Origin: an uncultured virus (IMG/VR IMGVR_UViG_3300032607_001050)
Lineage: Duplodnaviria; Heunggongvirae; Uroviricota; Caudoviricetes
Direction: 5' to 3' (one strand)
IMG/VR virus record: IMGVR_UViG_3300032607_001050
DNA length: 64,000 bases
Shown: piece by piece, positions 1 through 64,000 of the stretch
Layout of the letters: every line of letters starts with the position of its first letter
How positions within the stretch are numbered: the first letter of the stretch is position 1
Translations under genes and position numbers: made by a program
Notes under the pieces: model-generated
What the model was told of the DNA's origin: nothing
Seen by the model: the letters and a program-made list of their open reading frames with translations, nothing else
The model's database searches: none

Positions 1-1670
1 CCGCCGCCGCCGCCGCCGCCAACACCATTGCCACCGGTGGGTGCGCCTGATGTCCCGCCCGCGCCGCCTGGAGATAGCGAAGCGCCTAAACGGCCAGCGC
101 CGCCAGCGCCGCCAGCGCCGCCATTACCGGTAACTCCACCAAACCCGTTAGCGCCTCCGTTGGCACCGCCGCCGCCGCCTGAGAAGAAACCGCCCAATAC
201 AAGACTATTGCCACCGTTGCCGCCGTTGCCGTGCGGGCCAGCACTACCACCGCTTGGGGATTGTAAAGAACTGGTGTTATTGCAGCAGTCAGTGTAGGAA
301 TACCCCGTTCCTCGGTTTCCTCCGATAAAGCGGTTGCCAGTGCCGGACGTGTAGATGGCAAGTACTGCCTGAGCGAGTATAGGGCTAGAAGATCCGCCCG
401 CTGCGGCTACACCTGTTGATGCCGATACTGGCGAGCCTGTGCCTGAAATCAGCCGCGCCCAAGTACTGCCGCTGTCAGTAGTCTTTGATACCCCACTATA
501 GTTGCCCGTGAGGTAGCTAGTAGTTCCGCCACCTACAACTTTCATACCGTCTACAAAACTAGAGTTAAAAGCAACTACGGGCTGGGTCGTGTCTACTAGC
601 TCCCATATATCGCCATACTCACTAGTCAGAACTTGCTGGCAACCAGAAGCACTAGCAGAACTCAAGCTATACGTCGTCGAAGGCGCTATGAATTTAGCAC
701 CGTCAAAGTAAATCCCCGTTATATTTGGCTGAAAACCCGTTAGCCCGGACTGGATAGGACTCCACGGACCCGCTAAGTTAGTAGCTCTGGATATCTGACC
801 TTTGTCATTGACTACAACATACCACCCGTTTCCAAAAGCGACGCCAGTAACCTTTGACCCTAGTTGCATCTGTAGGGAAGTTTCCCTGAGCATGGTCCAA
901 CTGTTGCCCTGGCCCGTGCTGGAGTACCCTAAGCATTCAACAAAGGCGTCTGCTACAACAGTCTGGCCGCATCTAAAGTAGCGAGTACCGTCAAAGCCAA
1001 TCGGCTTATCCGCGTACAGAAACATGCTGGAGTTGGCCTCAGCGTCCCAGTTCATAGACCCGGCTAAGGACCAAGTTACCCCGTCTACGCTGACAAAGTT
1101 ATCGTGATATACGCCGTTTAATCGCTGCGTCATTAGGGTGTAGAACCCGTTGACGTACTGAATACCGTATGCGCTCGTCGCTTGAAATGGCAGACTACCG
1201 GCCGTCCAAAGAGTCCCGCCGTTGCTTAACACGGCGATAGTAGCGGAACCGGCGTCTGAAGAAGCAACAGCAACTAAGGTATCTGCATTCCCGGCGACAT
1301 AGCGTACGCCTGTGGAGCTTGCAAGTATTGCGGCAGCGCCCGGTTTTGTCGTCCAGTTTTTCCCGTCCGAGCTAACTGTTACTTCTCTTGTCGGCGTAAA
1401 TCCTGCAAGCTGGCTGCCTGTCCATGCCATGGACGACGGGGTGAACGCTGTGACTGATTCAGTATTAAACCAAACAGCCGAACCCGAACCACCCGCGCCA
1501 ATAGAAATAGTAGCTGTTGAACCTGGCGTTAGCGCGACCCCGACCGATTTAGAGTACGCACCCCCATCCCCGGTCAGTCCCGAACCCGCGCCGACCGCCT
1601 CAATAGTGGCCGTCTGGCAATCGGCGGGGACGAACCATTTGGTCCCAGACTTGAGGACGACCGTTACCAT
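1..1670 (-). CDS. Gly-rich tail fibre/receptor-binding protein with Asp-box repeat insert (3' end runs off window)
   Basis: Manual translation from ATG 1670 (MVTVVLKSGTKWFVPADCQTATIEAVGAG...) stays open to position 1; Asp-box-like motifs SSDGKNWT, SVDGVTWS, TTDSGSTW; poly-Gly C-terminal part; not in the ORF track because it has no stop in the window. Confidence 0.75.
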   Translation of the reverse strand, partial: MVTVVLKSGTKWFVPADCQTATIEAVGAGSGLTGDGGAYSKSVGVALTPGSTATISIGAGGSGSAVWFNTESVTAFTPSSMAWTGSQLAGFTPTREVTVSSDGKNWTTKPGAAAILASSTGVRYVAGNADTLVAVASSDAGSATIAVLSNGGTLWTAGSLPFQATSAYGIQYVNGFYTLMTQRLNGVYHDNFVSVDGVTWSLAGSMNWDAEANSSMFLYADKPIGFDGTRYFRCGQTVVADAFVECLGYSSTGQGNSWTMLRETSLQMQLGSKVTGVAFGNGWYVVVNDKGQISRATNLAGPWSPIQSGLTGFQPNITGIYFDGAKFIAPSTTYSLSSASASGCQQVLTSEYGDIWELVDTTQPVVAFNSSFVDGMKVVGGGTTSYLTGNYSGVSKTTDSGSTWARLISGTGSPVSASTGVAAAGGSSSPILAQAVLAIYTSGTGNRFIGGNRGTGYSYTDCCNNTSSLQSPSGGSAGPHGNGGNGGNSLVLGGFFSGGGGGANGGANGFGGVTGNGGAGGAGGAGRLGASLSPGGAGGTSGAPTGGNGVGGGGGG

Positions 1671-1859
1671 TTAGAACTCCTGTACGGTTTTAGTGCCCGA
1701 ACGGAATTCGGCTATGCCAACGATCTCGCCATTGACCCACGTCGTGTTTTCTGGAAGCTCGACAAAGTAGCATCCTTCTGGGCAGATGTCCGTAAGCTCT
1801 GCGACGATGGTGGTAATCAGCACATCCCCGGCGGTTTGAATCACAGCAAGCGTCGCCAT
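1671..1859 (-). CDS. Small tail-associated protein (possible fibre assembly protein)
   Basis: ATG 1859 (MATLAVIQTAG...), stop abuts the fibre start codon. Confidence 0.55.
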   Translation of the reverse strand: MATLAVIQTAGDVLITTIVAELTDICPEGCYFVELPENTTWVNGEIVGIAEFRSGTKTVQEF

Positions 1860-1860
1860 A

Positions 1861-2136
1861 TCATTTGACCTCGTACTGGTTGATGAAGATGGTGTTCGGA
1901 TCCAGCGCCTCAAATTCATGCCATTCGTTAGCCGTCAAAAGCAAAGGATTGCTGGCGGAGGTCAAGACGATTTCCTTGCCCTCTTTTCGCACAGCAATCC
2001 TGCCCTGCAAACAGGCTGTCAGATGGCTGTAGTCGTGCTCATGCCTGACCAAACCCTCGCCGGGGTTCGCCTGGAACACAGTGGTGTTCGTGCCGTTATA
2101 GGTAAAGCGCGCCACGTTAGATACGTTGGTCAGCAT
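1861..2136 (-). CDS. Cupin-fold protein
   Basis: HEHDYSH...G and WHEFEAL metal-binding cupin motifs. Confidence 0.75.
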   Translation of the reverse strand: MLTNVSNVARFTYNGTNTTVFQANPGEGLVRHEHDYSHLTACLQGRIAVRKEGKEIVLTSASNPLLLTANEWHEFEALDPNTIFINQYEVK

Positions 2137-2153
2137 ACTGGGCGCGCGGTGCT

Positions 2154-2630
2154 TTAGTTGTCGAGCTGGAACGTCAGCGAGCTAGCTGGGAAGGTCACAG
2201 CATCGCCTGAATTGATCGTCTTACTGACTGTCAGCGCCGAGTACATCAGCAAGTTGCCGCCAGTCGCTGCATCAAAGATACCCACGCCCGTGATGGGAAG
2301 GCCAGCTGCCCATGAACCAGTAGGCGTCGGAAACGTAATAAGGTTATTGTTGGAAGTCGTGCCGTTGTTTCCACCAGACGCCGCCGCTGATAATGGAACT
2401 GACGTTGCTGCCCAGTTGCCGAGGGTGGACGCCACAGTCACACGCCCGTAGCCGTTGCCGCTAACTTCCACTCCAGCCGATGAGTCGCTTGGGGTGGTTG
2501 ACAGCAGGCCGATGTAAAGACTTGTGGGGCCAGTGCCAGCAGTAAGAGATGCGCCAGCGAATCCAAGTGCCTGGCCTCGAAAGAGCCAGTCGATGATTTT
2601 GTTTTCTGCGAAGTCGGTAAAAGCTGCCAT
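2154..2630 (-). CDS. Phage tail fibre-associated structural protein
   Basis: Motifs LYIGL, EVSGNGYGRV, GIFDAATGGNLL, LTVSKTINSGD typical of this tail family; context. Confidence 0.75.
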   Translation of the reverse strand: MAAFTDFAENKIIDWLFRGQALGFAGASLTAGTGPTSLYIGLLSTTPSDSSAGVEVSGNGYGRVTVASTLGNWAATSVPLSAAASGGNNGTTSNNNLITFPTPTGSWAAGLPITGVGIFDAATGGNLLMYSALTVSKTINSGDAVTFPASSLTFQLDN

Positions 2631-2659
2631 GATATTTCCTTTGAGTTGCTGGGTAAAAG

Positions 2660-3109
2660 TTACGCTTGGTTGACGCCCATCGCCGAATAGGCGGTGCCGT
2701 CAAACCAGAAGTTGATGATGGATTTCTTGTTTGCCGCGCCCTCCCACACTGCGCCGAACCAGGTCAACGAAGACGGCCAAGTAAATGCCCGCGCTACCGA
2801 CGACCCATCCGAGTCGATGAGCAGCTGGAGGTGGCACGGACCGGGCGGATTGACGAACGTGTAGCTGATCGCCCCGCTGGGCTCAGGCTGGCGCTGGTTC
2901 TGTGCTGCGGACCAGTCCAGCGTGATTGGCCCAGCCGTTGCGCTTCCGGCGGGCTGCGACTGGAACGTAGCTGTCTTGAAGCCCGTGACAGAACCGTTGC
3001 CCAGGGCAAAAGGAAAGCTCAGGCCGCCTTGGGTGACCTCCAGAACAAGCGCATCTCCGTCAATTACGACTACGGACTGCGTCTCCTCGCTGACCAGTAC
3101 GGTAGTCAC
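2660..3109 (-). CDS. Tail structural protein (hypothetical)
   Basis: Beta-rich ORF coupled to neighbours in the tail operon. Confidence 0.6.
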   Translation of the reverse strand: MTTVLVSEETQSVVVIDGDALVLEVTQGGLSFPFALGNGSVTGFKTATFQSQPAGSATAGPITLDWSAAQNQRQPEPSGAISYTFVNPPGPCHLQLLIDSDGSSVARAFTWPSSLTWFGAVWEGAANKKSIINFWFDGTAYSAMGVNQA

Positions 3110-3453
3110 CGGGTGACCTCAAAAGATACTGTGACAGCGCCCGTCAGCAGGCGCGTGACCGTGCCGCTCGGAGCTACTAGCTCAAGGTCGTAAACACCCT
3201 TTCTCCAGGAAATTAGAGCAGTCTCTGCAGCACTTAGCCGGATCGCTACTGTGCCCGCCGCGCCGCCTAATCCCAAGCGGGAGTTCGCGTTTGTCAGCTC
3301 CAGCAGGACGTCGGGTGCTGCAACAGTAGACCTAACTTGCATGCGGGCCGTATAGCCGGTCAGGTCGACCAAGATGCCCGCGCTGTTTTTCCAGGTGATC
3401 GTACGAACAAAGGTGGCCCCCTGCTCGATCTCAAAGTCGTATGTTCCTGCCAT
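3106..3453 (-). CDS. Ig-like tail/baseplate protein
   Basis: IEQGATF...DLTGYTARMQVR...GVYDLEL...RLLTG pattern common in phage tail proteins. Confidence 0.7.
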   Translation of the reverse strand: MAGTYDFEIEQGATFVRTITWKNSAGILVDLTGYTARMQVRSTVAAPDVLLELTNANSRLGLGGAAGTVAIRLSAAETALISWRKGVYDLELVAPSGTVTRLLTGAVTVSFEVTR

Positions 3454-3493
3454 TCACTTACTCCAGTTGTGGTGCCGCTGGGTCAGGTAAAAA

Positions 3494-3931
3494 TCAAGCT
3501 GCCTGCGTGACATACCACTCGACCTTTACGGTGTCGGAGGAGCCCTTCGTCTGCGCGGGGATGGAGACGCGGTTAAGCATGGTCCCCCCTGAAACTGCGT
3601 TAAAGATGCCGAGCTCGGTAACCTGCCCGACAAAGGTGCCGGGCAAAAACGTGGCAATAAAAACCGTTGTAGCGTCTGTCGCTGCGGACGAGCTGAGCCC
3701 GACCCGGGCTTTTTCGGAGACAAGCGTGGTGTCTGTCGCAAGCACTGCAGTCGTACCAGTGCCCATGGCCATGTGGCTCATCAGCGCGGGTGAGTCTGCC
3801 AAGCGGGCGGCGATCCAATTCAGCCCGGTGTCGACGACCAAGTTGTCGACCCGCGCGGTCGACAAAACGGTGCCGCATGGCCCGATCACTTGAATCACCG
3901 CGCAGCCGCTGTTGCGCACATGGGTGTCCAT
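3494..3931 (-). CDS. Tail fibre N-terminal-like protein
   Basis: Start taken at ATG 3931 (TGATG overlap with upstream stop); NLVVDTG, MAMGTGTT, TELGIFNA motifs. Confidence 0.65.
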   Translation of the reverse strand: MDTHVRNSGCAVIQVIGPCGTVLSTARVDNLVVDTGLNWIAARLADSPALMSHMAMGTGTTAVLATDTTLVSEKARVGLSSSAATDATTVFIATFLPGTFVGQVTELGIFNAVSGGTMLNRVSIPAQTKGSSDTVKVEWYVTQAA

Positions 3932-4584
3932 CAGCAGCCGCCGTACCGTACGTTGCCAGCTTTGCGCTGGGCTCTTGACTTTTCGGCCTTGGCGGCCGAG
4001 CAGTAAGCGTAGAACTCGGCACTCTTGCGCGCGACCCTGGCTTCGTCGCGTGTGTCGGCATCCTGCTTGGCGTAGGCGAGTGCGCTCATCCACAGCATCA
4101 GGTGCCGCTGGTGCTGCTCCTCGATCTCCAACTTCGTGCTGCGCGCCGAAGTGATCGTGACCAGCGGCAGGCGCTCGATGATCATGGAGGCGGTGCCGGC
4201 AGCCGCAGGCACCGGATGCCAGCGCAGTGTGTTGGCGCCCAGACCCATCACCGCGGTGGTGACCGCCCCGGTACGGGCGTCAAGGCGTATGCCTTCAGTG
4301 TCCATGTCCCCGACGTTGGCCAGGCGAAGCGGCTGGGCATCGCTGTCGCGCTGGATGCGCACGATGTTCAGGATCCGGGAGTCGGTATCGCTAAAGGGTA
4401 CGCCGGCAACCAGGTCCAGCGTACACAGGCTTGAGCTGGCGTCCCGGATGCCCCCAGTAAGGCGGACGAACATCTTCTGCGCGTCGTCCGCATAGGAGGC
4501 GATCTCAGCGTCAGACCACAGTGTCGGCGCGACCGTGTCGTCCACGTCGGCACGAAATAGGTCGCGGAGCTCTGCGGTGTACAT
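3931..4584 (-). CDS. Head-tail adaptor / tail tubular-type protein
   Basis: Position after capsid genes; LWSDAEI...DAQ and ALAYAKQDAD motifs. Confidence 0.6.
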   Translation of the reverse strand: MYTAELRDLFRADVDDTVAPTLWSDAEIASYADDAQKMFVRLTGGIRDASSSLCTLDLVAGVPFSDTDSRILNIVRIQRDSDAQPLRLANVGDMDTEGIRLDARTGAVTTAVMGLGANTLRWHPVPAAAGTASMIIERLPLVTITSARSTKLEIEEQHQRHLMLWMSALAYAKQDADTRDEARVARKSAEFYAYCSAAKAEKSRAQRKAGNVRYGGC

Positions 4585-4598
4585 GGCGGCTGCAGGCT

Positions 4599-4970
4599 TT
4601 AGTCGGAGCTGGCTTTGAACTCGGCCCAGGCTTGATCGCGCTCTTTGGCGGCGACCGACCAGCCGAGTTCCTTCAGCAGCACAGCGGCGTGGGGCGCGCC
4701 GCCAGCAGTAAATTCTTCGCGCACGTTGCGCAGCACCAGCTTCTCGAACAGGTCGAACAGCGCGATCTTGCGCTCGTCCGCATCGGTCGGCTCGTTGGTG
4801 GCGTTGCCGGTGGCTTCGGCCTCGGTGAGTTCGGACTCGGGCACACCGCCGGCCGCGATGACCTCGGGATACATGTAAGGGGGGACGTGCTGGGCGACGC
4901 CTTTTTCGAACGCGATGGACAGGCCCATCACGGAGGCGATCACGCGGCTGCGGTGAAGAACAAATTTCAT
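4599..4970 (-). CDS. Hypothetical virion-module protein
   Basis: Typical codon usage, in structural operon. Confidence 0.7.
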   Translation of the reverse strand: MKFVLHRSRVIASVMGLSIAFEKGVAQHVPPYMYPEVIAAGGVPESELTEAEATGNATNEPTDADERKIALFDLFEKLVLRNVREEFTAGGAPHAAVLLKELGWSVAAKERDQAWAEFKASSD

Positions 4971-4992
4971 GCTTGATCCTGGGTAGTTAAAG

Positions 4993-5016
4993 AAAAAGCG
5001 GGGCCGAAGCCCCGCT
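4993..5016 (-). terminator. Rho-independent terminator after the capsid genes
   Basis: AGCGGGGC-TTCG-GCCCCGCT followed by a T-run on the - strand. Confidence 0.85.
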
Positions 5017-5020
5017 CGTT

Positions 5021-5470
5021 TTAGCTGCCGGTGACTTCGGTGCCGCGGCCGTCGATGGTGTACATCACGCGGACGCGGACCTTACCGGCCGTGGCGGCTG
5101 CCACGGTGGAGGCCAGCGTGATGCGCACGTTGGCGCCCGCGTTGTGGGCCAGACCCAAACCTGTCAGCGCGGTGCGGCCGGCGGACAGGATGGACGTGGC
5201 AGCCAGCAGGCCGGTGGCCGAAGCCGCCGAGCCGACAGACACGGTGTAGGCCGTGGGACCGGCACCAGCGGTCTCGACAATCAGCTCGCCGCCCACCACC
5301 ACGGCGCCTACCGGCAGCGGGATGGCGTCGAAGACGATGTTCTCGGCGAAGGTGGTGCCGAAGCCTTTGAGCGCGCCGGTGACGGAGTCAACAGCGGTGT
5401 CGTTGAAGGCGAAGGCGAACTCCGCGATCAGGGGGAACTGGGCAGTGCGGGAAGCGAAGAGTTTGGCCAT
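5021..5470 (-). CDS. Capsid decoration/cement-like protein
   Basis: Beta-rich, directly downstream of the major capsid gene, GGAG RBS. Confidence 0.6.
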   Translation of the reverse strand: MAKLFASRTAQFPLIAEFAFAFNDTAVDSVTGALKGFGTTFAENIVFDAIPLPVGAVVVGGELIVETAGAGPTAYTVSVGSAASATGLLAATSILSAGRTALTGLGLAHNAGANVRITLASTVAAATAGKVRVRVMYTIDGRGTEVTGS

Positions 5471-5482
5471 GGTGTGGGCTCC

Positions 5483-6595
5483 TTAGTAAGCGACGTAGGT
5501 GGAGATCGCGCCGAAGTCCTCGACCGAACCGTTCTCGTAGATCGAGCCGAACTTGGGTTTCAGGAAACCCAAAATCTTGCCGCACGAGATGCCCTGCGAG
5601 TTGTCGTAGTCAAAGCCCTTCTCGTTCCACTCTGGGGCACCGATGTCGGCCATGCCGAGCGCTTGTGCGCCGCAGAACAGAACCTGGCTGCCGTTGATGT
5701 TGAAGCCGGAGCCGTACTTGTCGGTGCCGGACGTAGCGCCGGACACGTTCGGGACGTGGCGGAACTCGTGCAGGTGGATGCCGTCGATCTTCACGCTCGA
5801 ACCGGTGAACAGCTCGTTGCCGTTGCCGCGCTCTTGCGAGTGGCGCAGGTTGAGCATGTAGTCGTTGTCCTGCTTCAGGCGGGCAAACGTCTGTGGCGTC
5901 ATGAACGCGTGGAAGGTCTCTTCGCCGCCCTCGCTACCAACGCCGCGGATGTAACGGTCTTTGGCATAGGCCTTGAGCTGAACAAACATGTTCCAGGTCG
6001 GGTAGTCAGCGGCGGTCACTGCAGTGGTCGCACCGTTGGCCGACAGGGTCTTGGTGGTGCCGTTCCAGTTCAGGCGGCGGTTGGTCGATGGGGCAGCCAC
6101 GTCAGCGGCGAACTCCAGCGACGGCAGGTCGGAGCCGACGCGCAGCTGGCCGTTATTCTTGCGGGCGTACGACACGCCGCCCAGGGTCAAGAAGGCCATC
6201 TGGTCGATACGGTCAGCGAGCCAGTAGCTCAGCACGTTTTTGCTGTTGCCGCGGAACTCGACGCACGACTTCTGGTCGGCCATCTTGCCCTCGTGGCGGT
6301 TGGCGTGGCGAATCTGGTCGACGCGGATGACCTGGTCAAAGGTCTGCATCGCCTCTTCGTTGCCTTCCAGCGCGCGGTCGCCAGCGACGCCGTCGCCGGT
6401 CAAATCAGCCAGCAGCGTGATAACGGCGCGGGCGCCCTTTTCAGACTGCTTGAGCTCGGTGATGTGCTGGACCAGCGAGGTCGGGCCCTTGCCGAGAAAG
6501 CGGTTGATGAAGGACTGGTTGCGGGCTTGTTTCCACAAGTCCATCGACCAGACGGTCTTTTGCTCAGAGGTGAGCAGTGCGAAATTGGTAAGCAT
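5483..6595 (-). CDS. Major capsid protein (N4 gp56-like family)
   Basis: 370 aa; GDGVAGD..LEGNEE, HANRHEG, LFCGAQALG, DFG motifs; own promoter and terminator. Confidence 0.9.
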   Translation of the reverse strand: MLTNFALLTSEQKTVWSMDLWKQARNQSFINRFLGKGPTSLVQHITELKQSEKGARAVITLLADLTGDGVAGDRALEGNEEAMQTFDQVIRVDQIRHANRHEGKMADQKSCVEFRGNSKNVLSYWLADRIDQMAFLTLGGVSYARKNNGQLRVGSDLPSLEFAADVAAPSTNRRLNWNGTTKTLSANGATTAVTAADYPTWNMFVQLKAYAKDRYIRGVGSEGGEETFHAFMTPQTFARLKQDNDYMLNLRHSQERGNGNELFTGSSVKIDGIHLHEFRHVPNVSGATSGTDKYGSGFNINGSQVLFCGAQALGMADIGAPEWNEKGFDYDNSQGISCGKILGFLKPKFGSIYENGSVEDFGAISTYVAY

Positions 6596-6705
6596 GTAAG
6601 CGATCTCCGTGAGTGTTGGAACTGCGTGCGTCTGTTGATGTGTCGCTTCAACTCAGCGGAGTGGAGGTGCTGTCGAGACCTGCCTGATCGAATTGTTTGG
6701 ATTTT

Positions 6706-6720
6706 AATCTAAATTAGATT
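6706..6720. promoter_or_regulatory. TCTAAnTTAGA palindrome at the capsid promoter
   Basis: AATCTAAATTAGATT perfect 7-1-7 palindrome. Confidence 0.75.
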
Positions 6721-6736
6721 TACGAGTACGAAGATG

Positions 6737-6765
6737 AAAAAAGAGCCGCGGGGTTAGCGCGGCTC
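6737..6765 (-). terminator. Rho-independent terminator
   Basis: GAGCCGCG-N7-CGCGGCTC followed by T6 on the - strand. Confidence 0.85.
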
Positions 6766-6783
6766 GGTTGGCGATAAGCAGTG

Positions 6784-7176
6784 TTAGATCATTGAGTTCT
6801 GGACCAGCTTCAAGTCCATCCGCGCCAGGGCGGCGAAAGGCTCTTGCTCAGTCACATCAATTGCATTGAGCAAAGCCTCGCATTGCGGCAGCGTGACAGC
6901 ACCTTTGCCCAGCTCAACGATGGTCTCAGGTTGCCCGGGTACAGTCGTTGCCAATCCCTCAGTGTCAAAGCTGGTCAGCGGCAGCAGCGCAGCGAGTTCG
7001 GCATCGATCATTCCAGCGGCAACGAAGTGCGTGGCTGGCAGCGATCCGTTGATTGACACAGGGGTAGCCAGCATCCCGTCACCAGCCGCACCCTCCGACA
7101 GGCCAGCGCATAAAGCACGGGCGAGAGGGGCGTAGGCAGCAGGGACGATCAGGCAGCGGTGGACGTATTGAGTCAT
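6784..7176 (-). CDS. Hypothetical protein coupled to the lectin-like gene
   Basis: TAATG coupling with the upstream ORF. Confidence 0.65.
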   Translation of the reverse strand: MTQYVHRCLIVPAAYAPLARALCAGLSEGAAGDGMLATPVSINGSLPATHFVAAGMIDAELAALLPLTSFDTEGLATTVPGQPETIVELGKGAVTLPQCEALLNAIDVTEQEPFAALARMDLKLVQNSMI

Positions 7177-8561
7177 TAGTAGGCTCCCGTCTTGCTGTTG
7201 ACATAGGTTTCTGCGCTGGTAATCTGGGCATCGCTGCTCAGTGCGCCACGGATGACCATGCCGTACATTTGGCCGTTGAAGAACAAGCTGGGGCCTGCAC
7301 GGGCGCCGATGTAAACAGGAACTGCTTGAAACGTACCACCCAGCGTTTGGCTAATCCCATTAGCCGCAGTCCGACCACCATTGACATACAAAGCAAAAGT
7401 GTTGCCGCCTAAGTCAGTCAGCATTGATATTACCGATGTGTTTGGAGCTGCAATGACGGGCGTTTGTGTGGCGCTAGAAGACGACCCATAAAAAACCGCT
7501 TGGTAATTTGCCAAACCTCCAGAAGAAGCCCGCAGATACATTTCACCAACAGTGGCAACTGATGTATCGCCTAGTTCCATAATGGTGCCGTTTGACGCAG
7601 CATCACTCAGCTTCCTAACCCCCGCCACAACAGTCATCTTGTCCGTGCCGCTGAAGTCAATTGAGGCGGTGGACATCCAACTGTTCGTGCCGTTGAACTT
7701 CAAGTAGCTGGGGAAGCCTACGCTGTCGTAGTCGGTGCTGGTGTTTACTCGCTGGTAGCGGGTGGCTGTTGAGCCGGTTTCTATCTGTGCCCCCCAAGGA
7801 AATAGAGTACCTGTCGTTAGGGATGAGCCGTTCGTATCCCAAGTTAGGATGGCTTGGATTTGGGTTAATGCCGAAACCAAGTTAGCGCTGATCGAGATGC
7901 GGTAAAAACCATTGCCCACAGCTTGCACCGTTGCAGTTGGGCTGGTCGCAGTGCCGTAGATTGTCGGGCCAGAGACTATTACGCCATCAGCCAAACGAAC
8001 AGTCATTACAGCACCGTTAGCACCCGACCCATCTTGCACGTTGACAGCGCAACTGTCCTCTGTTCCGGCCTTTATGTAGATAGACCATGTGTATGCCCCT
8101 GTTGCCGTAGCTCCAATATTGAAACGCAACCGCTTCAAGAGGTTGCTGGGGTCAGTACTCCCGTAAGCGCCGCAAGCCGACCCATCTGGAGCAACCACAG
8201 TGCCAGCGACAGGGCCAATGTTTGTCTTTATCCACGCAGCACCCGAAAAGTCTGCCGAAGGAGATACCAGATTCACCCGCGACGACAGCACCGGTCTGTT
8301 GATGGCCGTTGGCTGTGTCGCGTGATTGCCGCGTCCTGACTTGTCTAGCATCTTGCCGACAGGCTGTTCCATGCTCGTCACGGGCGTTGTGCCTGCAGAG
8401 TCTTGGAAGAGGGTTGTCATGTCGCTTGGGTCGTACCATGCGCCTTGCTCACTGGAGCGGAATAGCGCTGCGATGGCTCCAGAAAGTGACAGCCCAGCGC
8501 CCCACACCGAGCGCCAGGCCGGAGCCGCAGCTTTTGCCCAAGCCGGGCTGAAGGCGCTCAT
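7176..8561 (-). CDS. LamG/concanavalin-like lectin domain virion protein (head fibre/spike candidate)
   Basis: WYDPSD..TLFQDSAG, DKSGRGNHATQ, WGAQIE, IGARAG..FFNG motifs. Confidence 0.7.
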   Translation of the reverse strand: MSAFSPAWAKAAAPAWRSVWGAGLSLSGAIAALFRSSEQGAWYDPSDMTTLFQDSAGTTPVTSMEQPVGKMLDKSGRGNHATQPTAINRPVLSSRVNLVSPSADFSGAAWIKTNIGPVAGTVVAPDGSACGAYGSTDPSNLLKRLRFNIGATATGAYTWSIYIKAGTEDSCAVNVQDGSGANGAVMTVRLADGVIVSGPTIYGTATSPTATVQAVGNGFYRISISANLVSALTQIQAILTWDTNGSSLTTGTLFPWGAQIETGSTATRYQRVNTSTDYDSVGFPSYLKFNGTNSWMSTASIDFSGTDKMTVVAGVRKLSDAASNGTIMELGDTSVATVGEMYLRASSGGLANYQAVFYGSSSSATQTPVIAAPNTSVISMLTDLGGNTFALYVNGGRTAANGISQTLGGTFQAVPVYIGARAGPSLFFNGQMYGMVIRGALSSDAQITSAETYVNSKTGAY

Positions 8562-8887
8562 GTGCCGACTTCGCCCACGCCGGCGCCCGCAACGGCGATA
8601 AAGCGGACGGCGGTAACGTTGCTCACCTGTTCGGCCGTGACCGCCGCGACGGTACCAGAGGCCCAGTCGAAAGCGACAGCGTTGCTGGTGGCGTTGGCGT
8701 TATCGGCCACCACCACGTCGAGCAGGCTGCAGGTGGCCTGCACCCTCATGCTGGTGCCGGGCGCAGCGACGATTGTGGCTGTCTCGTTGACGATGATCCA
8801 TGGTGAGGTCTCGGTGGCAGGGACAGCGGCGCGGACGCGGCGCGGCGCGCTGCGGGGCATGCCTTGGTAAGTGAGTGTCGTGGCCAT
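8558..8887 (-). CDS. Hypothetical structural protein
   Basis: GGAG RBS, beta-rich, in head operon. Confidence 0.65.
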   Translation of the reverse strand: MATTLTYQGMPRSAPRRVRAAVPATETSPWIIVNETATIVAAPGTSMRVQATCSLLDVVVADNANATSNAVAFDWASGTVAAVTAEQVSNVTAVRFIAVAGAGVGEVGT

Positions 8888-8909
8888 AGTCGCTCTCCTT
8901 CAGGGGTTG

Positions 8910-9920
8910 TTAGATCGTGTCGCCGCGCATGCGGCTGAGGACTTCCTCGGGCAGCTTGGCGAAGTCCTGCTGGTTCATCTTCATGACGGCCTTGGCGTCG
9001 AACGCGCCGCCGGCCTTGTCGCTGTCGATGCCGACCTTGGTCGTGCTGGCCGGGGTGCTCTCGACAGCGGCGATGGTCTTGGCGGCAGCGGCCAGCTTGC
9101 GGGCAGCAGCGACAGAGGCGGCGTCCGACTTGGGCGCGGGGGCGAGCGTCTTAATCTGGGCGGCCGTGGTGGCGCCGAGCTCCTTGCGCACGGCTTTCTG
9201 CATTGCCTCGGTCGGGTTCATGCCCTGGGCTTCGTAGCCGTTTTTCATCAGGATGACCTCGGCCATGGCCTCGGCATCAAAGTCCACATGGGCCTCGTCG
9301 AGCATGGGGTACTGCGCCTCGATGCGGTCGAGGGCGTTCATGTAGCGCGCGCTCTCGGCGGCCTGGCTCTGGGCGGCGCGGATTTTGAGGTCACTTTTGG
9401 CCTCGGCCATCTCGCGCTCAGCCCGGCGAATCTGGGACATGACGGCGGTGGCCTTGTCGATCTCGCCGTCGGTCAGCAGGGTGGCGTACTCTTTCTCGAG
9501 CTGGGCCACGACGGCGTCGGTGGCCGTGACGTTCTCGGACAACGTGGCGGTGTCTTTCAGGGCTTTGAGGGCGGCGTTCTCGCGGCGCAGCTCGTCGGCG
9601 GTTTCCCGGGCCTTGGCAAGTATGGCCTCGTGGCGGTCGAGCGGGATGCGCTTGCCGCGCGGCTTGGTCTTGTCGGCGTCCTTGTCCTCGTCGTCGTCTT
9701 CCTCGGCGGCAGGAGGGACGTCGGCGGCCTTGGCGGCGAGCTCGGCTTCGAGAGCAGCGGCGGTGGCTGCCTCGGTGACGCCGCCCTTGCCTGCTTCGGC
9801 ATCAGCGGCTGCGGCAGCGGCGCCGGGGTCAAAGTCGTCGCCGCGGTCGAGCGTGCCGGTGCCGCCGGCGTCGAGGTCGTCATTCATCAGCCGGTGGCGC
9901 AGGAGGTGCTTGGGGTTCAT
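8910..9920 (-). CDS. Capsid scaffolding-like protein
   Basis: Acidic N-terminus, IPLDRH, coiled coil, C-terminal MNQQDFAKLPEE; lies between portal and capsid. Confidence 0.7.
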   Translation of the reverse strand: MNPKHLLRHRLMNDDLDAGGTGTLDRGDDFDPGAAAAAADAEAGKGGVTEAATAAALEAELAAKAADVPPAAEEDDDEDKDADKTKPRGKRIPLDRHEAILAKARETADELRRENAALKALKDTATLSENVTATDAVVAQLEKEYATLLTDGEIDKATAVMSQIRRAEREMAEAKSDLKIRAAQSQAAESARYMNALDRIEAQYPMLDEAHVDFDAEAMAEVILMKNGYEAQGMNPTEAMQKAVRKELGATTAAQIKTLAPAPKSDAASVAAARKLAAAAKTIAAVESTPASTTKVGIDSDKAGGAFDAKAVMKMNQQDFAKLPEEVLSRMRGDTI

Positions 9921-12124
9921 GGTTCAGGTCCTTGAGGTGGGTTAGCGGGTGGGGTTGGCGGTGCTGGGGGTTTGGCGGCAGCGGTGGCGGCGTCCTGGGC
10001 GGCCTTGACGCGGGCGTCGACACGTTTCTGGGCGGCGTCCTGGGCCTGCAGCTGGAGCTTGTCGTCGGCGGTGCGGACCTTGAGCTGGTGGTCCATCTCG
10101 GCCATGCGCTCCTTGTGGGCCTGCTCGCGCTCTTTCATCTGCGCCTCGTGCTCGGCCTGGGCCTGCTCCAGCTCGGGGTTGCCAGCGGCGGGCGCTGCAA
10201 TCGGGGTGCTGGCCAGGGTCTGGGCCTTGACACCGGTCTCCTGGGTCTTGGCCTGCTTGAGCTGGGCGTCGGCGTTCTTCTGGGCGACTTCGGCTTCGGT
10301 CTTGGACACCTCGGCTGCCTGCCCGCGCGCGGCCAACTGGGCCTGGGCCTGGGCTTCGGGCGAGTTTTTGCCGGCCTCCATCTGCTTGATGATGTCTTTC
10401 TTGTTGATCAGGCGGCTGTTGTCGATCAGCACGCTGTCGGGGATCATCACGCCCATCTCGCGCAGCGACGTGGCCTGCTCGAACTGGCTGTCTTCCAGGG
10501 TCTCGCGGCGCGGCACGGAGCTGACGACGATGCCGTACTCGCCCAGCGTCAGGTCGTTGAGGATCTCCTCGTAGGGGCCTTCCATGCCCTGTGCCTCGTA
10601 CTCTTCCCGGCTCATCGGGTTGGGCTGGTTGACGGTGAAGTTCTCGGTCTCGCCGGTGGCCTCGTCCTTGGTGATGCTCTCGAGGCGCTCTTCGGTGTAG
10701 AACTCCTGCACCAGATCCAAAATGTTGCGCGCCAGCATCCAGTCGGTGCGGGTCAGCGAGTCCAGCGGCTTGACCAAGTTGGTGCTGCCGGCCTGCTTTT
10801 TGGCCTGGATCGCCTTGGCGGCGACGTCGGCGCGGTCCATGCCCTGCATGGAGTCGCTGACGCCGGAGATCGTCTTGATGTGCTCTTCGGCCTTGTAGCT
10901 GGCGCGGTCCAGACCCTGCGGGACCTGGTTGGGCTGAATCTTGTCGATCCCGTCCATCTCGTTGACCTCGACCACGAGACCGGTCTGGGCGCCCTTCTGC
11001 TCGAGCTCCTCGATGGTCATGTTGACCAGCGCGCCGGCTTTGACCTTCCAGCCGCTGTTGGCGGTGGTGTTGATGACGTGCAGCTCCTGGCTGGTGACCT
11101 TGTTGAGCAGCTCCTGGGAGCCGATCAGGTTCTCGACCAGCCCGACCGTGTGGCCGTAGCGGAAGTGCGGGAAGTACGGCACGATGGTGAAGTGCTTGTA
11201 CGGGCTCCAGTCGTCGTGGAGCTTGACGTTGTCGGCAATCACCGTCCATTTGATGCGCCGCACCATCTGGGTGATGACCTGAAAGCCGTACTTCTCGCGG
11301 AAAAAGGCGATCTTGTCGCGGCCGAAGTCGTCGGGCACCGGGCGGGTGTCACCGGTCTCGGGACTCAGGAAGTGCTTCTGCTTGTCGAGCACACGGTGCT
11401 GGCGCTCGATCAGCCGGATGTTGCGCATCACGGCGCTTTCGTCGTAGTTGCCGATGTACTGCGGGTACTGCTGGCTGCCGAAGCGGTCGCGCAGGCTCTC
11501 GATGGAGTCAAAGCCGTATGGGAAGGCGCTCTGGTCGCGGTTGCGCAGCAGCTCGGCGTCGGCCTTGCTGTACAGGATGGCGATGTCGTCGGCTGTTACC
11601 CACTTGGTGGTGAACACCTCGCCCCAGGTGTCGGGGTCGTAGCCCTCGGCGTCCGGGTCAACGACGACGTTCTTGGGGTTGATGTTGTCGATTACGACCT
11701 CGCCCTGCATGTTGTCGCCGTAGGCGATGCGCACGTCGAGGTAGCCGCGCGAGCCGATGATGCCGTCGGCGAACATGTCGCTGCGCTTCCAATCGAGCTG
11801 GTTGTTGTCGCTGATCTGCTTGTAGACCTTGCTCAGGATGTCGGCCGTAGAGGCGCTGGAGCCGCTGCGGGGCCGGAAACTCGTCTCGGCGCGGTTGAAA
11901 ATCTGTTCGCCCAGCACGTTGCCGACGGTGGAGATGATCTTGTTGATGGTCAGCGCCGGGCGGCGCACCAAGTCGAGCCGGGCCTTGTCGGCGCGGTCCC
12001 ACTGGTCGCCGCGGAACATGCGCTCACACAGGTCGACCTTCTTGACGAAGTCGCTGTGGCCGTTGTCGCGGCAGTACTGGTAGCGGTTCCAGATGCGCTG
12101 GCTGAGGGCGGTGTCGACGGGCAT
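9917..12124 (-). CDS. Portal protein (N4/P22-type podovirus portal)
   Basis: GDQW...RPALTINKI, DPDA..YDPDTW, GLVENL..SQE.LNK; C-terminal coiled coil; follows terminase. Confidence 0.9.
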   Translation of the reverse strand: MPVDTALSQRIWNRYQYCRDNGHSDFVKKVDLCERMFRGDQWDRADKARLDLVRRPALTINKIISTVGNVLGEQIFNRAETSFRPRSGSSASTADILSKVYKQISDNNQLDWKRSDMFADGIIGSRGYLDVRIAYGDNMQGEVVIDNINPKNVVVDPDAEGYDPDTWGEVFTTKWVTADDIAILYSKADAELLRNRDQSAFPYGFDSIESLRDRFGSQQYPQYIGNYDESAVMRNIRLIERQHRVLDKQKHFLSPETGDTRPVPDDFGRDKIAFFREKYGFQVITQMVRRIKWTVIADNVKLHDDWSPYKHFTIVPYFPHFRYGHTVGLVENLIGSQELLNKVTSQELHVINTTANSGWKVKAGALVNMTIEELEQKGAQTGLVVEVNEMDGIDKIQPNQVPQGLDRASYKAEEHIKTISGVSDSMQGMDRADVAAKAIQAKKQAGSTNLVKPLDSLTRTDWMLARNILDLVQEFYTEERLESITKDEATGETENFTVNQPNPMSREEYEAQGMEGPYEEILNDLTLGEYGIVVSSVPRRETLEDSQFEQATSLREMGVMIPDSVLIDNSRLINKKDIIKQMEAGKNSPEAQAQAQLAARGQAAEVSKTEAEVAQKNADAQLKQAKTQETGVKAQTLASTPIAAPAAGNPELEQAQAEHEAQMKEREQAHKERMAEMDHQLKVRTADDKLQLQAQDAAQKRVDARVKAAQDAATAAAKPPAPPTPPANPPQGPEP

Positions 12125-12126
12125 GC

Positions 12127-12483
12127 TTACTCCAGGAATTTCAGCCGGTACAGCGCCTGGGCGCAGACGGCGGTGATGACGTCAATGAGGCTCTGGATGG
12201 CGGAATTACCGTCGGCACACTCGGGGCCGTACTCCTGCAGCCAGTCTGTCAGCGCCTGGATGTAGGCGACCGGATTGCCGGTCGGCACCTTGATCGCCGG
12301 GTAGGAATTGACGTGGCCTTTGAGCCCCTGATAGACCTCGGCGAACTCGTCGGTGGCCTCCAGGATGTCGTCGTAGAAGGTCTGCAGCGCCATGTGCTGG
12401 GCGTAGCTGCGGGTCGACAGGTGCGTCAGGTGGGCGGCCGTCCGCGCGGCAAAGCAGCGCGCGATGATTTCGGGGGCGCTCAA
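12127..12483 (-). CDS. Ferritin/Dps-like four-helix protein (DUF5856-like)
   Basis: HLTHLSTRSYAQHMALQTFYD...DEFAEVYQG, C-terminal YRLKFL. Confidence 0.7.
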   Translation of the reverse strand: MSAPEIIARCFAARTAAHLTHLSTRSYAQHMALQTFYDDILEATDEFAEVYQGLKGHVNSYPAIKVPTGNPVAYIQALTDWLQEYGPECADGNSAIQSLIDVITAVCAQALYRLKFLE

Positions 12484-12496
12484 GAAGCCACCCCCA

Positions 12497-14089
12497 TCAT
12501 GCCGTCATGTGGCTGCCGGCCCCGTTCAGGTTGTTGAGTTTGCTGCGCCACGATTTTGGCTCCTTGGAACGAGGTTTAGCTGGAGGTTCGCGGCCGATCG
12601 CCATCTGCGTCATCCAGGCGATCGAGTCGACCTGGTCATCATGGACGCCGGCGGGGAAGCGGAGAAGTTCGAGCCGGGCGGCGTCATACCACTCGGCGTG
12701 ATCGTTGAAGCTGACCATGCCCTGCTGCATCCGGCCCTGCAGCGGGCGAGCCCGCGCCATCTTGTCGGAGATGGGTTTGAGCACCACGATGGAGGGGTAG
12801 ACACGGCGTTCTCGCATTCTCTTCTTTAATAGAGCTTCGATTGCACGGTAGATTTGCCCGTCTTCGAAGCCGAGCATTAGGCCAGGACTATACCACCTCG
12901 AACATAGATTTAAGATTGACTCGACGATGAAAAACGAGTCAGCTGACTTGTAGCGCAGGATTTCGGCGACGTGCAGCACGTCGTCGGCGTCCTGCAGCCC
13001 GACGGTGCCGACGGTGTAGTCGTTCTGCTTTTTCTCGCTGATGGCGAAGTCGAAGGCGATGTAGACGTTGGCTTGGGTGATGAAGGGCACCGTCCCGCGC
13101 CTGAAGTGCTCCTTGAGGAAGTAGGCACCGTCGTCCGGGACCGGGTTCTGCTGGTACAGGGCTGACCAGAAGCGCGGGCTGATGGTGCGCTTGATCTGGT
13201 TGAGCTTCTGGATGTCGTAGCGGGCCTGGTGCAGCGGCTCGCCCTTGCGGCGCAGCAGCTGGCCGTTGGCCGGGGGTGCGTCGACGATCAGGTCGCAGTC
13301 GTGGTCGAGGTATTCGTCGAATTCGGCGATCGCTGGGTACTTGACAACGACAAAGTGGTCAGCCTCGGGGTCGGCGGCCATCGCAACCTGCAACTTTCCT
13401 GCAAGGTCATCGTCATGCCACCAGGTTTGTACCAACAATACTCCACCGCCTGGAGCCAGGCGCGTGTAGGCGGTGGAGTCATACCATTCCTTGAGTTTTT
13501 CGCGGTTGTCGGCGCTGTCGGCCTCCTCCGCATTCTTGATCGGGTCGTCAATCGTGAGGATGTGGGCGCCCTTGCCGGTGATACCGCCGCCGACACCGGC
13601 CGCCACGTAGCCGCCGCGCCGGCCCTGCACGCCCCACTCCTCCGCACCCTGAAAGTTCGGGTTCAGCCGGGTGTCGAACACGCTGTGGTAGCTCGGGTCC
13701 TCGAGCACCTCCTTGACCTTGCGCGAAAACGACATGGCCAGGCCCACGTTATACGAGCAGGCGATGATTTCGTGGTCGGGGTGCCGGCCGAGGTGCCAGG
13801 CCGGGAACATCCGGCTGCCCAGCTCGCTTTTGCCATGCCGGGGCGGCATCAGGATCATCAGCCGGGGGCTGAGACCCTTGGCCACGTCGTCGCTGAATTT
13901 TTCTAAGCGCCTGCAGATGTCCTCATGCACCCAGCCGGCCAGGTAGCGCGGGTTGATCCGCTGGGTGAAGGGCAGTAAACGCCTTCGGCTCAGAATCCTG
14001 GAGGCCAGCTCGGCCTGGACGGCGGGGTCAGCGCTTGGGAGCAGCGCCGGTGGCTGCCCAGTGGGCGAGGTCCGCGTACTCAAGGCCAT
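12497..14089 (-). CDS. terL: Terminase large subunit
   Basis: Walker A MPPRHGKS, Walker B IDDPIK, nuclease DFA...DYTV and HDDQVD. Confidence 0.95.
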   Translation of the reverse strand: MALSTRTSPTGQPPALLPSADPAVQAELASRILSRRRLLPFTQRINPRYLAGWVHEDICRRLEKFSDDVAKGLSPRLMILMPPRHGKSELGSRMFPAWHLGRHPDHEIIACSYNVGLAMSFSRKVKEVLEDPSYHSVFDTRLNPNFQGAEEWGVQGRRGGYVAAGVGGGITGKGAHILTIDDPIKNAEEADSADNREKLKEWYDSTAYTRLAPGGGVLLVQTWWHDDDLAGKLQVAMAADPEADHFVVVKYPAIAEFDEYLDHDCDLIVDAPPANGQLLRRKGEPLHQARYDIQKLNQIKRTISPRFWSALYQQNPVPDDGAYFLKEHFRRGTVPFITQANVYIAFDFAISEKKQNDYTVGTVGLQDADDVLHVAEILRYKSADSFFIVESILNLCSRWYSPGLMLGFEDGQIYRAIEALLKKRMRERRVYPSIVVLKPISDKMARARPLQGRMQQGMVSFNDHAEWYDAARLELLRFPAGVHDDQVDSIAWMTQMAIGREPPAKPRSKEPKSWRSKLNNLNGAGSHMTA

Positions 14090-14256
14090 CAGAGGCCAAA
14101 ATTGTCATTGTCATCCATCAGGCTGGCGCGCCGCTCGTCAATCTCGGCCTGCAACATCGCCGCAAACAGGTCGTCTGCGGCGGCGTAGCGGCGCTCCCGT
14201 TCGATGACCTCGGCATGGAGGGCGTCGATGGCGTCGATTGTGTTATTCCGGGTCAT
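14089..14256 (-). CDS. Small hypothetical helical protein
   Basis: ATG 14256, TGATG coupling to terL. Confidence 0.5.
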   Translation of the reverse strand: MTRNNTIDAIDALHAEVIERERRYAAADDLFAAMLQAEIDERRASLMDDNDNFGL

Positions 14257-14410
14257 TGAGCATCCCCTGAATCTCGGCAATCATGCCCATCGCCTCGAGC
14301 GCGACGGTCAGCTGGCCCGAATTTCGGGCTGCGTCAGCGATCTCCAGAATCTGCCGGCTGACAAAGTCTTTGTCGAAGGTGGGGGCCTTGGGAATTAACG
14401 GGTTTGACAT
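14243..14410 (-). CDS. 55-aa protein resembling a TerS oligomerisation helix pair
   Basis: Manual translation MSNPLIPKAPTFDKDFVSRQILEIADAARNSGQLTVALEAMGMIAEIQGMLNDPE; AGGAG RBS. Confidence 0.6.
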   Translation of the reverse strand: MSNPLIPKAPTFDKDFVSRQILEIADAARNSGQLTVALEAMGMIAEIQGMLNDPE

Positions 14411-14433
14411 GGGCGGCTCCTAGTTAGAGGGGT

Positions 14434-14703
14434 TTAATCCGCGGCGCGGGTGTCGATGAACACCGGTGTGCCCTCGCCCATCCACGCGCCGATCGTGTTG
14501 AACTCAAAGAACTCTTCGGCGTCTTCCCGGGACATGTCCCGAGCCAGGATGTCGATGCACCGGCTGCGGTCGTAGGCCACCACGCGTAGGCCGCCGGCCC
14601 GCTCACAGATGCCGATCACGGCCTCGTCGAAGTCGGCGGGTTCCAGAAGCAGGGCCTCGTCGCCGTCCAGCAGCTCGTTTAACCGTTCGCGCGTGTAGTT
14701 CAT
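14434..14703 (-). CDS. Conserved phage hypothetical protein
   Basis: ATG 14703; FDEAVIG...EEFFEFNTIGAWMGEGTP motif. Confidence 0.75.
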   Translation of the reverse strand: MNYTRERLNELLDGDEALLLEPADFDEAVIGICERAGGLRVVAYDRSRCIDILARDMSREDAEEFFEFNTIGAWMGEGTPVFIDTRAAD

Positions 14704-15326
14704 GGTTTCTCCGGTGGGTTGAGCGCCTGCTGGGCGCCTTGGGTGATGACTTTGAGCAACTCGGCGTCGCTCATGCCGTTCAGACGGTCGATCACGACGT
14801 TCCCGCTGACGTCGACCTTGATCTTGTGTTCCACGGGGGCGTAGTAGCCGCACATCTTTCCGATCTCGCGCCAGCCGGAGATCATGGTCATGGGCTCGGC
14901 CATCAGTTTGGCCATCTCCACGCCCTCGAGCAGCCCGTCCATGACTTTCTGGCGGGTCATCTGCCCGGCCTCCTCGTACTTCGCCTTGATCTGGTGGTAC
15001 AGCTGCAGCACGTTGGGGTACTTGGCCAGCCGGTAGGGGACGGCGCTGCTTTCGTAGCCCGCACGTACTCCGGCGGTGGACAACGACTCGCCTTCGGCCC
15101 AGAACTTGACGAAGAGCTTCTGTTTGTCGGTCAGCGGCTTGTCGGGGTCGATGACCTCGGCCAATTCGGCGGCTGACAGGTTGGAGGTGTCGACGCCGCG
15201 TGACCTGGCGGCGCTTACGCCCCGGCCGGTGTTCGCCCCGCGCACCGTGCGCTTGGTTTTTGGGGTCGTGTCTTTCATTTGCTTACCGCGCTCGGTGAAA
15301 GCTTCGAAGGGCTTGGCTCTTGGCAT
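14700..15326 (-). CDS. terS: Terminase small subunit
   Basis: LTDKQKLFV...AGVRAGY HTH and WREIGKMCGYY motifs; upstream of terL; start may be 15278. Confidence 0.85.
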   Translation of the reverse strand: MPRAKPFEAFTERGKQMKDTTPKTKRTVRGANTGRGVSAARSRGVDTSNLSAAELAEVIDPDKPLTDKQKLFVKFWAEGESLSTAGVRAGYESSAVPYRLAKYPNVLQLYHQIKAKYEEAGQMTRQKVMDGLLEGVEMAKLMAEPMTMISGWREIGKMCGYYAPVEHKIKVDVSGNVVIDRLNGMSDAELLKVITQGAQQALNPPEKP

Positions 15327-15337
15327 CTTGGCGGCAT

Positions 15338-15355
15338 TCTAACTTAGAGGTTAGA
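15338..15355 (-). promoter_or_regulatory. TCTAAnTTAGA motif plus extra half-site at the terS promoter
   Basis: - strand reads TCTAACC-TCTAAGTTAGAAT; TAGAAT is -10-like. Confidence 0.7.
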
Positions 15356-15386
15356 TGGCTGGGAAATCTCGTGGCGAATTGGCTGG

Positions 15387-15548
15387 GAAAAATTTATGAA
15401 ATTTTTCTGGAATCGGCCGCGTGAGGCTCCCCCCGGGTGCCTCGTTCCGAGGCTACCCGGTTCGGATTCGGGTTCATCCGCTCTCTATAGGGGACCCTAT
15501 CCCTCAACCATCCCCGCTCACGAAGTCAACGACGAACAAGTTCGTCGT
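15387..15548. other. Cluster of inverted repeats in the divergent intergenic region (candidate packaging/terminus site)
   Basis: Five inverted repeats (see findings), immediately upstream of terS. Confidence 0.5.
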
Positions 15549-15600
15549 ACTGCATGCGTTGTTCGAGCATCTTCGCTCTTATCAATAGATTGGATACGTA

Positions 15601-15840
15601 ATGACCATCGCTAACACACTGGGCCGTGCCATTGGTGCTACCGCCGCATACACCGCTCACGCAGCTGCCGTGAGCATCAAGTCGACCGGCCGCTTCGGCG
15701 TCGACCTGATCGACGGCACCACCGAGGGCTACGCAGACCACTCTGCGCGCCTCGCCGCCCAGCGCGAGCTGGCCTACGGCGCCGCCGGCAAGCCCAAGTC
15801 CATCGCCATCGCTGTCAAGCGCAAGGCAGCCACCGCCTGA
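15601..15840 (+). CDS. Early hypothetical protein
   Basis: Strong codon bias; first gene of the + arm. Confidence 0.75.
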   Translation: MTIANTLGRAIGATAAYTAHAAAVSIKSTGRFGVDLIDGTTEGYADHSARLAAQRELAYGAAGKPKSIAIAVKRKAATA

Positions 15841-15845
15841 TCACC

Positions 15846-15870
15846 GCGCCCGGGCAACCGGGTGCTTTTT
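15846..15870 (+). terminator. Rho-independent terminator
   Basis: GCGCCCGG-GCAA-CCGGGTGC followed by T5. Confidence 0.8.
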
Positions 15871-15922
15871 CGTCCCGTGGTTATGCACCAAGGGCATTTT
15901 TCATTCTTGTTTGGAGATCGCT

Positions 15923-16204
15923 ATGAACACCGTTAAAGCTAAACCTGTCGGCTCAATGACCAAAGCCGAGTTGCTCGCCCACATCGCGGGCTTAGATGCC
16001 CGCATTCTCGTCGGCGCAAAGCTGGTGCGCGACCTGCGCACCGAGCTCGCCATGGTCAACCAGCCAGCGCTGGTGTACACGCAGGCCGCGCCTGCTGCGC
16101 ACAAGGCGTACTACGACTACGTCCGGGCACAACGCACCGCGTGCAAGGCCGCCGGCCAGCGCGTCGTGTCGTACCAGACGTTCGCGCAGTGGTCTGCGCA
16201 TTAA
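15923..16204 (+). CDS. Hypothetical protein
   Basis: GGAG RBS, ATG 15923. Confidence 0.7.
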   Translation: MNTVKAKPVGSMTKAELLAHIAGLDARILVGAKLVRDLRTELAMVNQPALVYTQAAPAAHKAYYDYVRAQRTACKAAGQRVVSYQTFAQWSAH

Positions 16205-16265
16205 ACAACCCAGCAACGGGGCCAGCGGTGACGCTGACTCCGTGCTATTAAATTAGGAGCATCGA

Positions 16266-16577
16266 ATGATCGACGCAGTTTTGCTTTTTGGGCTGATCAA
16301 CATTGTCTTCGAGATGGTGTTGCTCAGCATGCTGCCGGTTAAGTTCCGGCTGAAGTTGCTTGGCACGCATCAATTGCAGCTCGTGCTGCATGTGCTGTTC
16401 CTCGTCGCCAACCTGCTGGTGCACTGGGGAACACTGGTGGGCACGATGTCCTCGATTCTTGCGTTCTGCGCATCAATCGTCTCCGTTCGCATCGCCCAGA
16501 TGCTGTTCGGAAAAATCGAGGGCGGGCGGTACTACACCGTCGGCCTCATTAAATACAAAGCCGAGGAGTTGACATGA
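16266..16577 (+). CDS. Membrane protein
   Basis: AGGAG RBS; about three hydrophobic segments. Confidence 0.75.
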   Translation: MIDAVLLFGLINIVFEMVLLSMLPVKFRLKLLGTHQLQLVLHVLFLVANLLVHWGTLVGTMSSILAFCASIVSVRIAQMLFGKIEGGRYYTVGLIKYKAEELT

Positions 16578-16663
16578 GTGAACGAATGATCGACGTGCTG
16601 TACGCCGTCGCAACCGTACTCATCACAGCCGGTGTCGGCGTGATGCTGGCGTGGAGGGGTTGA
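16574..16663 (+). CDS. Small single-TM peptide
   Basis: MSERMIDVLYAVATVLITAGVGVMLAWRG; GAGGAG RBS, ATGA overlap. Confidence 0.5.
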   Translation: MSERMIDVLYAVATVLITAGVGVMLAWRG

Positions 16664-16665
16664 AC

Positions 16666-16935
16666 ATGGCACGCATTTACATGGTCTGCCACGTTCTGGC
16701 CGACGGCAACGCTGGCTTCCCAACTCGCATCTTTGCAATGAAGGAAGACGCGCACAGGTTCTGCGTCGAAGTCAAAAAGACCAGCAGTCGCGTGTACATC
16801 GTGCATGACTGCATCGTCATACCTGACAAAAGCCGTGACCTCGCCCACGAAGCTGACATGCGCGCGATGCGCAAAGAGCAGCTCGAAGCTGACTTCGCTG
16901 ACGACCCAGAGTTCGACTGTGATTTCAGCTACTGA
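16666..16935 (+). CDS. Hypothetical protein
   Basis: GAGG RBS; ORF track. Confidence 0.65.
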   Translation: MARIYMVCHVLADGNAGFPTRIFAMKEDAHRFCVEVKKTSSRVYIVHDCIVIPDKSRDLAHEADMRAMRKEQLEADFADDPEFDCDFSY

Positions 16936-17010
16936 CTGAAGACAACGCCCGGCAAGCCGGGCGTACTGCATTCGTTTTTGGGCATGTCGCCCGTTTACAT
17001 AGGATTTTCA

Positions 17011-17268
17011 ATGACGCACACCATCGCTATCAAGCGCTTGCCCTACATGGGCATCCCTGTTGACTCCAAAGTCAAGCGCGCTGTCCAGCCATCGCTGGAG
17101 ATCCCATTCTCCGCCCTGCACGAGTACGAGCTCGAGCAAGTCGAGGCTCGGCTGCAGGTCAGCACCGATCCGTTCGACGTCCTCGCGGGGAAAGTCGAAC
17201 ACCTTGCACAGCTGCTGGGCTGTTCCGAAGCGCAGGCCGAACGCGTGCTCTTTGCACGCCTCAAATGA
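17011..17268 (+). CDS. Hypothetical protein
   Basis: AGGA RBS, ATG 17011. Confidence 0.65.
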   Translation: MTHTIAIKRLPYMGIPVDSKVKRAVQPSLEIPFSALHEYELEQVEARLQVSTDPFDVLAGKVEHLAQLLGCSEAQAERVLFARLK

Positions 17269-17540
17269 TCCGCAGCCGCGACGACGAGCAGCGCCACATC
17301 TGGCGCTGCATGAATGCACCGCTGCTCACAACAGCGTTTGTTGTGCCCTACCAAATAGAAAGGTATCCCGTGACATTGCTCCCAAAACCGCTGGAACCCA
17401 AAAAGATGACCTACGACGAAGCCTACGAGCTGGCCTACGAGCAAGCCTGCGAGTCGGACAGCCCCAACTCGCCTGACTTTGATCAGCTCGTCGACATCTT
17501 CATCGACATGTTGTGCATCAAACACAACATCGAGGCCTGA
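17265..17540 (+). CDS. Hypothetical protein
   Basis: ATGA overlap; acidic C-terminus. Confidence 0.55.
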   Translation: MIRSRDDEQRHIWRCMNAPLLTTAFVVPYQIERYPVTLLPKPLEPKKMTYDEAYELAYEQACESDSPNSPDFDQLVDIFIDMLCIKHNIEA

Positions 17541-17613
17541 AAGCATCACTGGCTGTCTCGCATGCGGGACAGCTGGGGAATCTTTCCCACAACAACCAAA
17601 CTGAAAGCAAATC

Positions 17614-18576
17614 ATGGCTAAAACCCACACCGCACCTGTCATCTCCCCATCTTCGTTCGACCTCCCGCTGTACATCAGCGAGATCCCGCAAGTCGACCTC
17701 GCTGCTGCGCTGATGCGCAATCTGGCCGGCGCAGCTGACTTCGCCATCGTCAACGCTGCACGCAGCCTGTTCAAAGGCGTGCGTCAGGAAATCTGGCTCG
17801 GCGACTGCTCGCTGGACACGCTGGCTGACCTAAACAGCGCACTAAACGAGCAATCGTTCGCCGAGGACAGCTTCAAAGCTGCCGGCTCCAGCAACATTGG
17901 CAACATCGAGACGATCAAGAACTTGTGGCCGCTCCGCGAAAGGTGGATCGAGCAAGCTCGTGACCTCACCTCACTCACCGTGAACTGGGAAGGCACGATC
18001 AACAAATTCGAGCCCAAAGACATCGAGGAGCAAATCTGCGAGCCAGAGGTCAACACCAGCAAAAAGACCATCGGACGCATCGTCAAGCAAGTCAACCGCA
18101 AGGCAGAGGAGCTGGACATCGACGAAGAAGACAAGGCTCGTACGCTGAAAAACCGTCTCGCACGGGAAGACGTCAACAACGCCAACATGATTTGCAACTT
18201 GAAAGCAACGTCGCAAGGCGTGCTGCACATGCTGTACGCAGCGATCAGGATCGACAACGAGGAAGTTGTCACCGAGATCAACGGTGCACGCAAAAGTAAG
18301 GAAAACGACTGCCACCGCGTGGCTCACGTTGCTGGCGAGCCAGACTTCCACCTGCTGCCGTACAACCTGCGCTTCAAGCTGATCAGCGAGACGATCAAGC
18401 ACACCGAGCTTCAAGCCGAGTGGGCCTGCAAAAACTCGCGCATGAGCGAAGACGAGTTCGACACGTTCGACATGCTTTGCAGCAAGTCGATGAAAGCACT
18501 GCGCAGCGTGATCAGCAGCCCACAGTTCCGCACAGCACTGGCCCAGCTTGAGGCCAGCGACGCAATGACCGGCTAA
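17614..18576 (+). CDS. Hypothetical helical protein (320 aa)
   Basis: Long ORF with phage codon usage; no recognised motif. Confidence 0.8.
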   Translation: MAKTHTAPVISPSSFDLPLYISEIPQVDLAAALMRNLAGAADFAIVNAARSLFKGVRQEIWLGDCSLDTLADLNSALNEQSFAEDSFKAAGSSNIGNIETIKNLWPLRERWIEQARDLTSLTVNWEGTINKFEPKDIEEQICEPEVNTSKKTIGRIVKQVNRKAEELDIDEEDKARTLKNRLAREDVNNANMICNLKATSQGVLHMLYAAIRIDNEEVVTEINGARKSKENDCHRVAHVAGEPDFHLLPYNLRFKLISETIKHTELQAEWACKNSRMSEDEFDTFDMLCSKSMKALRSVISSPQFRTALAQLEASDAMTG

Positions 18577-18582
18577 TCACAC

Positions 18583-18614
18583 ACCAGACCGGCTGCTCAG
18601 GCAGCTGGTCTGGT
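18583..18614 (+). terminator. Long hairpin / probable terminator
   Basis: ACCAGACCGGCTGC-TCAG-GCAGCTGGTCTGGT, weak T-tail. Confidence 0.55.
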
Positions 18615-18651
18615 TGTTCAGCATTCGGCCACTTTATGGGCCTGCCAAACA

Positions 18652-18770
18652 TCCATTCCATACGCGCCAACCTCTCTCTCTATATATTTATTTATCTATC
18701 TATCTATCTATTACTATTATTCTTAGACTTTAATAAGATTGGAATGGAATATAGTAATGAATAAATAGAG
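18652..18770. repeat. AT-rich element 1 (TCCATTCCA-N79-TGGAATGGA), candidate origin
   Basis: Inverted 9-mers around an AT-rich spacer with TATC repeats; upstream of primase; homologue at 45655. Confidence 0.65.
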
Positions 18771-18818
18771 AACTCTCCTCTGAAGATGTGTTTTTGGGCT
18801 CTTACGTTCTGTCGAGGC

Positions 18819-18831
18819 TCTAAGTTAGAAT
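18819..18831 (+). promoter_or_regulatory. TCTAAnTTAGA motif at the primase promoter
   Basis: TCTAAGTTAGAAT with TAGAAT -10-like box. Confidence 0.7.
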
Positions 18832-18872
18832 TCGTCTTCACCCCCGCAGAAAACCTTGAAGGCACCTTTTCC

Positions 18873-21260
18873 ATGAAATTGTCGTTCCTGAATGCCCCCG
18901 TGCCGCTCACCAAGAGCTACACCAAGCTGCCTGATGGCAGCATCGAAAAGTCCTCATACCCCAACGTCTGGGAAGTCACCAGCATCGCCGAAGACTGCCC
19001 CACCCTCGCCGCCATGGAAAAACTGATCACCAAGCACGCCGCTCTCGGCAACTGTTTGTTGAAGGGCCTGGTGCAGCGTCCGCTCACGTCCGAGTCACGT
19101 AAGGGCTCAACCGACCGCAACGCAGCGACCGACTGGCTCTGTCTGGACATCGACGGCATCGAGCCCGTGTTCACCAGCAAGCTCGATGACGGCACCATCA
19201 CATCCGTCAAAGTCACACCCGACACCATCATGGACGCGATGGGCCTGGCTGACGTGAGCTACATCCTGCAATGGTCGGGCTCCATGAACATCACCAGCAC
19301 CGCCTTGCGCTGCCACATCTTCGTGATGCTGACCAAGCCTGTCAGTGCCCCGCTCGTCAAGCAGTGGCTGATCCAGAAAAACCACGAAGTCACCATCCTG
19401 CGTCATCACCAAGCGCTGACCAAGACCGGCAACTCCCTCACCTGGGGCCTGGACGTCACTGCCTGCCAAAGCGATAAGCTCATATACATAGCACCGCCGG
19501 TGCTCAAAGGCATCAAGAACCCGCTGGGAAAAATCCCCCGCATCTCGCTGATCGCCAAAGCCAAGCCCAGCTACGACCTGAGCAGCCAGATCAACTCCAC
19601 TGCCCAGAACCGAGCACTGACCGACACACGCGTGCTAGCTCTGCGCGACCAGGCTGGCCTGCCCAAGCGCAAGCTGACCTACAAAACGGTCGGCGCCCAC
19701 GAAATTTTGATCAAGCCCGATACGTGCATCGCCACGGAGACCAAACAAGACCGCGGCTTCGTCTACTTCAACCTTAACGGAGGAGACAGCTGGGCCTACT
19801 ACCACCCGGAGGACAACCCTGACTACATCCACAACTTCAAAGGAGAGCCGGTCTACCTGACCAAAGAGCTGCTGCCCGACTACTGGGCCAGCTTGCAAAG
19901 CGCGGGCCACCGCGTCACCAGCAGCGGTTTGACCTACCTGGCGTTCTGCGACCGGTTGACCGGCACGTACTGGAAAGGCACATACGACGCCACCCAGGAC
20001 CTGCTGGACATCACGATTGCCAAGACGCTGGTCATCCTCAAAGACTACGCTAAAGAAAACGGCATGCCGCTGGGCGACTTCGTCCCCGAGTGGGACATGT
20101 CGTTCGACCCGCAGGACAACGTGCGCGTCGACTTCACCAACAAGACCATCAACACGTTCCAGCTCACGCCGTACATGAAGGCAGTAGCCAAGAAAGTAAC
20201 GGCCTGCCCGCCCGGCATCTTCCGGGTCGTCCACCACGCCCTCGGCGGTGACGCTGACATCACCGAACACTTCATCAACTGGGTGGCCTACATCCTGCAG
20301 GAACGCGACCGCACGCTGACCGCCTGGGTGCTGCACGGCACGCAGGGCACAGGCAAGGGCATCCTGATGAGTCGGATCCTGCGCCCGCTGTTCGGTGCAA
20401 ACCAGACAACTGTGCGCCGCATGGAGGAATTCAAGCAGCCCTACAACAGCTACATGAAGCAGTGCTTCCTGGTTTTTGTCGATGAAGTGCAGACCAAAGC
20501 CCTGATGGACGAGAACGGCATCATGGCCAACATCAAGAACTTCATCACCGAGCCCATCATCACCATCCGGCAGATGTACGCAAGCGCAGTTGAATGCAGG
20601 AACTACACCAACTGGATCTTCGCCTCTAACAAGCCCGACCCGATCCAAATCGACCGGGAAGACCGGCGTACCAACGTCGGGCGTTACCAGCCTGCCAAGC
20701 TGGTCGTCACTGACAAAGACCTGGCCAAGATCGAGAGCGAGCTGCAGGCATTCCACGACTTCCTGCTGGGCTACGCGGTCGACAAGGCCGCTGCAGCCAC
20801 GCCGCTGGAGACTGAGGACCGCGACACGCTGATATCTATTAGTGAGAACGCCATCGACTCAGTGGCCAGCGCGCTGATCGAAGGCGACATGGAATTCTTT
20901 GTCGACCAGCTGCCCACCAGCAACAAGTACCAGAGCAACGCCCTGGCGGCCAGCAAAGTCGAGGACTACCGCCAGGCGCTGCACGACATCTTGCTGCGCA
21001 CCGACGCCCTGACGGGTAAGGTGAATATCCCCCGGGACGAGCTGCGCACGCTGTTCGAGTACACGGTAGGCAAGATTCCCGAATCACCAAACAAGTTCAC
21101 CAGCCTGCTCAAGCACCACCGCATCCACATGAAGAAGGTGTGGGGCGGTGACAAGACCGTCAACGGCACCGCTGTCGAGTTCAAGGACGTCCAGAACTTC
21201 GGCAAATACCTGAACAGCCACTTCCCACAGCTGAAAAAGCTCACGAAAGCCAAACCATGA
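18873..21260 (+). CDS. Primase-helicase (AEP-like N-terminus, SF3/DUF5906-like C-terminus)
   Basis: CLDIDG and RCHIF primase motifs; Walker A GTQGTGKG, Walker B VFVDE, ASN, DRR; start taken at ATG 18873. Confidence 0.85.
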   Translation: MKLSFLNAPVPLTKSYTKLPDGSIEKSSYPNVWEVTSIAEDCPTLAAMEKLITKHAALGNCLLKGLVQRPLTSESRKGSTDRNAATDWLCLDIDGIEPVFTSKLDDGTITSVKVTPDTIMDAMGLADVSYILQWSGSMNITSTALRCHIFVMLTKPVSAPLVKQWLIQKNHEVTILRHHQALTKTGNSLTWGLDVTACQSDKLIYIAPPVLKGIKNPLGKIPRISLIAKAKPSYDLSSQINSTAQNRALTDTRVLALRDQAGLPKRKLTYKTVGAHEILIKPDTCIATETKQDRGFVYFNLNGGDSWAYYHPEDNPDYIHNFKGEPVYLTKELLPDYWASLQSAGHRVTSSGLTYLAFCDRLTGTYWKGTYDATQDLLDITIAKTLVILKDYAKENGMPLGDFVPEWDMSFDPQDNVRVDFTNKTINTFQLTPYMKAVAKKVTACPPGIFRVVHHALGGDADITEHFINWVAYILQERDRTLTAWVLHGTQGTGKGILMSRILRPLFGANQTTVRRMEEFKQPYNSYMKQCFLVFVDEVQTKALMDENGIMANIKNFITEPIITIRQMYASAVECRNYTNWIFASNKPDPIQIDREDRRTNVGRYQPAKLVVTDKDLAKIESELQAFHDFLLGYAVDKAAAATPLETEDRDTLISISENAIDSVASALIEGDMEFFVDQLPTSNKYQSNALAASKVEDYRQALHDILLRTDALTGKVNIPRDELRTLFEYTVGKIPESPNKFTSLLKHHRIHMKKVWGGDKTVNGTAVEFKDVQNFGKYLNSHFPQLKKLTKAKP

Positions 21261-21622
21261 AACTCAAAACCTCTGAGCTCACCGACCTGGCCCTTGACTG
21301 GGCGGTAGCAATGACCGAAGGGTATGACGAAAGCTGGCTGCTCCGACAACTTGCCAACCCAAACCCTAAGACTCGCGCAATTATTCGATTTATCGAGGAC
21401 TGGGCCGAAGCTGGGCCGATCATCGAGCGCGAACAGCTCGGCGTTTGGTTTAGCCAAGCCATGGAAGATGAAAACGGCACGCCTCTGCGCACCGCCACCT
21501 GGTATGCAGAAGACCTGATTGGCTTCACAGCAGTCGGCCCCACACCTCTCGTCGCAGCCATGCGCTGCTACGTGGCAAGCAAGCTCGGCGACGAAATCGA
21601 CGTCCCGGAAAAACTGCTGTGA
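21257..21622 (+). CDS. DUF2591/NinX-family protein
   Basis: ELT..ALDWAVA, DW..AGPIIERE, GPTPLVAAMRC motifs. Confidence 0.8.
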   Translation: MKLKTSELTDLALDWAVAMTEGYDESWLLRQLANPNPKTRAIIRFIEDWAEAGPIIEREQLGVWFSQAMEDENGTPLRTATWYAEDLIGFTAVGPTPLVAAMRCYVASKLGDEIDVPEKLL

Positions 21623-21645
21623 TCCCCAAACCCAACGACTCATTC

Positions 21646-21789
21646 ATGGTCTACCTGCTGCGCTGTAACGGCGCGCTGGAAGAAGTCTTCACAAACAAAG
21701 CGCAAGCCGAAGCCCACATGCGCGCCGTCCGCAAAAACAGCGAACACTGGCGCATCCAAGAAAAACAAACCACGCCACACCAGGCGTAA
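21646..21789 (+). CDS. Small hypothetical protein
   Basis: MVYLLRCNGALEEVFTNKAQAEAH...; may start at GTG 21619. Confidence 0.45.
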   Translation: MVYLLRCNGALEEVFTNKAQAEAHMRAVRKNSEHWRIQEKQTTPHQA

Positions 21790-21804
21790 ATTGCAAATCT
21801 TTTC

Positions 21805-21850
21805 TTGACACGCAACACACGCTGCAATCTAATATCTAACATATGTCTAA
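21805..21850 (+). promoter_or_regulatory. Putative sigma70 promoter with TCTAA half-sites
   Basis: TTGACA at 21805; TCTAA at 21828, 21835 and 21846. Confidence 0.5.
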
Positions 21851-22109
21851 GAACGATTCCATGCACTCCAGCATCAGCTTTCACGGCCCCGACGTGCAAG
21901 CCACCCTCGAGGCCAACCCAATGGTGTTCAAGGCTGTCTGGGACAACTGCGCGACGTTCGCAAATGCTTCGATCCGCGTAGATACGCACCCGTGCTACGA
22001 CGACAGCACGTTGGAATGGACGATGTGCATCGCCTCTCCAACCGGCCGCCGCACGCTCCTCGTCACCCAGCAGACGGCCACTGGCCCTGTCCGCTTCTCC
22101 AAACAATAA
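21843..22109 (+). CDS. Hypothetical protein
   Basis: ORF track, codon usage. Confidence 0.6.
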   Translation: MSKNDSMHSSISFHGPDVQATLEANPMVFKAVWDNCATFANASIRVDTHPCYDDSTLEWTMCIASPTGRRTLLVTQQTATGPVRFSKQ

Positions 22110-22123
22110 CCCCCGAGGTCCTC

Positions 22124-22399
22124 ATGTCTTTCAAAACCGACTCGTTCGGAGGCGGAGCTGACAGCTCTGCTGACTCCGTTCTTCCGACGACCGCCTATGC
22201 CTACGGACGGCCCAACGAAGCCAAGCCCCACAGCCCCCGTCTCCGAAAGACCCCGCCGCCGCAGCTGGACGTTTTCAGGCGCCCCGCCTACAGCTGCCCC
22301 GAACTCGGCCGCACCAGCAACCGGCCTGGCGCCTACGACGCCTACGACCTGCCGTCCATCTACGGCGGTGTGTGCAAACCTTACCGATTCGCAGAGTAG
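22124..22399 (+). CDS. Hypothetical protein
   Basis: GAGG RBS; RPGAYDAYDLPS motif. Confidence 0.65.
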   Translation: MSFKTDSFGGGADSSADSVLPTTAYAYGRPNEAKPHSPRLRKTPPPQLDVFRRPAYSCPELGRTSNRPGAYDAYDLPSIYGGVCKPYRFAE

Positions 22400-22408
22400 G
22401 AGTAAATC

Positions 22409-22840
22409 ATGGGCTACAGAACCGACGGCTTGTGGGTCATCAGCGGCCCCGTCAACGACATCATCGCTGCCTGGACAGCTTGCCGGCTCCAGATAACGCT
22501 GCCACAGGGAAGCGAATGGGACGAGTTCAGCGTCTACCGAGTCAAAGACACCGGCTACATCCGTTACGAGTTCGATAGCTACAAGTGGTACCGAGGCTTT
22601 CCAGAAGTTGATTTTTGTGAAAGTGTCTGGAGCGCCTTGTCAGTGTTTGCCGAAGACCAAGAAACAAACACCATCTCGGGCAAGCGCTTACACGTCGACG
22701 AAGACAACGCCACAGAAACAGACGAGTTTGGCGACGACCCGCCTGACATCTACACCTCCTGCACGATCGAAGACTCGGAACCCAGTTCAGGCGACCCGAT
22801 CAACCTGCCCACCACAACCCCAGCCACGGCCACAACATGA
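22409..22840 (+). CDS. Acidic hypothetical protein
   Basis: AGGAG RBS; MGYRTD start, YKWY motif. Confidence 0.75.
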   Translation: MGYRTDGLWVISGPVNDIIAAWTACRLQITLPQGSEWDEFSVYRVKDTGYIRYEFDSYKWYRGFPEVDFCESVWSALSVFAEDQETNTISGKRLHVDEDNATETDEFGDDPPDIYTSCTIEDSEPSSGDPINLPTTTPATATT

Positions 22841-23031
22841 ACACTCGGCTCCTCAAACTGTTTCGCCGCCCCACGCCGCTGGAGATGGCAGCCAAAGAAC
22901 TTGCTGACGCCGAGCTGTCGCTGCTGCAGGCGCACAGCGGTGTGGAGTACGCGCAAAGCCTGGTCAATTACCGCACGGCACAGATAACCCGCCTCCGTAG
23001 CTTCGTTGCGGCGTCGGCAACTTCAATCTAA
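22837..23031 (+). CDS. Hypothetical protein
   Basis: ATGA overlap; PTPLEMAAKEL..AE motif. Confidence 0.65.
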   Translation: MNTRLLKLFRRPTPLEMAAKELADAELSLLQAHSGVEYAQSLVNYRTAQITRLRSFVAASATSI

Positions 23032-23036
23032 AAATC

Positions 23037-23399
23037 ATGAACATCAAAAAAATTGCTCTTTCTCGCGCGCTCAACATGCTCAAAGGAGCCGACTGCACCT
23101 TCAAGATCATCGAGCCTGATGGCACCGAGCACGGCACGCTGATCCTGGCCACACCCGCTGCAGACCGCAAGCGCGCACCCAACAAGCTGCCTCACGGCAC
23201 GCTGCTGAACCACGCCAAGCCTTACCTCAAAGACGTGATGCCTGGGACCGCCATCGTGGTGCCCTTCGGCGAGTTTGAAGGCGACAGCAAGGAGTCGCTG
23301 CGCGGCACCATCTGCGCCCACCTCAGCAAAGCCTGGGGACACGGCAGCTACATCACGCACACCAACAGCGCAGGCATCGAAATACTTCGAATGGACTGA
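23037..23399 (+). CDS. Hypothetical protein
   Basis: ORF track, codon usage. Confidence 0.7.
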   Translation: MNIKKIALSRALNMLKGADCTFKIIEPDGTEHGTLILATPAADRKRAPNKLPHGTLLNHAKPYLKDVMPGTAIVVPFGEFEGDSKESLRGTICAHLSKAWGHGSYITHTNSAGIEILRMD

Positions 23400-23401
23400 C
23401 C

Positions 23402-23611
23402 ATGGACGACGACGACGCCGAAAAGCCCGCGCCCGCTCAAGTCACCTTTAGCGGAGAAACTTTTTATTCGGTGCCGAGAACCACAAAAGCCGACTGCACC
23501 AAATGCGATTTTCATCCCGCGTCTCACGACGATCACTGCAACGCCACGTCCTGCGCCAACGTCATTTTCCTCAACCTCCACAACTTCTTACTTCACAAGC
23601 TCACATCATGA
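23402..23611 (+). CDS. Small Cys-containing hypothetical protein
   Basis: CTKC...C...C. Confidence 0.55.
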   Translation: MDDDDAEKPAPAQVTFSGETFYSVPRTTKADCTKCDFHPASHDDHCNATSCANVIFLNLHNFLLHKLTS

Positions 23612-24594
23612 AACCATCCGCCATTCGCACCGCCCTTGCCGAACTCATCGCTCTGCAGCGCCCTGCTTTCCTTTGGGGCCCACCCGGCGTCGGCAAATCT
23701 GACGTCGTTCGCCAGACTTCCAAAGACCTCAAACTCGAGCTGCGCGACGTGCGCCTGGCGCTGCTCGACCCAATCGACCTCAAAGGCTTCCCTGTAGTCG
23801 ATGCTCTTAAAAAGAAAATGTCGTGGCTCGCAGCCGACTTTCTGCCTACCAAGGGCAAAGGCATCCTGTTTCTTGATGAGCTGAACGCTGCTGTCCCATC
23901 CGTGCAGGCAGCTGCCTACCAGCTGATCCTCGACCGCGCCATTGGCGACTACAAACTGCCCGACGGCTGGTACGTCATGGGCGCCGGCAACCGCGCCAGC
24001 GACCGCGCTGTTGTCAACGAGATGCCCTCGGCCCTCAAAAGCCGCTTCGTCCACTTAGATTACGACGTCGACGTCGACGACTGGAACCAGTGGGCCATGG
24101 CCAACAGCATCCACACCGACGTGCGCGCCTTCATCCGCTTCCGCCCCAACCTGCTGCACAGCCACGACGCTGCCAGCAACCCGCGCAGCTTTCCCTGCCC
24201 GCGCACCTGGAAGTTCGTCAACGACATCTACAAATCAAGCTTGCCGCAAGACATGGAGTTCGAGATCATCAAGGGCACGGTCGGCGAAGGCGCCAGCGCT
24301 GAGTTCTCTGGCTTCGTGCGCCTGATCAAAGACTTGCCCACCGTCGACGAAGTGCTGCTCAGCCCAACCGACGCGCGCCTGCCCTCCAGCCCGGCTGCCA
24401 TGTACGCGCTGGTCACTGCGCTGGACGCCAAAACCACCACGGCCAACATAGCCCGCGTCATGGACTACATCGGCCGCATGTCCACCGAGTTCCAGACCCT
24501 GTTCATGCGCAGCGCCGTGCGCCGTGACGTCAAGCTGTCCGGCACCAAGACTTTCATGGACTGGGGCATCAAGAACAGCGCGGTGCTGGTATGA
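23608..24594 (+). CDS. MoxR-type AAA+ ATPase
   Basis: GPPGVGKS, LFLDELN, AGN, SRF.H, PRTW; ATG 23608. Confidence 0.9.
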   Translation: MKPSAIRTALAELIALQRPAFLWGPPGVGKSDVVRQTSKDLKLELRDVRLALLDPIDLKGFPVVDALKKKMSWLAADFLPTKGKGILFLDELNAAVPSVQAAAYQLILDRAIGDYKLPDGWYVMGAGNRASDRAVVNEMPSALKSRFVHLDYDVDVDDWNQWAMANSIHTDVRAFIRFRPNLLHSHDAASNPRSFPCPRTWKFVNDIYKSSLPQDMEFEIIKGTVGEGASAEFSGFVRLIKDLPTVDEVLLSPTDARLPSSPAAMYALVTALDAKTTTANIARVMDYIGRMSTEFQTLFMRSAVRRDVKLSGTKTFMDWGIKNSAVLV

Positions 24595-24896
24595 AGCTCA
24601 TCCTTCAAAACGGCTACCCGTACCCCTGCCCTGCCGAGGGTACGCCTGACGACTACGACGCACGCGACTACGAACTCATCCTCGACGATGTTTGCCACTT
24701 TGAGTGGAAGCACACCGTGACGGTTGAGTTCAAGTCACACGACGCTGCCCACGCAGCGCGTGAACTCACCAGCTGGCGCTGGTGGGACAACGATGGGCTG
24801 ATCCTCGAAGCTGCCATCGACGAGCAAGACGGCTACGCCCATCCCGCCATCTGCACTAAAGACATGGCCTATTGCGGATTCATACTTAAGGAGTAG
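24591..24896 (+). CDS. Acidic hypothetical protein
   Basis: ATGA overlap. Confidence 0.65.
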   Translation: MKLILQNGYPYPCPAEGTPDDYDARDYELILDDVCHFEWKHTVTVEFKSHDAAHAARELTSWRWWDNDGLILEAAIDEQDGYAHPAICTKDMAYCGFILKE

Positions 24897-25064
24897 ACCC
24901 ATGACATCAACACAGTCCCGTCCCCGGCTTGTAGTTCTAACTGCGACCACCGCTGCCGTCTATGAAGGCAGGCAGCTCATGGCCTTCAGCAAAGAACCCT
25001 GGGACTACACCGCCCACGAAGTTGAAGAGATGCGCGTGGCCGACTACAGCCAAGAAAAAGCATC

Positions 25065-25271
25065 GTGATGCGCAATCAACCAGATTCGTTTTTTAGCCAC
25101 GAAGCGCTCGACCGCACAGCAATGGTCGCCAATATCCTTGACGCCCACTTGCTCGATCACCCGTGGCTTCTGCAACCTGAGAACGCCGACGTGCTCAAGC
25201 TGATCGAAGACGCTGGAGACAAGCTGCAGACAGCCTACCAACTCATCGGCAACAGAACCATAGGAGTTTGA
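25065..25271 (+). CDS. Hypothetical protein
   Basis: HEALDRT motif; ORF track. Confidence 0.6.
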   Translation: MMRNQPDSFFSHEALDRTAMVANILDAHLLDHPWLLQPENADVLKLIEDAGDKLQTAYQLIGNRTIGV

Positions 25272-25273
25272 TC

Positions 25274-26095
25274 ATGATCCAGTCCCGCGCGATGCTCGCC
25301 CAGCTGTCCATCTCCCAGTGGACCGCCCGCAAACAAGACAAAAAAGTCTCAGCTGAAGTCGAGGCCCAGCACGGCGCGCACGACGCCGGCAAGTACAACA
25401 AGCTGCTCGTCAACAAAGCCCTGCTCGACCCGATCAGCAAAGTCGCCTCCAAAGTGCGCGACTACCACTACGGCGTCACGCTGCCATGGAGCGACGCCGG
25501 TGCGCTGCTGCCCAGCACGCTGTTCATTGACTACACCGCCAAGATGCGCGCCTACAAGGCCGAGTTCCAGGCCGCCGTCAACACCATGGTCAGCCAGTAC
25601 CCGGCCGAAGTCCAGGCTGCCCGTGTGCGCCTGGGCACCATGTACAACCCGGCCGACTACCCGATGGACTGGGAGCTCAAAGACCGCTTCAACATCGCCC
25701 TGGAGTTCACGCCCGTGCCCGACGCACACGACTTTCGCGTCGACGTCTCCAACGAGGCGCAAGACGAACTGCGCGAGTCGGTCAAGCAGTCAGTAGCTGA
25801 CCGCCAGGCCGACGCTGTCAAAGCCACGTTCGCCCGCGTCCGTGATGTGGTGTCGAAGATCGCAGAAAGATTGTCCATTGAAGACGCCATCTTCAAAGAC
25901 ACGCTGGTCTACAACGCCCGCGACCTGTGCCTCGTACTCAAGGCCCTGAACATCACCGACGACCCGGCGCTCGACGCGGTACATGCTGAGATCACCCAGC
26001 ACCTGCTCAAGCACCCCGACGCCATCCGGCGCAACCCCGGGCTGCGGCGCGACGTGGCTGCCAAGGCTGCGGAAATTCTCAAGACGCTGCCGTGA
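25274..26095 (+). CDS. DUF3150-like protein
   Basis: AMLAQLSISQWTARKQD, TLPWSD, DYP, LNITDDP pattern; lies between the AAA and VWA genes. Confidence 0.65.
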   Translation: MIQSRAMLAQLSISQWTARKQDKKVSAEVEAQHGAHDAGKYNKLLVNKALLDPISKVASKVRDYHYGVTLPWSDAGALLPSTLFIDYTAKMRAYKAEFQAAVNTMVSQYPAEVQAARVRLGTMYNPADYPMDWELKDRFNIALEFTPVPDAHDFRVDVSNEAQDELRESVKQSVADRQADAVKATFARVRDVVSKIAERLSIEDAIFKDTLVYNARDLCLVLKALNITDDPALDAVHAEITQHLLKHPDAIRRNPGLRRDVAAKAAEILKTLP

Positions 26096-26319
26096 CCCTG
26101 CCGGATGAGACCTGGGCCGAGCACCGCAACGTCGTACAGGCGTTGATGACGCTCTCCCAGGAACACAGCATCTGGTACAGCAACTACAGCACTTTTTGCA
26201 ACATGACCGACGACAACCGCTACCGCTGGTGGGAGCGCGCCAAAAAACAAGCCGCGCTCGGCGCTCCCGCCATGCAGACCCTGCTCTCCAAAGTCATTGA
26301 ATTAAGGCTGACACAGTAA
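26092..26319 (+). CDS. Hypothetical protein
   Basis: GTGA overlap. Confidence 0.6.
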   Translation: MTLPDETWAEHRNVVQALMTLSQEHSIWYSNYSTFCNMTDDNRYRWWERAKKQAALGAPAMQTLLSKVIELRLTQ

Positions 26320-27056
26320 TGTTTTCGATTTCTACTTACAACATCACGCCAATACATTCTCTGGCGCAGGCAGTCATAGCCTGGGACAAAACCCCTGTCT
26401 GGCGCAACCAGCACGCGTCAATGAAACCTCTCGACACCGTGCGCATGCCGCACAAATGCCTCGTCAAGCTGTCTCTTGACCAAGGCTACGACTGCTCGCT
26501 CTACAACACAACCATGGTGCGCTACTGCATGGACGGCAGTGTCGAGCTGAACTGCCACGACACAACTTCATCCGCACAGTTTGTCTGGCGCGTCGCCCCC
26601 AACGGCTGCACGCCTACCAGCCATAAAGGGCGGATGTACTGGCGCGTCCGCACCGACGACGGCGACCGTTACTACCGCTGCGGCGTCGAACGCCTGCGCC
26701 TGCAGCCGACTGCCGCTGGCAACTGGCTACTCACCAATAAAGCCGACCAGCCCACCGAATGGGTGCTGGACCGCAAGCTCGCTGCCCAGGCCCGAAAACT
26801 GGTGAAGCCCTACTCCCAGTGGTACGCCGTCAGCCAGCGCATGGGCGCAGGAGCGACGCAGCGTTTATTCCACTACGGCCGGGATTACCGGATACCGACG
26901 ATTCGCCAGCTGCTGGAAGACCACGACAACCCAGCTACTTTTCTTGCCGTCGCACCAGAAATCGGCGCACCTATCAACGCCCGCAACTCCGCTTACCTCC
27001 ACCTCGGCGCACGCACTCAGCAACCCGCGCCGTTCGATCGTTTACCAAGGACTTAA
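26319..27056 (+). CDS. Hypothetical protein
   Basis: TAATG coupling, 245 aa. Confidence 0.7.
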   Translation: MFSISTYNITPIHSLAQAVIAWDKTPVWRNQHASMKPLDTVRMPHKCLVKLSLDQGYDCSLYNTTMVRYCMDGSVELNCHDTTSSAQFVWRVAPNGCTPTSHKGRMYWRVRTDDGDRYYRCGVERLRLQPTAAGNWLLTNKADQPTEWVLDRKLAAQARKLVKPYSQWYAVSQRMGAGATQRLFHYGRDYRIPTIRQLLEDHDNPATFLAVAPEIGAPINARNSAYLHLGARTQQPAPFDRLPRT

Positions 27057-27058
27057 TC

Positions 27059-28177
27059 ATGAACCAAGAAGTCGCCCAACAACTCACCCGCGCCCGCACC
27101 CACCTGCTGCTGGACTTTCCGTTCTTCGGCGAGCTGGCTCTGCGCCTGCGCCTAGTCGAGCGCCCTGACGTTCCCACGCTGGCTGTCGACGGTCGCCACA
27201 TCTTCTACAACCCGGACTTTGTCGCCGGCCTGTCGCCCTCGCTGACCAAGTCGGCCATGGGCCACGAGGTGCTGCACCCCATCCTCGACCACATCGGCCG
27301 CCGCGGTGGACGCGACCCGCGCAAGTGGAACCAGGCTGGTGACTACGTCATCAACGCCATGCTCAAAGACTCCGGCTTTGAGATTGGCCCCAACTGGCTG
27401 TATGACACGGCCTACGCCGGCATGACCACTGACCAGATTTACGCGCTGCTGCCCAACGACGACGGCAGCGGACGTCAGCCAGGCGGCCCTGGTGGCCACG
27501 GCGGCCAGGACGATCCGCTTGACAACTGCATGGACGGCGATCCTGACACCACCGACATCGACGCCACCGACTGGAAAATCGCCACCATCCAGGCCGCCAA
27601 CGCCGCCAAGGCCATGGGCAAATTACCAGCCAGCCTGGCGCGCTTCGTCGAGGAACTGACCACGCCCAAAGTCAACTGGCGCGAACGCCTGCGCCGCTTC
27701 GTCACCGAACGCAGCCGCAACGACTACAGCTGGATGCGCCCCAACCGCCGCTTCATCAGCCAGGGCATGTACCTGCCCAGCCTGTACAGCGAGTCCATGG
27801 GCGAAATCGTCGTGGCCATCGACACGTCCGGCTCGATCGGCCAGGAGATGCTCGACGCTTTCGGCAGCGAGATCAAGGCCATCGTGCAGAGCGCCCGGCC
27901 GTCCAAGACCACCGTGATTTACTGCGACGCCGAGGTCAACCACGTCGACACGTTCGCGCCCACCGACGACCTGAAGTTCGCCATGCACGGCGGCGGCGGC
28001 ACCGACTTCCGCCCACCGTTCCAGTACGTGAGCGAGCACGCCATCCGCCCGGTGTGCTTTGTCTACCTGACCGACATGTACGGCAGCTTTCCGACTGACC
28101 CCGGCTACCCGGTCATGTGGTGCGCCACCACGGAGGTTGTCGGGCCGTTCGGCGAGACGATTTCCATCCAAGTTTAA
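27059..28177 (+). CDS. Metallopeptidase-like + VWA domain protein (DUF2201-like)
   Basis: HEVLH zincin motif, MIDAS DTSGS, GGGGTDF, LTD; ATG 27059. Confidence 0.9.
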   Translation: MNQEVAQQLTRARTHLLLDFPFFGELALRLRLVERPDVPTLAVDGRHIFYNPDFVAGLSPSLTKSAMGHEVLHPILDHIGRRGGRDPRKWNQAGDYVINAMLKDSGFEIGPNWLYDTAYAGMTTDQIYALLPNDDGSGRQPGGPGGHGGQDDPLDNCMDGDPDTTDIDATDWKIATIQAANAAKAMGKLPASLARFVEELTTPKVNWRERLRRFVTERSRNDYSWMRPNRRFISQGMYLPSLYSESMGEIVVAIDTSGSIGQEMLDAFGSEIKAIVQSARPSKTTVIYCDAEVNHVDTFAPTDDLKFAMHGGGGTDFRPPFQYVSEHAIRPVCFVYLTDMYGSFPTDPGYPVMWCATTEVVGPFGETISIQV

Positions 28178-28187
28178 GGAGCACTTG

Positions 28188-28655
28188 ATGCAATACACCA
28201 GCGAACGCAAAGACGCCATCGTCGACCGTCTCGAAACCCTTGGCGTCAAAAAATGCCTGGTTCAGTACAGCGGCGGCGGCGACAGCGGCGCAATTAATGA
28301 AATTTCTGCGTTTTTAACCCACGCGTTCAAAGATCCGCAAGACGTAGACGAGCTAGTCCGAAGCCTGGAAACTGACGAAAACGAAATTGTCATCAATGTG
28401 CGCGACCGCCTGCTGGGCGAGAAAACCAGCGCCTTTAGCGAACAGATCGAACAGTTGGCCTACGACGCGCTTGACCATGTCGATGCCGCCGACTGGGTCA
28501 ACAACGAAGGCGGCAGAGGCACGCTCATCATCGACGTAGAAAGCGGCATCATTGAAATCGAACACGAGATGTACGGCGAGACAGTGTATGAGGGGGACGA
28601 CGACGAAGACGGAACTCAAGGCGAATCCGATCATGCAGCTTACACACTGACCTGA
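28188..28655 (+). CDS. DUF6878-like acidic protein
   Basis: YSGGGDSGAI and DWVNNEGGRGTL motifs; AAGGAG RBS. Confidence 0.7.
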   Translation: MQYTSERKDAIVDRLETLGVKKCLVQYSGGGDSGAINEISAFLTHAFKDPQDVDELVRSLETDENEIVINVRDRLLGEKTSAFSEQIEQLAYDALDHVDAADWVNNEGGRGTLIIDVESGIIEIEHEMYGETVYEGDDDEDGTQGESDHAAYTLT

Positions 28656-28657
28656 CC

Positions 28658-29017
28658 ATGACACACCCTGTCTACCACTCAGCTACCTGCGTCAAACGCT
28701 GGGGCGGCAAGCCTGAAGACTACCAGCCTATCCACGACTGGCTGGACGCTACTAAAGAAACCTTTGCCGATTTTCGGCACCGCGCGCTGCGCCACCACAG
28801 CCAAGGCTGCTTTGAAGCCGAGCGCATCTTCGGCCACAGCATCACCAACAGCGACGGGCGCATGGTGCCGGTGCGTTACATCGCAGAGCAACACATCCAG
28901 GAAGACTGCGGCGGGCGCATCCCCACCGTGTCTGACTGGTTCCGCAACATCAAAGCCGAGAGCTGGATGAGCCGTGGCTATGACGTACCGATTTCCGACA
29001 ACGAACTCAACCCATGA
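28658..29017 (+). CDS. DUF6915-like His-rich protein
   Basis: HP..H...KRWGG..DY..IHDWLD, RHRALRHH, EQHI.ED. Confidence 0.75.
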   Translation: MTHPVYHSATCVKRWGGKPEDYQPIHDWLDATKETFADFRHRALRHHSQGCFEAERIFGHSITNSDGRMVPVRYIAEQHIQEDCGGRIPTVSDWFRNIKAESWMSRGYDVPISDNELNP

Positions 29018-29238
29018 CCAACGAAGAAATCATTGCCCGACTTGACGGTATTGACCTGGCTCCGGCCATTGCGCAGTCAATCACTAAAACGTGGGGCAAA
29101 AAATGCCCCGACTACGAGCCTTGCTGCGCGGTGTGCGCCGCCTGGCATTTGTTCGAAAAGACCGGCGAACGCCCGACCTTCAAAGAAGTCTGTCGCGAGA
29201 CAGAGTCTCATCAACCCCAACCCAAGGAAACATCATGA
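29014..29238 (+). CDS. Small Cys-containing protein
   Basis: CPDYEPCCAVCAAW. Confidence 0.6.
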   Translation: MTNEEIIARLDGIDLAPAIAQSITKTWGKKCPDYEPCCAVCAAWHLFEKTGERPTFKEVCRETESHQPQPKETS

Positions 29239-29486
29239 ACGAACTTATCAATGCCATCGAAGCTGCTGTGCGCAAAATCATCCAAGAAGAAATTGGCAAA
29301 GCCATCAGCGACCAGCTGAGCGAAGGCAACTTCGACAGCGTCGTCCGAAGCGCCATTGACAACAACCTGTACGTCATCAGCTCAATTGAACAGATTATTG
29401 AAAAGAACATGGAAGACCATGACTTTCACGACCAAATCATCACCGCTGTTAAAGACCTCACCTATGAGGTCACGGTAAGCCGGTAG
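29235..29486 (+). CDS. Acidic hypothetical protein
   Basis: AAGGA RBS, ATG 29235. Confidence 0.65.
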   Translation: MNELINAIEAAVRKIIQEEIGKAISDQLSEGNFDSVVRSAIDNNLYVISSIEQIIEKNMEDHDFHDQIITAVKDLTYEVTVSR

Positions 29487-29488
29487 GT

Positions 29489-29719
29489 ATGTCTGACGAC
29501 ATCAAAATCAAAGCCTGGACGTACCACCCTCTGTATTTCACTGTTCTCTACCAAAAAACAGTTGTTAGTTGCATTGATTTTCGACCTATCGGCATCCCCC
29601 ATTACTTTCACAATTACGACAATTTCAACAGTCTCTCCAGAGACGCTCAGTACGCAGTTCGCTGCGCTGCTGACAAATTCATGACTGCCCACAACGTCTT
29701 TATCAGGCTGACCACATGA
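29489..29719 (+). CDS. Hypothetical protein (lower GC)
   Basis: Fills gap, coupled to the next ORF. Confidence 0.55.
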   Translation: MSDDIKIKAWTYHPLYFTVLYQKTVVSCIDFRPIGIPHYFHNYDNFNSLSRDAQYAVRCAADKFMTAHNVFIRLTT

Positions 29720-30336
29720 CTGACACCGACTCCACAGTTGAACAAATCGAGTTCAAGTTCTCCGAGCTCTCAGACAAGGCCAAAGAAAATGCCCGCGACG
29801 ATTTCAAATACCGTGACGGCTACCCTCACGACGACTGGTTCAACCAGGTGTACGAAGACGCAAATTCCATCGGTGAAATCCTTGGATTAAACATCACCAA
29901 CATCTCATTTTCTGGTTTCAGCAGCCAAGGTGACGGCGCGTGTTTCAAAGGCCTTTACGAATTCAACGTCGACGCCATCGAGCAGATGAAAACCCACTGC
30001 AACGACAACGAGCTGATTCGCATTGCCACCCAGCTCACGGCGATGCAGATCGCCCAGCGGCTGCAAGGCCTGGCGTACTTCACAGCCAGGATCACCCAGT
30101 CAGGCAGATATTCGCACTCAAACACCATGCGCGTTGAAATTGATTTTGACGACTACGCTACTGAAGATTTGCAGGCCTTCGAAGACTTTGAAGACGACGT
30201 CGCCAAGCTCTTCCGCGACTTCGCCAACTGGATATATTGGGCGCTGGAAGCCGAGCACGACTACCTGTGCTCTGATGAAGTCATCGACGAACTGCTGGCT
30301 GAAGAAACTTTTGACGAAGAAGGCTGCGCCGTCTAA
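29716..30336 (+). CDS. Acidic conserved phage protein
   Basis: FSELSDKAKE.AR, FSGFSSQGDGACF, YSHSNTM motifs. Confidence 0.75.
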   Translation: MTDTDSTVEQIEFKFSELSDKAKENARDDFKYRDGYPHDDWFNQVYEDANSIGEILGLNITNISFSGFSSQGDGACFKGLYEFNVDAIEQMKTHCNDNELIRIATQLTAMQIAQRLQGLAYFTARITQSGRYSHSNTMRVEIDFDDYATEDLQAFEDFEDDVAKLFRDFANWIYWALEAEHDYLCSDEVIDELLAEETFDEEGCAV

Positions 30337-30364
30337 GATCGTCGTTCGATTAACGAAAGATTCC

Positions 30365-31072
30365 ATGACGCAACACATTGTCAGCTGGTCTTACTCCAAA
30401 CTTGGCGACTTTGAAAAGTGCAAGCTTTCAGCCAAGCTCAAGCACCTCGACCGCATCCCCGAGCCAGACCGCCCACTGCCGCCCGGTAAAACCGAGCATG
30501 CCAATGACCGCGGCTCGCGCATCCACGACAGCTGCGAGCATTTCGTTGATGGCACCGGCCCGTTCATCGCCGAGATGAAGGAGTTCGAGCAGGAGTTCAT
30601 TCACATGAAGCACCTGCACGCTGCCGGCCGGGTCTCGCTCGAAGGCGAGTGGGCACACGACAAGGACTGGAACATCGCCCCGTGGAAGACCGGCTGGCTG
30701 CGCCTGAAGCTCGACGCCATGGTCCACGCCTCTGAGACCGAGGCCGTTGTCATCGACTACAAGTCCGGCCGCAAGTTCGGCAACGAAGTCAAGCACGCCG
30801 AGCAGCTGCAGCTGTACCAGCTCAGCGCCTTCCTGCGCTTTCCTAACCTCGAAGTCGTTCACGCCGAGCTGTGGTACCTCGACGCCAAAGAGATCACCAG
30901 CAGCACCTTCACCCGCGACCAGGGCCTGCGCTTCAAACGCAGCTTTGACAGGCGCGGCACAGCGCTGACATCGGCTACCGACTTTCCCGCCAACCCCAAC
31001 GTGTTCAGCTGCAAGTGGTGCCCCTACGGCCCCGAAGGCACTGGGCACTGTGCGGTGGGTGTGAGGAAATGA
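30365..31072 (+). CDS. PD-(D/E)XK (Cas4/RecB-like) exonuclease
   Basis: SWSYS...C, LD...IDYKSG, QLQLY, CKWC...C; ATG 30365. Confidence 0.9.
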   Translation: MTQHIVSWSYSKLGDFEKCKLSAKLKHLDRIPEPDRPLPPGKTEHANDRGSRIHDSCEHFVDGTGPFIAEMKEFEQEFIHMKHLHAAGRVSLEGEWAHDKDWNIAPWKTGWLRLKLDAMVHASETEAVVIDYKSGRKFGNEVKHAEQLQLYQLSAFLRFPNLEVVHAELWYLDAKEITSSTFTRDQGLRFKRSFDRRGTALTSATDFPANPNVFSCKWCPYGPEGTGHCAVGVRK

Positions 31073-31275
31073 TCGACACGCCGCTACAGATTCTGGCTCG
31101 TCTGAAACAGATGAAAACCCAAGAGCTGGTCGGCGGTAGCGAAGTGCGCTTCCTGCGCCGAATTGGCCGAATTGGCTTTAACTACGACACGCGCAACCTG
31201 CCGTACCACAAGCAGGTCGACGCGCTGATCGAGATTTATACCCCTATGGCCATTGCAGAAAGACTGACTCAGTGA
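31069..31275 (+). CDS. Hypothetical protein
   Basis: GAGG RBS, ATGA overlap. Confidence 0.55.
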   Translation: MIDTPLQILARLKQMKTQELVGGSEVRFLRRIGRIGFNYDTRNLPYHKQVDALIEIYTPMAIAERLTQ

Positions 31276-32687
31276 CCCCCAAACCTATCAAGCCCTTCGC
31301 CCACCAGCTCGTCTCTATCAAACACAACGACAAGTCCAAGCTAGTGTTTGACCTCAGCGACGCTGGCACCGGCAAGACCTACGTGCGCATCGCCGGCTTT
31401 GCCAAGCGCCGCGCAGCCGGCGGCAAGTGCCTGCTGGTCATTGCCCCGCGCTCGCTCCTGCGCAGTGTCTGGTTCAACGACTTCCGCAAGTTCGCCCCGC
31501 ACCTCAAGGTTGTCATCGCCAACGCTGACAACCGCGAGAAAGCCTTTGCCGAAGACGCTGACGTCTACGTCACCAACACCGACGCCGCCAAATGGCTGGG
31601 CGCGCAGAAGAAACCTTTCTTTGCCCGCTTTGGCGAGCTGGCCATCGACGAGTCGACCGCCTTCAAGCACCACACCAGCCAGCGCAGCAAAGCCATGGTC
31701 AAAGTAGCCCGCCACTTTGAATACATCTGCTGCATGACCGCCACGCCCAACAGCAACACCATCTGCGACATCTGGCACCAGGCCATGCTGCTCGACGCCG
31801 GCAAACGCCTCGGCAACAGCTTCTTCAAGTTCCGCGACACCGTCTGTACCCCGGTGCAGGTCGGCCGCCAAGCCCAGATGGTCAAGTGGCACGACCGCGA
31901 AGGCGCTGAGGAAGCCGTGTTTGGCCTGCTGGGTGACATCGTCATCCGCCACAAGTTTGACGACTGCGTCGACATTCCGGCCAACCACCAGTACGCCGTC
32001 GACTACGACCTGACCGCCAAGCAGCTCAAGACCTATCTGGAGATGGAGCAGACCCAGATGCTGTCGCTCAGCAAGACCACCATGACGGCCGTCAACGCCG
32101 CCGCGGTGCGTACTAAGCTGCTGCAGATCGCCAGCGGCGCGGTCTACGACGGCCTCGGCGGCTTCCAGGTTGTTGACCGCGCTAGGTACGAGCTGGTGCT
32201 TGACCTTGTCGAGCAGCGCCAGCACAGCCTGGTGTTCTTCTTGTGGAAGCACCAGCGCGACCTGCTGATCGAAGAAGCCTGCAAGCGCGGCCTGACGTTC
32301 TGCGTGCTCGACGGCTCTACCACCGACCGCGAGCGCGACGAGATGGTCAAGGGCTATCAGGCCGGCGTGTTCCAGGTCATGTTCGCCCATCCCAAATCAG
32401 CTGCGCACGGTTTGACGCTGACCAAAGGCACGGCCACGATCTGGTCGTCGCCCACCGACGACCTGGAGATATTCGTGCAGGGCTCCAAGCGCCAGCACCG
32501 CATCGGCCAGACGCAAAAGACCGAGACCATCGTCGTCATTGCCAAGGGCACCTTCGACGAGAAAGTCTGGGACAACATGCTCAGCAAAGGCAAGCGCATG
32601 GACAACCTGCTGGACCTGTTCAGCAGCCTGACAACAGCAACTGCGCCAGTCGCGGCGCGTAAAAAGAAAGTGATGGAACCAGCATGA
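31272..32687 (+). CDS. SNF2-type SF2 helicase
   Basis: DAGTGKT, IDES, TATP, HGLTL, Q...R.HRIGQ. Confidence 0.9.
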   Translation: MTPKPIKPFAHQLVSIKHNDKSKLVFDLSDAGTGKTYVRIAGFAKRRAAGGKCLLVIAPRSLLRSVWFNDFRKFAPHLKVVIANADNREKAFAEDADVYVTNTDAAKWLGAQKKPFFARFGELAIDESTAFKHHTSQRSKAMVKVARHFEYICCMTATPNSNTICDIWHQAMLLDAGKRLGNSFFKFRDTVCTPVQVGRQAQMVKWHDREGAEEAVFGLLGDIVIRHKFDDCVDIPANHQYAVDYDLTAKQLKTYLEMEQTQMLSLSKTTMTAVNAAAVRTKLLQIASGAVYDGLGGFQVVDRARYELVLDLVEQRQHSLVFFLWKHQRDLLIEEACKRGLTFCVLDGSTTDRERDEMVKGYQAGVFQVMFAHPKSAAHGLTLTKGTATIWSSPTDDLEIFVQGSKRQHRIGQTQKTETIVVIAKGTFDEKVWDNMLSKGKRMDNLLDLFSSLTTATAPVAARKKKVMEPA

Positions 32688-32884
32688 AAATCAGTGAATG
32701 CCTATGCCCTGCGTCTCTTGACAGCGGAATCTTGACTCTCGAAGACGGCACCGCTATCGACCTGCAGCATATTTACGAACTGTTGGCCGAACTGCGCGAC
32801 TACGCGATAAGCGCCACGATGACGATGGAAGAAGAGCCCAGCTGTGTATTCGCGGCAAGTTTGATCCTGGATGAATTTCAGTGA
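32684..32884 (+). CDS. Hypothetical acidic protein
   Basis: Coupled overlaps on both sides. Confidence 0.55.
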   Translation: MKISECLCPASLDSGILTLEDGTAIDLQHIYELLAELRDYAISATMTMEEEPSCVFAASLILDEFQ

Positions 32885-34968
32885 CCTGGGCCTCCGCCAT
32901 CAAAAAACACGTTGCCCAGGCGTTCGCGCCTGCAGCGACGTTCACGCGGCCGGCTGTTCCGCAGCACACCGTTGACTGGGCACGCCTCGTGTCCCTGGAC
33001 TTCGAGACTTACTACGACGCCGACTTCACCCTCAAGAAGATGTCGACTTCTGAATACATCCGCGACAAGCGCTTCAAGTCCCAGATGCTGGGCATCAAGG
33101 TAGGCCATGGAAAAACACGAATCATCCCCGCCCGCAACATCAAAGCCGAGCTGGGCAAGATTAACTGGGCCACTCACGCAGTGCTTTGCCATAACACTCA
33201 GTTTGATGGTTTTATCCTTAGTCATCACTACGGAGTTCATCCTGTTTATTTATACGATACCCTCTCGATGGCCCGTGGCCTTCACTCTAACGATATTGGC
33301 GCTGGTCTTGACGATGTAAGCGTCTTCTACGGCGGCCACGGCAAGCTCGAAGGCCTCGAGGCCACCAAGGGCGTCGTCAACTGGCCCAAGGCTTTGTTCG
33401 ACGCCACGGCACCCTACTGCGCCAACGACGTCGACGAGATGCTGCGCGTCTTCAAGGCCATGCTGCCCAAGATGCCGGCCGACGAGATGGACCTCATCGA
33501 CCTTACCTGCCGCATGTTCTGCAGTCCGGTGCTGCGCGTCGACCTGCCCCGCGTCGAAGCCGAGCTCAAGCGCGAACTCGATCGCCGCGACGTGCTGATG
33601 GCCACCGTGATCAACCCGCGCCTGTACGACGACAAGACCACGCTCAAGAGCCTGGCCGAGCGCGCATTAACTGGCAAAGAGCGGGACACCCTGATCGTCA
33701 AGCGCGTCATCGGCAGCAACGACACGTTTGCCGAACTCTTGAGAGCCGAGGGCATCGAGCCGCCGATGAAGATTAGCCCGGCATGGATCAAAAAACCCAA
33801 AGACCTGCGCGACGAAGATGGCAAGTGGGCCTACGCCTTTGCCAAAGACGACGCCAAGTTCATCGGCTTGCCCAACAACGTCGAAGACTGGGGCTTTGAT
33901 CTCAACAACCCGGCCGATGTGGCGCTGATGACTGCCAAGCAGGACCGCATCCAGACCCTGGTCGATGTCCGCATCGCCACCAAGTCCACTACCAACGTCA
34001 CGCGGTCTCAGCGCTTTCTGACCGCTGGCGCCAACGGCATGGCCCTGCCCTGCGCCTACGCCTACTACCGCGCGCACACCGGGCGCTGGGGCGGCCAAAA
34101 CAAGATGAACATGCAGAACCTGACGCGCGGCGGCGAGCTGCGGCTGTCGATTCTGGCACCCAAAGGCCAAGTCATTGCGGTGCAGGACAGCGGGCAGATC
34201 GAAGCCCGGGTCAACGGCTGGCTCTGGGGCCAGCGCGACCTGCTCGATGCGTTCAGGGCTGCAGACGCCGGCACCGGCCGCGACGCCTACTGCAATTTTG
34301 GCGATCACATCTACGGCCGGGAAATCACCAAAGCCGACACGATGGAGCGCTTCGTCGGCAAGGTCTGCGTGCTCGGCCTCGGCTTCCAGATGGGCGCACC
34401 CAAGTTCCAGATGACGCTGGCCAAGGGCGCTCTCGGCGGCCCGCCGGTCTACTTCTCGTCCGACCGCTGCAAGGCCATTGTCAACACCTACCGGCTCAAG
34501 AACCATCGGATCGTTGCCGGCTGGGACATCTGCAAACGCATCATCGACGACATGGCCGCTGGCCGCACCGGCACCCACGGCCCGATCAACTGGGAGTTCG
34601 AGACCATCTGGCTGCCCAACGGCATGGCGCTCAAGTACCCCGACCTGCGCAAAGCCGTCGGCGAGCAGGGCTGGGACGAGTGGAGCTACCAGGCCAAAGA
34701 CCAGCGCAAGAAGATATACGGCGGCCTGCTGTGCGAGAACCTGGTGCAGGCGCTGGCCCGCATCATCGTCGCCGGCCAGAAGCTGGCGATCAGCCGCAAG
34801 TACCGCGTTGTCATGACCACGCACGACGAGGTGGTGGCGATCGCCAAGACCGCCCAAGCCGAAGCGTGCATCAAGTTCATGGCCAAAGCCATGAGCACCG
34901 CGCCTGCTTGGTGCGCCGACATTCCGCTCAACTGCGAAGGCGGCTACGCCGAGAACTACAGCAAATGA
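32881..34968 (+). CDS. polA: Family A DNA polymerase with 3'-5' exonuclease
   Basis: DFET, HNTQFD, YCAND exonuclease motifs; HTGRW, DSGQIEAR, RFVGKVCVLGLGF, THDE. Confidence 0.92.
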   Translation: MTWASAIKKHVAQAFAPAATFTRPAVPQHTVDWARLVSLDFETYYDADFTLKKMSTSEYIRDKRFKSQMLGIKVGHGKTRIIPARNIKAELGKINWATHAVLCHNTQFDGFILSHHYGVHPVYLYDTLSMARGLHSNDIGAGLDDVSVFYGGHGKLEGLEATKGVVNWPKALFDATAPYCANDVDEMLRVFKAMLPKMPADEMDLIDLTCRMFCSPVLRVDLPRVEAELKRELDRRDVLMATVINPRLYDDKTTLKSLAERALTGKERDTLIVKRVIGSNDTFAELLRAEGIEPPMKISPAWIKKPKDLRDEDGKWAYAFAKDDAKFIGLPNNVEDWGFDLNNPADVALMTAKQDRIQTLVDVRIATKSTTNVTRSQRFLTAGANGMALPCAYAYYRAHTGRWGGQNKMNMQNLTRGGELRLSILAPKGQVIAVQDSGQIEARVNGWLWGQRDLLDAFRAADAGTGRDAYCNFGDHIYGREITKADTMERFVGKVCVLGLGFQMGAPKFQMTLAKGALGGPPVYFSSDRCKAIVNTYRLKNHRIVAGWDICKRIIDDMAAGRTGTHGPINWEFETIWLPNGMALKYPDLRKAVGEQGWDEWSYQAKDQRKKIYGGLLCENLVQALARIIVAGQKLAISRKYRVVMTTHDEVVAIAKTAQAEACIKFMAKAMSTAPAWCADIPLNCEGGYAENYSK
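33107..33319 (+). CDS. Putative overprinted membrane protein in the +1 frame of polA
   Basis: ATG with AAGGTAGG upstream; two hydrophobic segments coinciding with a T-ending codon patch in polA. Confidence 0.45.
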   Translation: MEKHESSPPATSKPSWARLTGPLTQCFAITLSLMVLSLVITTEFILFIYTIPSRWPVAFTLTILALVLTM

Positions 34969-35189
34969 GCATCTGCAGCGACGAGGCCAGTCAGTTCGAG
35001 TACGGCGTCCGAATGGCCTGGCCAGGTGCTCGGGGCGATGTGCATATCAGCTACATCGACTACGAAGCCACCTACCGCATCAAGTTCAGCAACGGCGCGC
35101 TCATTGAAGGGCGCGTGCGCAATGACGTCATCACTGACGCGACCGCTTACGCCAAGGCCACTGAGCGCTTAACAGGAAAAACACCATGA
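34965..35189 (+). CDS. Hypothetical protein
   Basis: ATGA overlap, ATG 34965. Confidence 0.6.
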   Translation: MSICSDEASQFEYGVRMAWPGARGDVHISYIDYEATYRIKFSNGALIEGRVRNDVITDATAYAKATERLTGKTP

Positions 35190-35204
35190 TGAAAGGCTTG
35201 TGAA

Positions 35205-35414
35205 ATGAAGAACGGATACACCCCCAAAGAGTACGCGCACGCAATAGCGATCGACGCGCTAGGCATTGCCCACACGAACAAGTTTGGCGAGCTGGACGGG
35301 CTCACCCCGTCTGAGACAAGGCATGTTCAGGAGCATATCGAGCGCCTGCGCACCAGGCTGGCCGATCAGGCAAAGCTTGACCTCGGGCCCATTTATCCAA
35401 GAGCAAGCACATGA
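35205..35414 (+). CDS. Hypothetical protein
   Basis: ORF track. Confidence 0.6.
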   Translation: MKNGYTPKEYAHAIAIDALGIAHTNKFGELDGLTPSETRHVQEHIERLRTRLADQAKLDLGPIYPRAST

Positions 35415-35617
35415 CCGTACTCGTCGTCTACTCGCTGCGCAACCCGCAGTACCCCGACAACAGCCGCGACCCGTTGATTGACCACTGGGCAGCGCACGAA
35501 TCTCTGGAAGACGCTACCGCGCACTACAAGCGGCTGATTGAACAGAACGACCTCTACATCGTGAACATCTGCTCCATCATCCGCAGCACCGACTACGAAC
35601 CAATGGGGGCACCATGA
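35411..35617 (+). CDS. Hypothetical protein
   Basis: ATGA overlap. Confidence 0.65.
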   Translation: MTVLVVYSLRNPQYPDNSRDPLIDHWAAHESLEDATAHYKRLIEQNDLYIVNICSIIRSTDYEPMGAP

Positions 35618-35937
35618 AGACTGCTGCAGAAAAAGAGACCCTGTTGGCCAGCTACAACTACGTAGTCAAACTCCGCGACCCAAGTGTCAACCCCGAGCAT
35701 TCTGGCTGCTGGATGCTAATCGACGACATTGATCCAGACGGTTACAAGATCGTCGGCGACGATCGAGACGAGCTGATCCACGAGGCGGACAGGCACATGC
35801 AGCTAGGTCCGTGCGCATGTCAGCAATGTCATGGTCGGCGTGGCGGCGTCAAGGGCAACGAAGTGATGGCGTTTGGCAAGATTTTGTGCGACTACTGCTA
35901 TGCCGACTCTATCCACACTTTCAAAGAATCAGAATGA
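35614..35937 (+). CDS. Zn-finger-like hypothetical protein
   Basis: CQQC...GGVKGNE...LCDYC. Confidence 0.65.
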   Translation: MKTAAEKETLLASYNYVVKLRDPSVNPEHSGCWMLIDDIDPDGYKIVGDDRDELIHEADRHMQLGPCACQQCHGRRGGVKGNEVMAFGKILCDYCYADSIHTFKESE

Positions 35938-36248
35938 TCAAAATCGAAGACCCCGACTACTTCGCCGAGGTGATGCAGTTCGCCCTGGCCCACGGCTGCG
36001 CAGACAAGCTCACCGAGCGGCTCGATTACCTCACCCAGTACCACGAGGGTGAAAACACCTGCCAGCTCTACAAAGACTGGGCGCCGTACAGCTTCGCCTT
36101 CCTGATGGTGCGGCCAGACGGCACGCGCTGGTTCAACGGCGGCCTGATGTACTCCGGCCCGGACCAGCCGCTTGACGGCAGCTTTCCGGCCCTGACCGTG
36201 GGCATCGGCATCGACAGCTCTAAGCACGGGTGGTCGATTCATACTTAG
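35934..36248 (+). CDS. DUF4120-like protein
   Basis: LYKDWAPYSF.F, NGGL.Y.G, GWSIHT C-terminus. Confidence 0.75.
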   Translation: MIKIEDPDYFAEVMQFALAHGCADKLTERLDYLTQYHEGENTCQLYKDWAPYSFAFLMVRPDGTRWFNGGLMYSGPDQPLDGSFPALTVGIGIDSSKHGWSIHT

Positions 36249-36274
36249 ATTGACCCCGTACTTTGGTCGGACTT

Positions 36275-36292
36275 TCTAACGTCTATCTTAGA
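36275..36292 (+). promoter_or_regulatory. Degenerate TCTAA heptamer/palindrome motif
   Basis: TCTAACG-TCTATCTTAGA upstream of the 36329 operon. Confidence 0.6.
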
Positions 36293-36328
36293 TCGTATTA
36301 CACTTTATTTACTCAAGGATAACGAATC

Positions 36329-36760
36329 ATGACAGCAGCTGTAGCAACCAAACCGGCCAAGGTCGCCAAGATCAAGCCCGCCCCCGTACTGACGCTGGGC
36401 GCCACCATCGACGCGATGTGGCAGCTGCGCGAAGACAAGCGCGCTGCCGAGGCCGTCACCAAACAAATCGAGCTCAAGATCAAAGAACTGGAGACGACGA
36501 TGTTCAGCCTGCTCGATGCCCAGGACACCAACAAGGCCGAGGGCCGCAAGGCGTCAGTGTCGATCAGCGAGACCGTCGTCGGCAACGTCGAGGACTGGGA
36601 AGCCTTTTGGCCTTACATCGCCAAAAACAAGTACTGGCACCTGGTCCAGAAGCGCGTGTCCGACCCCGGTCTGCGCGAGCTCTGGGAGCTCAAGAAAGTC
36701 ACCCCCGGCGTTTCGCCGTTCACCAAGCGCACTTTGAATCTGCGTTCACTCTCAGTCTAA
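36329..36760 (+). CDS. Conserved replication-module protein
   Basis: Coiled coil followed by VEDWEAFW.YI...LVQKRVS. Confidence 0.75.
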   Translation: MTAAVATKPAKVAKIKPAPVLTLGATIDAMWQLREDKRAAEAVTKQIELKIKELETTMFSLLDAQDTNKAEGRKASVSISETVVGNVEDWEAFWPYIAKNKYWHLVQKRVSDPGLRELWELKKVTPGVSPFTKRTLNLRSLSV

Positions 36761-36778
36761 CCTCTTAGAAAGACAACC

Positions 36779-37567
36779 ATGGCAACCAAAGCAAAAGTCA
36801 CCCCCATCAGCGACGCACCGAGCGCTGGCAAACCTAAAGCAGCTGGCACCGCCGTCGCTGTCAAAGGCGGCACCAACGTCGTGTCCATCCAAGAGATGCT
36901 GCGCGCGCAAGCCGCTGCGATGTCTGAGCGCACGGCACCCGCTGGCGGCAACGCTATCCGCGTCACGCAAGACAAGCAGTTCATGCTGCCCGACGGCACC
37001 AAGACGCCGGGCCCGCTCGAGCTCGTGATTATCGACTTCACGTCGAAGAATTCGTTCTACGAAGGCGCTTTCGATCCGAAGGCCATCGCGCCTCCTGCGT
37101 GTTTTGCCATCGGCACCAACCCGCTCAAGATGGTGCCCAGCGACAACGCACCGCTGGCGCAAGCTACTGAATGCGCCTCCTGCCCGAACAACCAGTTCGG
37201 CTCGGCCGGCACTGGCAAGGCCTGCAAAAACAGCCGCGTGCTCGCTGTGCTGCCGCCTGACGCTGACGAGAACACACCGATGTGGATCCTGGCGACCAGC
37301 CCGACGGCCAACAAAGGCTTCGACGGCTTCGTCACCAGCGTCGCCCGCGTGTTCCAGACCCCGCCCGTCGGCGTCGTCGCTACCGTCAGCTTCGACCCCA
37401 ACGAGACCTACGCCAAGCTGGTCTTCAGCGATCCGCAGCCCAACGCCAACGTGGCCGTCCACTTCGCCCGTCAGGACGAAGCGCGCGCCATGGTGGCTGC
37501 CGAGCCTGACGTGTCCAGCTTTGTCAAAGCTCCACCGGCCCGCGGCAAAGTCGCTGCCCGCCGCTAA
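36779..37567 (+). CDS. Putative ssDNA-binding/annealing protein
   Basis: PACFA...C..CP.NQFGS...GKACKN motif typical of phage SSB-like proteins in PolA modules. Confidence 0.6.
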   Translation: MATKAKVTPISDAPSAGKPKAAGTAVAVKGGTNVVSIQEMLRAQAAAMSERTAPAGGNAIRVTQDKQFMLPDGTKTPGPLELVIIDFTSKNSFYEGAFDPKAIAPPACFAIGTNPLKMVPSDNAPLAQATECASCPNNQFGSAGTGKACKNSRVLAVLPPDADENTPMWILATSPTANKGFDGFVTSVARVFQTPPVGVVATVSFDPNETYAKLVFSDPQPNANVAVHFARQDEARAMVAAEPDVSSFVKAPPARGKVAARR

Positions 37568-37574
37568 CAGTTAC

Positions 37575-37665
37575 GGGATGCCTGCGACGCAGCAGTGAGT
37601 GTGCGTCTGTTGTGAGATTCGGGTCGCTCACACAACAGCCCGGTATCGCCCGGGCGCATCCCACC
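37575..37665 (+). ncRNA. Cloverleaf-like structured RNA candidate
   Basis: 7-bp closing stem GGGATGC/GCATCCC followed by ACC; three internal hairpins. Confidence 0.5.
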
Positions 37666-37679
37666 TTTTGAAAGCCTTC

Positions 37680-37913
37680 ATGTCCGTATCCGTCCGTAAA
37701 TGGTATGTCGACCAAGCGCTGCTTTCGTTCATACGACTGCACGAGGTGCTTAGCGATTTGACTGAAGCAGAAGTTCTGGCCTGCCTCGATCTTGAGGCAG
37801 CCACGCAACGCCGCCGGTCCGTTATCGACCGTCTGATTTCTCGGGCAGTTCGCCTAAAAGAGATCGAAATTAACCGTCAGCTCAAGGAAAAATATCATGG
37901 CTCGTCCAGCTAG
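37680..37913 (+). CDS. Hypothetical protein
   Basis: ATG 37680; LDLEA...RR..VI.RL. Confidence 0.65.
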   Translation: MSVSVRKWYVDQALLSFIRLHEVLSDLTEAEVLACLDLEAATQRRRSVIDRLISRAVRLKEIEINRQLKEKYHGSSS

Positions 37914-38337
37914 CAAAATCATGTCCATCGCGGACAAAAAAGTCGCCCAGGCCGGTCTCAAGACCGCGTTGAAAGCACACAACGAGTCGGTCAAGCTGAT
38001 CGGCGTGGACCTCAAGGCCGCCACAACTGCACTGGCCAATGCCAAGAAAGCCGTTGACGCTCAGGTCAAAGCTGCACAGAAGGCTTTCGAGGCCGTCACC
38101 AAAGCTGCAGACAAGACCGTGAAAGACGCGCAGAAAGCGTTCGACGCCGCAGCGGCCAAAGCCGCCAAGGCCGACGCAGCTGCTGCCAAGGGCACCGAGA
38201 AGCTGACCGGCCAGATCGCTGCGCTGGAAGCTGTCGAGGCTGTCAAGGTCGTGCCAGTCAAAGCTGTCGCTCTGGCTCAAGCGCCTGCTGCACCCCGCGC
38301 AGCCAAAGCACCAGCTCAAGAAGCTGCACTGGTCTGA
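37897..38337 (+). CDS. Ala/Lys-rich histone H1-like or coiled-coil protein
   Basis: Composition; AAGGA RBS; followed by a hairpin. Confidence 0.7.
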   Translation: MARPASKIMSIADKKVAQAGLKTALKAHNESVKLIGVDLKAATTALANAKKAVDAQVKAAQKAFEAVTKAADKTVKDAQKAFDAAAAKAAKADAAAAKGTEKLTGQIAALEAVEAVKVVPVKAVALAQAPAAPRAAKAPAQEAALV

Positions 38338-38344
38338 CTCAGTC

Positions 38345-38364
38345 CCTCCGCCTGCGGGCGGAGG
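38345..38364 (+). terminator. Hairpin (possible terminator/processing site)
   Basis: CCTCCGCC-TGCG-GGCGGAGG; weak T-tail. Confidence 0.45.
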
Positions 38365-38395
38365 GCACCTTACTCTTCAAAACATGCGGGATCAG

Positions 38396-38959
38396 ATGAA
38401 ACATATCATGGTGGACTTGGAAACTTTGGGCACGGTCGCTGACGCAGTGATCATGAGCATCGGCGCAGTTAAGTTCGATCTTGACTCAGATAACTACGAC
38501 GACAACGGCTTTTATGCCTCTGTATCAGTCGACTCCAATCTAATGATGAAGCGCCGCGTTCAGGAAGACACGCTGATGTGGTGGCTCAAGCAACCGGCCG
38601 AAGCGCAGCATGTCTTCCACGAGGGCAAGGACATCCTCGAAGAAGCGCTGGAAGAGTTCAGCGACTGGATCGGCACCGACGACTACTGCATGTGGAGCAA
38701 CGGCGCTGACTTTGACTTGCCTATGCTCGCTCACGCATTTACTCAGCACCAGAAAGAAGTTCCTTGGAAGTTCTGGAACAGTCGCTGCTTTCGCACCTAC
38801 AAGACGTTGCCGCAAGCTCGTCAAGTGTCGTACACGCCGACCGGTATCAAGCACAACGCCATGGCGGACGCCTTGAATCAAGTGCGGCACCTGCAGGCCA
38901 TTCAGCGCGTTGTCAGCGGCAAAGTAGCGATGGTCGTTAACAGCATGGTGAAATCATGA
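38396..38959 (+). CDS. DEDDh 3'-5' exonuclease (exonuclease VIII/DUF5051-like)
   Basis: MVDLETLG, WSNGADFD, HNAMADA. Confidence 0.88.
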   Translation: MKHIMVDLETLGTVADAVIMSIGAVKFDLDSDNYDDNGFYASVSVDSNLMMKRRVQEDTLMWWLKQPAEAQHVFHEGKDILEEALEEFSDWIGTDDYCMWSNGADFDLPMLAHAFTQHQKEVPWKFWNSRCFRTYKTLPQARQVSYTPTGIKHNAMADALNQVRHLQAIQRVVSGKVAMVVNSMVKS

Positions 38960-39261
38960 GCGCGCTTGATGTCCAAATCGGCGGCAGTCACTACAAAGAC
39001 ATGCCGATTCAGCCGATGGAGTTCAGCATGGCCAACAACATGGACGCCTGCCAGCACACCATCATCAAGTACGTTTCACGGTTTCGTGAAAAAGGCGGCA
39101 TCCAGGATTTGCAGAAAGCCAAGCACGTCATCGACATGCTGATCGAGTTTGAAGGCAAAGCTCAGGAAGCTGTCCGCAAGCTGATGATGGTGGCCAAAGA
39201 TGACAAGGTCGTGCCGATCGGCACGCTGAGCGACCGGAATCAGACCCGTGGCAACACCTGA
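38956..39261 (+). CDS. DUF3310-family protein
   Basis: QIGGSHY...IKYVSR..EKGGIQDLQKA. Confidence 0.85.
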   Translation: MSALDVQIGGSHYKDMPIQPMEFSMANNMDACQHTIIKYVSRFREKGGIQDLQKAKHVIDMLIEFEGKAQEAVRKLMMVAKDDKVVPIGTLSDRNQTRGNT

Positions 39262-39667
39262 AAACACCTTCATTGGCAGCGTGCATCGGCACTTGCCAAA
39301 GGAGTTGTACCGCATGAAGAACCACAACCAGTACAACGGCGGCATCGCCGATGTCTGGTATAGCGGAAAGTCTGACTTGTGGATCGAGTACAAGTTCATC
39401 AAGGTGCCCAAGCGAGACGACACCGTGATTGATCTGATTCACGGCTCAGCAAAGACCGGCCCTGACATCTCCGCCCTGCAGCAGGAGTGGCTTAAATGCC
39501 GCCATGCAGAAGGACGGTGTGTCGGAGTCATAGTCGGCTCGGAGAAAGGAGGCGTGTGGTATCCGGGGCTTGCCTGGAACCGCACGTTTACCGCATCGGA
39601 GTTTCGAGCTGCCACCCTCACGCGCCCTGACGTAGCTGCTACTATCTTTAAACATGTAAGCAACTGA
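39248..39667 (+). CDS. VRR-NUC / Holliday junction resolvase-like nuclease
   Basis: PE..F, GIAD, WIEYK, SALQQEWL. Confidence 0.75.
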   Translation: MATPENTFIGSVHRHLPKELYRMKNHNQYNGGIADVWYSGKSDLWIEYKFIKVPKRDDTVIDLIHGSAKTGPDISALQQEWLKCRHAEGRCVGVIVGSEKGGVWYPGLAWNRTFTASEFRAATLTRPDVAATIFKHVSN

Positions 39668-39724
39668 CAGGCGTACCTGTGTAAACTGACGTCGATCTAA
39701 AAACTAGGCATAGACTGGACAGAT

Positions 39725-40105
39725 ATGCGACAAAATGAAACCGGGCTATTTCCCGCCCTCGAAGCCGCCCTCAAGGCGGCTTCTGAGCCTCTGGACTGCC
39801 AGACTCTATTTGACATGTCCGAGATTCGGGCTCACGCCGCCTCGGCCAACCGCGTGTCAGACTACCTTGGCGGCCTGTGGCGCAAAGGCCAGGTTGTGCG
39901 GCTGCCAGCACCACGCACCGGCAACAACCGATCGCGTTGGGCCTACCAGTGGAAAGGCCATAAAGGCCCGGCTATGCACGGCGTCGAGTACACGCCGCGC
40001 ATCCTGGCTGACCGGCCAACGCTGCTGATCACAGAAGAGGGGCGCGACGTAACGATCGAGACGCCGCATTTGTTGATTACCATCCGGCAAAAACCGCGTA
40101 GCTAA
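39725..40105 (+). CDS. Winged-helix DNA-binding protein (candidate regulator)
   Basis: LEAALKAASEPL...VSDYLGGLWRKGQV.R...WAYQW wHTH pattern; own promoter and terminator. Confidence 0.6.
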   Translation: MRQNETGLFPALEAALKAASEPLDCQTLFDMSEIRAHAASANRVSDYLGGLWRKGQVVRLPAPRTGNNRSRWAYQWKGHKGPAMHGVEYTPRILADRPTLLITEEGRDVTIETPHLLITIRQKPRS

Positions 40106-40112
40106 AACACAC

Positions 40113-40139
40113 AGCCGGCTGCGGGCCGGTATTTTATTT
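40113..40139 (+). terminator. Probable terminator
   Basis: GCCGGCT-GCG-GGCCGGT followed by ATTTTATTT. Confidence 0.55.
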
Positions 40140-40158
40140 GATTTCAAATCTAAGCTCT

Positions 40159-40410
40159 ATGAACGATCTACTCTCAGAACAAGAGACTGCATTCGCAGCC
40201 CAACAGGGCTGGATGGTCAAGGACGTGTTCTCTAACCCTCAGAACCGTTGGGTCGTTCAGGTTTTGCCGCTGCACTTCTGCGAACAGTTCCCGCATGCCG
40301 AAGCGGCAGCACTTCACGTCATCAACCTGGCTCGCAGTGGCCATCAGGTAGCAGCCAAGGCACTCGCCTTGGTCATGGCAAGCCACACCGCCAAAGGAAA
40401 AAAGAAATGA
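40159..40410 (+). CDS. Hypothetical protein
   Basis: ATG 40159. Confidence 0.6.
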   Translation: MNDLLSEQETAFAAQQGWMVKDVFSNPQNRWVVQVLPLHFCEQFPHAEAAALHVINLARSGHQVAAKALALVMASHTAKGKKK

Positions 40411-40661
40411 TTATTGAATTTACCCGCCCCGGTCGCTTGAGTAACTACGACAGCACCGAGATGGCGGCCTGCATCGTAGACGCGTTGAGCGGCTGCGTCG
40501 AACGCGTCGACAACCTGGCTGCGGGCCAGAAGCCTGACATGTACAGCGTGTACTTGCACCTGAAAACCGGCGGCTGCGAATGCGTCGCTGACTTTGACAA
40601 CCGCGACGACGCCTTGGCCTTTGAATACTTTTTGTTGGACCTGGTGAAGGACAACCAATGA
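40407..40661 (+). CDS. Hypothetical protein
   Basis: YSVYLHL..GG.ECVADF. Confidence 0.65.
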   Translation: MIIEFTRPGRLSNYDSTEMAACIVDALSGCVERVDNLAAGQKPDMYSVYLHLKTGGCECVADFDNRDDALAFEYFLLDLVKDNQ

Positions 40662-40804
40662 CCGAATTCAACATCCGCCGCCGAAAAGCCGAAGACGGGC
40701 AGTCGCCTGATGAGATCGAAGACGCAATCAGGGAGATTGCCGAACAGCGCTTTGACGAGCGCCGCGACCGTGAAGCCGAAGATCTCTACAGGGAGAAATC
40801 ATGA
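40658..40804 (+). CDS. Small charged protein
   Basis: MTEFNIRRRKAEDGQSPDE...; AAGGA RBS, overlaps on both sides. Confidence 0.55.
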   Translation: MTEFNIRRRKAEDGQSPDEIEDAIREIAEQRFDERRDREAEDLYREKS

Positions 40805-41694
40805 CCACATTCAAACCCACCCTCGCTGTCGCGGCCGACTTTGCCAAGATCGTCTACCCGGTGTACGCCAGCCCAAAGCTCGACGGCATCCGCTGCTCGA
40901 TCGTGGGCGGCCAGGCACTGACGCGTACGCTGAAGGCAATTCCGAACAAGCACGTCTACAACGCGTTAAGCCGTAGCGCGCTCGAGGGTTTAGACGGTGA
41001 GCTGATTGTGGGGTCGCCCACGAGCAAGACGGTCTACACCGACACGGTGTCGGCGGTCATGCGGCACACGGGTGAGCCAGCGGCCACCTACTACGTGTTC
41101 GACATGCACGACGTGCCGGCAACTTTTCAAGGCCGCCATCGTCAGCTGGAACATCTCATGGCTATGTTCGATGACGAGGCTGGTCTCGACATCAAGCTGC
41201 TCAACCAGCGGCTGGTCCATGACGAAGCCGAGCTGCTGAATTACGAGGCTCACTGCGTCGAAGAAGGCTACGAGGGCATCATCTTGCGCAGCCCGAGCGC
41301 ACCTTACAAGTACGGCCGCAGCACCGTCAACGAAGGCTACCTGCTTAAGGTCAAGCGCTTTGAAGACAGTGAGGCCGAGATCATCGGTTTTGAAGAGGAG
41401 ATGTTCAATGGCAATGAAGCCCAAACCAACGAGCTTGGCCGCACCAAGCGCAGCACGGCATCCGCTGGACTTTCTGGCAAGAACACCTTGGGCGCGTTCC
41501 TCGTCCGGGACATCGTCTCTGGCGTCGAGTTCTCCGTCGGCACCGGCCTCACCGCCCTGCAGCGCGGCGTCTTCTGGCAGCGCCAGCAGGACTACCTCGG
41601 CAAGCTGATCAAGTACAAGTTCTTCCCGGTGGGCGTCAAAGACAAGCCCCGCCACCCCGTGTACCTGGGCTTCCGAAGCACCCTCGACCTCTAA
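40801..41694 (+). CDS. lig: ATP-dependent DNA ligase
   Basis: SPKLDGIR, LDGEL, VFD, EGIILR, LLKVK, OB-fold GTG, PRHPVY. Confidence 0.93.
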   Translation: MTTFKPTLAVAADFAKIVYPVYASPKLDGIRCSIVGGQALTRTLKAIPNKHVYNALSRSALEGLDGELIVGSPTSKTVYTDTVSAVMRHTGEPAATYYVFDMHDVPATFQGRHRQLEHLMAMFDDEAGLDIKLLNQRLVHDEAELLNYEAHCVEEGYEGIILRSPSAPYKYGRSTVNEGYLLKVKRFEDSEAEIIGFEEEMFNGNEAQTNELGRTKRSTASAGLSGKNTLGAFLVRDIVSGVEFSVGTGLTALQRGVFWQRQQDYLGKLIKYKFFPVGVKDKPRHPVYLGFRSTLDL

Positions 41695-41711
41695 GATCTT
41701 AGAAAGACGAC

Positions 41712-42032
41712 ATGACCGCACTGACCAACGAAATCGCCAAACGCCTCGGTGGCGTGCCGGCTGACCCGGACGGCATAAACGCCAAACGCAGCGGCTGGGC
41801 CGAAAACGCTATTGAACGCTTCGAGGGCGATACCGGCACCGACCGCGAAGACTCGGTCTCGGACCTGCTGGGCGACCTGATGCACTGGTGCGACCGCAAC
41901 GACACCGACTTCGACAACGAGCTGCGTCGCGCGCGGGCGCACTATGCAGCCGAGACCGACGAGGAAACGTCTGGGGTACTTGGGCGATATGCCCAAGCTG
42001 ATGAACAACTTTCGCAACTTCTTGGAGATTAA
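41712..42032 (+). CDS. Hypothetical protein
   Basis: DLLGDLMHWCD motif. Confidence 0.7.
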   Translation: MTALTNEIAKRLGGVPADPDGINAKRSGWAENAIERFEGDTGTDREDSVSDLLGDLMHWCDRNDTDFDNELRRARAHYAAETDEETSGVLGRYAQADEQLSQLLGD

Positions 42033-42034
42033 TC

Positions 42035-42247
42035 ATGCGGCTCTATAAAACCACCTTCCTCGACGATGCACGCCCCCAGGAACGCAGCGAGTGCGCCAGC
42101 TGGGACGGCACCCTGGCCGACGCGGCAAAGACTCGCAAGCTGCTGAAAGTCGAAAGCATGCGCAACATCGACACCGCTGAGGTCGAGGTTCCTACCGACA
42201 AGGCTGGCTTGCTGGCTTTTGTCAACACCTGGTGCGTGGTGCGATGA
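42035..42247 (+). CDS. Hypothetical protein
   Basis: GGAG RBS; VEVPTDKAGLLAF. Confidence 0.65.
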   Translation: MRLYKTTFLDDARPQERSECASWDGTLADAAKTRKLLKVESMRNIDTAEVEVPTDKAGLLAFVNTWCVVR

Positions 42248-42537
42248 GGCGGTCTACTGAAACCGCCGCTTTTGAGATGCTGGAGACCATCGAGGCGCAA
42301 GGGCCGGCAACGATTGCCCAGCTCCTGGTGCTGATGCCCGGCGTCACCCGAGGCACGGTGCACAGCTTTTGCAAGCGCGCCGCCGCCAAAGGTTTCATCA
42401 ATTACACCGGCCAGTCGCACGATAAAAGTTTCTCCGTAGTCCCAGACTGGAGAGCCTTACACGCGCAGCCCGTGGTCTACAAGCCGCGCGCGCAGCCCGT
42501 TGTTCACCATCTGCAAACTGTTTGGCGGTCCGTATGA
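42244..42537 (+). CDS. Winged-helix-like protein
   Basis: GPATIAQL....VTRGTVHSF...AAAKGFI. Confidence 0.55.
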   Translation: MRRSTETAAFEMLETIEAQGPATIAQLLVLMPGVTRGTVHSFCKRAAAKGFINYTGQSHDKSFSVVPDWRALHAQPVVYKPRAQPVVHHLQTVWRSV

Positions 42538-42740
42538 CACACAAGATCAACACCGACGCCGTTGCAGTCGACCAGAATTATTTTTGGCAGGCCATGTCCA
42601 CTTGTCCGCGCGCTGTCAAGGTGCAGCTGCTGAACATCGGCGGTGTAGCTATCTACGGCACGTACGACGGCAAAGACCCTGACTGGCAAGGATGGGCACC
42701 GCTGCCAAAACGGCCGCTGCAACTCGAGCTGGACCTCTGA
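42534..42740 (+). CDS. DUF551-like small protein
   Basis: WQAMSTCP...WAPLP. Confidence 0.6.
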   Translation: MTHKINTDAVAVDQNYFWQAMSTCPRAVKVQLLNIGGVAIYGTYDGKDPDWQGWAPLPKRPLQLELDL

Positions 42741-43000
42741 TGACTTTCATAAAAAAAACCCTGTCTGTGCCGGAAGCGAGTGACTTGATGAACGTCCATG
42801 CCAACACGGTGTTCAAAATGATCGACGCCGGAACTCTGCCAGCAGCCAAGATAGGCCGGGCCTATGTGTTGCTGTTGGACGACGTGATGAACTACATCGA
42901 GCAGATGGTCATCAAGCAGACCAGCGCGCGCATGATGGGCTCACCCATTCGCCCTAACGGCCGATCACCACATCTTCTGGGCAAGGTTAGAGCCGCGTAA
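42740..43000 (+). CDS. xis: Excisionase-like HTH protein
   Basis: LSVPEASDLMNVHANTV..MI..G.LPAAKIGR; adjacent to integrase. Confidence 0.8.
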   Translation: MTFIKKTLSVPEASDLMNVHANTVFKMIDAGTLPAAKIGRAYVLLLDDVMNYIEQMVIKQTSARMMGSPIRPNGRSPHLLGKVRAA

Positions 43001-44110
43001 ATTGGCGTACCTGAGCAGCACTTGGTGCGATTTGTGGCCGGTAATTTTCATGATCTCCGCGTCCGAAAAAGTCGTCCGTTCAAACAGGCGGCAGGTCGCC
43101 TCGTGGCGTAGATCATGAAAGTGCAAGCCCTTGCACTTTGCTGCTTGAAAGACGCCCGGGTCGCGTTTGTTGCAAAACAGTTTGGAGATTTCCGCACTGA
43201 GTACTTGCAAATACAAAGGCGTCATGGTGCCGTCCCACCAAGGAAACAGCGCGTTATCGTTGCCGCCTTTTGGCACAACACGTTGTTTCAAATACCCCGT
43301 AAGCACATCCACCGCCGGTGTGCTCAACGGGACCTGGCGCTTGTCGCCGTTTTTTGTCTTCTCTAAAAACACCGTGCGCTGCTTGAGCTTGACTTGATCG
43401 AGCGTCAGCGTGTACATCTCTTGTAGGCGCATCGCCGATTCAACCGCCAAAATCACCAGCACACGCGTGGCAGCCACATGCGGCAGCTTAAAAGGCCGCT
43501 GCTTTCTCGGCAACACGCCGCCGTCGATGACTGCCATGATTTTCTCAAACTCACCTTCTTCCAGGCGCCTGTCGCGCGAGACGTCTTCACGCGCGACGCC
43601 CGCCAAAGCGACGTCCTTGGAGCTGTACTGCGAGTAGCTGTCAGGCAATGACCTAAATGGGTTGTCAGGCATGACGAGCAATTCACGCCTGACACCCCAG
43701 TCAGTGCAGCGAGCAACAGCTCCGACTTTTGCGCGGATGGTGGCCGGTGCAAGCTTGTCGACGCGCTTCATCTCGTCGATCCACGCGTCTACCCAGGCGC
43801 AATTAAACGCTGTCAGGGGCGTCTTGCCCCAGCGCCCCAGCAGCGTGCCGACGGCCGCTTTGTCTTTTGGTGACGGGTGCGCGTTGCCCTCATATTCGCG
43901 CACCAGCCCTGCAAGGGTCATGACTCTGGTCTGAACCTGATAGTCAGGCGGGATGATGCCTTTGTCGAGCAGCGCTTCTAAACGACGGCAGTGGTCGATG
44001 CCTTCCTGCTCTTTGTCAAACGTCAGGTAAAGCGGTTTGGGCAGCAGCCCTGCACGCTTGACCGTGAACTGCCAGTTGCCCGTACTCTCGATGAATTTTT
44101 TGAATGCCAT
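42965..44110 (-). CDS. int: Tyrosine integrase
   Basis: AMRLQE, FHDLRHEA, TGHK....LRY catalytic residues; start taken at ATG 44110. Confidence 0.93.
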   Translation of the reverse strand: MAFKKFIESTGNWQFTVKRAGLLPKPLYLTFDKEQEGIDHCRRLEALLDKGIIPPDYQVQTRVMTLAGLVREYEGNAHPSPKDKAAVGTLLGRWGKTPLTAFNCAWVDAWIDEMKRVDKLAPATIRAKVGAVARCTDWGVRRELLVMPDNPFRSLPDSYSQYSSKDVALAGVAREDVSRDRRLEEGEFEKIMAVIDGGVLPRKQRPFKLPHVAATRVLVILAVESAMRLQEMYTLTLDQVKLKQRTVFLEKTKNGDKRQVPLSTPAVDVLTGYLKQRVVPKGGNDNALFPWWDGTMTPLYLQVLSAEISKLFCNKRDPGVFQAAKCKGLHFHDLRHEATCRLFERTTFSDAEIMKITGHKSHQVLLRYANLRGSNLAQKMW

Positions 44111-44250
44111 AGGCGGCAGATCATAGCCACAAAAACGCCTCCAACTAGGCGTTGCTCGGGTTGGTATGCGTGTTTTTTCGGGTGGTATACGGTGACTTAG
44201 AGTGATCTGGGGATGGCCCCGCGGACGAAAAAAAACCACCTAGATTTCTC

Positions 44251-44263
44251 TAAATGGTTGATT
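44251..44263 (-). promoter_or_regulatory. IHF site (attP left arm)
   Basis: AATCAACCATTTA on the - strand matches WATCAANNNNTTR. Confidence 0.7.
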
Positions 44264-44288
44264 TCATTGAACTTTTAAGGCTAGTGGG

Positions 44289-44335
44289 TGGTGGGTGCTG
44301 ACGGACTCGAACCGCCGACCTACGCCGTGTAAAGG
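44289..44335 (-). other. attP: attP core: 3' half of tRNA-Val(TAC)
   Basis: - strand CCTTTACACGGCGTAGGTCGGCGGTTCGAGTCCGTCAGCACCCACCA: anticodon loop, T-arm, 3' acceptor strand and CCA; no 5' half. Confidence 0.9.
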
Positions 44336-44352
44336 GGACGAGCCCTTATATA

Positions 44353-44365
44353 AATCAACAACTTA
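44353..44365 (+). promoter_or_regulatory. IHF site (attP right arm)
   Basis: AATCAACAACTTA matches consensus. Confidence 0.7.
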
Positions 44366-44372
44366 TAAAACC

Positions 44373-44392
44373 TACCAACTTCTTTACCAACT
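44373..44392 (+). repeat. Putative integrase arm-type repeats
   Basis: TACCAACT x2; related CCTCCAACT at 44138 and inverted GGGTTGGTA at 44158. Confidence 0.55.
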
Positions 44393-44502
44393 GATGATAG
44401 GTTGCCGGGAATTCTACCTCCCGGGCTGCACACAAGAACTGTCACATTTCTGTCTTAAGCTGCGTGACGAATTGAGAGAACAGTTTACCGAAAGAAGAAG
44501 CT

Positions 44503-44742
44503 ATGGCAGAAGACGCAAGGTTTGACGCAGAGTTTGAAACGCTGTCCCCGCTTCCTCAAGCAGAGTTCTTGTATGCAATCGACCGCAACCTGCAGATCGA
44601 GTGCATCCTTGATGAAAACGCACTGCTGGTAGCGTTGTCGCCGATCACCGGCGAGGGGCACTTCGCAAAGCTGGAGTTCACGAAAGGCTTTGCGACAGAA
44701 CTTCGAGACTTTCTGAACAAACACATGCAAGACGACGAATGA
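44503..44742 (+). CDS. Hypothetical acidic protein
   Basis: ORF track. Confidence 0.6.
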   Translation: MAEDARFDAEFETLSPLPQAEFLYAIDRNLQIECILDENALLVALSPITGEGHFAKLEFTKGFATELRDFLNKHMQDDE

Positions 44743-44832
44743 CCCGTCGTTGGCAACGCTCAGCCAACTCGCCGTCTTTTTCTTATGTCGGCGCCAGGCT
44801 GTGCAAAAATTAAACCAAGGAGCTACGTGACT

Positions 44833-45141
44833 ATGGAAGTCTTTCGCCGGCTGTCAATTGTTTGGGTAGTATGCGGGGTCGCCCTCGGCTTGGCGACGTT
44901 GAGCGTGGCCCGCTACCCTATCTTTTCGTTTGTTGTCATGGCACTGCTGGTCGGGCCTCTCTTTGTGTCGATCCGCTGGCCTAGCAAGCTGGTGCTGATC
45001 TGGTTCGGGCTCTGGCTCGCATTCGTGATCACGACAAAACTGAGCGGCTCAGACTTCGAAACCTTGCTGGTCATCGTTCCCGGCGGCGCCCTAGTTTTCT
45101 GGGTCGCCTGCTGGGTAGTGGCCGGACTGTTCAAGAAATAA
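44833..45141 (+). CDS. Four-TM membrane protein
   Basis: Hydrophobic throughout; AGGAG upstream (start 44827 or 44833). Confidence 0.7.
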   Translation: MEVFRRLSIVWVVCGVALGLATLSVARYPIFSFVVMALLVGPLFVSIRWPSKLVLIWFGLWLAFVITTKLSGSDFETLLVIVPGGALVFWVACWVVAGLFKK

Positions 45142-45153
45142 CCAAGGAGCCCT

Positions 45154-45429
45154 ATGTTTTCCAACTTCCTGTTGGGCTCACTACGCATTACTGAGAATGC
45201 AAAAATCAAGCTCAAGCGCGTCCCGTACGACCTGATCTGTCGCCATGCTGTCAACGAGCATGGGCAGCTCAGCCGCCGGGAACTACGGCGCAATGAGATG
45301 TCAATGAAAACCATCGGGGAGATCACCTCGCGCTACATGGTGGACCCGACCAACCCGAGCCTGGGCTCGGTCGTGATCGTGACCACCGAGTCGTGGGATG
45401 AGACCCTTGTCAAACTGGAGGATGAATAG
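45154..45429 (+). CDS. Conserved MGE hypothetical protein
   Basis: AAGGAG RBS; RH...HG.L...E.R.NE...I.S.Y pattern. Confidence 0.7.
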   Translation: MFSNFLLGSLRITENAKIKLKRVPYDLICRHAVNEHGQLSRRELRRNEMSMKTIGEITSRYMVDPTNPSLGSVVIVTTESWDETLVKLEDE

Positions 45430-45567
45430 ATGTTTGCTTTTCTTTTCGCTGCAGCCAAGCTGCTGCGTGTCGTACTCGTCGTGCTGCGTGCAGCTGCGGG
45501 TATCCTGATCGTTGGCCACGGCACCTACCGCTGGGTCAAGAACAAGCGCCAGGACATGCTCGCCTGA
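45430..45567 (+). CDS. Small hydrophobic peptide (45 aa)
   Basis: MFAFLFAAAKLLRVVLVVLRAAAGILIVGHGTYRWVKNKRQDMLA; GGAGG RBS. Confidence 0.55.
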   Translation: MFAFLFAAAKLLRVVLVVLRAAAGILIVGHGTYRWVKNKRQDMLA

Positions 45568-45594
45568 CGCACAGCCACTGACGACTCACACTTC

Positions 45595-45620
45595 ACCGGC
45601 CATGCGCCGGTTTTTTATTT
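45595..45620 (+). terminator. Terminator ending the + arm
   Basis: ACCGGC-CATGC-GCCGGT followed by TTTTTATTT. Confidence 0.75.
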
Positions 45621-45654
45621 GCCCGCAGGGTATGGGGCGCGGGGGCTTACGTTT

Positions 45655-45772
45655 TCCATTCCAGACACGTAAACCTCCTTCTCTACACTATCACTATTTA
45701 TACTCTACTTATTACTACTTATTTTTATTCTAGCTTTTAAGAATGGAATGGAATAATAGATAAGGTATAGAG
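45655..45772. repeat. AT-rich element 2 (TCCATTCCA-N80-TGGAATGGA)
   Basis: Homologous to the element at 18652. Confidence 0.65.
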
Positions 45773-45795
45773 GTAAAGAGCATTACGCTCTTACG

Positions 45796-48700
45796 CTATT
45801 TCAGCGCCTGGGCATACAGGGCATGGAGAGGCAGCGCGTTAATGAGCGTTTTACCGCCCTCGTCGCGCAGACCATCCACAATCTGTTCGATCGCCGGGCC
45901 GCCCAAGCTGCTCGGATCGTGCATCGCATCCACACCAATCACGCCGACGCCGGCCAGTCCCGCGCGCTGGTAGCCGTGCATCAGCCAGTCACCGGCGTTC
46001 ATGCTGGCCATGTAAGGCGGCAGGCTGCCACCACCCTGCACAAGACCCTTCATCAAGTCAGCGGTGATCATGGTCGGGATGAACATCGCCAGTGCGCCGA
46101 CCGGTGCCATGTTGCCGTGCTTGAACTCGCTGACCGCGCGCTTCAAGATGGTCTGGTGGAACGAGTAGCTGAACTGCTTGAGGTGGCCGAACATCGTGAA
46201 GTTCGGGTCGCTCATCCACGCTGGCCGTTGGCCGGCGCTCGGTGTCAGGACTGCACCCTCAACCCAGCGCCCGAGCCCCCGGTGGATCAGCTCCATCTGC
46301 GCGGTGGCCTGCTCCAAGGTGATGCCCTTGAGCTTGGCCAGCTGGTGGCGGTTGGTCACGAGCTTGCCCTCGCCGTCCAGCGTGATCATGCTGGGGTCCA
46401 GCCCGATCTCTTTGAGCCAGCGCGCGCTGTGCGTCTTGTCCGGCAGACCAGCGTGCTTCTCGACAAAACGCACTGCCCACTTGGTGGCCTGAACGCGCAT
46501 GCCGCGGTTCCAGGCTTCCATGCCGTTGAACTTGAACATCTTGTCGTTGAGCTTCTTGGCACCGGGTGTCATGTAGACGCTGGCGTACTGGTCACTGGCG
46601 TGGTGGCTGAACATGGCAATCTCGGTCGCCCCGATGTGCTCGGCCAGCTGCTGCCACTCATCGGCTGCACGTTGTGGCGGCATGTCGCGGAAGGCGTCAC
46701 CCCAGGTGCGGAACACCTCGCGCATGCCGTAGACGAAACTCTCGTACGCGGCCTGCAGCGGCGCACCGCGGGCCATGATGCCCAGCGGGTCGACGAACGA
46801 GCTGAACAGGCTCATCGGCAGCAGGCGGATGTTTTGGTAGACCGCCATCCAGCTGTTGAACGAGCGCATGTTGGGCGACATGTCCTTGCCCAGCGTGCCC
46901 TCCATCGCGCCGGTGCTCTGGCTGATGTCGCGCATCTGGCGGGCAGACCACTCGATGCGCTGCTTCTCGCCCTTGATCTCGCCGCTCCTGAGCTTTTCGC
47001 GGGAGGCGGTGTCGATCTCTTTATCGACGCGCTTGAGCATCGAGTCGAGCAGCGTGCCGTTCTCGCCGAAGCGGCGGTGGTACTCGCTGGCCCGTGCGCC
47101 TTGGTGGAAGTAGCGCGTCAGGGTGTTGACCAGGTTCTTGTCGAGGAAGGCCTCTTTGTCGACGCCTTCGAGCCACGGCAGGGTGCGGCCCTCCTGAGAC
47201 GCGAAGAACGGGGCCAGCACACCGTCGGAGCGGCCGGCGGGCAGGTGAGCATCGACGCCCTCCTTGTCGACCAGGCTCTGCCAGATGCGCTCGGCAGCAG
47301 CAGCCGGGTCCTTCTGGTTCTTGCCCGCGAACTTGGTGTCAAGGTGCTGGGGGTACTTTGTTACCAGCATGGCGATGAACTCAGGCTTCTTGGCCAGCAG
47401 CGCACCGGCGCTCCACACCGTCGGGTAGTAGTTGTCGATCTTGCCGATGTTCAGGCCGGAATCGGTCATGTGTTCGTGGAAGCGCTCGAGCAGCACGCGG
47501 ATGGTCTTGACCGCTTCGCGGTGCTCGGTCAGCGGGATGGCTGCGAGCGTCGTGCCCTGCTGCAGGTACTTCTGCACCGACAGCTGGTCGCCCTCGGCCA
47601 TGTCCTTGAAGGTGGACTGCGCCACGTTGTTGTACTTCATCGAGACCCGGCGCTGGGCGTTGAGCAGGCCCTCGCCCTCGGTGCCGTGGGCCTCGTCGCC
47701 CGGGTTGGTGTAGAACATCGTGCTGAGCTTGCGCGCCGCCGGGCTGGCGCTCCTGCCTAGAATCTCACCGGCCGGGAAGGTCAGCGCTGCCACGCCCTGA
47801 ATCAGGCCGTCGAGCTTGCGGCGGACTTTCATCGCGTTGCCGCCAGCATCCATCGCCTTGGCAATGACCTGGCCCGCAGCTGATGGCGTGCTCATCTTGC
47901 CATTGTCAAAAGCCTGGAAGATTGCCAGCGCGCGCTCGGAGTCGCGCACCTTGCCCAGCACGGCACGGAAGAACTTGCCGATCTTCTGCAGCCACGTATT
48001 GGCCGTGGCGTCCACCGTCAGCAGACCGGCTTTCCAGAACTGGTAGGTGTAGGCAAGCCGCTCTTCGCCGCTGGTGAGCTGGGCCTGCGCGGCAGGGTAG
48101 CCGGCGAGCAGGTCGTGGAGCTTTTTCAGGTGCTTCGGGTCGTTGATGAGGTTCTCGAACACGACCTGCAGCTTGGGGTTGCTGCGCACGTACTGGGCAA
48201 AGAACTTGTGCAGCGCCTCGTGGTACAGGGTGTTCATCGTGCCGGCAGCAGCTGTGGTGCTGAGGATGATGGTGTTGGTGGCCTCGATGAACTCGCCCGA
48301 GTGGCCGGTGATGTCCTTGAACAGCACGGTAACGCCGCCCTTGCCGAACAGTTTGTCGGCGTAGGCCACGGCCTCGTCCATCTCGGCCTGAGTAGCGACG
48401 CGGGCGTTGCCGGGGCTTTGCTGGTTGAAGTGAACGTAGTTGGTGCTGATCTTGGCGTCGTCGTAGATCACGTAGTTCGGCTCGGCGTCGTTCCTGCCGC
48501 CCTCGGCCGCGTACTTGTGACCGAGGATGCCGAGGGACTGGAGGTAGTCGGAGACTTTGGCCTGGGAGCCCAAGTCGAAGGTCAGCCTGTTGTAGAACAG
48601 TCCTGCGTCCTGCCGAATTTTGCCCATGCCGTTGACAAACAAGTCCGCAGCATCTCGTATTTTTGCGTCAGGGGAAGACAGTAGTTTGCTCGTGGCCTTC

Positions 48701-51700
48701 TGCACCAGATCACTCTGCTGCTCAAACGGCGCGTTCCAGTCCAGCAGCTGCTCGGCCGGGATGTCCACGGAGACTTCGTAGGTGGGGGACAGGCTTTTTT
48801 CTTTGTGCGAAAACCGCGTCAGGTCAAGGCCTTTGACCTCGTCGATGGTGGACTCCACGTTGAGATACCCCTCGATCACAGACCGGTCGCCCGGGTCAGT
48901 AAACACCTTAAACAGCGCTTCTTTATCGACCCGGCTTCGCGTGTCGAAGTAGTTGCCGTTTTTGTCATAAGCGCGGTTGTCCATTCCGGCAGCCACCATC
49001 AGGGCTTCTGCGTTAGCGCGTATCGCATCAGCTTCGCCGGGAGCAAAGTCCTCATCCTCCAGATAATCAAAAGCCTGCGTCATGCTCTCCGACTTGTCGT
49101 ACACCATGTTCTCGAAGGCGCTGTCCGCATCCGTGATAGCGTCCTTCAGCACTGCCTGCCGGAGCGTTTCCCCCAGGAGCGACCTGTCTCGGTACATCTG
49201 TGTCAAAACACTTCGTTCAGCCAGGCTCAGCTTCTTGTATTTGGCGCTCTTGTTCCAAGGGGTAGCGACGTCTTCGCCATCTATCTCGACGGTGTTTTCG
49301 CCGCCGCCGACCTGCGCAGTGAAATCGCGCTTGTACGATTTATGCACGCCCTCGGCTGTACTCAGGTACGTCCCCGCACCGAACGCAGCGTTGCCCTCGC
49401 CCTTGCCCTGGTGTTTACGCCAGTCGAACTTCCCCTCGTGCTTGATCGGCGAGTCGTGGGTGGCAGCAAAGCCGCTGCGGCCCAGGCTGGCGTGAATCTG
49501 GTTGGCCATCGCGTTGAGCTTGCGGCCACCGGAATCGGCGAGGGAGACTTTGCCCGGCGTCCACACCCCCGGCTTCGACTCGGCGTAGCCGTTGACGGTA
49601 AGAAACTCAGCCACCTGACGCTCGCCGACGTTGTGGTCGCGGCCATTGCGAGCCAGCGGCACGTCGGTGATGAGGGTAGCACCTGCATCGGTCGCCCGCT
49701 TGATCTCGGCAAAGTCTGGGTCGATTCGCCCACCACGCTTGCCTTCAGCACTGATGAACACAGAGTCGTCGGCAGCGTAAACACCGGTGTTGGCCCGGCT
49801 GCCCCACTTCTTGGCGTACAGGGCCGTGCTCGATGCTGCCGATCCCCGCCCGATGAACTTGTTGGCTCGGTCGCTCTTGGCCTGGTCTTTGGGTGCAAAC
49901 TGAGTGGTGCCGCCGAGGTCAACTCCCCCAAGTGGCTTTCCCAAACCTGCGGCTACCTCCTTGGCGACCGGCTCCGCTTTGGCAGCGATCGGTGCCGAGG
50001 CCGGTTTCGTGGCGACGCCCACCCGTGTCTGGGTCTTGACCGGGTTGGAGTTCTTCGGCGAGACGTAGGCGTTGAGCTTGTCGATGTCGACCGGGCCGCG
50101 CTCGATCAGCAGCGCCTGCATCTTTTTCAGGTCGTTGGGCACGCCGAGCTGCGCGGTCAGCTTGTCAAGGTGAGAGCTGGAAATCTCGTTCTCACCGTTA
50201 GCCGCGCGGATCAGTACTGTCAGCGCCGCGCGCTTCATGCCGTCCACCATGTTCGGCGCTGCGCCCTGCTTGATGAACCGGGCCACGTTGCCCGGCGCAA
50301 TGAGGTTGATGATTGGCGCGATCTGGTAGGCGTCGTCCACCAGCCCTGACGGGTTGTACCTGCCCTCGTTCATCGCCATGCGCAGGTGACTCATGATGAG
50401 GTCGCGGCCCATGCGCGGGTCGTCCATCATCAGCTTGGTGATTTTCTCGGCGGTGCGCTTGGCCGCGCTCATGGCGGCCATCTTGGTCTTGGGCGGTGTG
50501 AAGCCCTGCCCCATCTGCTCTGTCAGGTACTGCTGGTCGTCGAAGTCGCCGGCCATCTCGCCGTCTTTGCGCGGCGGAAAGAAGTCGAGTTCGGTGGCGT
50601 CATCGTCGCCGGTCTTGGCACGCGCCGAGGTTTGCCCCGACCGGTCGGCGGTCAGACGGTTGCCTGCCGAATCTGTTGACCGGGTGTTCTCGAGCTGCCT
50701 GCCGTCCTTTGAGACATACGGTGCCTTGGCAATCCGGCTTATCTCTGCATCGAATTCGTCCGACACTACCCCGTCGGCGTCGGCGGGTAGGCGTGCGCTT
50801 TGGGTCTCCTTGGAACGTAGCTCCAAGCCTTGGCCGCCGGGCTGGCGCTCTTCTAGCGGGTCGGCCACGAACGGGTCTTCACCACGCTCCTGGTCCGCGC
50901 CCACCTTTTCTTGGTCGGCGCCCTGGAACTTCTGCAGGTCGCCCTGCCCGAACTTGGCCTGCTTCTTGGCGCGGCGCTCGGCCGTCAGCCGCTCGCCCTC
51001 GGCCTGCAAGCCCTTGGCCAGACGCAGCGACGGCGGGACGCCATCGGCAAAGCTCTCGGCCTCGCCGCCTTCGTTCAGCTTGTAGGGCCACAGTGCGCGC
51101 TTTTGCTCGTCGCTCATACCCTTGGTCGGGGCGGCGACCAGCCCGCTGTCCATGATGGCAGCCACCGCTGAAGCCACCGCCTTGCGGTAGGAGGTGTTCT
51201 TCTGCGCGTCGGAAAAGCTCTCTTCCTTGCCCGGCTTCTCCATCTTGCCTTGCTGCTGCTTGGCCCACATGACCAGCTTGCCGGCCGGGATCGCTACGTC
51301 TGGGCCGGGCTTGCCATCTTTGTCGGGCTTGCCGGCGAACACGATGACGTTGGCCGCTGAGGTCAGCTCGTCTTCCATACGCTCGTCGACCACGCCATTG
51401 ACCAGCGCGTTCTTGCGCGCCCAGTCCAGCGCATCTCTGCCAGCCAGGCTCATTGTGCGCAGCTCGGTAAAGGTGATCTTTTCGGGCACCGATTCACTGA
51501 GCTTTTCGCCAACCACCACGTAGCGGTTCTTGAAGAACTTCTCGGCAGTCTCGCGCACTTCCTTACGCTCAGCCGGCGTGGTGCGGTACGACTGGCCCTG
51601 ACGGGTCTTGCCCTTGTTGTCCTGCATCTCAATCAGGTCGACGATCATCTTGCCGGCCAGCCCCGAGATGCGGGCAGCTGCGCGCTTTTCTTCAGGACTG

Positions 51701-54456
51701 AGTGCCGAGTCGTGGTAGCCGGCGTGGGCGTAGTCACGGAAAATCTGCAGCATCTTGCCCTCTTGCGCGCCCGTGGCCTTCAGCACGTCGTACGCTGAGC
51801 GCGCCTCGATCTGGTAGTTGTCGTGGTCAGGGTACTCGGAGTCTTCGGCGAGCTGCGCCTTGACGTCGGCGATCTTCTTGGCGATTGCATCGCCCTTTCC
51901 ACCGAACAGCTGCTGACCCAGCTTGAACAGCCTCGGGCGACTGGCTACGCCGTTGGCATCAGGCTCGCCGGTTTCGCCGAACGGCTCGCTCTTTTCGAGA
52001 CCCTCTTGGCGTATCTTGGCCTCGCCGTGAAAGGCATACAGCTTTTCGCCGGTGCCCTTGGCGAGGTTTTTCTCGGCGGCGTTCTTCTCGAAGCGGGTGA
52101 TGCCCTCGTTCTGGTCATCATCGGCGTTCGGATCTTCGCTCTCCTCGGTGACACTCTGACTACGATCATCGACTACAGAGCCGACCTGTTCGCGCTCGTC
52201 CTGGCCGTTGAGCATGGTCATCACTGCGTCGACGCCGTCCTTGCCGGAGTACTGGTCCAGCACCTTGCGCATGGCAGTCGACCGCTCGGTGCCGATGCCG
52301 TCGGCGTAGTCTTCCAGCTGTTTGAGTACCAGGGCGGCCTGCCTCGGCTCGTGCAGGTTGATGCCCTGATCGAGCAGCTTCTTGCGCTCGGCCACACCGA
52401 GCATCCCGACCACCTGGTCGGCCAGCGCGGCGCGGTTGTCAGCGATGTACTTGCGCCCGCCCGGAGCTACCTGTTTCTCCAGCTCAGCGACCATGTGGTT
52501 GACAGCTTCGCCGGCGTTGGGGCCGAGGATCGAGCCGAGCTGCTGCAGCACCGCAGGGGCCTTGCTGCCGTAGATGTCGTGGAAGTCCGCCACCACACGG
52601 TTCATGCGAACCACCCGTGCGGTGATGCCGGCATTGCCCATCACCTCAGCGCCGCCGGTGTCGGTGGAGTCGATCATCTCGGCGAGGTTGAACGCCAGCT
52701 GGCGGGCCAGCTTGCCTGCGCCCGGGCTGCGCAGCTTGCCGCGCTGGGCCATGTCGGCGGCGTAGCTGCCGGCCAGATCGGCACGCTGGTTGAACTCGAC
52801 GGCCTTGTTGTACGACGCGCCTTTGTCCAGCGCTTGGTCGGCAGCTTTCTGCCCGTCGACTCCGTAGTGGTTGTCGCGCCAGGCCATGAACGACTCTTCA
52901 GCTGGCTCGTTGCTCTGCATGTTCTTCTTGCTCATGCCGTCTTTGACGCCGCTGATCACAGCCTTGCCGAAGCCCAGCGCACCCTTGCCCGCAGTCACCG
53001 CGCCCTTGCCGACGACGGTGCCGGCCGCGCCTAAGACTTTGCCAGCGACTTCGCCGATGCCGTTGATCTTCTCGCTGCGTTCGTTGCCGCGGCCGTAGGG
53101 CATGCGCTCCATGATGAAGTTGGCCGCCTCCTCAAACACCGGCAGCTGGTCGCCGTCGTTCTCCTGCACCGCGACAATCTTGTCGAACATGGCGTTGGCT
53201 TCGGGGTCGTCCATGGCCTGCAGCTTGTCGATGATGAGCTTGTCGCGCTTGATGTCGTTCTGCACCATCCACTCGCCGGCCTTGATGTCGTCCAGACCTC
53301 CGGGCATGTTGGCCATCAAGATGTCTTGTTCTTCGTTCGGGGCTCGGGGCGCAGGCTTCATCAGGTCCTGCGCGCCCTCGGTCAGCTTGTCCATCAGGCT
53401 CTTGGAGTAGTCCGCGGCGCCCTGCGCCTTGAGGTCAACCACCTGGCCGCGCACGGTATCCTTGGCGCTGTCGATGTAGGGCTGGGCCGCTTTCGTGGCG
53501 CTGTCGATGTAGGGCTGGGCCGTCCTCTGGGCCAAGTCGATGACCTCGCCGGCTTTTTTACCCAGCGTCTCGGCGGTGTCGCCCACGCGGCGGTAACCGG
53601 CGTCGGCGTAAGCACCGGCAGCGGTGAATGGGACGGCACCGGCGAAACCACCGGCGAAGCTGTTGATGTTCTCGGAGAAGTCGCCGCTGGTGTTGCGGTT
53701 CGGGTTGAGCAGGCCCTGCGTGAACTGCGAGCCCATCGACTGGCCGGTCTCGGTCAAGCCCTCGCCTGCCAAGCCCAAGATGGTCTTCGTTCCCGGACCC
53801 ATGGCGCTGAGACCCTTGCGCAGGCCAGCACCCGTCAGCTGGCGGCCGACCATGCCCGGCAGTACGGTGTCCAGCGCACCAGCACCTGCGCCGTAGAGGT
53901 TGGCCGTGTTGCGCAGCTCGGTGGGCGACGTGCGCGCCATCAGTTCGGTGTCGCGGTAGGCCTCGTTGGCGAACTCGCCCGTCATCTGGCGCTGGTTCAT
54001 CAGGAAAGGCACGGCCAGTGACGCGGCCTGACCGACGGCGCCGATACCCTTGGCGATAGGGAAAGGGAGTGCGCCGACCGCGCGGCTGACACCACCGATG
54101 GCCGCGCTGGCTGCCAGTGGGTCGGTCATGGACGCCACGCCCTGCCCGATCTGGCCACCGGCCCAGCGCAGGCCGGAGCCGACACCGGTGATGTCCTCGA
54201 CCTTGCCGACGGCGGGCGCATACATCTGCTGGCGCTGCCCGAGAGCGTCAACCTGTCCGCGCAGGCTGTCCGCCCGGGCGATGTCGCCAGCGGCGCGCAC
54301 ATTGAGCTCTTCGGCTGCCAGCGCGTTCATGTCGTTGCCGATACGGCCGGATGCAAAGCCGCGGCCGACGTCGGTCATTCCCGAGGCGTCGAGTGCCTCC
54401 AGGTCTTGCGGGGTGACTGAGGATTGGCGAAACAGGGGGTCGCGGAGGGTGGCCAT
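45796..54456 (-). CDS. Giant polyvalent internal virion protein (ART-like and zincin-like domains)
   Basis: 2886 aa; THDSP..FD...GKGEG.AAFG.GTY...NYVIYDD ART-PolyVal-like motifs; HEALH...EERLA metallopeptidase motif. Confidence 0.75.
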   Translation of the reverse strand: MATLRDPLFRQSSVTPQDLEALDASGMTDVGRGFASGRIGNDMNALAAEELNVRAAGDIARADSLRGQVDALGQRQQMYAPAVGKVEDITGVGSGLRWAGGQIGQGVASMTDPLAASAAIGGVSRAVGALPFPIAKGIGAVGQAASLAVPFLMNQRQMTGEFANEAYRDTELMARTSPTELRNTANLYGAGAGALDTVLPGMVGRQLTGAGLRKGLSAMGPGTKTILGLAGEGLTETGQSMGSQFTQGLLNPNRNTSGDFSENINSFAGGFAGAVPFTAAGAYADAGYRRVGDTAETLGKKAGEVIDLAQRTAQPYIDSATKAAQPYIDSAKDTVRGQVVDLKAQGAADYSKSLMDKLTEGAQDLMKPAPRAPNEEQDILMANMPGGLDDIKAGEWMVQNDIKRDKLIIDKLQAMDDPEANAMFDKIVAVQENDGDQLPVFEEAANFIMERMPYGRGNERSEKINGIGEVAGKVLGAAGTVVGKGAVTAGKGALGFGKAVISGVKDGMSKKNMQSNEPAEESFMAWRDNHYGVDGQKAADQALDKGASYNKAVEFNQRADLAGSYAADMAQRGKLRSPGAGKLARQLAFNLAEMIDSTDTGGAEVMGNAGITARVVRMNRVVADFHDIYGSKAPAVLQQLGSILGPNAGEAVNHMVAELEKQVAPGGRKYIADNRAALADQVVGMLGVAERKKLLDQGINLHEPRQAALVLKQLEDYADGIGTERSTAMRKVLDQYSGKDGVDAVMTMLNGQDEREQVGSVVDDRSQSVTEESEDPNADDDQNEGITRFEKNAAEKNLAKGTGEKLYAFHGEAKIRQEGLEKSEPFGETGEPDANGVASRPRLFKLGQQLFGGKGDAIAKKIADVKAQLAEDSEYPDHDNYQIEARSAYDVLKATGAQEGKMLQIFRDYAHAGYHDSALSPEEKRAAARISGLAGKMIVDLIEMQDNKGKTRQGQSYRTTPAERKEVRETAEKFFKNRYVVVGEKLSESVPEKITFTELRTMSLAGRDALDWARKNALVNGVVDERMEDELTSAANVIVFAGKPDKDGKPGPDVAIPAGKLVMWAKQQQGKMEKPGKEESFSDAQKNTSYRKAVASAVAAIMDSGLVAAPTKGMSDEQKRALWPYKLNEGGEAESFADGVPPSLRLAKGLQAEGERLTAERRAKKQAKFGQGDLQKFQGADQEKVGADQERGEDPFVADPLEERQPGGQGLELRSKETQSARLPADADGVVSDEFDAEISRIAKAPYVSKDGRQLENTRSTDSAGNRLTADRSGQTSARAKTGDDDATELDFFPPRKDGEMAGDFDDQQYLTEQMGQGFTPPKTKMAAMSAAKRTAEKITKLMMDDPRMGRDLIMSHLRMAMNEGRYNPSGLVDDAYQIAPIINLIAPGNVARFIKQGAAPNMVDGMKRAALTVLIRAANGENEISSSHLDKLTAQLGVPNDLKKMQALLIERGPVDIDKLNAYVSPKNSNPVKTQTRVGVATKPASAPIAAKAEPVAKEVAAGLGKPLGGVDLGGTTQFAPKDQAKSDRANKFIGRGSAASSTALYAKKWGSRANTGVYAADDSVFISAEGKRGGRIDPDFAEIKRATDAGATLITDVPLARNGRDHNVGERQVAEFLTVNGYAESKPGVWTPGKVSLADSGGRKLNAMANQIHASLGRSGFAATHDSPIKHEGKFDWRKHQGKGEGNAAFGAGTYLSTAEGVHKSYKRDFTAQVGGGENTVEIDGEDVATPWNKSAKYKKLSLAERSVLTQMYRDRSLLGETLRQAVLKDAITDADSAFENMVYDKSESMTQAFDYLEDEDFAPGEADAIRANAEALMVAAGMDNRAYDKNGNYFDTRSRVDKEALFKVFTDPGDRSVIEGYLNVESTIDEVKGLDLTRFSHKEKSLSPTYEVSVDIPAEQLLDWNAPFEQQSDLVQKATSKLLSSPDAKIRDAADLFVNGMGKIRQDAGLFYNRLTFDLGSQAKVSDYLQSLGILGHKYAAEGGRNDAEPNYVIYDDAKISTNYVHFNQQSPGNARVATQAEMDEAVAYADKLFGKGGVTVLFKDITGHSGEFIEATNTIILSTTAAAGTMNTLYHEALHKFFAQYVRSNPKLQVVFENLINDPKHLKKLHDLLAGYPAAQAQLTSGEERLAYTYQFWKAGLLTVDATANTWLQKIGKFFRAVLGKVRDSERALAIFQAFDNGKMSTPSAAGQVIAKAMDAGGNAMKVRRKLDGLIQGVAALTFPAGEILGRSASPAARKLSTMFYTNPGDEAHGTEGEGLLNAQRRVSMKYNNVAQSTFKDMAEGDQLSVQKYLQQGTTLAAIPLTEHREAVKTIRVLLERFHEHMTDSGLNIGKIDNYYPTVWSAGALLAKKPEFIAMLVTKYPQHLDTKFAGKNQKDPAAAAERIWQSLVDKEGVDAHLPAGRSDGVLAPFFASQEGRTLPWLEGVDKEAFLDKNLVNTLTRYFHQGARASEYHRRFGENGTLLDSMLKRVDKEIDTASREKLRSGEIKGEKQRIEWSARQMRDISQSTGAMEGTLGKDMSPNMRSFNSWMAVYQNIRLLPMSLFSSFVDPLGIMARGAPLQAAYESFVYGMREVFRTWGDAFRDMPPQRAADEWQQLAEHIGATEIAMFSHHASDQYASVYMTPGAKKLNDKMFKFNGMEAWNRGMRVQATKWAVRFVEKHAGLPDKTHSARWLKEIGLDPSMITLDGEGKLVTNRHQLAKLKGITLEQATAQMELIHRGLGRWVEGAVLTPSAGQRPAWMSDPNFTMFGHLKQFSYSFHQTILKRAVSEFKHGNMAPVGALAMFIPTMITADLMKGLVQGGGSLPPYMASMNAGDWLMHGYQRAGLAGVGVIGVDAMHDPSSLGGPAIEQIVDGLRDEGGKTLINALPLHALYAQALK
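53463..53522 (-). repeat. 27-bp direct repeat (AQPYIDSA x2)
   Basis: TGGCGCTGTCGATGTAGGGCTGGGCCG at 53463 and 53496. Confidence 0.85.
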
Positions 54457-54464
54457 GAATGTCC

Positions 54465-56567
54465 TTAGTTACTAGGGCGCAGGCGGGCGCCGTTGTTTTT
54501 CATCATTTCGAGTTCGTTCTGGCCGACGTTTGCACGCGGGATGTACTGGGTGCGCCCGTCTTTGGTCACGGCGTAGTCACCGCGGCCGATCTTGGGGCGG
54601 ACAAGCCCCTCGAAGAAACCGACCTCACTGACGTCCGCCCCGTCGAAGTCCGGCAGGGTGGACGACTCAGGACTGTCTTTGCCCAGGCCGACGTAGTTCA
54701 GGTATCCGGGGTCGCGCAGCCTGTTGGCGCCATCAGTGACCTTGTAGGCCGAGAGCACCTTCTGCCACACAGAGTTTTGACCGGCCTCGTCCATCTGGTC
54801 GAAGCCGGGGGCGATGGAATTCGTCAGAGCGCGGACCTGTTGCAGACGCGCTGGGTCTATCTTGTCGTCGACGATGGCCAGGGACTCGAGGCGGCGGGTA
54901 GCGTTCTCGCTGGACTTAAAGCCACGCGCCTGTTCGGCGGTTTTCTCGGCGTTAGCGGCGTCGCTGCGCCCGGCTTCGAAGGTGCGGTCGGCAATGAACC
55001 GGTCTTGCTGGGTCTTCATCGCGGAAGCTCGGGCGGTGCGGTCGGCGACTTCGTTTGTGCGCTCGGCGGTGAGCAGGTCAGTGGCATTTTTCTGAGTTGC
55101 TGCAAACTCGCGCTGCAGCGTGTCGCGCCGGTCCATCAGCATCTTCCTCTCATTGAGGCTGGCCGTGCCGGCAATCTGCCGGTCGATGCCGCTGGTGTCC
55201 AACGTGCGGCCGGCAAGCTCCCGGCGCTCGACCTTCTCCTGGCGATCCTGCTCGGTCTGTGCGTAGCCGGCCTGCAGGTTTCGCTCGGCACCATCGCGCA
55301 GTGAGCGCTCTCTGTAAGCCGCGCTCTGTGTGTACGGCGTTGAGTTGCCGGGCGCGGCGGGCGCGGCGGCATTTGCGGCAGATGGGTTACCGCGCAGGTT
55401 GGAGAAGTCGCGCACGCCGTCGGTAGTGAGCTGGGTGATGCTGCCGAAGCCCTTGCTGGCGGAGAACTTGTTAAAGACGGCGTCGTCGTCGGTGTATGGG
55501 TCGCGCAGCGCAGCTGGTTTTGCAGAGGCTGCGACAGCTTGTGCGTCACCCGGTGCCAAAGCGTCCGGCCGCCGCCCTGTACCGGCGGCCATGCCGCCAG
55601 CCACTGCGGTAGCGGTGTTGGCCATGCGGGACGCGCCGCTGCCTGCGCGCAACAGACCGCCGACAGCGCCTGTGAGCGGGCCTGTTGCATTGAGTGCGTT
55701 ACCGACATTACGACCCACCTCAGTGTCAGTAAAGGCGTTATAGGGCAGCGCCGCTGGTGCGGGGGCATAACCGTCGGTCGGGATGGCGTTGACGTTGGCG
55801 CGGTTCTCGACGCTAGTGCCTGGCGGGCCGCCATTGCCGACCTTGGACAGTACGTCGGCCGCTGCGTAACCGGCTGCGCCAGCGAAGCCGTTCTTCACCA
55901 GGTCTTTGACCATGGGCATGGCGGATTGGCGCAGGGAGGTGGCGGCCGCAGCTGGAGGAACAGACGGAGGAACAGACGGAGTGCCCACGCCCGTCTGGAA
56001 CGGCCCAGTGCGCCCGGCTTGGTAGACGCGCGCTTCAGCGGAGCCGCCGGGGCCGACATTTGGGTTGCCGCCGCGCATACGGGCGTCTGTCGCACCGGAC
56101 GTGTCGAAGCGCCCAGCTGCTGGGCCTTCGCCCAGCACGTCGCCAGCACCCGGCATAGTGAAGCCCGAGCGCGTCGCCACCGCGTTGGCGGGCGTGCCAC
56201 CAATACGCACGCGGTCAGGAAACTCTGGCACATCGCTGGGCATGGTGAAGCCCGAGCGCGTGGCCAACGCTCCACCGTCCGCCATGCGCAGAGTCTTGCC
56301 CCGCTGCTCAGCCACCGGCGTGTGCGTGGCGTCCTTGATGGCGTCGAGCTTGTCGTAGCCGATCATTTCGGCGGTGTCTGCCGGCAGCACGTACTCGCCG
56401 TTGGCGTACTCAGCCTTGACGGTATCCACCGTGCCGTCGCCAGCGCCTTCGACGCGGCCGCCGCGCAGGCTGCCCTTTTGGTAGACGCCGTCGGCCCAGC
56501 GCTTCATGCCGCCGTCGGCCATGCGCAGGGTCATCTTTTTCTCGGGGTAGCTGCGCATGGAGTTCAT
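54465..56567 (-). CDS. Putative internal virion/ejection protein
   Basis: LRMADGG repeats, G.GDGT.D...NGEYVLPAD motif, Ala/Gly-rich; precedes the giant gene. Confidence 0.65.
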   Translation of the reverse strand: MNSMRSYPEKKMTLRMADGGMKRWADGVYQKGSLRGGRVEGAGDGTVDTVKAEYANGEYVLPADTAEMIGYDKLDAIKDATHTPVAEQRGKTLRMADGGALATRSGFTMPSDVPEFPDRVRIGGTPANAVATRSGFTMPGAGDVLGEGPAAGRFDTSGATDARMRGGNPNVGPGGSAEARVYQAGRTGPFQTGVGTPSVPPSVPPAAAATSLRQSAMPMVKDLVKNGFAGAAGYAAADVLSKVGNGGPPGTSVENRANVNAIPTDGYAPAPAALPYNAFTDTEVGRNVGNALNATGPLTGAVGGLLRAGSGASRMANTATAVAGGMAAGTGRRPDALAPGDAQAVAASAKPAALRDPYTDDDAVFNKFSASKGFGSITQLTTDGVRDFSNLRGNPSAANAAAPAAPGNSTPYTQSAAYRERSLRDGAERNLQAGYAQTEQDRQEKVERRELAGRTLDTSGIDRQIAGTASLNERKMLMDRRDTLQREFAATQKNATDLLTAERTNEVADRTARASAMKTQQDRFIADRTFEAGRSDAANAEKTAEQARGFKSSENATRRLESLAIVDDKIDPARLQQVRALTNSIAPGFDQMDEAGQNSVWQKVLSAYKVTDGANRLRDPGYLNYVGLGKDSPESSTLPDFDGADVSEVGFFEGLVRPKIGRGDYAVTKDGRTQYIPRANVGQNELEMMKNNGARLRPSN

Positions 56568-56580
56568 GACGATCTTTCTT

Positions 56581-56600
56581 AATCTAAGTTAGATTTTAGA
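56581..56600 (-). promoter_or_regulatory. TCTAAnTTAGA palindrome plus half-site
   Basis: AATCTAAGTTAGATT perfect 7-1-7, plus TTAGA 7 bp further. Confidence 0.75.
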
Positions 56601-56610
56601 CTGTAAGTGC

Positions 56611-58266
56611 TCATACTGAGCCGGAGTAGTTTGTATTGGTCCCGACCGAGTCAGAACTGGCGACGCTGCTCGACCAGCCGTAGTTGTAGCTGTTGGTCTC
56701 GCCGCGCGACACCGACTCTGATGCGCCGCGGCTTTCTGACACGCTGCCTGACAGATTGATGGCCGAGAGTGCCGAGGCGGCCATCTGGGCCGACACCTGG
56801 GAGCCTGCCTTGGCCGAATCGACCAGCAGGGCCATCTTCTGGGTCAGGTTGGCGATGTTGGCTTTGGCCCCTTCGATGCGGACATCGGCAGCGGCCCTTA
56901 AGTACGTAACCTCAGAGCGGTAGGCCTCGGTCTCGGCTGCCATGCGCCCGGTCTGGCCCTGCACTTGAGCGTTATAAGACTGCACGTCCTTGCCGTAGAC
57001 ATCGGCCAGCGTGCCGTACTGCGAGCCCTTGGCGCGGAAGTACTCGCCGTAAGCGTCAACTTGGGCGGCATAGGTCTCGACGCGGTTTTTGTTGGTGGCG
57101 GCCACTACGTTGGTGGCGTCGACCTTGGCCTTGTACAGATCGACGATCTTGCCGGCAGCCTGAATCTGGGCGCTGTAGACCTGGACCGCCTGTTCGTTGA
57201 TGGTGCCGGTAAGGCGCTGGCCTTCGATGTCGGCCTTGTACTGATCGAGCTTGCTCAGTTCGGCCTGCATTGCGCCCTTCCACTGGTCGATCTTTGCGGC
57301 GTAGGCCTGCACATCGGCACTGTAGCGCGTCACCTCGCTCTGGTAGATGTCGATTGCCACTTGCTGTGCGTAACGCGCCGCATCGAATCCGCGCTGGGCA
57401 ACCTGGCTGGCGTAGGCGATGAGGCCGGACTCGAGCTTGATGGCGTTGTCCATGGCGAACTGGCGATTGCCCTGCTCCATCTTGGCTTGCTCAATCGCCA
57501 CCTCGCGCGACAAGGTGCTGCTGGCGTCTTGTGCAGACTGCGCTGCTCGCGCCAGCTCGACTGCCAGCATGCCCGGCGGCTTGGAGAAGCCCCGTGCAGC
57601 GAAGCTCCGCAGCGCCTGCTGGCTTTTTTGCGCAGCGTTGAGGGCCTCGCGCGCACGACCCCGGTCCCATAGCGCCTGCTCGACCGCTGGCTCAAGGCCT
57701 GTGGCGGCACCATCGACCCAGGCTTGCAGCCGGGTGCGCAAGCTGGTCAACAGGGTCGATGTGTAGGTGGTCTCAAGAAACTCAAAGGTATCGCTGGCAA
57801 CCGTAGGTCCGCCGGGCAGCACCGCACCGAAGACGGGCAAGTTGAGCAAGACGGTCAACGGTACGGTGATGGTCTTTAGCGTCGGCACGCTAGGCAACAC
57901 CACATCGGTCGGCGCCACCGGTAACGCGATGGTGTCGAGTGTGGGCGAGGACGGCGCTGTCACAGTGAAGTCTGTGGTGATGGCGGTGGTGAACGCGGCG
58001 GGTCGGGTCGGCACAGTAGGCGCTGCATAAACGCCGATAGTCTTGGTGGTTGCGGCCAGCACCTCGGCCAGCACCGGGATGGTGGACACCGTGTTGGCCG
58101 TGGTCGCCAAGGACGTCAGAAAAGTATTTGCCGAGGTGACCGCGCTTGAGGCATATGTCTGCGCGGTGGTCCAGCCGGTGGAGACGAGGTTGCCCGCGTT
58201 GATGTTGCTGAGGGCGATCGACCCGACGGTGGCCTTTTGAGCTATCTGGGGAGTAACTGCGGGCAT
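56611..58266 (-). CDS. Virion protein with long helical region (ejection/tail candidate)
   Basis: TGL...VEQALW.R.R, RGF..PPG, long Y/A/Q-rich helical run. Confidence 0.65.
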   Translation of the reverse strand: MPAVTPQIAQKATVGSIALSNINAGNLVSTGWTTAQTYASSAVTSANTFLTSLATTANTVSTIPVLAEVLAATTKTIGVYAAPTVPTRPAAFTTAITTDFTVTAPSSPTLDTIALPVAPTDVVLPSVPTLKTITVPLTVLLNLPVFGAVLPGGPTVASDTFEFLETTYTSTLLTSLRTRLQAWVDGAATGLEPAVEQALWDRGRAREALNAAQKSQQALRSFAARGFSKPPGMLAVELARAAQSAQDASSTLSREVAIEQAKMEQGNRQFAMDNAIKLESGLIAYASQVAQRGFDAARYAQQVAIDIYQSEVTRYSADVQAYAAKIDQWKGAMQAELSKLDQYKADIEGQRLTGTINEQAVQVYSAQIQAAGKIVDLYKAKVDATNVVAATNKNRVETYAAQVDAYGEYFRAKGSQYGTLADVYGKDVQSYNAQVQGQTGRMAAETEAYRSEVTYLRAAADVRIEGAKANIANLTQKMALLVDSAKAGSQVSAQMAASALSAINLSGSVSESRGASESVSRGETNSYNYGWSSSVASSDSVGTNTNYSGSV

Positions 58267-58278
58267 GGTGGGCTGTCC

Positions 58279-59187
58279 TTATGCGGAGTATGTCAAGTAG
58301 GTGGTGATGTCTGGCTGCGGGATGCTAGGGCGCGCGAGACTCACCGTCGTAATGGGCGCAGGGATTGGGCCCGCGACCGCCGCGACTCCCCTGGCGTCGT
58401 GCCGGAACAATCTGTCGGTCGAGCTGGTGTCGGTGGTGTAGTGGCCGTTCGTGGTGTTGCTGCCCATGCCGTCCGAGCCGCCTAGGCTGGTGACCCTGGA
58501 ATCCGCCGCGGTGGACGTAACCCCTAGTGGCGTCAGAGAGTAGGCGCCATAGTCCCACTGCCAGGCCCGGGCGTAGAGGGAGTAGAACGCTACGCCGCCG
58601 CCGAACGGGTCTTGTACGGGGTAGGAATACTTCATTTCTCCCCCGAACCGCTGCCCGTCGGCAGACATGGTATTGACGATGAAGCCAAACCCCGCACCCT
58701 CCCAGTCCAGATAGCGCTTGCCCGTCACGCTGCTGTTGACCCACGCGCGGTAGTGGGAGAGGTACGTCATCCGGCCGTTGACGAGGCCGACTGCTTTTTC
58801 CCTGTCGTAATCGTTTCCGATCGTTATCACCTCGTTTGCCTGCGCCAGGGGCGGCTGCGGGCGAGTGATCGCCAGAGAGATTGCCCCTGTCCTGCGCACC
58901 TCGTCCTTGAATGTTGCCTTGATGAAGTTGGCGACGCGGACGGCATCGTCATCGTGCGTGTCGGCTTCTGTGACAACGACACTAGCGAGAGGAACGTGTA
59001 TGGCGACGTAATCCTGGCCGAACATACTCGCCACGGTGAGCTCTACGCCGCCGGCCATCGTGAGGTTGCGCATCATCTGCTGCAGCCCGCCCAGCGCCAT
59101 ATGGGTCTTCATCTCGGCCAGCCGGGACTGCGCCAGTCCGAGGTATGTAGCGGCGGCGTCGCGGTCGCCTGAGAGTTCCTTACGCAT
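58279..59187 (-). CDS. Tail-associated protein
   Basis: Start taken at ATG 59187, overlapping the upstream stop. Confidence 0.6.
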   Translation of the reverse strand: MRKELSGDRDAAATYLGLAQSRLAEMKTHMALGGLQQMMRNLTMAGGVELTVASMFGQDYVAIHVPLASVVVTEADTHDDDAVRVANFIKATFKDEVRRTGAISLAITRPQPPLAQANEVITIGNDYDREKAVGLVNGRMTYLSHYRAWVNSSVTGKRYLDWEGAGFGFIVNTMSADGQRFGGEMKYSYPVQDPFGGGVAFYSLYARAWQWDYGAYSLTPLGVTSTAADSRVTSLGGSDGMGSNTTNGHYTTDTSSTDRLFRHDARGVAAVAGPIPAPITTVSLARPSIPQPDITTYLTYSA

Positions 59188-60874
59188 GGGGACGGCGCTG
59201 ACGTGGAGAGGGGACCACCTCGAGCTCGTCGAGCGAAAAATCGCCGCCCAAGGTGTTGCCCAGCTCGAAGCGCCAGTAACGTCCGGCCAGACCCTTGCCG
59301 ACCTTGACCCGGCTGCCATGCAGCTGGTCGGCCGGGCGCAGTGCCGGTAGTTCGTAGAGTCGCGCGCTCTGGTCGTCCACTGCCACGCTCAGCTGCAGCG
59401 CGGTGCTGGCGCGGTAACCCAGATAGAGCCGCTCGACGCCCTTATCAAAGGACGAGCCAAAGTCGGTGTTGCCCATACTGACCGTGGCAGCGATGGCCAC
59501 GCCGGCGTCGCTGTCGCCCACCAGCTCGAAGATGCCCGCAGCACTGGCACCGAGGTAGGTGCCATTGAAGGCGGCCAGGCTGTTAAACGCAAAGCCGCTG
59601 TAGCTCGTGATCCGGCTACCGGGGTCGATGGGCCGGCCCGGGCGCTGCGCCGGGGCGCTCGCGCGCAGGGCAACCGCCCCGCTCGACCACAGAGCGATGT
59701 AGCGCTCGGCCTCGGGGATGAATAAGCCGGCCCCAGTGCCCGACGCGGCAAAGTTGTAGCTGCCGCGCGTCAAGTTGTCGATCTCCAGCCCCGGCGTGCC
59801 CATGCAGATGCCCTGCGTGCTCAGCCACAGCGGGATCGGCCGTGCGCCCAGCGAGCCGTCGCCGATGGACACGCCCTCGGCGTAGGCCAGCGTACCGGGA
59901 ATGGCGCCGTAACCGGTCTTGGCCACGTACTGGAAGTCGTCGGGCCCGCTGCCGGCCAGAATGCCGCAGCCGGCGCTGGTGCCGACAAACAGCCCGCCTG
60001 CGCCGCCTTTGTCTTCCAGCGGAGCCAGCAGCGTGATGGGCGCACCCAGGTCAATGTAGTTGCGGAGGTCGAACAGTTCGGGCGCAAACGGCTCGGACAT
60101 GTAGAGCACGTTGCCGGCAGCCACGAGCATGTAGCCCTTGTAGTACGCGACCAACTGTCCGGCCGGAGCCGGCTGCAGGAACTGCGTAGCCAACTGAAAA
60201 GTCAACGCCGCCACAGTTGATGCGGTGAGGTCCGAGGTAAGTGTGGTGCGCGGCAGCGTGGCGGCCAGGTAGAGCAGCTCGCCGTTCGGCGTCGTCATGT
60301 AGATGTTGCGCGAGGCCACGCTGGTGTCGGCAAGCGTCGGCAATGTAATTCGGATGCTCTGGTTGCCGGCGACGATCACTTCGGTGGCCAGACCTGCACC
60401 CGACTCCTGCCCGTCCGTGCGCACGCTGGTGATCGCGCACTGGTAGCGGCCGGCCATCAGGCTGCCAGTGACGAGCGCAGCGCCGGGGGCAGCTGGCACG
60501 GCCAGGCCCCACGACCGCGTTACGCCGGATTCGAACACGCCTGAGATGGCGGCATCGGAGAAATAAACCCGCTCGCCTGCCTGGCAGTAGCTCATGGTGG
60601 CACCACTGACTGAGGACAGCGCGCTGGTGGTGAAGTCGGCGTTGAGGCGCATCAGCTGCGTGCCGGACACAAACAGCGCCTGTGTGCCGCTGGCCCAGAG
60701 CGAGTGCGCCGCCGTGGCGTTGCGCCGGGTAAAACCCTGTCGCCGTGCCAGCCGTCCAGACTTGTCGATATCGACGTTGTCGGCGATCAGCAAGTCAGCG
60801 GGCGTGAACCGCTCGGACTCGACGTTGTTGCGCAGCCCCGAGAACGCCTTGTATTTAACGCCGTCGCTCGCCAT
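59180..60874 (-). CDS. Tail nozzle/stabilisation-like beta-rich protein
   Basis: FSGLRN...NVDID..G.L.RR.G N-terminus; repeated beta strands; GGAGG RBS. Confidence 0.65.
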   Translation of the reverse strand: MASDGVKYKAFSGLRNNVESERFTPADLLIADNVDIDKSGRLARRQGFTRRNATAAHSLWASGTQALFVSGTQLMRLNADFTTSALSSVSGATMSYCQAGERVYFSDAAISGVFESGVTRSWGLAVPAAPGAALVTGSLMAGRYQCAITSVRTDGQESGAGLATEVIVAGNQSIRITLPTLADTSVASRNIYMTTPNGELLYLAATLPRTTLTSDLTASTVAALTFQLATQFLQPAPAGQLVAYYKGYMLVAAGNVLYMSEPFAPELFDLRNYIDLGAPITLLAPLEDKGGAGGLFVGTSAGCGILAGSGPDDFQYVAKTGYGAIPGTLAYAEGVSIGDGSLGARPIPLWLSTQGICMGTPGLEIDNLTRGSYNFAASGTGAGLFIPEAERYIALWSSGAVALRASAPAQRPGRPIDPGSRITSYSGFAFNSLAAFNGTYLGASAAGIFELVGDSDAGVAIAATVSMGNTDFGSSFDKGVERLYLGYRASTALQLSVAVDDQSARLYELPALRPADQLHGSRVKVGKGLAGRYWRFELGNTLGGDFSLDELEVVPSPRQRRPHA

Positions 60875-60928
60875 AGCACCTCCCGGGTTTGCGCCGCAGC
60901 GCGGTGTAAATAAGCCAATGGGCTCGCC

Positions 60929-60941
60929 ATTCTAACTTAGA
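60929..60941 (-). promoter_or_regulatory. TCTAAnTTAGA motif at the tail operon promoter
   Basis: - strand TCTAAGTTAGAAT; 14-bp identity (CATTCTAACTTAGA) with the terS site. Confidence 0.75.
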
Positions 60942-60957
60942 TGACAGATTATAAGGT

Positions 60958-61070
60958 GTGCCGCGAACGGTCCCAAGGCGGACTATTCGCGGCACTGCAG
61001 GGGTTGGGTAGGGCATGAAAAACCCGAATGACGCCCACCCCTGCTGGGGCTGGTGCCACTGTTCTTTTTT
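60958..61070. ncRNA. Two-hairpin structured intergenic element
   Basis: GTGCCGCGAA/TTCGCGGCAC and GCAGGGGT/ACCCCTGC stems, then T6 on the + strand. Confidence 0.35.
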
Positions 61071-61116
61071 AACTATCTGACGCTGTCTTCGTCGCTTGCA
61101 TTTGTTTGTCCGTTCG

Positions 61117-61341
61117 TTAATTTGCCAGCGCGGCAGACCGGCAATCCCGGTACTGGTTCGCTGTCTCCACTAGCTTGACTACCGTAGCACCAAAGCTGTC
61201 ATCAAGGAGTGGCGACAGCTCTGGGCAACTTGAAACCACCAACGGTGTCGGCTGACTGGCCGGTGAGCGCGGCGTTGATGCGAGACAGCCCGCCAGCAGT
61301 GTTGACGCAATCACGATAGACAGGGTTGTTTTCAACTTCAC
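61117..61341 (-). CDS. o-spanin (Rz1-like lipoprotein)
   Basis: Signal peptide with LLAGC lipobox, Pro-rich, overlaps the i-spanin; start estimated at GTG 61341. Confidence 0.75.
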   Translation of the reverse strand: MKLKTTLSIVIASTLLAGCLASTPRSPASQPTPLVVSSCPELSPLLDDSFGATVVKLVETANQYRDCRSAALAN

Positions 61342-61561
61342 GGCGTACCTCTTGGACGATGGTGGTGTTCTTGGGTCGATTCCCGGCAATGGCTTTGGCA
61401 GCACCTTGCTGAGCTGCCTCTCTGGTTTCACGAACAATGGCGTCGGCCTTGGCATTGAAAGCAACTACGCTGTCTGCGCCCGAGTTGTAGGAGAAGTAAG
61501 ACGCACTGCCTACGGAGGCTAGCCACCCTGCGGCGATGACGGACAGCAGGTAGGGGTTCAT
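61202..61561 (-). CDS. i-spanin (Rz-like)
   Basis: N-terminal TM, periplasmic helix, VYRDC; follows the endolysin. Confidence 0.75.
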   Translation of the reverse strand: MNPYLLSVIAAGWLASVGSASYFSYNSGADSVVAFNAKADAIVRETREAAQQGAAKAIAGNRPKNTTIVQEVRREVENNPVYRDCVNTAGGLSRINAALTGQSADTVGGFKLPRAVATP

Positions 61562-61574
61562 TGATGGATCCAGT

Positions 61575-62102
61575 TCACGCCAACACCTCTGTGGCTACCG
61601 CGTACCGTGCTTGCCTGTCGGCCAGCCCGTTTATGCCGCCGTTGATTCGTTTCGTTGCTTTGAGGAAGTCACCTGCGTCGGCAATCTCATTAAGCCCGTG
61701 CTTCTTCCACCACCAGGCTGCGCTCAGGGCTGCATAACCTGGCTTTCCGAGTAACTCGGGGGTAGATATGAAGTCGATGCCCAAGGCATCAGACAGCTCT
61801 TGGTAGTTATGCCGTCCAGTGATCTGGATCAAACCCCGACCACGGAAACGAGCGCCGTCACCTGTTTTGTTATTGCCCAAGTCAGCCCTGCCTTCGTAGC
61901 GCGACTGAGCTGGAGTTGGCCCCCAGATCTCTACGGCGTACTTGAAGCCGCCACTTTCATGGCCTACTTGTGCCAGGAACATGGCTTGTCTTGCTGAAGT
62001 ATTTATGTCGTACTCCAGCATGGACGCCTCGATGTACGGATGCCATTCCTCAGCACGGTCGATCCGAGCACCAGAAGCCAGAGCTAGTTGCTTTGGGGTC
62101 AT
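61575..62102 (-). CDS. Endolysin, glycoside hydrolase family 19
   Basis: FLAQVGHES, LGN...GDG.RFRGRGLIQITG..NY, TKRINGG.NGL.DR. Confidence 0.93.
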   Translation of the reverse strand: MTPKQLALASGARIDRAEEWHPYIEASMLEYDINTSARQAMFLAQVGHESGGFKYAVEIWGPTPAQSRYEGRADLGNNKTGDGARFRGRGLIQITGRHNYQELSDALGIDFISTPELLGKPGYAALSAAWWWKKHGLNEIADAGDFLKATKRINGGINGLADRQARYAVATEVLA

Positions 62103-62452
62103 ACGGGCGGCCAGCCGTCCATGATGGGCATAACAAGCCCTGGCTGTTGGTGAATAAAGGACTCGAGCTGGTAAATACGGCGGCGATACAGCGCCAGTTC
62201 CGCGGCCTGCTCCTGCTTTAACGTCAGCAACTCTGCGGCCCGCTCCTGCTTAAGCGACAGCAGTTCTGCTCGGAGGCTGGAGATTTCCTGTTGCAGTCTC
62301 GAGTTGAGCTCGTCTCTGGCCTCGGATTCACGCAACGCCGAAGCAGTGTCCTTGGCATCCAGATGAGCCAGCAACCACTTACCACCCCCACCGATTACCA
62401 GCAGGAAGCTGCCCAGCGAACCTATAAGTAAGGTGAGTGATTCGGCGCTCAT
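62099..62452 (-). CDS. Holin/antiholin-like protein (1 TM + coiled coil)
   Basis: N-terminal TM; directly upstream of the endolysin. Confidence 0.55.
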   Translation of the reverse strand: MSAESLTLLIGSLGSFLLVIGGGGKWLLAHLDAKDTASALRESEARDELNSRLQQEISSLRAELLSLKQERAAELLTLKQEQAAELALYRRRIYQLESFIHQQPGLVMPIMDGWPPV

Positions 62453-62559
62453 GAGCCGGCCCAGTCCGTGAAAATAACATGAGCGGTAGCTGCGCCTGCG
62501 AGTAGTTTGTCGAGCTTCATGAAAAGGTTCATAGTAGTAAAGCCAGCTAGAGTTTTGGG

Positions 62560-64000
62560 TTAAAAGTTACAGCCGAAGAACAAGCTCGACTTGGGACGTT
62601 GGACCACAACAAGGCCAACCGACAACGACGCTGACGCCGAGGCCGCCGCGTACATCGTTGCGGCCAGCACGGAGGCTGTCGCCACTGCGGCAGTTATTGT
62701 CGAACTGGCGGTCAGGGCCGAAGCCAGCCGAGCGTTTTTAGATATGGCGGCGACCACCGCTGCCGCTGCCGCCATTGAAGTCGCAAGAGGCTTGCTAACA
62801 GATAAGCCCGCCGACATGGTGGCCGTCACGGAAGCAGTAGCTGCCAGCGGCTTTGACCCTGACGTGGCGGCTAATATGTCCGCCGTCACAGCGGCTACTG
62901 CGGAAGCAGTAGCTGCCAGTGGCTTTGCGACTGACGTGGCAGCCGTCACAGCGGCTACTGCGGAAGCGCTAGAAGCTAGCGGCTTTGACACTAGCGTGGC
63001 GACTGATATGTCCGCCGTCACAGCGGCTACTGCGGAAGCAGTAGCTGCCAGTGGCTTTGCGACTGACGTGGCAGCCGTCACAGCGGCTACTGCGGAAGCG
63101 CTAGAAGCTAGCGGCTTTGGCCCCGACGTGGTGCCTGAACTAGCAACCGTGTATGTGATGACTACAAGCCCTGATGAGCCTGCGCCTGCGCTGATACTTC
63201 CTGCGCCGCCGCCTGCGCCGTAACCGCCGCCTGCGCCGCCTTTGCCGCCCAGTGTCGTATTTGCGCCTGCGCCGCCGCCGCCAGCGCCGGGGCCGTAATT
63301 AACGCCGTTGACTTGCCAGCCGGGGACGACGTCAAATTGGCTACCCGCAGCGCCGTCTCGCCTGGTTGTGACTGTGGTCGACGAATTGTTGCCGGCGCCG
63401 CCGCCAGAGCCGAGCGTGCCAGCAGCTGCAAGTAGCGACGATGTGGACCCGAGGCCGCCCGAGGTACCGCCCGAAGACTTACCTCCGGCACCGCCCACTG
63501 TTGACGCTCCAATTGAACCCGCTGTGGCCAGCAGGCCGTTAGAGCCGCCGCCGCCGCCGCCGCTACCAGACGTACCAGTTGCATATGCGCTGCCGCCAGC
63601 CATGCCGACCCCGTCACGGCCCGCTGCGCCGCCGCCGCCGCCGCCCTTGAGCTTGACAGTTGTAGCCGTGGTCAGAACGGACAAACCGCCAGCACCGCCT
63701 GCGAACATCTTGGCGGGGGTGCCGACACTGGCAGCAACCGAACCGCCCACACCACTACTCGCACCAGCGGCCGAAACACCTTGATCGGCAGCGGTCGGTG
63801 CTGACGGAGCTGCGGGGATGGAGGTGTTGGAGAACCTGAACCAAGACTTGTCAGTCGAGCCGTAGGCTAACGCTGCGGGTACGTACGCATACCCGGCGGT
63901 AGACCCCTCAATAGTAGTGGTCGTGCCTGCGGCATACGCGCCGCCGCCACCGCCGAAGTTTGATGCAGCACCGCCGAAGTACCCGCTAGAACCCGGCCCG
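62560..64000 (-). CDS. Gly-rich tail fibre protein with Ala/Ser/Thr repeat stalk (5' end off window)
   Basis: Frame of the 62560-63750 ORF stays open to 63999 by manual translation; Gly-rich domain followed by KPLA..ASAVAAVTA repeats. Confidence 0.75.
   Translation of the reverse strand, partial: GPGSSGYFGGAASNFGGGGGAYAAGTTTTIEGSTAGYAYVPAALAYGSTDKSWFRFSNTSIPAAPSAPTAADQGVSAAGASSGVGGSVAASVGTPAKMFAGGAGGLSVLTTATTVKLKGGGGGGAAGRDGVGMAGGSAYATGTSGSGGGGGGSNGLLATAGSIGASTVGGAGGKSSGGTSGGLGSTSSLLAAAGTLGSGGGAGNNSSTTVTTRRDGAAGSQFDVVPGWQVNGVNYGPGAGGGGAGANTTLGGKGGAGGGYGAGGGAGSISAGAGSSGLVVITYTVASSGTTSGPKPLASSASAVAAVTAATSVAKPLAATASAVAAVTADISVATLVSKPLASSASAVAAVTAATSVAKPLAATASAVAAVTADILAATSGSKPLAATASVTATMSAGLSVSKPLATSMAAAAAVVAAISKNARLASALTASSTITAAVATASVLAATMYAAASASASLSVGLVVVQRPKSSLFFGCNF
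62874..63119 (-). repeat. 114-bp direct repeat at 132-bp period within the fibre stalk
   Basis: 62874-62987 matches 63006-63119; nested shorter units. Confidence 0.9.

Follow-up and report, generated by a model that had tools for sequence, protein, structure and literature searches.

A small membrane protein very probably encoded in the +1 frame of the DNA polymerase gene of a freshwater phage and of many related phages

In phage phiX174, the lysis gene E is nested in gene D, where third-position T of the older frame becomes second-position T of the +1 frame and a transmembrane (TM) helix is read; third positions are T-rich in that genome generally (PMC8227390). In ssRNA phages, the genes for single-gene lysis proteins (Sgl) sit inside rep and are read in its +1 frame (PMC7693330). 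They encode small TM proteins, have their own Shine-Dalgarno (SD) sequence and start in the polymerase gene, are poorly conserved and have been gained and lost repeatedly; they lie mostly in poorly conserved parts of the replicase and are the sole lysis gene (PMC7693330). In phage lambda, Rz1 in Rz is an overprinted envelope gene of a tailed dsDNA phage, often missed by gene callers (PMC6139136). T4 Imm and HK97 gp15 are small inner-membrane proteins for superinfection exclusion, encoded by free-standing genes (10.64898/2026.03.06.709160). The KPP25-like PolA subfamily corresponds to cluster 12 and comes from phages and prophages of Proteobacteria (PMC10201439); the word 'overlapping' is absent from the main text of that paper. 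No ORF nested in a phage polA was described among the papers listed by searches of a collection that lacks most subscription papers.

The window analyzed here is a 64,000-nucleotide DNA stretch of an uncultured freshwater phage (IMG/VR record IMGVR_UViG_3300032607_001050), and its features are listed in Table 1. The +1 ORF of its polA gene shares its geometry with E in D, the sgl genes and Rz1 and differs from each of them in defining features. As in phiX174 E and Sgl, a small nested protein with a predicted TM helix is encoded, and as in Sgl it has its own SD sequence and start, low conservation and a history of repeated gain and loss; however, this phage has an endolysin, unlike one that lacks a muralytic enzyme and relies on a single lysis gene. 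In contrast to Sgl, the ORF lies on a conserved catalytic motif of the DNA polymerase of a dsDNA phage that has a full lysis cassette. In contrast to phiX174, the patch of T is built locally on a GC-rich background, and no sequence likeness of the +1 protein to E was found. Unlike Rz1, the ORF has no lipobox at its start and no i-spanin host; its starts vary among relatives, no lipobox is conserved and the host gene encodes a replication enzyme. T4 Imm and HK97 gp15 are functional analogues for the tentative exclusion role discussed below, although no homology of either to the +1 protein was found. The host polymerase is of the cluster 12 type, while KPP25 and R18 have no patch and a +1 stop at +7.

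Table 1. Features of the polA locus and of the lysis cassette in the window.
Feature	Position	Strand	Basis or remark
SNF2-type helicase gene and 66-aa ORF adjoining the pol start	31272..32884	+	pol strand
Family A DNA polymerase gene (polA), KPP25-like, 695 aa	32881..34968	+	Pfam PF00476 and PF01612; phrog_17
SD-like AAGGTAGG, made of pol codons AAG GTA GGC	33097..33104	+	duplex -4.6 kcal/mol
Overprinted +1 ORF, 70 aa, predicted small membrane protein	ATG 33107 .. TAA 33319	+	frame, starts, stop avoidance
A-rich codons right after the ATG (pol GGA AAA ACA)	33110..33118	+	
Patch of third-position T in polA, coding for the predicted hydrophobic core of the +1 protein	33181..33318	+	
Predicted TM helix 1	33182..33259	+	best-scoring window, residues 26-46; hydrophobic as far as residue 51
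Pol Leu-Ser codon pair	33217..33222	+	CTG with AGY here gives +1 TGA
Second hydrophobic segment, residues 55-70, marginal TM	33269..33316	+	stays open, T-rich
Late lysis cassette: phrog_2658 (holin-like), phrog_181 (endolysin), i-spanin-like ORF and overlapped lipobox ORF	61117..62452	-	spanin assignment read from sequence

The sequence-only reading, made from the window before any comparison, had reported a T-specific patch with 25 of 46 pol codons ending in T and three in A. The counts were reproduced (T25, C14, G4, A3), and T-ending codons outside the +1 ORF numbered 42 of 624 in the same gene. When synonymous codons were drawn from the rest of polA, the mean was 3.9 T and the maximum 12 in 20,000 draws; when the whole gene was shuffled, the best 46-codon window reached 17 in 5,000 shuffles. 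Among 13,244 such windows in the genes of this genome, the patch ranked first for third-position T (z 9.1; next 5.4). The +1 frame read as that account had written it from the ATG to the TAA, and the pol codons CAT GGA AAA ACA CGA at the start and AAGGTAGG upstream were present. AlphaFold2 modeled the +1 protein as a single long helix of residues 20-69 (pTM 0.38), which was uninformative. One virus record was identical to the window over 32700-33450, and contigs of two of four runs of one study, one run being possibly the source, covered the whole ORF without differences; an assembly slip as the origin of the ORF was rejected on the identical record and the matching contigs of other runs. Near-identical A-rich 16-mers (14/16) occur at 32896-32911, after the pol GTG, and at 33104-33119, after the +1 ATG.

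Over its exonuclease part, the window polymerase was 37-38% identical to those of KPP25 and R18, both Pseudomonas phages. The overlap with the +1 ORF spans the CHNTQFD motif of the 3'-5' exonuclease domain, which we take to be Exo II. Relatives were found in genome records labeled Herminiimonas, Janthinobacterium and Verminephrobacter.

Four scans gave 205 loci, to which the window was added; the 164 sequences with 54% identity or more and sufficient flanking codons were reduced to 118 non-redundant homologs at 95%. The 42 loci dropped were shorter or more distant, and the distant ones were analyzed separately. The patch was scored as z against the codon usage of each gene. It was bimodal, with 37 homologs at z of at least 3.5 (carriers), 79 below 2.5 (non-carriers) and two between, the cut-off of 3.5 having been set after the values were seen. 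A +1 frame that is connected to an ATG and stays open for 42 codons or more beyond the motif histidine was found in 37/37 carriers vs. 8/79 non-carriers. In thinned sets the figures were 29/29 vs. 4/51, and below 75% identity 20/20 vs. 3/39. The eight non-carriers with ATG and open frame (e.g., L008, L107 and L175) had neither patch nor hydrophobicity and are read as decaying or incipient; L093 (z 2.5) had no ATG in the usual range. Because the compared sequences are related and recombining, the p-values given below overstate independence.

Counts of +1 stops pointed to selection on the frame. With columns permuted among carriers and T content fixed, 0 stops were seen vs. 13.1 expected, and the minimum in 20,000 permutations was 5; in non-carriers the same test gave 72 stops vs. 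82 expected. At the Leu-Ser pair in Table 1, the 37 carriers had no stop vs. 5.7 expected, while 39/79 non-carriers had one. The two Leu-Ser pairs were written in carriers as CTG with TCN or as CTT/CTC with AGY, never as the pair that makes TGA. In the second segment, stops at offsets 24, 35 and 39 were avoided in 37/37 carriers. The +2, -1 and -2 frames were closed in all 37, and the in-register antisense frame was open in 15. These comparisons show that the +1 frame is under selection to stay open.

Each carrier also has a start. The ATG lies outside the scored patch, at -28 (14 carriers), -20 (6) or -5 (19); 35 carriers have exactly one site, two have two and none has none, whereas 9.4 carriers without any site would be expected if the sites were independent (0 of 100,000 permutations). 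The expectation of a conserved +1 ATG thus held in that every carrier has one and failed in that there are three alternative sites. SD pairing was stronger where a site is in use (p 2e-6 to 2e-3), and each site has an SD sequence of its own, drawn from pol codons that are rare or shifted: GTA ahead of -28 (9/12 carriers starting at -28 alone), AGG before -20 (5/6) and TGG AGC before -5 (9/19). GTA was not among the four commonest codons at that place in the 19 carriers with a -5 start or in the 79 non-carriers. Third-position A after the ATG averaged 1.83 of 3 in carriers starting at -28 vs. 0.37 in those starting at -5 (p 7e-5). Upstream +1 stops occurred only where the start site allows them, in 0/18 users of an upstream start vs. 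5/19 carriers starting at -5. The stop itself was placed less strictly; that it falls exactly at the end of the patch is true of the window and of just 7/37 carriers, the others running on to a stop that lies +46 to +102 codons beyond the CHN histidine.

What is conserved in the predicted product is its bulk hydrophobicity. By approximate insertion energies, TM helix 1 was below 1.5 in 33/37 carriers vs. 1/79 non-carriers, and the second segment in 9/37 carriers. Of the one or two TM segments proposed earlier, the first is therefore solid and the second is found in a minority. The +1 proteins of carriers had 26-50% identity to that of the window, their shortest forms had 47 aa and no soluble domain, and their one invariant Trp is dictated by a pol Met. 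Hydrophobicity of the +1 frame is thus conserved as anticipated, while exact residues vary. Suppressed synonymous variation in the pol frame, a usual mark of an overprinted gene that had also been predicted, was not found, although the open frame and the own start with a ribosome-binding site were; synonymous divergence was higher in the patch (0.545) than outside it (0.448; 345 pairs, middle bin). Selection acts on the open frame, the start and bulk hydrophobicity and not on exact residues.

The polymerase differed as well. Pol residues that have no T-ending codon numbered 0.05 in carriers vs. 1.10 in non-carriers at offsets 12-24, with a control stretch unchanged; lysines of the polymerase were replaced in the patch of carriers; and Asp stood for Glu at pol +34 in 32/37 carriers vs. 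15/79 non-carriers. The near-loss of residues without a T-ending codon and the Asp at +34 indicate that the enzyme itself has been bent by evolution to accommodate the +1 ORF.

It is very unlikely that no protein is made and that the patch instead reflects a nucleic-acid element (an unwinding site at an origin, a U-rich RNA signal or a local C-to-T hotspot) or an imported tract. The synonymous sites are indeed not frozen, and the exonuclease block is swapped by recombination. However, at four-fold sites only T rose in the patch (0.49 vs. 0.15 outside), while A was not raised (0.07 vs. 0.11) and G fell (0.20 vs. 0.31), and first-position T of Leu, silent in both frames, was flat (0.109 vs. 0.101). 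No stable fold was predicted (z 0.74; 3/37 below -2), short repeats occurred in two copies at most, Rfam gave no match at threshold, and no sigma-70-like promoter was found in 30500-33800 of the window. Stop avoidance, complementary ATGs and matching SD codons would be left unexplained. Import from an AT-rich phage was rejected; the nearest patch DNA was 80% identical and came from GC-rich phages. In the close group, none of the homologs with the patch (0/37) had lost the start or the +1 frame. Neither of the two contrary patterns named by the sequence-only reading thus occurred there, and the hidden gene that it proposed is supported. With high confidence, we regard the ORF as a real gene for a membrane protein that overprints polA in the +1 frame.

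Searched against Pfam, PHROGs and NCBIfam, the +1 proteins of the 37 carriers gave only weak hydrophobic matches (best E 0.007, 0.012 and 0.003). The window protein matched no holin or antiholin family, and one of the 37 matched a Pfam holin family at E 0.007, a generic hydrophobic match. The best PDB sequence match had E 0.45, the ESM Atlas gave no usable match, and a word-indexed search at near lengths gave 0 of 768 candidates. A profile search of 1.84 billion representatives gave nine matches, all of which mapped to this pol segment as read in the +1 frame, and no free-standing homolog.

A blind search for nested ORFs with ATG, SD sequence, TM helix and third-position T in 29 genomes or contigs gave 15 matches, of which 11 were the polA +1 ORF. 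It was found in 11/13 carriers and in 0/15 non-carrier pol genes, and was the sole match in the window. A plain scan for third-position T also found lipobox-bearing +1 ORFs in i-spanin-like genes. Such ORFs inside i-spanin genes are a known overprinted class; the i-spanin-like ORF of the window (61117-61561, minus strand), whose protein had no PHROGs match, is overlapped by an ORF with the lipobox LAGC. Other nested +1 ORFs with a single TM helix, a strong SD sequence and an excess of third-position T were seen at L297:13029 and L302:547 (both plus strand; z 6.3 and 4.5) in two relatives, inside the gene of the variable virion protein that lies just upstream of the giant gene. The very GC-rich sister phages L044 and L197 have a second strong patch at pol offsets of about +228, where the +1 frame has no TM helix; it is probably an imported tract.

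As to how the gene would work, ribosomes would start within the pol mRNA at the internal SD sequence and ATG; because translation would start inside this mRNA, the protein would be made alongside the helicase and the polymerase during replication, as its position suggests. Third-position T of pol would supply the middle T of +1 codons for Phe, Leu, Ile, Met or Val, and a core of about 45 residues could for that reason insert into the host inner membrane as one TM helix with a weaker second segment. The N- and C-tails would be variable and dispensable. The ORF would be an accessory gene that is gained, lost and swapped together with the exonuclease block.

An E-like lysis role, as suggested by the sequence-only reading, is unlikely because carriers have ordinary late lysis cassettes of their own with unrelated holins; the E-like geometry itself stands. 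Endolysins were found in the window and in carriers G003, G004 and G005, and the holins were phrog_1356 (G004), phrog_3427 (G005) and phrog_2658 (window), of which phrog_1356 also occurs in non-carriers G031, G034 and G036. Given the endolysins, the unrelated holins and one holin family common to non-carriers, the ORF is no missing holin and is unlikely to encode a holin-specific antiholin. A replacement-holin role was rejected on a scan of 77 of 236 cluster representatives. That the gene tunes lysis, as an early antiholin or a holin accelerator, is improbable. The product would be a small membrane protein with basic tails, and +1 embedding is frequent for lysis genes (PMC6139136, PMC7693330). 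Against this stand the unrelated holins, the sharing of phrog_1356 with non-carriers, a position 28 kb from the cassette on the opposite strand and neither in nor beside it, the lack of profile likeness to the holin-like protein of the window, and the presence of two starts in just 2/37 carriers.

Inhibition of a host envelope or division enzyme, or membrane toxicity in host takeover, as in phiX174 E or Sgl, was judged unlikely to about the same degree. The geometry and codon mechanism are those of E in D (PMC8227390), and of 33 active sgls, 21 use the +1 frame of the replicase gene and have little sequence in common (PMC7693330). However, this phage has a lysis cassette of several genes, a lethal lysis while replication is under way would presumably lower the burst, weak residue conservation fits a specific enzyme inhibitor badly, and 178 of 293 TM candidates had no effect (PMC7693330).

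The early position, the separate lysis cassettes, the unrelated holins, the state changes and the block swap described below argue for a host-interaction role outside lysis. Counter-defence, aimed at an abortive-infection effector in the membrane, or a role in anchoring the replication machinery to the membrane would suit production with replication genes, and the patchy, swapped distribution suits a host arms race. These readings are quite improbable: even the shortest forms leave no soluble domain, a codon alignment inspected by eye showed no conserved slippery site fusing the ORF to pol, and, being absent from 79/118 homologs, the ORF is not a core replication part.

Superinfection exclusion by a replication-phase inner-membrane accessory is tentatively ranked first among the functions, as a matter of judgement. 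Like T4 Imm, the protein might plug or bind the membrane channel that a second incoming phage uses. It is predicted to be a small inner-membrane protein, as exclusion proteins are, and no homology to a known exclusion family was found. Neither a family match nor a co-occurring gene pointed to exclusion specifically; among 8 vs. 14 near-complete genomes, no gene tracked the presence of the ORF convincingly (best p 0.011, uncorrected).

On a tree of the downstream polymerase (FastTree, 105 rows; 13 short rows omitted), the ORF underwent at least 10 state changes. Carrier L011 and non-carrier L017 were about 68% alike up to roughly codon +105 and identical from there on, which may be a block swap or a chimeric assembly. 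Compensation in non-carriers was rejected: no substitute TM ORF was found elsewhere in the pol of the 79, and free-standing small TM ORFs lay in the flanks of three alone. A separate AT-rich group of homologs, with about 40% identity, keeps the same +1 frame, with 17 stops vs. 137 expected (36 sequences, 80 loci). An ATG was present in 34/36, mostly with AGGAG or AGGA at -42/-44, and third-position A was depleted; the other two, L383 and L386, are T-rich, yet have a stop at +21 and no connected ATG. On a quick tree of 57 chosen rows, non-carrier lineages, including KPP25 and R18, separated the GC-rich carriers from the AT-rich ones; the ORF may therefore have one ancient origin followed by many losses, or repeated origins.

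It is conceivable, though doubtful, that Exo II of KPP25-like polymerases is a recurring birthplace of a membrane microprotein, with more than one origin at the same catalytic site, new starts and SD sequences drawn from synonymous codons, forced changes in the proofreading domain, mobility as an exonuclease block and a class of replication-coupled exclusion or counter-defence proteins as the outcome. If so, an unrecognized class would be hidden inside essential enzymes. The 37 carriers, 79 non-carriers, intermediates and three start sites form a natural on/off series in which gene birth, movement and loss can be followed around the active site of an essential enzyme, where the host polymerase bears visible costs. 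Suppressed synonymous variation, the usual test for overlapping genes, would miss a selected gene of this kind, in which hydrophobicity alone matters, and the finding suggests that phage replication operons hold membrane proteins that are not annotated. The ORF is testable because carrier L164 is a prophage inside a sequenced Herminiimonas genome.

Other small membrane-protein ORFs were seen in the window. A 103-aa ORF with three TM segments lies at 16266-16577 (plus strand), and comparable small early membrane proteins occur near the primase in many relatives. A 102-aa ORF with four TM segments (44833-45141, plus strand) and a 45-aa ORF with one (45430-45567, plus strand) lie antisense between the integrase and a giant virion gene and are moron- or exclusion-like. 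The tyrosine integrase (phrog_1; 42965-44239, minus strand) had no blastp match at E 1e-4 in 28 related contigs, and two relatives have a different integrase-like gene. A 700-aa virion gene (54465-56567, minus strand) between two conserved genes falls into many different clusters across relatives; its product is a candidate membrane-crossing ejection protein and a possible target if the +1 ORF acts in exclusion.
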